A stretch of DNA of 32,000 nucleotides from an uncultured Chloroflexia bacterium (GTDB lineage Bacteria; Chloroflexota; Ktedonobacteria; Ktedonobacterales; JADMIN01): assembly GCA_963718915.1 (NCBI GenBank), contig CAVRAI010000004.1, positions 330,001 through 362,000 on the forward strand. The letters are read 5' to 3'. The translations under genes were made by a program, and so were the position numbers. The notes under the pieces were generated by a model. That model was not told where the DNA came from and ran no database searches. It saw only the letters and a program-made list of their open reading frames with translations. Shown here in pieces: positions 1 through 32,000 of the stretch; the first letter of the stretch is position 1; each line of letters begins with the position of its first letter.

Positions 1-550
1 CGGCGAGAGCGGCGCGCGTCTGCTCCGATGGTTCGGCTGTCTCGATCCCCGTGAAACGGATGCCCAGCACCTCATCACTGTGATGCCGCCGTACGAAGTA
101 GTCCTGAAAAGCCAGTTCGCCCTCAGGCGTCCGCACGCGCGTAGCCACGGGCGCATCGCACATGGGGAGCAGCCGGGCACGTACGCCAAGCGCTACCATA
201 AGCGCGTTGGCAACCTCGGTCGGCGTCTTGCCCTCGCGAAGCCAGCCGGTGCGCTCGATGTGTGTCGCGAAATCGCGATCTCCCAGGAGAAACCAGGTAT
301 CCTCCCCATAGCGGCGCAGCATCTCCAGCGTCGTGAAGGTGTCGCCCGCGATGCCCCAGCCGGTCTCCGGGTTGGCGAGGCCCGCGAGCGTATAGAGCAC
401 GGTATCGGCATCGGGCGAGATGCGCAGTCCATAGAGATCGAAGTCGTCGCCGGTATTTACGATGATGGTCAATTCATCGGGTGCGACTGTTCGATATAGA
501 CCGTCGGCCAGCTTTGCCCCACCAACGCCGCCTGCCAGAGCTACGATCAT
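1..550 (-). CDS. cofD: 2-phospho-L-lactate transferase (F420 biosynthesis, CofD/FbiA family); N-terminal ~183 aa, 3' end lies beyond the window
   Basis: Absent from the ORF track because it runs off the window edge. The reverse strand from ATG (complement of 548-550) reads MIVALAGGVGGAKLADGLYRTVAPDELTIIVNTGDDFDLYGLRISPDADTVLYTLAGLANPETGWGIAGDTF... This shows the Gly-rich N-terminus and the NTGDD / PDxDT motifs I recognise from CofD. AGGAGGG (complement of 562-568) lies ~11 nt upstream. Confidence 0.85.
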   Translation of the reverse strand, partial: MIVALAGGVGGAKLADGLYRTVAPDELTIIVNTGDDFDLYGLRISPDADTVLYTLAGLANPETGWGIAGDTFTTLEMLRRYGEDTWFLLGDRDFATHIERTGWLREGKTPTEVANALMVALGVRARLLPMCDAPVATRVRTPEGELAFQDYFVRRHHSDEVLGIRFTGIETAEPSEQTRAALA

Positions 551-1001
551 ACGGATAATTTCCCTCCTTGACCCTCCCCATGGGTAAACCCAGGGGATTC
601 CTGCTTCGACGTGACGTGCCTCACAGTGGGTCTTACAGTCACTCCACAGGCGTTACGTTCCCGTCGGCCCGACGGTACGTTCTCAATCTGTTGTCGTTCA
701 GAAGCTTGGTTATCGCATCTGGAATCCTGGCAACACGAGAAAACACGAGAATACAGGCGACACAAGGCATGAATACGCTAGTGCTTTTACCCGCAGGAAC
801 GATTTACTGCGGAACCGCCAAACACTCTTCTGTTGTCAATGTGCCTGCTTATTCATTATCGCACAGGCGGGCGAAAACGGAAATTGGGGCGGACAAAAAG
901 AGGCGGCGTTTCATCCCCATAGCTGAAGTCAGGGGTCTTCACGCTGAAGAATGATAAGCCGACACCCAGCCGCTTCACTCATTATCGCGAACTCGCGTGG
1001 A

Positions 1002-1406
1002 TTACTCCAGATCATGGACGATAACGTTGGTGACCTTCAAGTGGATGGTAATCCGTTGCTGTTTGCTGAAAGAATCGTCCGCCTGCCGATTACCACTCTC
1101 CGCGCCATCATAACGAATGGCAAGTCTGCGGATATCAGCCTGGGCAGTCGCCTGGTCGTCGTCAAGTTCGACAATGCCTTCCAGCGTGACGAAGGTATAG
1201 CCATCGGCCACGCAAAGCGAAGCCCGCCCGTCGCGGCGCAGATTGCCATCTTTCACGCGCCTCGCTCGCGTGTTCATGAGGATATCATCCCCGTCGACGT
1301 CGTACCACATGACCGTCTGCTGCGGTGAACCATCCTCGTTGATGGTCCCCAGCACTCCAAAGCGACGCTCTTTCAAGAACGCGCGGACATTATCCTGTAA
1401 CGGCAT
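1002..1406 (-). CDS. PPOX-class (pyridoxamine 5'-phosphate oxidase fold) probable F420-dependent enzyme
   Basis: The track ORF is 1002..1439. MPLQDNVRAFLKERRFGVLGTINEDGSPQQTVMWYDVDGDDILMNTRARRVKDGNLRRDGRASLCV is typical of the split-barrel PPOX/F420-dependent family. I prefer the ATG at 1406 because GGGAGA lies ~9 nt upstream. The GTG at 1439 lies inside a 13-bp tandem duplication and has no RBS. Confidence 0.8.
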   Translation of the reverse strand: MPLQDNVRAFLKERRFGVLGTINEDGSPQQTVMWYDVDGDDILMNTRARRVKDGNLRRDGRASLCVADGYTFVTLEGIVELDDDQATAQADIRRLAIRYDGAESGNRQADDSFSKQQRITIHLKVTNVIVHDLE

Positions 1407-1424
1407 ACGCTCATATCTCCCTGT

Positions 1425-1450
1425 ACGTCTCGCGTTCACGTCTCGCGTTC
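1425..1450. repeat. Perfect 13-bp tandem duplication (ACGTCTCGCGTTC x2) in the LLM-PPOX intergenic spacer
   Basis: Read directly: 1425-1437 and 1438-1450 are identical. Confidence 0.95.
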
Positions 1451-1479
1451 ATACATTGCCTTGCCATAGATTCGGCGCG

Positions 1480-2388
1480 CTATCTCCCGGCGACCGGAAG
1501 CTCCGTGACGGCGGGAATGACCTCTTTGGCCAGCAGATCGAAGATGTCTGACTCGCTGACGTTGGGCATGCTGAAGATCGCCTGATCGAAGCCAAGGTTG
1601 GCGAGCCACTCGAAGTGAGCAATGGCCTCGGCGGGCGTCTTCGTGCCGTTGCCGCCGCTCTGTGTGATATGCGGCGCGCCAAGCGATGTCTTTTCAATCT
1701 GTTCGTAGGGCCGTCCCAGCGTTGCGCAATGCTCCCGTAGCACGTCCAGTTTATGTTCGAGTACGCCTGGCTGTGGCACGGCAAAAAGGTTACAGGCGTC
1801 AGCATATTGCGCCACCATACGCAATGTCTTCTGTTCGCCCATGCCGCCGATCAGAATAGGTGGGTGTGGCTTCTGGATCGCATTTGGCACGTTCAGGGTA
1901 AGCCCTAGATGAGCATGTCTGCCTTCATAGGGTTTGGCCTCGCCCGACCACATCTGGAGCGCGATCTCGAGCAAGTCTTCCAGCCGCTCGAATCGCTCTT
2001 TCACCGGCGGAAAGGGAACACCTAGCCCACGATGCTCCTCTTCGTTCCAACCCGCGCCGACGCCAAAGTAGGCCCGGCCATCTGAGAGGACATCGAGTGT
2101 CGTCGCCGTCTTGGCCAGGATTCCAGGATAGCGATACGTGACGCCAGTGACCATCGTGCCCAGGCGGATGCGCTCTGTTTTGCCCGCGGCGAACGCCAGC
2201 GCACTCCAACTCTCCAGCATCTCCTCCTCTTTCGGGCCAACCCCGCGAATCTGGAAGAAATGGTCCATCACCCAGAGGCTATAGAATCCGGCGTCTTCGG
2301 CACGTCGTGCGATGTCGCCAAAGGTGCGCCCCAACTGCTCGGGGCCGCCGGGCCAGTGAAATCGTGGTACCTGTAAACCTACGCGCAT
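1480..2388 (-). CDS. LLM-class (luciferase-like) F420-dependent oxidoreductase
   Basis: 302 aa. MRVGLQVPRFHWPGGPEQLG...SLWVMDHFFQI...GTMVTGVTYRYPGILAKTATTLDVLSDGRAYFGVGAGWNEEEHRGLGVPFP matches luciferase-like monooxygenase / F420-dependent (Rv1855c-like) proteins. GGAGG lies 4 nt upstream of the ATG. Confidence 0.85.
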   Translation of the reverse strand: MRVGLQVPRFHWPGGPEQLGRTFGDIARRAEDAGFYSLWVMDHFFQIRGVGPKEEEMLESWSALAFAAGKTERIRLGTMVTGVTYRYPGILAKTATTLDVLSDGRAYFGVGAGWNEEEHRGLGVPFPPVKERFERLEDLLEIALQMWSGEAKPYEGRHAHLGLTLNVPNAIQKPHPPILIGGMGEQKTLRMVAQYADACNLFAVPQPGVLEHKLDVLREHCATLGRPYEQIEKTSLGAPHITQSGGNGTKTPAEAIAHFEWLANLGFDQAIFSMPNVSESDIFDLLAKEVIPAVTELPVAGR

Positions 2389-2552
2389 AGAGCCTCCACG
2401 CTACGCAATAACTCGTTGAACACCACGCTTGAGTGGCGCAGTCAGTACTACAAAAAATATAGCGCGTCATGGCAAGCCACCCATTAGCCATTCGGGTAGT
2501 CTCACAGGGCTAACAGTCAGGGCGAACGCCTGTCAGGCGCTTTGGCTCGTCA

Positions 2553-2561
2553 TGGTACAAT
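2553..2561 (+). promoter_or_regulatory. Candidate extended -10 promoter element (TGgTACAAT) for the 2604 gene
   Basis: TG at 2553-2554, one nt, then TACAAT at 2556-2561, ~43 nt upstream of the ATG at 2604. There is no good -35 hexamer. Confidence 0.3.
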
Positions 2562-2603
2562 GGGGAGCGTCTCAGCCGTAATGGTATCGGCGGACTGTCA
2601 GGA

Positions 2604-3779
2604 ATGGGAATGGCGCATATGATCGAGGGGCGGCTGACATACGCCGAAGAGTTGACCCGTATTTTTCGTCACGTAGTTGGCGCCGTGCTGCTCTCCTGGC
2701 AGCGAGTCCTCCGTGTGGGGTTGGTAACAGCCGCGATTGTGTGGTTACTGACTGAGATCGTTGCCTGCGTCATGTCATCCTCGTTTCCGCCTCCCGCTGT
2801 AACGTATCTGGTTGCTGCCGCGCTGGCGGTTGCCGTGAGCTATGGTGTCGCTCTCACGCTGCTGCTGGGAATGCTGCTGCGCGGTGGCGTCAGGTTCGTC
2901 CGCCAGCTGGAAGGCGAGGTCGAGATTGGCGCCCACGTCGCCAGCGTCTTTGCCCGTCGTGAGGTTAGCGGCCTGGGCGCGACTTTCAGGCGTATCGTCG
3001 AGAGTGGCGCCCCGACTGTAAATACGGCAATGGGAGGTGGAACAAGCCACAGGCCCACCGTGAAGCCGCGAACTTCTCGCGGTCCAGCGGTATCGGCGAC
3101 ATCGGCGGCAGTGACGGCGGTTGGGCTGGACGTCGCGCGCGCCACTGTGCGTCAATCGCCAACCACGCCCGAACCAACGGCTGCTCTGCCGTACAATGCG
3201 CAACCCGACACCCGCCGCGACCCGGACGACGCGATCATTCGCGCGCCCGCACCAGAACTCCCCTCGCTGCCCGTACTCGCCTCACACCTGCCGCGTATCG
3301 AGTGGACGTATGACGAGAAATTGCCGCCTGTGACGCGAGCGCCATTGGTGGTGTCCACGGCTCAGGATGCTGATGTGCCAGTCGTTCCCGTACTCGCCAC
3401 CACCTTGACTCCCGACGATATGGCAACGACACTGGGTGCGCCCGAAGCCCAGGAAGCCCAGGAAGCCCCAGCGACACCCGAAAACGCAGATGATTCAGGA
3501 AATACGCCCGATGTGCCCGGGCTTATCCCGCGAGGGTATCGCGCCGACAGTACGACCCGTCCGTTGCCCGCGATCACCCGCCCATTATCAGCCAATACGC
3601 AGCCGCTGACCCCGCCTGATGGGGCGCGCGCGCCGGGTGGAGTTCGTTCCGGCGGGTTATGGGAGCGTGTCAGCCAGGCGCTGGTTGGGCAGCCTGCGTC
3701 GGCTGACCATGGCGCTCGCCAGGATGAGCCGCCGCTCGCTGGTGAAGTCATGCCTGAAGACGCCTGGCTAAACGGGTAG
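2604..3779 (+). CDS. Hypothetical 2-TM membrane protein with a long Pro/Thr/Ala-rich, apparently disordered C-terminal region
   Basis: 391 aa. Two hydrophobic helices (LVTAAIVWLLTEIVACVM; VTYLVAAALAVAVSYGVALTLLLGMLL) are followed by ~290 aa of low-complexity P/T/A/R-rich sequence that includes EAQEAQEA. The membrane core is recognisably similar to the 4715..5272 protein. The start is ambiguous among ATGs at 2604, 2610 and 2619. Confidence 0.7.
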   Translation: MGMAHMIEGRLTYAEELTRIFRHVVGAVLLSWQRVLRVGLVTAAIVWLLTEIVACVMSSSFPPPAVTYLVAAALAVAVSYGVALTLLLGMLLRGGVRFVRQLEGEVEIGAHVASVFARREVSGLGATFRRIVESGAPTVNTAMGGGTSHRPTVKPRTSRGPAVSATSAAVTAVGLDVARATVRQSPTTPEPTAALPYNAQPDTRRDPDDAIIRAPAPELPSLPVLASHLPRIEWTYDEKLPPVTRAPLVVSTAQDADVPVVPVLATTLTPDDMATTLGAPEAQEAQEAPATPENADDSGNTPDVPGLIPRGYRADSTTRPLPAITRPLSANTQPLTPPDGARAPGGVRSGGLWERVSQALVGQPASADHGARQDEPPLAGEVMPEDAWLNG

Positions 3780-3820
3780 CGGACGCTATTTTTCAGGCTT
3801 TGTGAAGCTCGACATATTCT

Positions 3821-3838
3821 TATCCTGGTTTCAGGATA
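3821..3838. promoter_or_regulatory. Perfect 7-bp inverted repeat TATCCTG-gttt-CAGGATA upstream of the orphan wHTH gene
   Basis: Read directly. CAGGAT recurs at ~3964-3969 next to the RBS. Possible operator or stem-loop. Confidence 0.3.
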
Positions 3839-3990
3839 CGTTCACGTTGTCCTTAAGTCCGCTGTCTACACTTCGTGCTACAAGAACATGAACAGGGCGC
3901 TGTGCGAAGATGCGCAGCAGACGGGTGGTGTGCCAATGGCGTCACGCCAGCAGTTCCCGTTGACAGGATGAAGCGGGAGGGAGTATCGCC

Positions 3991-4362
3991 ATGGACTACG
4001 TAAAATTCTCTGAGACGAGTGGTCTTCCCAATGTAGAGATCGATGCCTCTGAGGAGAGCATCGCTCTATTGCGACGTGTGCGGCCAATGCGTATTGGCGC
4101 CTACACCATGGACGCAACGACCAACATGATACGGTGGCGGGGCGAGACGCTTCGACTGAGCCAGAACGACCGGCAAATGCTACACGTGATGCTTCAGCAT
4201 GCGGGCCAGATTCTGAGCAGCGAGCGACTGGCAGCTTTGTTGCAGATTGCGTCCGACAAGGTCGATGCCCAGATTCATTCGCTGCGTATCGCGCTTGAAG
4301 CAGCGGGCGTCACCTGGCTGCCGCGCCGCGCCGAGGGCTGTGGGTATATTCTCTGGCGCTAG
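3991..4362 (+). CDS. Stand-alone OmpR/PhoB-type winged-helix DNA-binding protein (no receiver domain)
   Basis: 123 aa. MRIGAYTMDATTNMIRWRGETLRLSQNDRQMLHVMLQHAGQILSSERLAALL...VDAQIHSLRIALEAAGVTWLPRRAEGCGYILW follows the Trans_reg_C pattern (target...LT..E..lL..L....g.vlsre.L...vd..I..LR.kl...i.tvrG.GY.l). GGGAGGGAG RBS lies just upstream. Only ~30 aa precede the domain. Confidence 0.75.
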   Translation: MDYVKFSETSGLPNVEIDASEESIALLRRVRPMRIGAYTMDATTNMIRWRGETLRLSQNDRQMLHVMLQHAGQILSSERLAALLQIASDKVDAQIHSLRIALEAAGVTWLPRRAEGCGYILWR

Positions 4363-4412
4363 CGGACACTGCCTCGATGATCTGGCGCGCTGATTAAGCT
4401 GTGCGCATGCAG

Positions 4413-4466
4413 GCGGGATGAGACGTATTCCCTCGTTGGGATTGCGTACCATCCCGCTTTTGTTTT
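4413..4466 (+). terminator. Candidate intrinsic terminator after the wHTH gene
   Basis: GCGGGATG (4413-4420) pairs with CATCCCGC (4450-4457) and is followed by TTTTGTTTT (4458-4466). The loop is long (29 nt) but has internal TCCC/GGGA pairing. Confidence 0.4.
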
Positions 4467-4714
4467 CCCAGCTACGCAGGCTCCCTGCCCCACCCACACC
4501 CTCTTCTCTGGCGCTTGTATCGCGCCTCACCTTCACAGAAATGCTCCCGGTACTGCTCTGGCAGCGGCGCGACGTCCGTCTAGTTCAGTTGCCCAGGGAG
4601 TGTTGGGTAAGCCACTTGCATGCCGTAGTAAAATTTGAGACACTAGTGACTGACCTATAGCTGGCGGGCTTTTCCCGCAGATGCAATTATGTGTGGTGAG
4701 AAGAGGAGTGGAGA

Positions 4715-5272
4715 GTGGAACAGCGATTGATGAAGCTGCTGGGAACGGCTGCCAAGCATACCCTCGAGGCGTTGCGACGCGCTCTATTTGCGGTATTTAT
4801 CACGGGACTGCTGGTGGCGTTGATTACAGCGGTCGCGACTGAGCTTGTCGGATTCCTGTTGACCAAGCAGATCAGCGGCCCGACCCATCTGGCGGCTGCG
4901 GCGCTGGCGCTGGCGTTTGGCTACGCGATAGCGGTGACCGTCTTCCTTGGTGAGATTCTGCGCGCTATCATCAAGATTATCGAGATGATCGTCGAAGAGT
5001 CTGAGAAGCTGGCCGCCGCAGCCATCAAGGAAGCCGAAGTGCTGGCGCAAAAGGCGGAGGGTGAAGCGGCGCGCTTCGGCCATGCCGCCGTTGGAGATGT
5101 CGGCGCGCTGGGCCACGGGCTGGAGCACGTTGTCGGTGGCGCGGCGGGCGCGATTGGCGGAGTGGCCTCCGGCGCGGCTCACGAGGTTGGGCATATCGAG
5201 CATGGCGTCGCCAGCCACATCCCTGGGCATCACAATGCTCCGACCGCCCCAACGCAGTCAACGAACTCTTAA
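4715..5272 (+). CDS. Hypothetical 2-TM membrane protein, paralog of the 2604 protein core, with a coiled-coil segment and a His/Gly-rich tail
   Basis: GTG start with AAGAGGAG 7 nt upstream. LLVALITAVATELVGFLL...THLAAAALALAFGYAIAVTVFLGEILR aligns with LVTAAIVWLLTEIVACVM...TYLVAAALAVAVSYGVALTLLLGMLLR of the 2604 protein (about 30% identity by eye). The tail carries 9 His in ~67 aa. Confidence 0.7.
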   Translation: MEQRLMKLLGTAAKHTLEALRRALFAVFITGLLVALITAVATELVGFLLTKQISGPTHLAAAALALAFGYAIAVTVFLGEILRAIIKIIEMIVEESEKLAAAAIKEAEVLAQKAEGEAARFGHAAVGDVGALGHGLEHVVGGAAGAIGGVASGAAHEVGHIEHGVASHIPGHHNAPTAPTQSTNS

Positions 5273-5484
5273 ATTCGACAGCGCTGTTTTGGCGCGAAAC
5301 ATTGAGCGGGCTGGTGGTCGCGCCTGATTGCGCGGGGCCATTGGTCCGTTCCGTTTGCGGTTCGCTGCGCGTCGGTGTTAGGCTGGCTCAGGCATACAGC
5401 ACACAGCGGCGACCACAGCGGCCTACTCGATAGCTTCGTGTGAACAGTGGGTCTGTGCGCCGGGTTCGTTTCCTGGAGCAGGCG

Positions 5485-6570
5485 ATGCATCGTCGGTATT
5501 TCTGGCTGGCAGTGGCGCTTGCCGTACTCATCGTGAGCGCCACCGGATACATTCTGGCCGGAAACTATTTGTACGCGCAATACCAGTCGAGCTTTGCCAG
5601 CTATACCACTTCATGTGATACCCTGATTTCGTGGAATCCACCAACGCGACTTTATACTGGCCTCTACGTCAATGCGCCTGATCTGGCCACTGTTCGCTAC
5701 CGCAGCCAGACACGGCAGACGCTACACATCTCACTCAGTATCCCCCAGTTCACGCAGGAAGACACTGTCGACGTGACGGCGACCTCGAGCTTTCAGCAGC
5801 ACGCCTTTAAGCCACAGGTGCTCGGCTCCGCGGCACTCGATGCGCTGGTAGGACCAGGCCAGCGCACTGCCCAACTGCAATTGCGGGTGCAATCACTGAA
5901 CAAAGTACTCTGTGATACCAGCGTGCCGCTGACATTGCTCTCGCGCCAGTGGATGAGTTGGCGCGATCCAGCCAGTGGCGACAACTCCGCGTATCTGGCG
6001 GGGTGGGTGACCCCCAACGCGCCAGTGATTTCAGATCTGGTCGGGCGCGCCGCGGAACGGCTGGCTGCCTCTCCCGCCAGTTATCCTGCCACCACTGTAA
6101 TGCATGGCTACGACGCTGGTCACGCAACGGCCGATGATGTGCGCGGCCAGGTAAACGCCCTGTTCGACACCTTGCAGTTCGACTACCACGTGCATTACGC
6201 CAGCGACAACATCCCGTTCAATCAGGACGCTACCCAGCGGATCCAGTTGCCCGCGGATATTCTCACACAAAGCGCGCCGACAGGGATGTGTGTCGAGACG
6301 ACGGCGATTCTCGCCTCGGCGGTTGAGCATCTGGGGATGCGCCCATATATCATCATCGTGCCGGGCCATGCATTTATTGGGGTGGCTCTTGGCGCCGATC
6401 CTGGCGCCCCTATTGAATACTGGGAGACATCGGATCTCAATGGCGCCACCGGTAGCCAGGCGCATGTGCATGGTCAGAGCGAATATCTTACCTATCAACA
6501 GCGCAACCAGATTCTGCGTGTGATAGATATTCAATATGAGCGCCAACATGGCATTCTGCCAATCGAATAG
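5485..6570 (+). CDS. Membrane-anchored protein with a C-terminal transglutaminase-like (papain-fold Cys-His-Asp/Glu) domain
   Basis: The track ORF is 5440..6570. I prefer the ATG at 5485 (GGAG 6 nt upstream). N-terminal anchor: YFWLAVALAVLIVSATGYILAG. The C-terminal segment GMCVETTAILASAVEHLGMRPYIIIVPGHAFIGVALGADPGAPIEYWETSD has the G-x-C...G-x-P/R...x-G-H-a-f...W-E/D-x-x-D spacing of transglutaminase-core proteins. Confidence 0.7.
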   Translation: MHRRYFWLAVALAVLIVSATGYILAGNYLYAQYQSSFASYTTSCDTLISWNPPTRLYTGLYVNAPDLATVRYRSQTRQTLHISLSIPQFTQEDTVDVTATSSFQQHAFKPQVLGSAALDALVGPGQRTAQLQLRVQSLNKVLCDTSVPLTLLSRQWMSWRDPASGDNSAYLAGWVTPNAPVISDLVGRAAERLAASPASYPATTVMHGYDAGHATADDVRGQVNALFDTLQFDYHVHYASDNIPFNQDATQRIQLPADILTQSAPTGMCVETTAILASAVEHLGMRPYIIIVPGHAFIGVALGADPGAPIEYWETSDLNGATGSQAHVHGQSEYLTYQQRNQILRVIDIQYERQHGILPIE

Positions 6571-6590
6571 TCAGTGGACGGACGACAGGA

Positions 6591-7847
6591 ATGGACGGAA
6601 GCGCGTTTCCAACATGGATGGGTGTAGGAGGCTATGTCGGCCTGTCCTGTGCTATGGTGGCTGCCGCTACCCTTGCCGTCTGGGCGATTGTCTATCGCCG
6701 CGGCACCACGCGCCAGTCTGCGATGGCTATCCTGATTTGCCTGCTCTGCGCGGTGTTGATGATCCTTCCGCTCTGGTGGGAGCAATCACGCTTCCAGTTC
6801 TTCGGCAGCAGCCTCGGTGGGATCGAAGTAGCGCTGGTATTGACATGGATCTCTCTCTTCGGCTGGACCCTCCCGCTGGGCATGCTGGCGAGCTTCGTCG
6901 CGTTGGCCGAGCCGAACAAGCCTATCGAGCGACAGGGGCCACGACATAGTCCACTGCTCGACGCGACCCTTCGGTTGGCGCTGGCCGACCCGGCGCGCTA
7001 CCTCTCCGTCAGGCATCATGATGAACCCTGGGCGCAGCTGGTTGCGGTCAGTGATGTGCCTTCCAGGAGCGTACGCACGCTCCTGTTGCGCAAACAGTTA
7101 ACCCTGATTGGGCGTGAGGTAGATAACGATATCATTCTGGATGACGAGCGTATGTCACGACACCATGCTGAGATTCGCATGGATCATGGTATGGCTGTGT
7201 TGCTGGATTATGGGAGCATGAATGGCACCCTACTTAACCGGCAGATGGTTACTCAACCAGTCCCTCTCAAGCCCAACGACATTGTGGATCTGGGCATGCG
7301 AAGCTATCGGTTTTCACTGATTGAGGGGCCGTTCGCTACTGATGAGGGAGAGACCTCCAAGATGCCTGGCGCTGGTGGAATGAATCGCAGGCAGACATTG
7401 CCGCCAGTTGGCCCACCAATCCTCGTAGCCATCAGTGGCGAGCTGACAAGCGCCCGCTGGGAGTTGCTGGAGCAGGTTATCACTATCGGGCGCGACGCAT
7501 CGTGCCAGATTCGGTTGCCAGATACGACGGTCTCGCGCCTCCATGCCCAGGTTGTGCGACAGGCCGATGGCTATTATGCCAGTGATCTGGAAAGCAACAA
7601 TGGCACCATGGTGAACGACGAAGATCTCAAGAAGCCACATCGCCTGCAGCATGGTGATGTGCTCCATCTGGGGACGGTCGCGCTACGCTTCATTTCGTCG
7701 ATGCCACCGTTGGATATGCCGCCTCCTCCACCACCGAACCGTATCCGACCACCCTCCGGCGGAAAGTCATCAAGCCGGACGACAATTCCCTTCTCACGTG
7801 GGGCAGTGCTTCGTCCGATAGATGAGGGGCAGCAACCACACAATTAA
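6591..7847 (+). CDS. Polytopic membrane protein with two cytoplasmic FHA domains
   Basis: 418 aa, starting 20 nt after the previous stop. About 4 N-terminal TM helices. FHA1: LTLIGREVDNDIILDDERMSRHHAEIRMDHGMAVLLDYGSMNGTLLN. FHA2: ITIGRDASCQIRLPDTTVSRLHAQVVRQADGYYASDLESNNGTMVN. Both keep the G-R...S-R/x-H...N-G-T signature. A Pro-rich tail follows. Confidence 0.85.
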   Translation: MDGSAFPTWMGVGGYVGLSCAMVAAATLAVWAIVYRRGTTRQSAMAILICLLCAVLMILPLWWEQSRFQFFGSSLGGIEVALVLTWISLFGWTLPLGMLASFVALAEPNKPIERQGPRHSPLLDATLRLALADPARYLSVRHHDEPWAQLVAVSDVPSRSVRTLLLRKQLTLIGREVDNDIILDDERMSRHHAEIRMDHGMAVLLDYGSMNGTLLNRQMVTQPVPLKPNDIVDLGMRSYRFSLIEGPFATDEGETSKMPGAGGMNRRQTLPPVGPPILVAISGELTSARWELLEQVITIGRDASCQIRLPDTTVSRLHAQVVRQADGYYASDLESNNGTMVNDEDLKKPHRLQHGDVLHLGTVALRFISSMPPLDMPPPPPPNRIRPPSGGKSSSRTTIPFSRGAVLRPIDEGQQPHN

Positions 7848-8818
7848 CGGAGCCGGTGCATTCCGCGCGTTTTCGGCCAACCACCGCCGAGCGCTGGCCG
7901 TACTGAACTCGGAGCGGCAGGGGCTTGATGCCAGGCCTCTGTCCCAGGCAATATCGGGGCGACTGGCGTGCCAGACGCTGGCCGTGTGGATGGGGCCTCC
8001 TCTGGCGTTGCAGAGCCTGATGCGCCCGCTGTTGCTGGGGCGCCGGATTGAGGCGACGCGGTATTCGCTGCCGTGAGCGCGTGCGCGGGCATGGTGGAAA
8101 CAACAGGCGCCCCAGCACGCGATGAGGACGCCTGCCTGGTCTGCGTCATGGCGCGAATGGCATCGCGGCGGGTGTCGGCGAGTTGTGTTTCGTGCATGGC
8201 TGCCAGCATCTTTTGGCCGCTGACCAGGAGCACCCCCGCCCCGATGATGAAAAGATAGAGTCCACCCTGGGGCGAGAGCAGAAGGTTGGATGGATCGCTG
8301 CCGAAAGATTGCGCGAAGATTTGTGTGAGGGGCGCGAGCAGCAGCCAGATCGATCCGGCGATGCCCGCGCAGAACGCGCCAATGATCAGCGGGAGGGCCG
8401 ACCAGATGGGGTGCTGGCGGAGAGATGGTGTGAAGACGGGCAGTATTGCCGCTGCCAGCAGCGCCACCACCACAATCACCGGAGCGCCAAGACTGGCAGG
8501 CGTGACATTCTGACCGTTAACGCTGACCCAGGGTAACAGGAGATCGGCCGCCATACCCAGCGAGACGCCCAGCACGAAGCGCCCTGGCAAATCGCGGGGC
8601 AAACCGGTCGCCGATACGTCGCCGACATATTTGACCGCAGTCGCGTTCTGCGACGAAGGTGGAGGTGTCGCCCGCGTTCCAGCCGCGAACATATCTGGGG
8701 TCGCTTGCGCGGGCTGTGGCTCGACCATCGAGCGCTCGCGGTCGCCGTAGACATGCCCGCAGGCCGGACAGACTCGTGCCCGAACAGCCATCTCCGTGCC
8801 GCATTCGAGGCAGAACAT
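7844..8818 (-). CDS. Zinc-ribbon membrane protein (N-terminal CxxC...CxxC, disordered linker, ~4-5 TM, low-complexity tail)
   Basis: 324 aa. MFCLECGTEMAVRARVCPACGH is the zinc ribbon. GGGAGGAG lies 5 nt upstream of the ATG (complement of 8816-8818). The stop codon overlaps the stop of the convergent FHA gene within TTAA at 7844-7847. Confidence 0.75.
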   Translation of the reverse strand: MFCLECGTEMAVRARVCPACGHVYGDRERSMVEPQPAQATPDMFAAGTRATPPPSSQNATAVKYVGDVSATGLPRDLPGRFVLGVSLGMAADLLLPWVSVNGQNVTPASLGAPVIVVVALLAAAILPVFTPSLRQHPIWSALPLIIGAFCAGIAGSIWLLLAPLTQIFAQSFGSDPSNLLLSPQGGLYLFIIGAGVLLVSGQKMLAAMHETQLADTRRDAIRAMTQTRQASSSRAGAPVVSTMPAHALTAANTASPQSGAPATAGASGSATPEEAPSTRPASGTPVAPILPGTEAWHQAPAAPSSVRPALGGGWPKTRGMHRLR

Positions 8819-8884
8819 GCATGCTCCTCCCGCGAATCACGTCCCGCGCCACGCGATCCCAATGTACCCCACGCTATGAACCCT

Positions 8885-8912
8885 GATGAGATGAGATGAG
8901 ATGAGATGAGAT
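8885..8912. repeat. Pentanucleotide microsatellite (GATGA)5 plus a partial unit, intergenic
   Basis: Read directly: GATGA at 8885, 8890, 8895, 8900 and 8905, then GAT. It lies 67-94 nt upstream of the Zn-ribbon gene start and just downstream of the TPR gene stop (8922). Confidence 0.95.
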
Positions 8913-8921
8913 AGGCGAGAA

Positions 8922-10370
8922 CTAGGAATCCTCCTCGTCTATCTCGTCCATCTCGGCCTCTTCGGCGGCATGCAATTCTGCCGCTCGCTGCATTGCCTCC
9001 TCGGCCTCTGATTGGCGACCAGCCGCTACAAGCGTCTGCGCGAGTGTCTCATATGCGACCGCCATCTCTGGATCGAGCGAGACGGCCGTTTCCGCCATCT
9101 CGACCGCATCGTTGGTTCGCCCTGCCGCGAGGTAGGTATCGGCGAGATCGTTACAAATGGTCGGATTGAGCGGGTCGGCAATCCGCGCCTGCTCATACGA
9201 CGCGATTGCCTCATCGTGACGACCAAGCGCATCGTAGGCTGACGCCTGCTCGTAGAGCGCCTCCGGGTCATCGGGGAAGCGCTGCAAATACTCGTCGGCA
9301 ACCGTGAGCGCCTCGTCATAGCGTCCGGCGAGGTTGAGTGATGCTGCCAGCCCGGAGTAGGCGTCGGCCAGCGCCTCTTCGTCGTCGTCGGCGTCGCTAT
9401 GTTCCTTGACCAGTCCCGTGAACGCCTCAATCGCCTCGTCGTAGCGTTCGGCGTCGCGGAGCGCCTCGGCCAGGCTGAACCGCAGCCCACTTGATTCGGG
9501 CGTCAGGTCAGAGGCCTTCCGGTATGCTTCGATAGCCTCGTCTGAAAGGCCCTGCTCTTCGCGCCAGGCCCCCAGGTGTTCCCACGCCTCGGCGTCGTCG
9601 GGAGCAAGCTGCACGACGTGTTGCCACGCCTCAGCCGCCTCGTCTACGCGCGCCAGCGCCTCATACGTTGTCGCCTGCGTGCGATAGGTATCGGGGCTTT
9701 CCGGCTCCAGAGCCACCATCTGGTTCGCCAGCGCCAGCGCGTCCTGCTCGCGATGCGCCTCCAGATACGAGTGCACCAGCGTGGCGTAGCGATCCACGTC
9801 GCGTGGGTCTTCATCCAGGCGCTTCTCCAGCGTCGCGATATGCTCGGATTGCTCTCTCTGGCGCTCGCGCACATCCAGCAGGTTATCCGCCGCCAGGGTG
9901 TTCTCTGGCTCCAGAATCTGCGCCTGGCGATAGGCAAGAATCGCATCATCGAAGAAGCCAAGCTGGCGATAGGCATCGCCAACGTTGATGAACAACTCGG
10001 CGTTGCCAGTATCCAGCTCTAGCGCCCGCTGGAAGACCTCCAGCGCCTCTTCCTGCAAGCCAAGCTCGCCGTAGAGATTGCCCAGATTGATGTACGCCTC
10101 CATCAGCGCTTGATCCAGCCGGATCGCGCGCATATAGGATGCGATGGCGCCTTCAACGTCGCCGAGATGTTGTCGGGCGAGCGCCAGATTATAGCGCGCG
10201 CGCGCATCCCCAGGCGCGGTTGCCACGGCCTGTGCGAATGCTTCTTCGGCGGCCTCGTAATCGCCAGCGGCTGCCGCCTCATTGCCCTGGCGTAGGAACG
10301 CCTGCCCTGCTCCATCGGCGCTGTTGCCGTTCGAGCCAGATGCACCCCTGTTCTGAGCGTCGTATGGCAT
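8922..10370 (-). CDS. Tetratricopeptide-repeat (TPR) protein with an acidic C-terminus
   Basis: 482 aa. More than 10 tandem ~34-aa units with the A-x-x-x-Y/F...A...P pattern (e.g. AIASYMRAIRLDQALMEAYINLGNLY, ALEVFQRALELDTGNAELFINVGDAY). No TM segments. Confidence 0.85.
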   Translation of the reverse strand: MPYDAQNRGASGSNGNSADGAGQAFLRQGNEAAAAGDYEAAEEAFAQAVATAPGDARARYNLALARQHLGDVEGAIASYMRAIRLDQALMEAYINLGNLYGELGLQEEALEVFQRALELDTGNAELFINVGDAYRQLGFFDDAILAYRQAQILEPENTLAADNLLDVRERQREQSEHIATLEKRLDEDPRDVDRYATLVHSYLEAHREQDALALANQMVALEPESPDTYRTQATTYEALARVDEAAEAWQHVVQLAPDDAEAWEHLGAWREEQGLSDEAIEAYRKASDLTPESSGLRFSLAEALRDAERYDEAIEAFTGLVKEHSDADDDEEALADAYSGLAASLNLAGRYDEALTVADEYLQRFPDDPEALYEQASAYDALGRHDEAIASYEQARIADPLNPTICNDLADTYLAAGRTNDAVEMAETAVSLDPEMAVAYETLAQTLVAAGRQSEAEEAMQRAAELHAAEEAEMDEIDEEDS

Positions 10371-10404
10371 AGTAGGTTTCTCCGGTCACTGTTCGCAGTG
10401 AAAA

Positions 10405-11637
10405 TTAGAGCGCCGCAAGTGAGGCGTCCAGTTTCTCCATCGCCTCATCAACATCACTGCGCTCGATAATCAGCGGCGGGACGAAGCGAATGGTGGAAGG
10501 CCCCGCATTCGTTACCAGCAGGCCTCGTTCCATCGCCTGATCCATAATATCCTGTGCCTTTGGATCCGCCAGATCGAAGGCGCGCATCAGGCCGAGCCCA
10601 CGCTGGCCGGTAATGATGCTGCTGTGGCGGCTGCGCAGTTCCTGTATCCGACCTTCGAGGTATTCGCCCAGGTCGTCGGCATGCTCGACGAGCTGCTCGT
10701 CGACGATGGTGCGGACGGTGGCGACGCCAGCGGCGCAGGCGATAAGGTTACCGCCAAAGGTCGTGCCATGGTCGCCCGGCTCAAAGATGTCAGCGCGCGG
10801 AGCGGCAAGCATCGCGCCAATCGGTACCCCGCCCGCCAGTCCCTTCGCCATCGTCGTGATATCGGGGCGAACCTCCATATTCTCCCAGCTAAAGAACTTG
10901 CCAGTGCGGCCCATGCCCGCCTGCACCTCGTCGATAATCAGAATGAGGTTCTGCTCGTCGCACCACGCGCGCAGCCCCTGAAGGTAGTCGGTTGAGGCCG
11001 GATAGATGCCGCCCTCGCCCTGCACCGCCTCGATGAGGATGGCGCACGTTTTCTCATCGGTCGCCACTTTGACAGCATCAAGATCGTTGAACGGCACCTG
11101 CTTGAAGCCATCGGGAAGCGGCTGCCAGGTATCCTGATACTTCTTCTGGCCGGTGGCGGCGGTGGTTGCCAGCGTGCGTCCATGGAACGAGCGCTCCATG
11201 CTGATGACGCCAAACGCGCCGTTGCGATTCAGCCGCCCATACTTGCGGGCGAGCTTGATGGCGCCCTCATTCGCCTCAGCGCCGCTATTGGAGAAGAATG
11301 AGCGCATGCCGCCGCTGAGGTTATAGAGTTGCTCGGCCAGTTCCACCTGGCGCTCGTTGATGTAGAGGTTCGAGACATGGATGAGCTTGGTGGCCTGCTC
11401 CTGAATCGCGCGCACCACGTTCGGATGCACATGGCCCAGGACGTTGGTGGCGATACCCGCAACCAGATCGAGGTATTCCGTGCCGTTCGCATCCCAGACG
11501 CGCGCGCCCTGGCCACGTTCCATTACCAGATTGCGCTTGAAAGTGTGCTGGTAATACTTGTTTTCGAGGGCTACCCAGTCGCGCTTCTCTGGCTGCTGCC
11601 CCGCGGTCGTCTCGCCGGAGGGTGTCGTCGTGGTCAT
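10405..11637 (-). CDS. argD: Acetylornithine aminotransferase (class III PLP aminotransferase)
   Basis: The track ORF is 10405..11673. I prefer the ATG at 11637 (AAGGAG 7 nt upstream). Motifs: YLDLVAGIATNVLGHVHPNVV, SNSGAEANEGAIKLARKYG, LIIDEVQAGMGRTGKFF, TFGGN. It sits next to argJ. Confidence 0.9.
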   Translation of the reverse strand: MTTTTPSGETTAGQQPEKRDWVALENKYYQHTFKRNLVMERGQGARVWDANGTEYLDLVAGIATNVLGHVHPNVVRAIQEQATKLIHVSNLYINERQVELAEQLYNLSGGMRSFFSNSGAEANEGAIKLARKYGRLNRNGAFGVISMERSFHGRTLATTAATGQKKYQDTWQPLPDGFKQVPFNDLDAVKVATDEKTCAILIEAVQGEGGIYPASTDYLQGLRAWCDEQNLILIIDEVQAGMGRTGKFFSWENMEVRPDITTMAKGLAGGVPIGAMLAAPRADIFEPGDHGTTFGGNLIACAAGVATVRTIVDEQLVEHADDLGEYLEGRIQELRSRHSSIITGQRGLGLMRAFDLADPKAQDIMDQAMERGLLVTNAGPSTIRFVPPLIIERSDVDEAMEKLDASLAAL

Positions 11638-11687
11638 GCGATTACTCCTTGTGTCTTTGGGATGGCGCACCATCGCGCTATCGCGTG

Positions 11688-12938
11688 CTAGCGGGTATAT
11701 TCGGCGTTCTCTTCGATGTAGCCGTGAGTCAGGTCGCAGCCCCAGGCCATCGCCGACGCATCGCCGAGATGCAGGTCAACGTCCACCGCGACCTCTGGCT
11801 GGCCCATCACCTGTTTTGCCGCCTCCTGGTCGTAGTCGGTCGCCACGCCGTTGTGAACCACCAGAATCCCGCCGAGCGAGATATCCAGCTTATTGTGGTC
11901 GAGGTCGGCGCCGCTCTTGCCCAGCGCCGCGATGACCCGGCCCCAGTTGGGATCGCTGCCCGCGATGGCGCACTGCCAGATGGGCGAGTTGGTGATGGCG
12001 CGGGCGGCTTTGCGCGCGTCGGTTCGGGTGGGCGCGTTGCGCACCGTGACCGTCTGGAAGCGCGATGCGCCTTCACCGTCGCGGGGAATCTCGCGCGCGA
12101 GATAGCGTGTTACGTGGCGAAGGGCCGCCTCGAAGAGCGCCGCGTCGGGCGACGATGCATTCAACGGCGTGTTGCCCGCGACGCCGCTGGCGAAGAGCAG
12201 CACCGTGTCATTGGTGGACATATCGCCGTCCACACAGACCATGTTGAACGAGTCATCGACCGCCGCGCTCAACATCTGCTGCAAGAAGGCTGGCTCGGCT
12301 GCGGCGTCGGTGGTGATGTAGCAGAGCATCGTCGCCATGTTGGGGTAGATCATGCCCGCGCCCTTGGTCGAGCCGCCGAGGCGTACAGTCTTGCCCTCCA
12401 CCGTGAACTCGACGGCAATTGTCTTGGTGCGCGTATCGGTCGTGATGATACCCTGGGCAAAGTCGGGGCCGCCATCAGGATGAACCTCGATCTGCGCGAC
12501 GCCTTTTTCCACTTTGTCGATGGGCAGCCGTCGCCCAATGATGCCAGTGGAGGAGACGAGCACGAGCGACGGATCGACGCCGAGCTTCTGTGCGGTCACG
12601 TCGGCCATGCGGCGGGCGTCGAGCATACCCTGCTCGCCGTTGGAGCAGTTGGCGTTGCCGCTGTTGACGACGACCGCCTGGGCATGTCCGCCCGTCGATG
12701 CCAGCTTCTCGCGGTCGAGCAGGACAGTGTGTGAGGCGGTCTTGCTGGTGGTGAAGGTTCCAGCGGCGGCGCACGGCCCATCGGCGACGAGCAGCGCAAG
12801 ATCTGGCAGGCCCGCGTCTGACTTGATACCGCAGGCAGTGTTTCCGGCGCGGAAGCCCTGCGCGGCGGTGACTCCGCCATCCACAAGGCGGAGGCCAGCG
12901 GCCAGGTCGCGCGTCATCAGCTCAGGATAATCTGTCAC
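11688..12938 (-). CDS. argJ: Bifunctional glutamate N-acetyltransferase / amino-acid acetyltransferase
   Basis: 416 aa. GVTAAQGFRAGNTACGIK, VVNSGNANCSNG and KGAGMIYPNMATMLCYITTDAAA (the autoprocessing site context A-T-M-L) are typical of ArgJ. GTG start with GAGGAG 8 nt upstream. Confidence 0.9.
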   Translation of the reverse strand: MTDYPELMTRDLAAGLRLVDGGVTAAQGFRAGNTACGIKSDAGLPDLALLVADGPCAAAGTFTTSKTASHTVLLDREKLASTGGHAQAVVVNSGNANCSNGEQGMLDARRMADVTAQKLGVDPSLVLVSSTGIIGRRLPIDKVEKGVAQIEVHPDGGPDFAQGIITTDTRTKTIAVEFTVEGKTVRLGGSTKGAGMIYPNMATMLCYITTDAAAEPAFLQQMLSAAVDDSFNMVCVDGDMSTNDTVLLFASGVAGNTPLNASSPDAALFEAALRHVTRYLAREIPRDGEGASRFQTVTVRNAPTRTDARKAARAITNSPIWQCAIAGSDPNWGRVIAALGKSGADLDHNKLDISLGGILVVHNGVATDYDQEAAKQVMGQPEVAVDVDLHLGDASAMAWGCDLTHGYIEENAEYTR

Positions 12939-13084
12939 GTTAAAGGCTCCTCGACGAGCAGGTGTACTTCAGCAGCAGTGCGTTCGCACGGCTGTCACGA
13001 CAGGTGATACGATGGTTTGCGCTGGTCGCCCGCTCCGACACGTGATGAGACGCGGGTAATACACAGGCTACGCTATTGTACATC

Positions 13085-13113
13085 GCGGGCAATGCCGTCG
13101 CAAGCGGGCGCTA
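13085..13113 (-). promoter_or_regulatory. Candidate sigma70-type promoter for argJ-argD (TTGCGA-17 nt-TACAAT on the minus strand)
   Basis: The complement of 13108-13113 is TTGCGA and the complement of 13085-13090 is TACAAT, with exactly 17 nt between them. This implies a ~140-nt leader before the argJ GTG at 12938. Confidence 0.45.
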
Positions 13114-13212
13114 AGTGTGTCGGGCCATGGATGATGTGCAGGCTGGTGTCAAACGTGTATACTCATGCTGGCAATCAGCGTGGGTAGATGGCCCAGATGT
13201 AGGAGTGATGGT

Positions 13213-13908
13213 ATGACTCAAGAGGTGGCGGCTACCATGAGCGCGCCGGAGGGCGGGCTGTTGCGAGCGTGGATCGATGCACTGGCGCATCCCGAATACG
13301 AGACATACGCGCGCTGGTATCTGCGGATGAATGCCCGCTGGCGGCGCATCTCACTCGCGGTCTCGCTGCCATTGCTGCTGATCGCGATTCTTGTGGTTAT
13401 TGCTCATGACGCTATGCGCGTGGGCAATAGCTTCCAGACGTTAACGCTAAGCCGCTTTCTGAGTTACCTTGGCTCGCCGCACGGCCTCTTTGAGCTATTT
13501 GACTTATTCGCTGCTGCGCTGCTGACGATAGTTGCGATTCCCGCAACTGCTGCTTTATTCGCGCATCGCAGCATTGGCCGATACCACATCCGCTGCTATA
13601 TCGCCTACTGCACATTCATGCAAACATTGCCCATGGCCTGCGTTTTCCTGGTACTGGGCGCCATGGGGTATCTGGTTTTAGGCTTCTTCGATTCGACGTC
13701 GTTCGTTCATCAGATCGCTGTCATTGTCTTTGTCTTCTCGCCAGTAAACGTGGCATGGGGGCTTGGCTGCACAGGACTCTGCGCGGCCACACTCCGAAAT
13801 ACCTATCTAGTATGGTCAGTGACACTGGCGGTATATGTCGTCATCGTTTTGCTCATGTGGCATCTGCTAGGACATATCCTGGTATCAATCGGATACCCGG
13901 TACTCTGA
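13213..13908 (+). CDS. Hypothetical multipass membrane protein (5-6 TM)
   Basis: The track ORF is 13165..13908. I prefer the ATG at 13213 (AGGAG at 13201-13205). Cytoplasmic N-terminus, then hydrophobic helices throughout. Noticeably more A/T-rich than neighbouring genes. I recognise no family motif. Confidence 0.65.
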   Translation: MTQEVAATMSAPEGGLLRAWIDALAHPEYETYARWYLRMNARWRRISLAVSLPLLLIAILVVIAHDAMRVGNSFQTLTLSRFLSYLGSPHGLFELFDLFAAALLTIVAIPATAALFAHRSIGRYHIRCYIAYCTFMQTLPMACVFLVLGAMGYLVLGFFDSTSFVHQIAVIVFVFSPVNVAWGLGCTGLCAATLRNTYLVWSVTLAVYVVIVLLMWHLLGHILVSIGYPVL

Positions 13909-13950
13909 GTGTTTCCCTTGCATGAGGAAGAGATGGCTGAATGGCGACGC

Positions 13951-15813
13951 TCAGTCAAAAAAGATACCGCTGACTACCGCATTGGAATTCAGATTGGTCA
14001 CTGTGAAGCGCACGTGTCCGCGCACCAGCCACACCAGATACTTACCGCCGCGGAACTGATCGTTTGCGTTCGTGTCGCCTTTGGCCTGCCCCACTGTGCG
14101 TGAGTCGAGTACCTTGCCGGTAGTGGCGTTCACTGCCTCGATGCGCTCCACACGCCCACCCCCATAGCCATCCCAGTCCAGCAGATACATCGCCAGTCGA
14201 TGTGTTGCGCCGTCGGTCACCCCGATGTCAATCGTGAAAGTCGGACTGACGTTAGTATACCAACACGCCGCGATGCGGCCAGATCCTCCCGCGCCGGGGG
14301 GCTTCTGGAGAGCGCGCGTGTCAGTTGTTCCATCTGCCCAGACATAGAGGCTTTCCGAATTGATATTCACGATCAGATAGCCGGGAATCTTGTTAAATGT
14401 TGGATATGATGAATGGATAATGTCGTTGGGCGCCAGGATATATCCTTGCCCGCCATATTTGCCAGTCCAGTTTCCACCAGTCGTGGTGTCCACCTTCACG
14501 AAAGTCGCCTGTACGGCAGGCGGTGGTACCGGAGTGGCAGTGGGAACGGAAGTTGGTGTAGGTGAAGGTACAGGAGTGAGCGTGGGAGTGGGCGAGGGTA
14601 GAAGTGTCGCCGTCGGGTGAGCTGTTGGCCCGAAACCGAAAATCGGCAGCTCCATCTGGCGGGCGACGCCATAGGATGCCGCCCCGCAAAGGCTCACCAC
14701 CAGCACACCTACTGCCAGCGCCATGAACAGCGCGCGCCTCGTCAACGGCGCGCGGCGGGTTCCTTCTCGCCGATCTTCACGCCTGTTCCCAGGCCCGAGC
14801 CATGCCGCGGCGGTAACACGCGAATCTTCCAGGGAAGGCGGCTCCGTTGGCATCTCATCCGCACTTCCCGAACGTGCGCGGAAGGGGTTGCCCCTGATGG
14901 CATTCTCGCGCGTTGTGCGCCGCAGCCCAGGCAGCCCGGTGAGCAGGCTCGTGCCCTTCGGGAAGACGGCTCGCCGCGCGGCGAATCCGAAGCTGCTCGC
15001 GTCGGGGTAGCGCGCCGCTGGATCGGAGGCGAGCGCGATCATTACGACATCCTCAAGCTCCTCGCTGATGCCAGGTACGAGCGTCGAGGGGGGAGTGATC
15101 TTGCCCTGCAGAGAAAGCGCCGCCACCTGATACGGTGTCTCGGCCTCATGTGGGGAGTGCCCAGTGAGCAATTCATACAACACCGCGCCCAGCGCATAGA
15201 TATCGGCGCGCTCGTCAATGGACTCGCCACGCAACTGCTCGGGCGCCATGTATTCCGGCGTTCCGACCGGCAGGCCCGTCGCCGAGAGTGTCTGCGCCAT
15301 GCGGCCCGTGCGCGACATCGTCACGGGTCGGGCGATGCCAAAATCAGTCAGGAACGCCTCGTCCTTATCGTTGAGTAGAATGTTTTCCGGCTTGACATCG
15401 CGATGCACTAGGCCCGCCGCGTGCGCCACCGAGAGCGCCGAGGCGATCTGCACGATGAGTCGTCCAGCCTCCTTTGGCGCAAGCCTGCCTTCCCGCTCCA
15501 GCCGGTCGCGCAGCGACTCGTTAAGTAGGGGCATCACATGGTACAGGAGAGGGCCTTCTTCGCCAAAGTGGTAGACCGGAACGATATGGGGATGATTGAG
15601 CGCCGCAACACGTTGCGCCTCCGTGCGGAAACGCTGCACGTAGTTCGGGTCGCTCGCCAGCGAGGCGGGCAATACCTTGACGGCGACCGGCCGCTTGAGC
15701 TTCACGTCGAAGCCGCGATAGACCTCCGCCATGCCGCCCGCGCCGAGTAATCCCTGTAGCTGAAAGTCGCCAAGTTGTTTGCCTGTCAGACTTCCCGCGC
15801 CCGCTGACGTCAC
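13951..15813 (-). CDS. Receptor-type Ser/Thr protein kinase: Hanks kinase domain, one TM, Pro/Thr linker, unassigned beta-rich C-terminal ectodomain
   Basis: 620 aa. GTG start with AGGAGG 5 nt upstream. Kinase motifs: GAGGMAEVYRG, VAVKVL, HRDVKPENILL, DFGIA, GTPEYMAPE. TM: ALFMALAVGVLVVSLCGAASYGV. Linker: PTATLLPSPTPTLTPVPSPTPTSVPTATPVPPP. The C-terminal ~190 aa is rich in beta-strand-like segments (...HRLAMYLLDWDGYGGGRVERIEAVNATTGKVLDSRTV...GKYLVWLVRGHVRFTVTNLNSNAVVSGIFFD). Confidence 0.9.
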   Translation of the reverse strand: MTSAGAGSLTGKQLGDFQLQGLLGAGGMAEVYRGFDVKLKRPVAVKVLPASLASDPNYVQRFRTEAQRVAALNHPHIVPVYHFGEEGPLLYHVMPLLNESLRDRLEREGRLAPKEAGRLIVQIASALSVAHAAGLVHRDVKPENILLNDKDEAFLTDFGIARPVTMSRTGRMAQTLSATGLPVGTPEYMAPEQLRGESIDERADIYALGAVLYELLTGHSPHEAETPYQVAALSLQGKITPPSTLVPGISEELEDVVMIALASDPAARYPDASSFGFAARRAVFPKGTSLLTGLPGLRRTTRENAIRGNPFRARSGSADEMPTEPPSLEDSRVTAAAWLGPGNRREDRREGTRRAPLTRRALFMALAVGVLVVSLCGAASYGVARQMELPIFGFGPTAHPTATLLPSPTPTLTPVPSPTPTSVPTATPVPPPAVQATFVKVDTTTGGNWTGKYGGQGYILAPNDIIHSSYPTFNKIPGYLIVNINSESLYVWADGTTDTRALQKPPGAGGSGRIAACWYTNVSPTFTIDIGVTDGATHRLAMYLLDWDGYGGGRVERIEAVNATTGKVLDSRTVGQAKGDTNANDQFRGGKYLVWLVRGHVRFTVTNLNSNAVVSGIFFD

Positions 15814-15998
15814 ATCGTCCTCCTGCCCTGCCGCCCTCCACTGTCAGCGCCTCACCCGGCTGCACGAATCCTGTGGCATGATCGCTGGCCGTCCGATGCG
15901 CCCACAGGATACTGCAATGCGTGGGATACCGCAATGCTCAGGACACAAAACAGCCAGTTGCGCTCCTCACATGGCACGCCGCACGCTCTCTTGCCCAT

Positions 15999-16026
15999 TT
16001 GGCGGCCTGGGTATCCCGTGTATACT
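15999..16026 (+). promoter_or_regulatory. Candidate sigma70-type promoter for the TIR-FGE gene (TTGGCG-16 nt-TATACT)
   Basis: TTGGCG at 15999-16004 and TATACT at 16021-16026, ~77 nt upstream of the ATG at 16103. Confidence 0.4.
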
Positions 16027-16102
16027 GATGCTGACCATGCAGGGGGAGAAGATCGGTTCAGCGGGCGTGGATGCGTCTGCGTGTAAGGGGAGGAGAGGCG
16101 AA

Positions 16103-17302
16103 ATGGCAACCACTCGCCTGTTTGTGAGCCATAGCACCCAGGATAACGCCTGGTGCCGCGAGTTGGTGGCGGCGCTCAAGGCGGCGGGCTACGACGTCTG
16201 GTACGACGAGCAGGGGCTGACCGGCGGCGCCGTCTGGATCGAGACGTTGCAGCGTGAGGTGCAGTCGCGCGATGTCTTCGTCTTTGTGCTGACGCCAGAC
16301 TCGTGGGCATCGCCATGGTGTCAGGAGGAACTGCGGCTGGCGCTTTCCACCCAGCGGACGATTCTGCCGGTGATGCTCAAGCAGACGCCGGTGGAGGGCT
16401 TCCTGCTGACGCGCCAGTGGGTGAACGCGACCGATGTGGATACCGCGTCTGGCGTGAGGCGCGTGCTGGTGGCGCTGGGATCGCCCGTCGTCTTTCCGGC
16501 GGCTCCCGCGCCGAAGCAGATTACGCTCGCGCCCCAGATTGTGCCGCCCACGCTCCAGCAGAGAGGCTTCGTGGGTCGGGTCGTTGATGGCGTCGAGGTG
16601 ATTACACCGCCGATGTGTCTGGTATCCGCTGGCCCGTTCCTGATGGGCACAGATCCACGCCGGGAGCCGGAGGCGGCTGAGCGCGAGGAGCTCCAGCGCC
16701 AGGTGGAGGTCGCCGCATTCTACATCGGCGCGTTTCCGGTGACGGTGGCGGAATACGCCTGTATCCTCAAAGCGCAAGCGATGCGCCCGCCGGAAGCGTG
16801 GTCTACGCAGAGCGCTCGGCACGACCATCCGGTCACGCACATCTCCTGGAAGGCCGCCCTCGCCTATGTCGCGTGGCTGGCGCAGGTCACGGGCGAACCG
16901 TGGCGGCTGCCGACCGAGGAGGAGTGGGAGAAGGCGGCGCGTGGAACCGATGGCCGCATCTATCCCTGGGGCGATGTCTGGGATCGCTCGCGGGCGAACA
17001 CCGACGAAAGCGGGCCGGGCGATACGACGCCGGTTGGATCATATCCCGCTGGAGCCAGCTCGTACGGCGCCCTCGATATGGCAGGCAATGTCAACGAATG
17101 GTGCGGCATCCCGCCAGACTCGCCGCTCTTCCGTCCTGGCGCGTGGACAGGCGAGCAGCGTAAGAGCGCTGGCTACCTCGCGGGCGGCGCCTGGGATGAA
17201 AGCCCGTCGCATACGCGCGCGGCCTACCGCAGCCAACTCTTCATGGGTGAGCAGACCGACGACACCGGATTCCGGCTCGTCTGGCAACCACCCAGCGCGT
17301 AG
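16103..17302 (+). CDS. TIR domain fused to an FGE/SUMF1-like (formylglycine-generating-enzyme fold) domain
   Basis: The track ORF is 15779..17302. I prefer the ATG at 16103 (GGGGAGGAGAGG ends 5 nt upstream), giving 399 aa. TIR: MATTRLFVSHSTQDNAWCRELVAALKAAGYDVWYDEQGL...DVFVFVLTPDSWASPWCQEELRLAL...ILPV. FGE-like: FLMGTDP, FYIGAFPVTVAEY, HPVTHISWKAALAYVAWL, WRLPTEEEWEKAARGTDGRIYPWGD, LDMAGNVNEWC, GGAWDE, TGFRLV. Confidence 0.85.
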   Translation: MATTRLFVSHSTQDNAWCRELVAALKAAGYDVWYDEQGLTGGAVWIETLQREVQSRDVFVFVLTPDSWASPWCQEELRLALSTQRTILPVMLKQTPVEGFLLTRQWVNATDVDTASGVRRVLVALGSPVVFPAAPAPKQITLAPQIVPPTLQQRGFVGRVVDGVEVITPPMCLVSAGPFLMGTDPRREPEAAEREELQRQVEVAAFYIGAFPVTVAEYACILKAQAMRPPEAWSTQSARHDHPVTHISWKAALAYVAWLAQVTGEPWRLPTEEEWEKAARGTDGRIYPWGDVWDRSRANTDESGPGDTTPVGSYPAGASSYGALDMAGNVNEWCGIPPDSPLFRPGAWTGEQRKSAGYLAGGAWDESPSHTRAAYRSQLFMGEQTDDTGFRLVWQPPSA

Positions 17303-17428
17303 CGGCGCCGGATGCGCGGGCGGTTGAAACCGCGCCTGAGCGGCCTCGCTGCGCTCCGCCACAAAACCCGCCTGCGCGGGTCGCAGAAAGCGCGTGAGCA
17401 TTCTCTTTGCCTGGAACCCGCGCAAACA

Positions 17429-17459
17429 GGCTTAGCCACTGAAGGCGCTTCTGTGCGGC
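17429..17459. repeat. Degenerate copy of a REP-like hairpin repeat (GGCTTAGCC...GCGGC)
   Basis: GGCTTAGCCACTGAAGGCGCTTCTGTGCGGC shares the GG(A/C)TTAGCC head and GCGGC end with the two units at 18402-18504. It sits in a GC-rich hairpin-dense spacer (17303-17480). Confidence 0.4.
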
Positions 17460-17556
17460 TTTATCCGCCAGCCTCCAGATGCGTTATACTCAGGGCATAG
17501 CGTCTCCACCGCGGCGGACGCGGGCATTCTGTGCAGCAAAAGGAGCATCATCCACC

Positions 17557-18330
17557 ATGCCTCAGCAGTATATTCTCATCGAGCGCGAAGAGCCGATTGC
17601 CACTGCCATCATCAACCGGCCTGAAAAGTTGAATGCGCTGAACTGGGACCTCGTCACCGAGCTGGCCGACGAACTGGAGAAGCTCGACCGCGACGACGCG
17701 ATAGGCTGTATCGTGCTGACTGGCGCAGGCGACCGCGCCTTTGCCGCTGGAGCTGATATCGCCGAGATGTCCGATGCCAGCACAATGCGCATGGCGACTG
17801 GCCCCTTCGAGAGTTGGGATCGCATCCGTCGCATCCACAAGCCAATCATCGCGGCGGTCGGTGGATTCGCGCTGGGTGGCGGCAACGAACTGGCGATGCA
17901 CGCCGACATCATCATTGCCAGTGAGAAGGCGAAGTTCGGCCAGCCCGAGATTTTGCTGGGCATCATGCCCGGCGCGGGCGGCACGCAGCGGCTGGCGCAT
18001 ACGGTGGGCAAATATAAGGCGATGGAGATGTGCCTGACCGGCGACCAGTTCACCGCGCAGGATATGCTCGCCGCTGGCCTAGTCAACAAGGTCGTGCCGG
18101 AGGGGCAACACCTCGAAGAAGCGAAGGACATGGCGCGCAAGATCGCCAGCCGCGGTCCGCTGGCGGCGCGGATGACCAAAGAGGCGATCCTGATGGCCTT
18201 CGAGACACCATTGCAGGTGGGTTTGCTCTATGAGAAACGTCTCTTTGCTATGCTCTTCTCGACCGAAGATCAGAAGGAAGGCATGCGCGCCTTTATGGAA
18301 AAGCGTAAGGCCGAGTTCAAGGGGCGGTAG
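17557..18330 (+). CDS. Enoyl-CoA hydratase (crotonase family)
   Basis: The track ORF is 17479..18330. I prefer the ATG at 17557 (AAAGGAG upstream), giving 257 aa. Motifs: IINRPEKLNALN, VLTGAGDRAFAAGADI, AAVGGFALGGGNELAMHADIIIAS, FGQPEILLGIMPGAGGTQRL. Confidence 0.9.
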   Translation: MPQQYILIEREEPIATAIINRPEKLNALNWDLVTELADELEKLDRDDAIGCIVLTGAGDRAFAAGADIAEMSDASTMRMATGPFESWDRIRRIHKPIIAAVGGFALGGGNELAMHADIIIASEKAKFGQPEILLGIMPGAGGTQRLAHTVGKYKAMEMCLTGDQFTAQDMLAAGLVNKVVPEGQHLEEAKDMARKIASRGPLAARMTKEAILMAFETPLQVGLLYEKRLFAMLFSTEDQKEGMRAFMEKRKAEFKGR

Positions 18331-18401
18331 GGTTATTCATGTCATTCGCGCCGCTTGCGGCGGATACATCTGAGGGCGCGCAATGTCTGGGGGGTGCGCT
18401 G

Positions 18402-18504
18402 GCCGCAGGCTGAAGCCCTGCGGCTAATCCCTATCATAGGGGACGCTCTTTGGGGTGACGAGTATGCTCAATTCAGGATTAGCCGTGGCGCTTTAGGCCA
18501 CGGC
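18402..18504. repeat. Inverted pair of 29-nt hairpin units (REP/BIME- or MITE-like element)
   Basis: Unit 1 is 18402-18430, GCCGCAGG-ctgaagc-CCTGCGGC-TAATCC. Unit 2 is 18476-18504, GGATTA-GCCGTGGC-gctttag-GCCACGGC. The reverse complement of unit 1 matches unit 2 at 22/29 positions. The stem differences are compensatory (CA..TG versus TG..CA). Each unit has an 8-bp stem and a 7-nt loop, and a 45-nt spacer separates them. Confidence 0.6.
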
Positions 18505-18603
18505 ATATGGCCCACACGATCTGTTTGCCCGATGACAGGCAAAATGCTGGCAAGCGTCGGGAGTCTTACCCACGCGCTAATGTCCCGGAAAGCGAGAACT
18601 ACA

Positions 18604-19803
18604 ATGGAAGACGCCGTCATACTCAGCGCTGTCCGCACGCCGATAGGACGTTATGCGGGTGTCCTTAAAGAGATGCGCCCTGACGACCTGGGCGCGCTTG
18701 TGCTGGCAGAGGCGATCAGGCGCGCGGGCATACCCGCCGAGGCAATCGAAGATGTAGTGATGGGCTGCGCCAACCAGGCGGGCGAGGATAATCGTAACGT
18801 CGCGCGCATGGCGCTGTTGCTAGCCGGGCTGCCCACATCGGTCGCCGGGCAGACGGTGAACCGGCTCTGCGGCTCCGGCTTGCAGGCGATCAACACCGCT
18901 GCCCATGCCATTCAGACGGGCGAGGGTGAGGTATGGCTGGCTGGCGGCGTCGAGAGCATGACACGCGCGCCGTTCGTACTGGGCAAGACGGAGTCGGCGT
19001 TCGCGCGTGGGGAGATGAGGCTGCAAGATACGACGCTGGGCTGGCGCTTCATCAATCCGAAGCTCTCCGAGTTGCATCTTCCCTACAGCATGGGCGAGAC
19101 CGCCGAAAATGTTGCCGAGAAATACGACGTCTCGCGCGCCGATCAGGACGCCTTCGCGGCGGAGAGCCACCGACGCGCCATCGCCGCGATAGACGCGGGA
19201 CGCTTCCGCGACGAGATCGTGCCAGTTGAGGTTCCGGCAGGCAAGGGCAAGACTGAGTTGATAGCAATCGACGAGCAACCCCGGCGCGATACGGCGGTCG
19301 AGAAGCTGGCGACGCTCATGCCGGTCTTCCGCAAGGGCGGCAGCGTGACGGCGGGCAATGCGTCCAGTATCAACGATGGCGCGGCGGCCCTGGTGATTTC
19401 GTCACGGGGCTGGGCCGAGGCGCAGGGCATCCGTCCACGGGCGCGCATTGTCAGCTGCGCCGTCGCAGGGGTCGATCCCGCCTACATGGGCCTTGGGCCG
19501 ATTCCCGCCAGCCGCAAGGCGCTCGCGCGGGCAGGCCTCTCGGTCGGCGATCTTGATCTGGTCGAGTTGAACGAGGCCTTTGCCTCGCAGTCACTCCAGT
19601 GCGTCCGTGAGTTGGGGCTGGATACCGCAAAGGTCAACGTCAATGGCGGGGCTATCGCGCTGGGCCACCCACTGGGCTGCTCTGGCGCGCGGCTGATGAC
19701 GACGCTACTCTACGAGCTGGAGCGGCGTGGCGGACGTTACGGGCTGGCGACGATGTGCATCGGCGTGGGACAGGGTATCGCCACAATCATCGAGCGGCTG
19801 TAG
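18604..19803 (+). CDS. Acetyl-CoA C-acyltransferase (thiolase)
   Basis: The track ORF is 18355..19803. I prefer the ATG at 18604, which gives a typical 399-aa thiolase beginning [19 protein letters not shown]. Motifs: [12 protein letters not shown] (active-site Cys), [44 protein letters not shown]. Confidence 0.9.
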
Positions 19804-19819
19804 TTGCTGACGATGTCTG

Positions 19820-19850
19820 CATAGGATTCTTGCAGAAGATTCCGGCTATG
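19820..19850 (+). terminator. Stem-loop immediately 3' of the thiolase stop (possible terminator, no U-tract)
   Basis: CATAG-GATTCTT-gcag-AAGATTC-cgg-CTATG. The two-tier stem has one mismatch. No T-run follows, so the terminator assignment is weak. Confidence 0.25.
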
Positions 19851-19985
19851 CTAGACGTCGGAAAACAACGCAAGCGGGTTGGGAGGAAGAGATAGCTGCG
19901 GAAACGCGGTCTGGCGCAAGGATCTGCGCTGGCCAATTGACGAAGAGATGACGCTCCAGGAGTTCCTGTCGGCGCGCCCAGTGCT

Positions 19986-20363
19986 GTGGCTGCGCTGGTA
20001 TCAGGCTGGCTCAGCGAACATGATGTAAATGCGTCAGCCGCGCCAGCATTGCTGCACCTGCACAAAATATGCGCCATCCTGGCGACGATCGTCTTCGGAG
20101 TACTGTTTCTCTTGCGGCTGACATGGCAGTCGCCCCGGTTGCTGGGCTGGCTACGACTGTCGTTTCCCTATAACGGCTCGCTTATCAGCGTGCAATCGTG
20201 GTCGCGTGTATTCCTTCCCCTGGCGTACGTCAAACCTCTTCCACGCAGCGTCGTAACAGCTTATTTACTGTTGAGCGTCGTCGGCGTCATCCTGCTCGCG
20301 CTGACGGGTTATCTCGGCGGTGCAATGGTCTACGACCATGGGATAGGGCTACCAATCCACTAA
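19986..20363 (+). CDS. DUF2231-like membrane protein, N-terminally truncated paralog of 20578..21135 (possible pseudogene)
   Basis: 125 aa from a GTG. AALVSGWLSEH...LHLHKICAILATIVFGVLFLLRL...VTAYLLLSVVGVILLALTGYLGGAMVYDHGIG aligns with IAMLSGWLSEH...LRLHKIIALLATIVFLALFLARF...IVAYLLLALIGVGLLVATGYLGEALVYRFGIG. In-frame similarity (PVGAPSAV versus MVGAPMTL) continues upstream of the GTG to a stop at 19938. The first ~55 aa, including the HF-x-IAL helix, have no counterpart. Confidence 0.5.
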   Translation: MAALVSGWLSEHDVNASAAPALLHLHKICAILATIVFGVLFLLRLTWQSPRLLGWLRLSFPYNGSLISVQSWSRVFLPLAYVKPLPRSVVTAYLLLSVVGVILLALTGYLGGAMVYDHGIGLPIH

Positions 20364-20577
20364 CGCCTAAAGACTAACGCCGTGCGCCTACAAGGCTGCT
20401 CAATAGCGAGCATTTTCTCCGTATCCTCATGGCACATTCGTCACTCTCGCAGCAGCTTATGCCACTGAATTGACACTCGTGCTGTATCATCGTCACAGCA
20501 TGCTTATTCGTTTGCCGTGCCGCTCTGCTCTCATATTCATCTGCTTACGTCTGCAACCGATGCGAGGTCACTGATTC

Positions 20578-21135
20578 ATGTCATCGATTCGTCTGGCCGA
20601 ACTGCACGCGTTCATCGTCCATTTTTCGATTGCTCTGCTGATAACGAGCGTGGCGCTCGATTTCGCCGCCATCATCTTTCGGCGCGCCAGTCTGGTCGAG
20701 GGCGCGAATTGGGCGCTCATGGTTGGAGCTCCGATGACCCTGATAGCTATGCTCTCCGGGTGGCTGAGCGAGCATAATACGCCCATCAGCACGGCGGGAT
20801 ACGACTTTCTGCGTCTGCATAAGATAATCGCCTTACTGGCGACGATTGTCTTTCTGGCGCTCTTTCTGGCGCGATTCGTGTGGTTATTGTCCCGCCTGGT
20901 CGCATGGCTGGGACTGGCTTTCCCCAAGTCGGGCAGGCTTGCCAATGCGCAGGTCTGGCTGGGCGAGAAGTTGCCGCAGGCATATGTCTCGCAGTTGCCC
21001 CGTGGCGCCATCGTCGCGTATTTGTTGCTGGCCCTCATCGGGGTCGGTCTGCTCGTCGCCACGGGGTACCTCGGCGAGGCGCTGGTCTATCGTTTTGGCA
21101 TCGGGATCTATAGCTCCGGTGCGCTGTTGCCCTAG
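20578..21135 (+). CDS. DUF2231-like integral membrane protein
   Basis: 185 aa. LHAFIVHFSIALLITSVALDFAAI is the characteristic first helix, and there are four TM helices in total. Confidence 0.75.
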   Translation: MSSIRLAELHAFIVHFSIALLITSVALDFAAIIFRRASLVEGANWALMVGAPMTLIAMLSGWLSEHNTPISTAGYDFLRLHKIIALLATIVFLALFLARFVWLLSRLVAWLGLAFPKSGRLANAQVWLGEKLPQAYVSQLPRGAIVAYLLLALIGVGLLVATGYLGEALVYRFGIGIYSSGALLP

Positions 21136-21171
21136 CTGCAAACCCTGACGAATGTGCTGCTTCGCGTGATC

Positions 21172-21591
21172 TCATGCCAACGTGTGGTCGAGCCGCCGCA
21201 GCGATGCCAGCAGCGCCGTCTGCTGCGCGCGAGGCAGTTCCACAAATATACCCTCGATTAGCCGTTCCTGTGCGGGCAGCGCCTCCGCGCGAATGTCCTT
21301 GCCCTTCTCCGTCAGATACAGATGGTTGGCGCGTCCCTCCTGCTGGCGAACCAGCAGGCCGCGCTCCTCCATCCGGTCAAGCAGTTGGCAGACGTTGCCT
21401 TTTGTGACGAGTAAACGATCGGCCAGTTGCTGCTGCGTCAATCCCTCGGCGTTGCCTATCTGCACCAGCACATCAAACTGCGCCACCGAAAGATCCCATT
21501 GGCGTAGCAGATCAACCGAGGCCCGATCAACCTTCTGAAACACGCGCGCCAGACGCAACCACGCTGGAATGGCAATTGATCGACCGCTCAT
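21172..21591 (-). CDS. MarR-family transcriptional regulator
   Basis: The track ORF is 21172..21600 (GTG). I prefer the ATG at 21591 (AGGTGG ~5 nt upstream). LSVAQFDVLVQIGNAEGLTQQQLADRLLVTKGNVCQLLDRMEERGLLVRQQEGRANHLYLTEKG is a canonical MarR wHTH. Confidence 0.85.
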   Translation of the reverse strand: MSGRSIAIPAWLRLARVFQKVDRASVDLLRQWDLSVAQFDVLVQIGNAEGLTQQQLADRLLVTKGNVCQLLDRMEERGLLVRQQEGRANHLYLTEKGKDIRAEALPAQERLIEGIFVELPRAQQTALLASLRRLDHTLA

Positions 21592-21630
21592 ATTCCCCAC
21601 CTTTTTCGTGATGCTCTTTAATACTATGAT

Positions 21631-21642
21631 TGACCTTGGTCA
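21631..21642. promoter_or_regulatory. Inverted repeat TGACC-TT-GGTCA upstream of marR
   Basis: Read directly. It lies 40-51 nt upstream of the marR ATG at 21591. Confidence 0.35.
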
Positions 21643-21670
21643 GGGGATGAATACACTCTATCATTCCTAT

Positions 21671-21690
21671 ATAGTTTAGCAGTAAACTAT
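21671..21690. promoter_or_regulatory. Perfect 8-4-8 palindrome ATAGTTTA-gcag-TAAACTAT (MarR-operator-like)
   Basis: Read directly. It sits in the most AT-rich part of the marR/def divergent intergenic region, 80-99 nt upstream of the marR ATG. Confidence 0.4.
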
Positions 21691-21719
21691 TTTATACGTC
21701 AAGCGGCATAGCACTGCTG

Positions 21720-21749
21720 TTGACAGACCTTGAGTCATGTGCATACAGT
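21720..21749 (+). promoter_or_regulatory. Candidate promoter TTGACA-18 nt-TACAGT facing the def-miaB operon
   Basis: TTGACA at 21720-21725 and TACAGT at 21744-21749. This implies a ~240-nt leader before the def ATG. Confidence 0.3.
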
Positions 21750-21908
21750 ATACGGCGGCTTGCGGAGTGCTGATGGGGAGTGGTTGGCCATATTGCATGG
21801 CGCGCGTCATTGCATGTAAGATAGAATATCCGCCAAACGTCATGAATCGCGGGAGCGGAAGGGATGCGCGCTTACGCCTGGCGGTGCAATATCCTTCCGT
21901 TCCTTTAT

Positions 21909-21938
21909 TGTGTGCCAATGTGTGCCAAGGTGTGCGCA
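21909..21938. repeat. 10-bp tandem repeat TGTGTGCCAA x2 plus a degenerate third unit (GGTGTGCGCA) upstream of def
   Basis: Read directly: 21909-21918 and 21919-21928 are identical, and 21929-21938 matches at 7/10. It lies 56-85 nt upstream of the def ATG. Confidence 0.9.
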
Positions 21939-21993
21939 TCCGACGCCTGACAACAGCGCGCCTCTCGCACCGGCAAATAAGAGGTCATTCGCT

Positions 21994-22614
21994 ATGACGA
22001 TACGCAAAATTCTTACGATGGATTATCCCGTCTTACGCGCGAAGGCCAAGAAGGTGTCGCGCTATGATCCCTGGCTCGAACGGCTGGTGCAGGATATGTG
22101 GGAAACGATGCACGATGCGCCTGGCGTCGGGCTTGCCGCGCCTCAGATTGGCGAATCGGTGCGGGTGTTGGTCGCTGAGTATGAAGACCATAAAGTTGCG
22201 CTGGTCAATCCGGAGATCACGAAAGCGAGTGACGAAGAGGAACTGGCCACTGAGGGTTGTCTGAGCATTCCGGGCTATGTCGGCGATAATGTGTCGCGGG
22301 CGCTGGCGGTCACTGTCAAAGCGCGCGATCCGAAGGGCAAAGAGGTTCGCGTCAAGGCAGAAGGGTGGTGGGCGCGCATCCTGCAGCATGAGATTGACCA
22401 CCTCAATGGCGTCCTCTACATCGATCTGATCGACCCCGAAGATGTGCGCGAGCTTACCGAGGATGAAATCGTCGACGAGGGCGAGGTTCTCGAACGTGGC
22501 CCATCTGGCACAGGCAGGCGGGTCGAGAAGCACGGGCGCACCGATGCCAAAGGCGCAAAAAAAGGCGCAGCGGTTGGCGGCGATGTGAGCGAAGCAGCGG
22601 GAGGCGCCAGATGA
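21994..22614 (+). CDS. def: Peptide deformylase with a ~45-aa charged or Gly/Ala/Lys-rich C-terminal extension
   Basis: The track ORF is 21910..22614. I prefer the ATG at 21994 (AAGAGG 9 nt upstream), giving 206 aa. The three Def motifs are present: GVGLAAPQIG, EGCLSIPG, QHEIDHLNG. Confidence 0.9.
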   Translation: MTIRKILTMDYPVLRAKAKKVSRYDPWLERLVQDMWETMHDAPGVGLAAPQIGESVRVLVAEYEDHKVALVNPEITKASDEEELATEGCLSIPGYVGDNVSRALAVTVKARDPKGKEVRVKAEGWWARILQHEIDHLNGVLYIDLIDPEDVRELTEDEIVDEGEVLERGPSGTGRRVEKHGRTDAKGAKKGAAVGGDVSEAAGGAR

Positions 22615-24152
22615 GTAGCGCCGTGGGCAAATACCATATCTGGACCGTGGGCTGCCAGATGAACATGGCCGATACGCAGCGCGTCTCTGGCATCCTCGAA
22701 AATCTCGGTTGGGAAGAGTCGCCGACGATGGATGGCGCGAACCTTGTCGTGCTCAACACGTGCAGCGTACGCGAGCAACCTGAGAAGCGCGCCCATGGGC
22801 AACTCTCGCTGCTGAAACACGCCAAACGCCACCGCGCTGATCTGCTGGTCGCGATGATGGGCTGTATGGTCGGCAATTCACGCCAGGTCGAGGACATGAA
22901 GCAGCGCTATCCGGTCGTTGATCTCTTCTTCAAGGTCGAGCAGGCTGAAATCCTGCCGCATTTTCTGGACGAGCGCTGGACGCCGCTGGCGGGCGAGGGC
23001 TGTGTGGATGTGGCCGATATGGGCGCTCCGCGTACCATTGGCGTCTCTGGGCCGCTGCCCATGCTCCAGATTGAGCAGGGACTGCCCGACGCCCCGATGG
23101 AGATCCCGGTCGCTGATGGGCATGCCGCGGGAGGCGCGGCAGGCGCGATGGCTAGCAACTTTCGTCCTGGCTCGCGCGAACTGCACTATCCCACCGCTGG
23201 TGAGACCGGCGTGAAGACGCGCACCCCGACGGCATGGCTTCCGGTCATCCTGGGCTGCAACAAGGTGTGCTCGTACTGCATCGTGCCCTCGCGTCGTGGC
23301 CGCGAACGAAGCCGTCCGGTGGCTGAGCTGCTCGACGAGGCGCGCATGCTGACTGAGGCTGGCGCGCGCGAGCTGACGTTGCTGGGCCAGACGGTGGAGG
23401 CCTACGGGCTGGATCTGCCGGGCGAGGGCGACCTGGGCGACCTGATGGAGCGGTTAAGTGAGATCGAAGCCTTGCAGCGTATTCGCTTCATGACCTCCTA
23501 TCCGCCCCATATGACCGACAAGATGATCCACCAGATGGCGGCGGCGCCCAAAGTCTGCGAGCATGTCAATATTCCGGTGCAGCATGGGGACGACGGGATG
23601 CTGACGCGCATGCGCCGGGGCTATACGCTGGCGGAGTATCGCACGCTGATTGGCAAACTACGCGCGTGGTGGCCGGGTGTCTCGCTCTCCACCGATATCA
23701 TTGTTGGCTTTTGTGGCGAGACCGATGAGGAGTTCCAGCATACCCTTAACCTGCTTGATGAGGTTCGCTTTGATGTGGTGCATGTCGCGATGTATTCACC
23801 GCGTCCTGGCACGCTCTCCTTCAAGTGGGAGGATGATGTGTCGCTGGAAGTGAAGCGCGCTCGGCTGCACGCCATCGAGGAGATGCAGGAACGGATCGCG
23901 CTGGAATCGAACGCGCCATATATGGGTCGCGACGAAGAGGTGTTGATCGAATCGCATCAGGTGGCGGGTGGTCAGCACCAATGGCGTGGCCGGACACGTA
24001 CGAATAAGCTGGTATTCCTGCCCGCGACCAGGCCCAGCGCGCACACGGATGAAGGCGGCGTGGCAGGTGATGTGAAGCCGGGCGCCATGGTGATGGTTCA
24101 TATTGATCGCGCAACGGCATGGTCATTGCAAGGGCATCGCGCGATACAGTAG
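22611..24152 (+). CDS. miaB: tRNA-2-methylthio-N6-dimethylallyladenosine synthase (radical-SAM methylthiotransferase)
   Basis: 513 aa. The start overlaps the def stop (ATGA at 22611-22614) with GGGAGG upstream. N-terminal MTTase Cys motifs: YHIWTVGCQMN, LNTCSVRE, GCM. Radical-SAM motif: GCNKVCSYCIVPSRRGRERSRP. A C-terminal TRAM-like segment is present. The linker between the first two domains is unusually long (~residues 121-207). Confidence 0.9.
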   Translation: MSSAVGKYHIWTVGCQMNMADTQRVSGILENLGWEESPTMDGANLVVLNTCSVREQPEKRAHGQLSLLKHAKRHRADLLVAMMGCMVGNSRQVEDMKQRYPVVDLFFKVEQAEILPHFLDERWTPLAGEGCVDVADMGAPRTIGVSGPLPMLQIEQGLPDAPMEIPVADGHAAGGAAGAMASNFRPGSRELHYPTAGETGVKTRTPTAWLPVILGCNKVCSYCIVPSRRGRERSRPVAELLDEARMLTEAGARELTLLGQTVEAYGLDLPGEGDLGDLMERLSEIEALQRIRFMTSYPPHMTDKMIHQMAAAPKVCEHVNIPVQHGDDGMLTRMRRGYTLAEYRTLIGKLRAWWPGVSLSTDIIVGFCGETDEEFQHTLNLLDEVRFDVVHVAMYSPRPGTLSFKWEDDVSLEVKRARLHAIEEMQERIALESNAPYMGRDEEVLIESHQVAGGQHQWRGRTRTNKLVFLPATRPSAHTDEGGVAGDVKPGAMVMVHIDRATAWSLQGHRAIQ

Positions 24153-24230
24153 AATACCGCGTTGATATCGCATGAAACGAGGAGACCCGCGAATTGTGGG
24201 CGGATCACCTCGCAGGAGGTAATGGAGTCG

Positions 24231-25064
24231 ATGAGTCAAGCCGCGTATCAGCCGGAGGAGCGCGAGCGCAGGCGCCGTCAACTGACAGACCAGGCCGTTC
24301 AGATGGCGCGCGACAGCCGCTGGGAAGATGCCGTCACCACCAATCGAGAACTGCTGACTGTCCTTCCGCGCGATCCGAGCACCTTGAATCGTTTGGGCAA
24401 GGCGTTAAGCGAACTGGGCCAGTATAGCGAGGCTAAGCGCGCCTACACGGAGGCGCTTGAGCAGGATCCCAGCAACAATATCGCGCGGAAGAACCTGGAG
24501 CGCATTTCGTCATTGAGCGATGAAGAGCCAACCGATGGGCGTCATTCCGTTGAGCGGATTGACCCGCGTATATTCATCGAAGAGACGGGGAAGACCGGCT
24601 TTACGGCACTGTTGGATCTTGCGCCACGCGAGGTTATCAAGCGATTCTCGGCGGGCGACCAGGTCTACCTTGTGCCAGAGGGCAATATTCTTTATGTGAC
24701 AAACGCCGCCGATGAGCGACTCGGGCGCATTGAGCCGCGTCTGGCAAACCGTCTCATCAAGTTTATGCGGGGCGGCAACAAGTACGCTGCGGGCATAGCG
24801 GACCTCAGTGAGTCCGAGATTCGTCTGATCATTCGAGAGACTTTCCAGCATCCGAGTCAGTTTGGGAAAGTTAGCTTCCCGGCGCACGGCGCGAGTGAGA
24901 CGATTCGGGCATATACTAAAGATTCCATGGTACGCCGTGATGTCGATGACGACGAAGACTTTAGCGACGACAACGACTATGGCGACGACGGCGATGAGGA
25001 AGAGTCCGAGGACTCTGGTGAAGTGGAGTTCGAGGAGCCTGAGTTCATCTCACACGACGAGTAG
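24231..25064 (+). CDS. TPR-containing protein with a central conserved-looking beta-rich module and a strongly acidic C-terminal tail
   Basis: The track ORF is 24162..25064. The start is uncertain: ATG at 24231 is 11 nt after AGGAGG, and ATG at 24222 is only 2 nt after it. TPR-like region: WEDAVTTNRELLTVLPRDPSTLNRLGKALSELGQYSEAKRAYTEALEQDPSNNIARKNL. The central region (AGDQVYLVPEGNILYVTNAADERLGRIEPRLANRLIKFMRGGNKYAAGI) distantly recalls HIRAN-type modules, and I do not assert that assignment. Tail: DVDDDEDFSDDNDYGDDGDEEESEDSGEVEFEEPEF. Confidence 0.7.
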   Translation: MSQAAYQPEERERRRRQLTDQAVQMARDSRWEDAVTTNRELLTVLPRDPSTLNRLGKALSELGQYSEAKRAYTEALEQDPSNNIARKNLERISSLSDEEPTDGRHSVERIDPRIFIEETGKTGFTALLDLAPREVIKRFSAGDQVYLVPEGNILYVTNAADERLGRIEPRLANRLIKFMRGGNKYAAGIADLSESEIRLIIRETFQHPSQFGKVSFPAHGASETIRAYTKDSMVRRDVDDDEDFSDDNDYGDDGDEEESEDSGEVEFEEPEFISHDE

Positions 25065-25129
25065 CGCCACGCATCACCGCGAGTTGCGGTGGGATAGTAT
25101 ATGGGTCCTAAGAAAGGGAAACAGTAACT

Positions 25130-25249
25130 GTGAATAAGACCAAGCGAGTAGCCTGGCACAAACATCTGAAGAAGGCAAAGAAGCATAGCGAAAAAGCACG
25201 CACGCAGGCGGCACAGGCCAGCCAGCGCCAGACCACTCCGCGCCGGTAA
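25130..25249 (+). CDS. Possible 39-aa highly basic small protein
   Basis: Below the track's length cutoff. GTG at 25130 translates as (M)NKTKRVAWHKHLKKAKKHSEKARTQAAQASQRQTTPRR*, with 14 K/R in 39 aa. A weak RBS-like AAAGGGAA lies ~10 nt upstream. It sits between two same-strand genes. There is no homology evidence. Confidence 0.3.
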   Translation: MNKTKRVAWHKHLKKAKKHSEKARTQAAQASQRQTTPRR

Positions 25250-25345
25250 TCCTATGACAGCGATTGCGCCATCCACACGGTTGCGGACTGGTGGGTGGCG
25301 CATCGTCGTTTTCCGCAGCCAGTTTGAGAAGGCGAGCGTGCGCAC

Positions 25346-26638
25346 ATGAATCGTCGTGAACCTGTCACCGTGCGCGAGATGCTGAATCTCTTGCGACGCT
25401 GGCGGGCGCAGCTCATCGCGGGAGAACGCGGTCTAGGGCGAACCGTCACCTGGGCCAGCATCATGCGCGCGCGGACCCCGGCGTTCGAAGGCTTCCAGGG
25501 GGGCGAGCTAGCGCTGCTCTCGCTGACAACGCTCCATTCGCTACGCTCGCAGTTGGTCGCGCCATCGCTGCCCGAGGTCGTGGATGAAGTCATCGCGATG
25601 GGCGCGTCGGCCATTGCCGTCGCCGGGCTGGAAGATCAGGCGCTCTCAAGCACGGATGACTCGCGGGAGCGCGACGAAGCATGCCAGCGCGCCGAACGGA
25701 TGGGCGTCCCATTGATAGCGCTTCCCATCGGCGTCTCGCTGGCGGCAATCGAGCGAGAGGTGATTACGCATGTTGTGGCGCAACGTGACACGCCACAATC
25801 CCCGGCGGATACATTCGCCGCAGTTGCCGGATGGCGGGCGAGCCTGCGCGACGAGGCGCTGGACGCGTTGCTGACCGGCACATATGCTGGCGAGGCTTCG
25901 ATGCTCTCACGGGCAAGTCAGCTAGGCCACGATCTGCGGCTGCCGCATGTAGTTATCTGGGTGATGCTCGCGCCGTTCGCCGGAGACGGAGAAGTCTCGA
26001 ACGGCGGCATGCCACTCATCGCGCGAGCAGCCGAAGCGCTTGGGGGCGCGCTCACCGCGTGGACACGAGTGCGGACGGGTGAGATCGTTGCGCTGGTAGC
26101 GGTCACTGGAGGTGGGGCGTCAGAGCGAACTGACCTGACAGAGCAGGGCGAGGCAGCGTTGCAGCGGAACCTTGGCGATGGGGGTAGCGCAGATTCGCCG
26201 ACGTGGTGGGCAGGCATGGGCGAGGTGGCGCGCTCGCCGCTGGAAGTGCGCCGTTCGGCCGCCGAGGCGCAGGATACCGCACGCCTGGGCTTGCTGGTGG
26301 TCGGCCCAGGACATATCGCACGCTCTGCCGACCTGGGGGTGTATCGGCTGTTGCTGGCGCTCCATAAGAGCGGCGACCTCCAGCCATTTGTGGATCGCGA
26401 GCTGGCGCCGCTCCGCAATACCGCGCGCAAGGAGGATCACCTGCTGGAGACGGTCGAGGTATACCTTGCCTGTAATGGCAACCTCTCGGAAGCGGCGCGC
26501 CGCCTGCACCTCCACCGAAACTCACTGCTCTATCGGCTCCATCACATCCGCGATCTTCTCGGCCATGATCTCGAGAATCCCGAATTGCGCCTGGCGTTGC
26601 AATTGGCGCTCAAAGGGAGACGTGTGCTTGAGCAATAG
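25346..26638 (+). CDS. PucR-family transcriptional regulator
   Basis: 430 aa. N-terminal PucR/purine-catabolism-regulator-like segment: VTVREMLNLL...LIAGERGLGRTVTWASIM...GGELALLSL. C-terminal PucR HTH: LLETVEVYLACNGNLSEAARRLHLHRNSLLYRLHHIRDLLGHDLENPELRLALQLAL. Confidence 0.85.
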   Translation: MNRREPVTVREMLNLLRRWRAQLIAGERGLGRTVTWASIMRARTPAFEGFQGGELALLSLTTLHSLRSQLVAPSLPEVVDEVIAMGASAIAVAGLEDQALSSTDDSRERDEACQRAERMGVPLIALPIGVSLAAIEREVITHVVAQRDTPQSPADTFAAVAGWRASLRDEALDALLTGTYAGEASMLSRASQLGHDLRLPHVVIWVMLAPFAGDGEVSNGGMPLIARAAEALGGALTAWTRVRTGEIVALVAVTGGGASERTDLTEQGEAALQRNLGDGGSADSPTWWAGMGEVARSPLEVRRSAAEAQDTARLGLLVVGPGHIARSADLGVYRLLLALHKSGDLQPFVDRELAPLRNTARKEDHLLETVEVYLACNGNLSEAARRLHLHRNSLLYRLHHIRDLLGHDLENPELRLALQLALKGRRVLEQ

Positions 26639-26708
26639 CCAGCCTACTACACAGGACAGATCCCTCAATGCCTCCTGAATCGCCGATGAGTGTCGCACGA
26701 TGTGTGGG

Positions 26709-26990
26709 TTATCGATTCTCAGTCTTCGTGGGCGCATCTTCGAGGGTCCGCTCCAGCGCCTCAGCCTGGGCCACCAGCGCGGCAATCTCTGGAGTCCACT
26801 CGCCCGTGCGCACCCGCTCAGCCAGGCGCGCCAGCAGTTGTGCGGCGCGTTCTTTCTGGGTATTCATCGCATCGAGGCGGGCAAACAGCCGCTCCGCGCC
26901 ATCGCCAGCCTGGATGCCAGCCCGCGCCAGCAGCGAATCGGTTCCCCTGGGCCTTTGCCGCGAGGTGCGCGGCGGATGTGAGTCTGGCAT
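26709..26990 (-). CDS. Hypothetical small helical or coiled-coil protein
   Basis: 93 aa. Of six overlapping ORFs in this stretch, it has the most protein-like sequence (ERLFARLDAMNTQKERAAQLLARLAERVRTGEWTPEIAALVAQAEALERTLEDA). Its third-position GC is high, like the confident genes. GGAAGAG lies just upstream of the ATG. I recognise no family. Confidence 0.45.
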   Translation of the reverse strand: MPDSHPPRTSRQRPRGTDSLLARAGIQAGDGAERLFARLDAMNTQKERAAQLLARLAERVRTGEWTPEIAALVAQAEALERTLEDAPTKTENR

Positions 26991-27367
26991 GCTTCTCTTC
27001 CTGTGTCAACTCTGTGCGCTGACACTGTGGTATGGCTCTGGCGGTTAAATGTTCCGCGGTGGCCTGATTTTCGGCTATTCGGTCCTGATCCGGGCAAGTG
27101 TGCTAGACTGTGTACGATTATCAGGCCGGTATCGCACATTCTGAAGAAGACTCAGGCGAAGAACCAGTATATCTATCGCATGAAGAGTTCTGTCGTACTG
27201 TGCTGAGCAGGGATAGACGATAGTTTCAGAAATTGCGCGCTATACGTTATTTCCTGGCCCCCCGCTTGAACGCCTGTTCATGCAGGCAATTGTAGAGGGG
27301 AATACCGGCGGCGTCAAGCTCCTTGGCAAGATGGGGAGCGAGGAAACTCGCAGGAGGACTGCGCAGC

Positions 27368-29179
27368 ATGCGCGGGAGTCATCAGGCATCGGTCGTGTCG
27401 AATCCATCAAAGACGATGGACACCCCATCGGAACACGCCAGCGCGTTGCTGCAGCAACTCAGCCGGTTGTCGTTGATCGTTGGCGTTGCGCTCTGGCGGC
27501 TCAGTATACCAGCCCTCCTGTTCTTCGCGGCGTTGCTTCCACGGTGGTCACTGGCGCACACGCTCGACCTCGTCACCGATGAGAGCACATACATCCGCAT
27601 CGGGCGGTTAGACTACTCGTTGCTCATTACCGGTCACCTGTCTGACCCGAAATGGACGACCAACTACGAAGCGCCTTCACTTCCCAAGATACTCATGGGA
27701 TTCGGCTCTCTCTGGGCGCAGCAACACCGTTCCCCTGGCGATTGGTTGATCGGCGCGCGCATTCCCGGCGTCCTGCTTGGTTCGCTGTTCGTCGTGCTCA
27801 TCTACTGGCTGGCGCGTCCCATCTTCGGCAAGTTACCAGCGCTCTTTGGCGCGCTGGCGCTGGCGCTCAGCCCGTGGGTTGCCTATTTCGCTGCCATCGC
27901 TTATCTGGATAGCTACCTGCTTGGCTTTGTGACGCTTGCCATTCTGCTTACGTGGCATGCCGTACGTCATCCGTGGCTCTTCGTAGCAGTGGGGGTATTG
28001 CTGGGTTTGAGCTTCGACTCGAAGTATACTGGCTCGTTTGCCCTACTTCCCATCGCCGCCTACCTCGCGTACTACTACCTGTTCCGCGCCCATCAGCGTC
28101 CTCCAAAACGCCTGCTCTTCTTGCCTGTCATGTTGCTGGTCGCCATTTATATCGCCGACCCTGCTATCTGGGTATCACCGCTTGATCGTCTGTGGAGCGG
28201 CATCCTCTTCCAGTGGGACCACGCGGCGCGCGGGCACTCCGTCTTTCTCAATGGGCTGGTGTGGGATCATGTGCCGCCCGGTGAAGTGGTCTTCATCCTC
28301 GTGGCCAAAATGAGCCTGTTTATTTGTATTCCAGCCTTATTGGCGCTGCCATGGGCGCTTGTTCGTATCATTCGCGCGAAAGGCAATCCGAGTGGGCGCG
28401 ATGAGCGCGCGGCGTTTATCTTCTTCTGGCTCTTTGGAATGCTCCTTCCATTCGGGCTGCTCAACATTGTCGTGGGCACCCACTATATGCTCCCTCTGGC
28501 GCCAGCAATGACCTTTATTGGCGCATGGGCGCTCATTGGCATGTGTCGCTGGATTGGGCCGCGGCTGGTTAACTGGGGAGAAATCGGGCTGGCAGCCCTG
28601 CGCAGTCGCATGCGTGCAGGTGTTCGAATTCCGAAGATTGCCGCTGCTGCCGCGCCAAAATGGCTACTTACGCTGTATGGCTACCTGACGCAGCAGCGCC
28701 CGCGTCAACTCGTGGCGAAGGCGCTGATCCTCGCGGCATGTATCGCGATGGTTGTTCCGCCCCTCTCAGGGTTACTGACTGTTTCGCAGGCCGAAGGCTA
28801 TACCAGTGAATGGCTCAACGGCGAGAACAGTTCCTTGCAGGTGGCGTATCCGGCCTATGCCGATGGCACGCAGTGGGTCACCGATCATACCAAAGGGTGG
28901 GTGACGGTGACGCTGATAGGCACTCCCGGTTCACTCGACTATTGGATGCAGATGCGCCAATATCTCTACCCAGAGCGTATCCGCCTCACGCCCTCCAGTG
29001 TCGTCATGGGTCAGGCCTATGTGCCGCCGAGTGTTCCCAAGGGGAGGCCGCTCTACCTCATCTGGCCAGCCCATCTGATACAGCGCGAATTCCCGACACT
29101 GCCGCACTGGCAGAGCAAAGTGGTCGCGACCATCAAGGGCGGCGCGACGATCTACTGCTATATCATTCGCGTCCAATAA
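27368..29179 (+). CDS. GT-C fold glycosyltransferase, family 39 / PMT-ArnT-like (lipid-carrier-dependent)
   Basis: The track ORF is 27323..29179 (TTG). I prefer the ATG at 27368 (AGGAGG 10 nt upstream). More than 10 TM helices. An early extracytoplasmic loop carries an acidic DE pair (LDLVTDESTYIRIG), as in the PMT/ArnT loop-1 motif. A C-terminal soluble domain of ~130 aa follows. Confidence 0.75.
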   Translation: MRGSHQASVVSNPSKTMDTPSEHASALLQQLSRLSLIVGVALWRLSIPALLFFAALLPRWSLAHTLDLVTDESTYIRIGRLDYSLLITGHLSDPKWTTNYEAPSLPKILMGFGSLWAQQHRSPGDWLIGARIPGVLLGSLFVVLIYWLARPIFGKLPALFGALALALSPWVAYFAAIAYLDSYLLGFVTLAILLTWHAVRHPWLFVAVGVLLGLSFDSKYTGSFALLPIAAYLAYYYLFRAHQRPPKRLLFLPVMLLVAIYIADPAIWVSPLDRLWSGILFQWDHAARGHSVFLNGLVWDHVPPGEVVFILVAKMSLFICIPALLALPWALVRIIRAKGNPSGRDERAAFIFFWLFGMLLPFGLLNIVVGTHYMLPLAPAMTFIGAWALIGMCRWIGPRLVNWGEIGLAALRSRMRAGVRIPKIAAAAAPKWLLTLYGYLTQQRPRQLVAKALILAACIAMVVPPLSGLLTVSQAEGYTSEWLNGENSSLQVAYPAYADGTQWVTDHTKGWVTVTLIGTPGSLDYWMQMRQYLYPERIRLTPSSVVMGQAYVPPSVPKGRPLYLIWPAHLIQREFPTLPHWQSKVVATIKGGATIYCYIIRVQ

Positions 29180-29255
29180 TCGCACAGTTCCATCTCGTTG
29201 CCAGCAGTGGCATAATAGGTTCTCTTAATGTCACTTGGGCGAAAGGGAGAACCGC

Positions 29256-30086
29256 ATGGCTGGCAGACGTGAGCCTCCTTCGGAATCAGATGGCAATGAA
29301 GCGGAAACAGCGGGCGATCCTGAGAGCCAGGCGGACGAGCTTCACGTCGAGGTCAGCGAACTGCGACGGTCGCCCTATGAGAGCGCGGCGTTTGTGCCAT
29401 GGCGACAGCAGCGCGTGCAGCTTCCACGCCCGGTGGTGGATGTCGCCCTCACGGTGATGCTCGTTTCACTGCTGCTGATTGCGACGCCGATTGGCTCTGC
29501 TCTCGTCGCATTCGCCGCACATCCAACGCCCGCTCCCCCCGTCAGGAGCAGCGGTTCCCCTACGGCGATGTCTGCCAGGCTGGCGCCCCTGCCATTTCCC
29601 ACGCCTACGCTCAATGTCCCCGCCATCAGCACGATATCCGCCAACTGTGCGCCAGAAACGCCTCTCGTCGACTTCAGTGCGGGTGAAACCACCGCTGGCG
29701 CTGGCGGCCCGGACGTCTGGTTCATCGCCAGCAGCGCGAACCCCGGCTATGTTCAGCTACCACAAAGCAGTTACACACTGGCCGGTTGGCCCGTCCCGGT
29801 GACGGTGTTCATCAAGCATGGCTTTGCCCAGACCATCACCCTTACCGGTCATGACCTGACGACAGGCTACAACCTCTGGTTGTCTCCCGACGCCAATAAT
29901 CCTGGCTCAATCGCGGAGGCAGCTCCTCTTGCCACCATTGTTCCCGCACACGGTCTGGGCCACACCAGGGATGCTCGCTGGGATATCTGGTCTGGTATTC
30001 TCTATCTTCCTGGCACTGGCTGTTACATCGTCCAGGCCAACTGGCCCGGCAACGGCTGGTTCATCGATTTTGCCGCAGGCCGCTGA
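29256..30086 (+). CDS. Hypothetical single-pass membrane protein with a Pro/Thr/Ser linker and a beta-rich C-terminal domain
   Basis: The track ORF is 29235..30086. I prefer the ATG at 29256 (AGGGAG 6 nt upstream). Acidic cytoplasmic N-terminus. TM: VDVALTVMLVSLLLIATPIGSALVAFAA. Linker: HPTPAPPVRSSGSPT...PLPFPTPTLNVPAIS. The C-terminal domain of ~150 aa ends in ...CYIVQANWPGNGWFIDFAAGR. Confidence 0.65.
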   Translation: MAGRREPPSESDGNEAETAGDPESQADELHVEVSELRRSPYESAAFVPWRQQRVQLPRPVVDVALTVMLVSLLLIATPIGSALVAFAAHPTPAPPVRSSGSPTAMSARLAPLPFPTPTLNVPAISTISANCAPETPLVDFSAGETTAGAGGPDVWFIASSANPGYVQLPQSSYTLAGWPVPVTVFIKHGFAQTITLTGHDLTTGYNLWLSPDANNPGSIAEAAPLATIVPAHGLGHTRDARWDIWSGILYLPGTGCYIVQANWPGNGWFIDFAAGR

Positions 30087-30105
30087 CCTGGCGCCCGCAC
30101 ATTTC

Positions 30106-31152
30106 CTATGACAAGAACTCGAACGATTGCAGTATCTGCTGGAAGGTCGGTTCTATCGTCGCGAAGGTATCCACCGGGGCCAGCTCGAGCGCGTAGACGG
30201 TGTTGCCACCGTGGATGGTCGCGAGCGCTATTGCGTGCATTGGCGTGAGCTTCCCATTTTGCTGCACCGTGACATCGCCCGATTCCTGTGTCCAGGTCTG
30301 CCCCGCGATAAATACCGTTGTTGGCCCACTACGATTGGCGATTCCTGTTTTCTGCGCCAGCACTGCCAGGGCGCTGTCCGCCACCTGCTGCGCCGGAACG
30401 TCGGTCGTGGCAAACGTCCCAACATTGAAGTTTGCGCCAGCGGTGGGATTCGAGAAGATGACGAGGCGTGGTGACTGATTGTTCTGGATGGTCTGCAGCC
30501 ACCCAGTGGGATAGCCGACACTGAACACGTTGCCACTATCGGTGAAGATTTTGAGATTGCTCGCAGGGGTGGCTGTCGGCGCGGGTGTCGCGGTCGCCGA
30601 TGCGGTCGCGGTCGGTGAGGCGCTGAAGAACGGGAGTCGCCCATTCGCCAGCAGCACACCCGCGCCGCCGACGATCAGCAACAGCACAATCAGCAACAGG
30701 ATAGCAATAAGACCAGATGGGACGCGCCTGCGGCCTGTGTCTGCTGGTTTGCCGGGAGGCGCGCTCGTCCCAGCGGCAGGCGCGTCGAAGGGAAGCGCTG
30801 GCTGGGTCTGTGACTCTGTAGATGGCATGGCCTGAGCGGGTATGGTCTGGGTACGCGCAGGCGCTGGTGGCATAGGAAAGTCCGCCGTCATGTCCTCAGC
30901 GTTCGTAGTATCACCATCGTCTGAGGTGGTATCAACCTCCGCGACGCTGGCCGTTTCACTGGCTAAGTCGTGCGCTGGCATAGCTTCTGGTAAATCGCTG
31001 GGAAGGATACTCGGACGAGTCGCCGAGTCATCCTCTGCCGACGACGCCAGCACGGGCGCGGCAAGCGGCGTGCCACAGCTTGGACACGCCATCGTTGATC
31101 CAGGTGCGAGCGGCGTGCGCCGCCCGCAGAGAGTACACGCGATGTCCTGCAT
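30106..31152 (-). CDS. Zinc-ribbon single-pass membrane protein with a Thr/Ala/Pro linker and a PsbP/Mog1/DcrB-like ectodomain (tentative)
   Basis: The track ORF is 30106..31209. I prefer the ATG at 31152, MQDIACTLCGRR...ACPSCGTPL (CxxC...CxxC), with GGAG 8 nt upstream. TM: LIAILLLIVLLLIVGGAGVLLA. Linker: SPTATASATATPAPTATPAS. The ectodomain (FSVGYPTGWLQT...ANFNVGTFATTDV...VYALELAPVDTFATIEPTFQQILQSFEF) resembles PsbP-like secreted domains. Confidence 0.7.
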   Translation of the reverse strand: MQDIACTLCGRRTPLAPGSTMACPSCGTPLAAPVLASSAEDDSATRPSILPSDLPEAMPAHDLASETASVAEVDTTSDDGDTTNAEDMTADFPMPPAPARTQTIPAQAMPSTESQTQPALPFDAPAAGTSAPPGKPADTGRRRVPSGLIAILLLIVLLLIVGGAGVLLANGRLPFFSASPTATASATATPAPTATPASNLKIFTDSGNVFSVGYPTGWLQTIQNNQSPRLVIFSNPTAGANFNVGTFATTDVPAQQVADSALAVLAQKTGIANRSGPTTVFIAGQTWTQESGDVTVQQNGKLTPMHAIALATIHGGNTVYALELAPVDTFATIEPTFQQILQSFEFLS

Positions 31153-31294
31153 AGAACTGCTCCAGAAGAAGAGAGCCGGAAGGGCGCGCCAATGCGCACT
31201 TGTAGGCATACGCGAAGCAAAGCAACTCGCTCATGCGCATAGCGCGACGAGATGTACTGGCGCGCGTTCCCGGCAGTAGTGGCGTCGCGAACCG

Positions 31295-31594
31295 CTATTT
31301 CGTGTTCTTCGGCCCAATCAGGGCGTAAAGCACCGGGCCGATCCAGACGGGCAACAGAATGATCAGGGTCACCAGCCAGCCCCAGCGCTTCTCTTGAATA
31401 GAATCGAGGAACGCGACAATCCAGGCAATCGCATAGATGATAGCAGCGACTATGAAGGCGATGAGAGCCAGCCCGAAGTTACTTGCCTGTCCAAAGAAGT
31501 TGCCCTGCGTCATCAGCACGCCGATTACGGTCAGTGCGATGGAGATGATCGTGAGCAGCAGGACAGTCCACTTGCTCAATAAGGTTACTTTCAT
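31295..31594 (-). CDS. Small 3-TM membrane protein with a PLDc_N-like (cardiolipin synthase N-terminal type) C-terminal motif
   Basis: The track ORF is 31295..31666. I prefer the ATG at 31594 (MKVTLLSKW...), giving 99 aa. KRWGWLVTLIILLPVWIGPVLYALIGPK resembles the PLDc_N small-membrane-domain signature. Confidence 0.6.
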   Translation of the reverse strand: MKVTLLSKWTVLLLTIISIALTVIGVLMTQGNFFGQASNFGLALIAFIVAAIIYAIAWIVAFLDSIQEKRWGWLVTLIILLPVWIGPVLYALIGPKNTK

Positions 31595-31802
31595 ACCATG
31601 ATGCCCTTTCACATGATCGAGGGGTGCACAAGACGCTCCCCATACTCTAACGGACAAAGCTGACACTTTGCATTACATGCATAGAGAGCGTGCCATATTT
31701 GTGGGCATGAAGCAACCCCCCAAAGCGCGTGAGTGGGCTACGCAGATTCAGGTACGGCGGCAGGCCGTGCGCATGGGATCGCTGAAGTGGGCTATTAGGC
31801 CA

Positions 31803-32000
31803 TTATGGCCGTAGCCACCGCTCGCCGTAGGCGCGTAGCGCCGCGACCACAGCCACCGCGTCGCGCCCTTTTGGGGTCAGCGCGTATTCGACGCGGGGTG
31901 GTATCTCGGCGTAAATGTGGCGTGTGACTAGACCTTCATCCACCATTTTGCGCAGTCGGTCGGTGAGCACGCGCGGACTGATGCCGGTGGATGCCTGAAG
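31803..32000 (-). CDS. HxlR-family winged-helix transcriptional regulator; C-terminal 65 aa, 5' end lies beyond the window
   Basis: Not in the ORF track (edge). The reverse strand reads ...LQASTGISPRVLTDRLRKMVDEGLVTRHIYAEIPPRVEYALTPKGRDAVAVVAALRAYGERWLRP*. The I-S-x-x-x-L-x-x-R-L...P-P-R-V-E-Y-x-L-T-x-x-G pattern is diagnostic of HxlR. The stop is the complement of 31803-31805. Confidence 0.8.
   Translation of the reverse strand, partial: LQASTGISPRVLTDRLRKMVDEGLVTRHIYAEIPPRVEYALTPKGRDAVAVVAALRAYGERWLRP

Follow-up and report, generated by a model that had tools for sequence, protein, structure and literature searches.

Lectin-fold domains of the FGE/FGS type have been predicted to serve conflict systems as intracellular sensors (PMC7159879, PMC8195603), a prediction that the earlier note on this DNA had also invoked, and there are descriptions of them linked to effectors of the TIR, caspase or kinase type (PMC7159879, PMC8195603, PMC10907252, PMC13581612, PMC3501461). 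So far the sensing role of FGS domains is purely computational (Kaur et al. 2020, 2021). The TIR-STAND(NTPase)-FGS and vWA-MoxR/FGS systems that Kaur et al. predicted in multicellular bacteria share an N-terminal effector and a C-terminal FGE/FGS sensor with the protein described here, in which a TIR domain is followed by an FGE-like domain (TIR-FGE). Both the TIR-STAND-FGS systems and the TIR-FGE family are enriched in morphologically complex bacteria and have several paralogues per genome. Unlike the TIR-STAND-FGS systems, TIR-FGE has no NTPase, vWA/MoxR, EAD adaptor or DGR within or near it, and its TIR and FGS parts are joined directly by a ~40-residue linker plus beta extension. It also belongs to the Ktedonobacterales, whereas those systems come from cyanobacteria or proteobacteria. 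Membership in the NTPase-centred FGS systems (STAND, AP-GTPase, MoxR-vWA) was rejected, as the protein has two domains only and its neighbours lack these modules. By its domain logic it resembles the predicted TIR-STAND-FGS systems, as a variant without the NTPase, and it is not a member of them. Metacaspase-FGE-sulfatase fusions (Asplund-Samuelsson et al. 2012, PMC3501461) follow the same logic, with an effector at the N terminus, FGE-sulfatase at the C terminus and no NTPase, but they have a caspase-like protease instead of TIR and occur mainly in cyanobacteria and Bacteroidetes. No paper was found in the literature on a direct TIR-FGE fusion, nor on TIR domains in Ktedonobacteria.

Ligand-induced assembly of TIR domains takes place in SARM1, TIR-STING, TIR-SAVED, Cat1 and SPARTA. 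These ligand-gated TIR NADases, including Cat1 (CARF-TIR) and SPARTA (TIR-APAZ), share with TIR-FGE a TIR domain with the W-x-x-x-E glutamate and its fusion to a sensing module. Their sensors are ARM, STING, SAVED, CARF and APAZ/Ago, respectively, whereas that of TIR-FGE is the FGE-like lectin fold. Also unlike them, TIR-FGE had no cyclase, CRISPR or Argonaute partner in the window, by which we mean the whole stretch of 32,000 nucleotides that was analysed. CBASS, Pycsar and type III CRISPR TIR effectors were rejected, as the protein has no SAVED, STING or CARF domain and the window no cyclase. SPARTA membership was likewise rejected, with partial matches at the TIR level only and no partners.

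The TIR-FGE gene is located at positions 16103-17302 (+ strand), where an ATG at 16103 and a TGA at 17300-17302 delimit an ORF of 399 aa plus stop, and the CDS is complete as judged by translation, homologue lengths and dN/dS. The mechanical ORF extends upstream to a TTG at 15779; the start Met of the 399-aa protein is common to the full-length homologues, which have 391-407 aa. ORF and translation thus agree with the coordinates given in the earlier note, and all the motifs it had quoted were found: FVSHS at residue 7, WCQEEL at 72, HPVTHISW at 242, RLPTEEEWEKAARG at 268, YPWGD at 287, GNVNEWC at 328, GGAWDE at 361 and GFRLV at 389. Its proposal of a TIR plus FGE-like architecture was borne out by the Pfam profiles TIR_2 (PF13676; residues 7-119, E 2.3e-26, 93.1 bits vs a cutoff of 28) and FGE-sulfatase (residues 169-394, E 7e-44, 150.8 bits vs a cutoff of 23.3), both matches being far above what chance would give. 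The protein has no TM segment or signal peptide (maximal 19-residue Kyte-Doolittle hydropathy 1.57), and its AlphaFold models were confident (pLDDT 89.6). It is a real, intact, soluble, cytoplasmic two-domain protein of a Ktedonobacterales-type soil bacterium.

The TIR domain comprises residues 5-126 (positions 16115-16480, + strand) and is AbTir/PdTIR-like according to Pfam, comparison of the family profile with the PDB, and an AF2 model searched with Foldseek. In the profile comparison the TIR part matched 7uxr (7e-18), AbTIR 8g83 (4.8e-16) and SARM1 (about 1e-11). The AF2 model of this domain (pLDDT 83) has the flavodoxin-like, alternating beta/alpha fold of TIR domains, and Foldseek matched it to the TIRs of SARM1, SPARTA and AbTir with E-values of 5e-7 to 4e-5 and query-normalised TM-scores (TMq) of 0.68-0.84. 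A glutamate of WCQEEL had been assigned to the catalytic position. Such a glutamate is present, but the assignment needs tightening to the second of the two, Glu76 of the W72-x-x-x-E76 motif (codon at 16328-16330, + strand), which alignment and family conservation predict to be the catalytic residue. As had been claimed, it is homologous to the glutamate of NADase TIRs: Glu76 aligned with the motif Glu of PdTIR, 7uxr, AbTIR and Cat1 in sequence and profile alignments. It was present in 123 of 126 family members and invariant in alignments A1 and A3, and F7, S9, H10, D35 and W72 were conserved along with it.

The second domain, FGE-sulfatase-like and of C-type-lectin-like fold, comprises residues 169-394 (positions 16607-17284, + strand), based on Pfam, PDB matches and Foldseek. 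Its sequence matches in the PDB were ToxD (5e-30), EgtB, pFGE (2.1e-18), FGE and PvdO, and CalU17 too. Foldseek with the model of this domain gave ToxD (1.2e-19, 34% identity), pFGE (2.3e-15) and FGE (about 1e-13 to 1e-15), with bacterial, human and S. coelicolor FGE structures among the matches at about 1e-13 to 1e-14. ToxD (PDB 7spq, toxoflavin biosynthesis), the closest solved structure, differs in being a single-domain protein of a biosynthetic operon, and no tox-like genes are present here; in sequence it aligns over residues 199-334 only, without the C-terminal segment. pFGE/SUMF2 is a non-catalytic paralogue of human FGE that has kept the fold but not the catalytic cysteines. Its structure (PDB 1y4j) was among the best matches, but it is a single-domain, ER-lumenal, eukaryotic protein and not a cytoplasmic bacterial TIR fusion.

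The catalytic, Cu(I)-binding Cys pair of FGE lies between GGS[YW] and GFR and is presumably C336 and C341 of the human enzyme, a numbering matched by the titles of PDB entries 2aft (C336S) and 2afy (C341S). The only cysteines of the 399-aa protein are residues 18, 73, 172, 220 and 334, all of them N-terminal to GGAW, and the FGE pair is absent, just as the earlier note had read it. Relatives had at most one Cys in the GGxW...GFR segment among the sequences listed. A genuine FGE (FGE/SUMF1) was therefore rejected, the fold being there and the Cys pair between GGS[YW] and GFR missing. A sulfoxide synthase of the EgtB/OvoA/SenA type was also rejected, as the N terminus is TIR_2 and there was no DinB match with the iron-binding His triad. 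NCBIfam scores were 63.7 for EgtB (cutoff 360), 46 for SenA (cutoff 420) and 63.8 for PvdO (cutoff 500).

A linker rich in Pro (residues 127-139) connects the two domains, and after it comes a beta-strand extension (residues 140-168) that packs with the FGE-like domain in the AF2 model (together positions 16481-16606, + strand). Model confidence rises from a pLDDT of 77-81 at residues 121-140 to 98 from residue 141, and the strands of the extension are at 140-142, 157-161 and 164-168. A motif G-F-x-G...GVEVI-x-PP is conserved in the extension in the family alignment.

Within the FGE-like domain, variation is greatest at residues 335-388 (positions 17105-17266, + strand), judged by paralogue identity, pLDDT and PDB match; this stretch consists of a low-confidence loop (335-360) and the GGxW...GFR segment. 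Identity to distant paralogues was 16% over residues 335-360 and 34% over residues 361-399, as compared to 56% in the FGE core and 36% in the TIR domain. The same pattern was seen among four paralogues of one genome, with the last 65 residues being the most variable. In the AF2 model the pLDDT falls below 50 at residues 346-352. TvpA (2y3c, 7.5e-4) was the best PDB match of the last 90 aa, and the GGxW...GFR segment, which holds the active-site cysteines in FGE, corresponds to the variable region of this DGR protein. DGR variable proteins with the CLec/FGS fold share this C-terminal match, but the 32-kb window contains no TR/VR repeat involving the TIR-FGE gene, and no reverse transcriptase was found among its Pfam-scanned ORFs. 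Close orthologues diverge evenly along the gene and dN/dS is 0.08-0.10 C-terminally; on this basis, and with neither repeat nor reverse transcriptase in the window, a DGR target was rejected. It may be no more than loop tolerance of the fold that makes residues 335-399 more variable.

The TIR-FGE family is large and well populated in databases, and not a rarity. Half of the best 150 representatives at 50% identity (75) combined TIR and FGE, 69 of them as TIR-FGE and six with two or three FGE repeats, and TIR_2 was present also in 27 of 63 longer relatives. At least four dispersed TIR-FGE paralogues were found in one Ktedonobacterales genome. In a scan of genome contigs, whose listed matches were largely FGE-only proteins, the only TIR+FGE loci among those listed were L012, L018 and L047, with no Ktedonobacterales. 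Viral scans, done with the single protein and with the family alignment, gave no match spanning the whole TIR domain. Tblastn confirmed 193 viral relatives, and of the 80 listed, 78 begin at residue 139 or later and two at residue 73. A prophage or viral origin was rejected, as no TIR-containing relative was seen on viral contigs in these scans.

The gene is under strong purifying selection, with a dN/dS against the 93% orthologue of 0.078 overall, 0.13 in the TIR domain and 0.046 in the FGE core. The greater conservation of the FGE core than of the TIR domain among paralogues, together with the low dN/dS, is unlike a fast-evolving arms-race sensor. A search for TIR-only homologues gave 14 short fragments, and at one locus (L089) the frame shifts by +1 at codon 223. 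As this shift and the short TIR-only ORFs break at different positions, they are scattered assembly errors or decay and not a conserved feature, and a programmed frameshift or split gene was rejected.

We give roughly even odds (about 50%) to the reading that TIR-FGE is a stand-alone, ligand-gated TIR NADase, that is, a sensor-effector, and the family is probably a ligand-switched NADase. In such a protein the FGE-like domain, having lost its copper- and substrate-binding Cys pair, would act as a ligand-binding module, with a specificity set mainly by the variable C-terminal 65 residues. Ligand binding would induce the N-terminal, AbTir/SARM1-type TIR to associate with itself, or free it to do so, and this would form composite active sites around Glu76 that cleave NAD+. 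The outcome could be NAD+ depletion and growth arrest, or ADPR or cADPR-isomer signals. The ligand-driven assembly in this scheme is borrowed from SARM1, TIR-STING, TIR-SAVED, Cat1 and SPARTA, and we infer the NADase activity, an oligomerisation controlled by the ligand, what kind of ligand it is, and the function in the cell. The protein could serve in the immunity or programmed cell death of filamentous Ktedonobacteria, or in some other kind of stress or metabolite signalling.

If true, TIR-FGE would be the simplest combination of an FGS lectin-fold sensor and a TIR NADase, with two domains in 400 residues and free of NTPase, adaptor and DGR. The long-predicted FGS sensing could then be examined directly in it, and it would add a new type of input to the ligand-gated TIR enzymes. 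The abundance of TIR-FGE in Ktedonobacterales bears on cell-death and immunity signalling in filamentous, spore-forming bacteria. A housekeeping role in signalling, on the other hand, would make this enzyme a counter-example to the habit of interpreting all TIR fusions of bacteria as defences against phages.

A role in immunity or abortive infection is plausible, though we found no support for it. The 10 genomic contexts inspected comprise one synteny common to the window, L001 and L089, and seven further loci with a different neighbourhood each. Their neighbourhoods are mostly housekeeping, with defence-candidate or mobile neighbours at only two of the 10 loci and no conserved partner gene of TIR-FGE across them. 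In raw counts, the only specific matches among 71 neighbours at eight loci were Fic/VbhA (PDC-S04) and a Bro-N protein (PDC-S13), the rest being generic. No PADLOC model covers the whole protein, and the matches were to the TIR part only. The gene scan found no ThsA, STING or CBASS gene in the window, as the earlier note had stated. It is possible, though we think it doubtful, that the TIR-FGE proteins of Ktedonobacterales are germline-encoded, paralogue-expanded minimal intracellular pattern-recognition receptors, made of a lectin-fold sensor and a TIR NADase with no NTPase, whose paralogues sense different invader or self-damage ligands via the variable C-terminal face. In that case the logic of the receptor class would be analogous to that of Toll-like receptors, but enzymatic.

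Rather than killing by NAD+ depletion, the TIR could generate a signal in the manner of ThsB, with a cADPR-type or related nucleotide activating a remote effector. This is unlikely. The TIR part does match the ThsB and Thoeris type III ThcB4 models, and it has fold and motif in common with AbTir, which we take to be a producer of a cADPR isomer; several paralogues per genome could also feed one shared effector. Known signalling TIR systems are operonic, however, and no ThsA, SLOG, SIR2, Macro or SAVED gene was found near any inspected locus. Thoeris itself was rejected, as the ThsB and ThcB4 matches were at the TIR level only and far below cutoffs, and the inspected loci had no ThsA-type neighbour.

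The ligand-binding role that the sensor-effector reading gives to the FGE-like domain competes with a catalytic one, in which this domain would be an oxidative or tailoring enzyme with a small molecule or a peptide as its substrate, like ToxD, PvdO or CalU17, and the TIR would serve only for oligomerisation or regulation. ToxD being the closest solved relative, with PvdO and CalU17 also matching, speaks for this, as do the many invariant Trp, Arg and Asn residues of the FGE core in the family alignment, the core also being the most constrained region by dN/dS. But there is neither a Cys pair nor a DinB iron domain, the segment equivalent to the active site is the least conserved part, the TIR Glu is strictly retained, and no biosynthetic cluster surrounds any inspected copy. 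We consider such an enzyme improbable.

About equally improbable is a TIR that is a non-enzymatic adaptor, assembling homotypically as in TLR/MyD88 scaffolding in a developmentally complex bacterium, with the FGE-like domain as its receptor. In our alignment the W-x-x-x-E Glu occurs also in the TIR domains of TLR1/2/6/15, which have the TIR signature in common with TIR-FGE. As we know of no NADase activity of TLR TIR domains, Glu76 alone does not prove catalysis, and the motif Glu would seem necessary but insufficient for NADase activity. The window is also signalling-rich, encoding a Ser/Thr kinase, an FHA protein and TPR proteins, and the purifying selection and housekeeping context would suit an adaptor. 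Against it, the family profile ranked bacterial NADase TIRs (AbTIR, 7uxr, PdTIR, Cat1) before TLRs, and no TIR-domain partner gene lies nearby. To our knowledge, TIR_2 domains from bacteria have as a rule proved to be NADases when tested.

TIR-FGE could also be paired with the Ser/Thr kinase encoded divergently next to it (positions 13951-15813, - strand; ORF, PADLOC) in a module for defence or signalling, related to kinase defence genes of the PD-T4-6 type, but this is very improbable and was rejected. PADLOC PD-T4-6 models match the kinase at 4e-90, and the two genes are still adjacent at orthologous loci of 93% and 84% identity. The matches, however, are to a Hanks kinase domain of the generic kind, and as these close relatives have the entire 20-kb synteny in common, the adjacency carries no specific information. 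From 73% identity downwards the adjacency is gone: neither the homologues at 73%, 64% and 62% nor any of the paralogues have a kinase as neighbour.

The kinase and TIR-FGE genes are separated by a 289-bp divergent intergenic region. It contains a weak sigma-70-like promoter match, TTGGCG-16-TATACT, at positions 15999-16026 (+ strand), which was found by a consensus scan and agrees with 9 of 12 consensus positions. With one site found vs 0.4 expected, this is weak evidence only for a putative promoter upstream of TIR-FGE. Just before the ATG, the purine-rich tract GGGGAGGAGAGG (positions 16087-16098, + strand), read directly from the sequence, resembles a Shine-Dalgarno element and may function as one.

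The mechanical open reading frame of the TIR-FGE gene extends over 15779-17302 on the forward strand, and its true start is the ATG at 16103, where the earlier note had placed it. Full-length homologues are 391-407 aa long and share the same initial Met, and a GGGGAGGAGAGG tract was read from the sequence at 16087-16098, upstream of this codon. All the motifs quoted in that note were located in the 399-aa product, at residues 7, 72, 242, 268, 287, 328, 361 and 389. The two proposed domains were confirmed with Pfam at scores far exceeding chance, with TIR_2 covering residues 7-119 (E 2.3e-26; 93 bits, cutoff 28) and FGE-sulfatase covering residues 169-394 (E 7e-44; 151 bits, cutoff 23). The protein has no hydrophobic segment (maximum 19-residue Kyte-Doolittle value 1.57) and its first TIR strand begins at residue 5, indicating that it is cytoplasmic and soluble. 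The full-length AlphaFold model was confident (mean pLDDT 89.6, pTM 0.71), with pLDDT below 50 only at residues 346-352, and residues 141-168 of this model (pLDDT 98) are a beta extension to be counted with the FGE-like domain.

The most likely mechanism, to which we give a probability of about one half, is that of a stand-alone sensor and effector. A ligand would be bound by the non-catalytic FGE-like domain, binding would control TIR self-association, and the TIR would then cleave NAD+ via composite active sites around E76. We infer the NADase activity, the gating by oligomerisation, the ligand identity and the biological role of the protein, which may or may not be an immune one; the same ligand-gated TIR logic operates in SARM1, TIR-STING, TIR-SAVED, Cat1 and SPARTA, and it is to the TIR structures of this group that the present TIR is closest in fold. 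The first, less likely rival is a signal generator of the ThsB kind that acts through a remote effector. No NTPase or partner gene accompanies the TIR-FGE gene, and the protein was found to be none of FGE, EgtB, Thoeris, CBASS/Pycsar or a DGR target. Its PADLOC match was confined to the TIR part, in agreement with the earlier note, which stated that the protein, if defensive, matches no named system.

Aravind and colleagues have predicted the 'FGS' domain (PF03781) to be an intracellular, lectin-like invader sensor, and placed it in the NTPase-centred conflict systems of multicellular bacteria, TIR-STAND-FGS proteins among them, with a fixed syntax in which other domains are N-terminal to FGS (PMC7159879, PMC8195603). 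Later work added DGR-diversified FGE/CLec sensors and STAND proteins with FGE-sulfatase sensors (PMC10907252, PMC13581612), and a catalogue of metacaspase-FGE-sulfatase fusions dates from 2012 (PMC3501461). No description of a direct TIR-FGE fusion, or of TIR proteins of Ktedonobacteria, was found in the open-access literature. The domain logic of the FGS conflict systems resembles that of the TIR-FGE protein, but the latter is without NTPase, vWA/MoxR module, adaptor or DGR and is therefore not a member of them. It is an NTPase-less TIR-FGS fusion from an abundant, unstudied family and not a categorically new system.

The FGE-like domain was related in sequence to ToxD (7spq, 5e-30), EgtB (1e-18), pFGE/SUMF2 (1y4j, 2e-18), CalU17, PvdO and human and bacterial FGE (about 1e-13), and in structure to ToxD (1.2e-19, 34% identity), CalU17, EgtB, pFGE, FGE, PvdO and the DGR variable protein TvpA. 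The catalytic Cys pair of FGE is located between the GGS[YW] and GFR motifs, and in the human enzyme consists of C336 and C341 (compare the titles of 2aft and 2afy). The corresponding segment of the TIR-FGE protein reads GGAWDESPSHTRAAYRSQLFMGEQTDDTGFR and contains no Cys. Cys is found only at residues 18, 73, 172, 220 and 334, so the stretch after GGAW is indeed Cys-free, and displayed family members have at most one Cys in this segment, as in 'ARCAYR'. EgtB-type enzymes have their iron site in an N-terminal DinB domain, the place of which is occupied by the TIR in our protein (Pfam). Scores against the NCBIfam equivalogs PvdO, EgtB, SenA and GldK were far under the cutoffs. The fold is thus FGE-like, yet genuine FGE or EgtB identity is ruled out and both chemistries are lost, and 'SUMF1/EgtB/PvdO family nonheme iron enzyme', the name assigned automatically to TIR-FGE proteins, is a label at superfamily level only. 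A second, less likely rival is that the domain is enzymatic in the manner of ToxD or PvdO; ToxD gave the strongest sequence match. The structural reading of a TIR fused to a non-catalytic FGE-like domain was borne out by Pfam, by AlphaFold with Foldseek and by the absent Cys pair.

In direct phmmer alignments W72-C-Q-E-E76-L was paired with W-P-Q-K-E-L of PdTIR (3h16), W-T-E-Y-E-L of 7uxr, W-C-W-D-E-L of Cat1 and W-C-H-Y-E-L of TLR6. A profile for structure search was built from 26 family TIR domains and matched 7uxr (7e-18), AbTir 7uwg (2e-16), PdTIR (2e-16), the 'NAD(+) hydrolase AbTIR' 8g83 (5e-16), Cat1 (7e-16), BtpA/TcpB and SARM1 (about 1e-11). Since one common Glu column was present in every displayed alignment of this profile to solved TIRs, the catalytic-position Glu is E76, the second E of WCQEEL, and the suggested homology to the Glu of NADase TIRs held for PdTIR, 7uxr, AbTIR and Cat1. 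E76 is present in 123 of 126 family members, with F7, S9, H10, D35 and W72 conserved beside it, and it is invariant in the family alignments A1 and A3. The AlphaFold model of the TIR part alone (pLDDT 83) matched in Foldseek the SARM1 TIR, SPARTA TIR-APAZ (TMq 0.74-0.84) and AbTir:3AD (TMq 0.78). A third, less likely rival is a non-enzymatic TIR scaffold. Direct alignment places an equivalent of E76 also in TLR TIRs, which are not known to be NADases, so that this Glu is necessary and not sufficient for NADase activity.

The window contains housekeeping and signalling genes: a luciferase-like oxidoreductase, an FHA protein, a TPR protein, an ArgD-like aminotransferase and ArgJ, a membrane Ser/Thr kinase, enoyl-CoA hydratase and thiolase, peptide deformylase, a MiaB-like radical SAM enzyme, a PucR regulator and a PMT-family glycosyltransferase. 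It has no tRNA genes and no obvious compositional island (GC 0.55-0.66 throughout). A double-FHA-domain protein (6591-7847, +) adjoins a zinc-ribbon protein (7844-8818, -), an arrangement conserved at the loci of the 93% (L001) and 84% (L089) orthologues. With this pair, the kinase and two TPR proteins the region is rich in phospho-signalling genes. The 620-aa kinase (13951-15813, -) is divergent from the TIR-FGE gene. Its Hanks kinase domain is N-terminal and is accompanied by a Pro/Thr-rich stretch, a single hydrophobic segment and, at the C-terminus, a domain of about 200 aa that matched nothing in Pfam. The match of the kinase to the PADLOC PD-T4-6 kinase models (4e-90) probably reflects generic Hanks-kinase similarity. 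A fourth rival, a functional pair of this kinase and the TIR, is essentially rejected; the 20-kb synteny is preserved around the 93% and 84% orthologues, and homologues at 73%, 73%, 64% and 62% identity, like three other paralogues of a 5.07-Mb genome, lie in differing, mostly housekeeping neighbourhoods with no neighbour in common. Six window ORFs of 164-391 aa (2604-3779, 4715-5272, 5440-6570, 13165-13908, 20568-21062 and 30106-31209) had no match in Pfam or PADLOC; the position of 13165-13908 is conserved at both orthologous loci.

The loci inspected fit neither conserved housekeeping synteny nor a defence island, and the TIR-FGE gene acts like a solitary unit that changes position. With regard to the association with defence islands raised in the earlier note, 71 neighbours in eight other loci gave two specific defence-candidate hits, a count for these loci rather than a genome-wide comparison. 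One, in the stretch L091 10001-15624, was a Fic/VbhA toxin-antitoxin pair (PADLOC PDC-S04, 7.5e-73) lying about 1 kb away from a TIR-X-FGE paralogue of 604 aa. A phage portal gene is about 2.3 kb from this paralogue, the only one of the copies inspected to sit at a clear mobile-element boundary. The other, some 2 kb downstream from a TIR-FGE homologue, was a Bro-N protein (L004 13357-14295, PADLOC PDC-S13, 1.6e-96) that also matched a type I specificity-subunit model in the model's N-terminal part. Many small unannotated ORFs surround the Bro-N gene, and this stretch may be a prophage remnant.

Against the 93% orthologue dN/dS was 0.078 overall (dS 0.42), with regional values of 0.13 in the TIR, 0.046 in the FGE core and 0.10 in residues 335-399. 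Judged by these rates, the gene is functional and both halves are constrained. Close orthologues diverge evenly along the protein (82-87.5% identity in every region), which argues against DGR-like hypermutation; neither a template repeat within the window nor a reverse transcriptase among its genes was found, and a DGR target was rejected. Identity to distant paralogues was 56% in the FGE core, 36% in the TIR, 16% in loop 335-360 and 34% in residues 361-399, and the four paralogues of the 5.07-Mb genome showed the same regional pattern. Variability is thus concentrated in the putative binding face, residues 335-399, the counterpart of the FGE active-site segment and the part best matching TvpA (7.5e-4). 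This fits the constant scaffold and variable C-terminal face described for CLec/FGS binding domains (PMC7159879), and could also be ordinary loop tolerance. In the 84% orthologue (L089 10001-11375) a single frameshift at codon 223 splits the gene, so that residues 223-396 follow residues 1-223 in the next frame, and short TIR-only ORFs (P0264, P0265, P0269, P0271) are interrupted at differing positions; such breaks represent errors of assembly or else occasional decay of the gene.

A word-index search gave 7866 proteins, the best 120 of which were nearly all TIR_2 plus FGE-sulfatase of 390-460 aa; the named sources were all Ktedonobacterales MAGs. At E <= 1e-3 the exhaustive search gave 152,587 representatives, most of them general FGE domains, and at E <= 1e-30 it gave 3168. 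Of the 150 best representatives, 69 were TIR-FGE, 6 had a TIR followed or accompanied by two or three FGE repeats, 1 had a TIR within an FGE array, 1 had seven TIR domains in tandem, and 73 were FGE only, with one to eleven repeats. The spacer between TIR and FGE was bimodal (0-100 and 170-300 residues). TIR_2 was present in 27 of 63 longer relatives, a few having TPR, Pkinase, Trypsin_2 or WD40. At least four copies (P0011, P0090, P0105, P0118) occur in the 5.07-Mb Ktedonobacterales genome, and among the matches listed TIR plus FGE was found beyond this order in a Bryobacteraceae MAG (L047), another Chloroflexota MAG (L018) and an unclassified bacterium (L012).

FGE-like domains alone are common on viral contigs, with 193 relatives (L092-L170 among them), and the 80 listed of these have 29-39% identity to our domain. 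No match on viral contigs spanned the entire TIR domain; those of the 80 start at or after residue 139, except two at residue 73. The viral proteins are probably phage DGR-target or receptor-binding proteins. From the representative search, P0175 (1773 aa) has seven tandem matches to the family TIR profile and no FGE, an unusual poly-TIR architecture. The family TIR profile matched none of three giant proteins, P0121 (2987 aa), P0122 (4448 aa) and P0158 (3362 aa), which carry 7-11 FGE-like domains in tandem, all close relatives of that in the TIR-FGE protein (30-38% identity).
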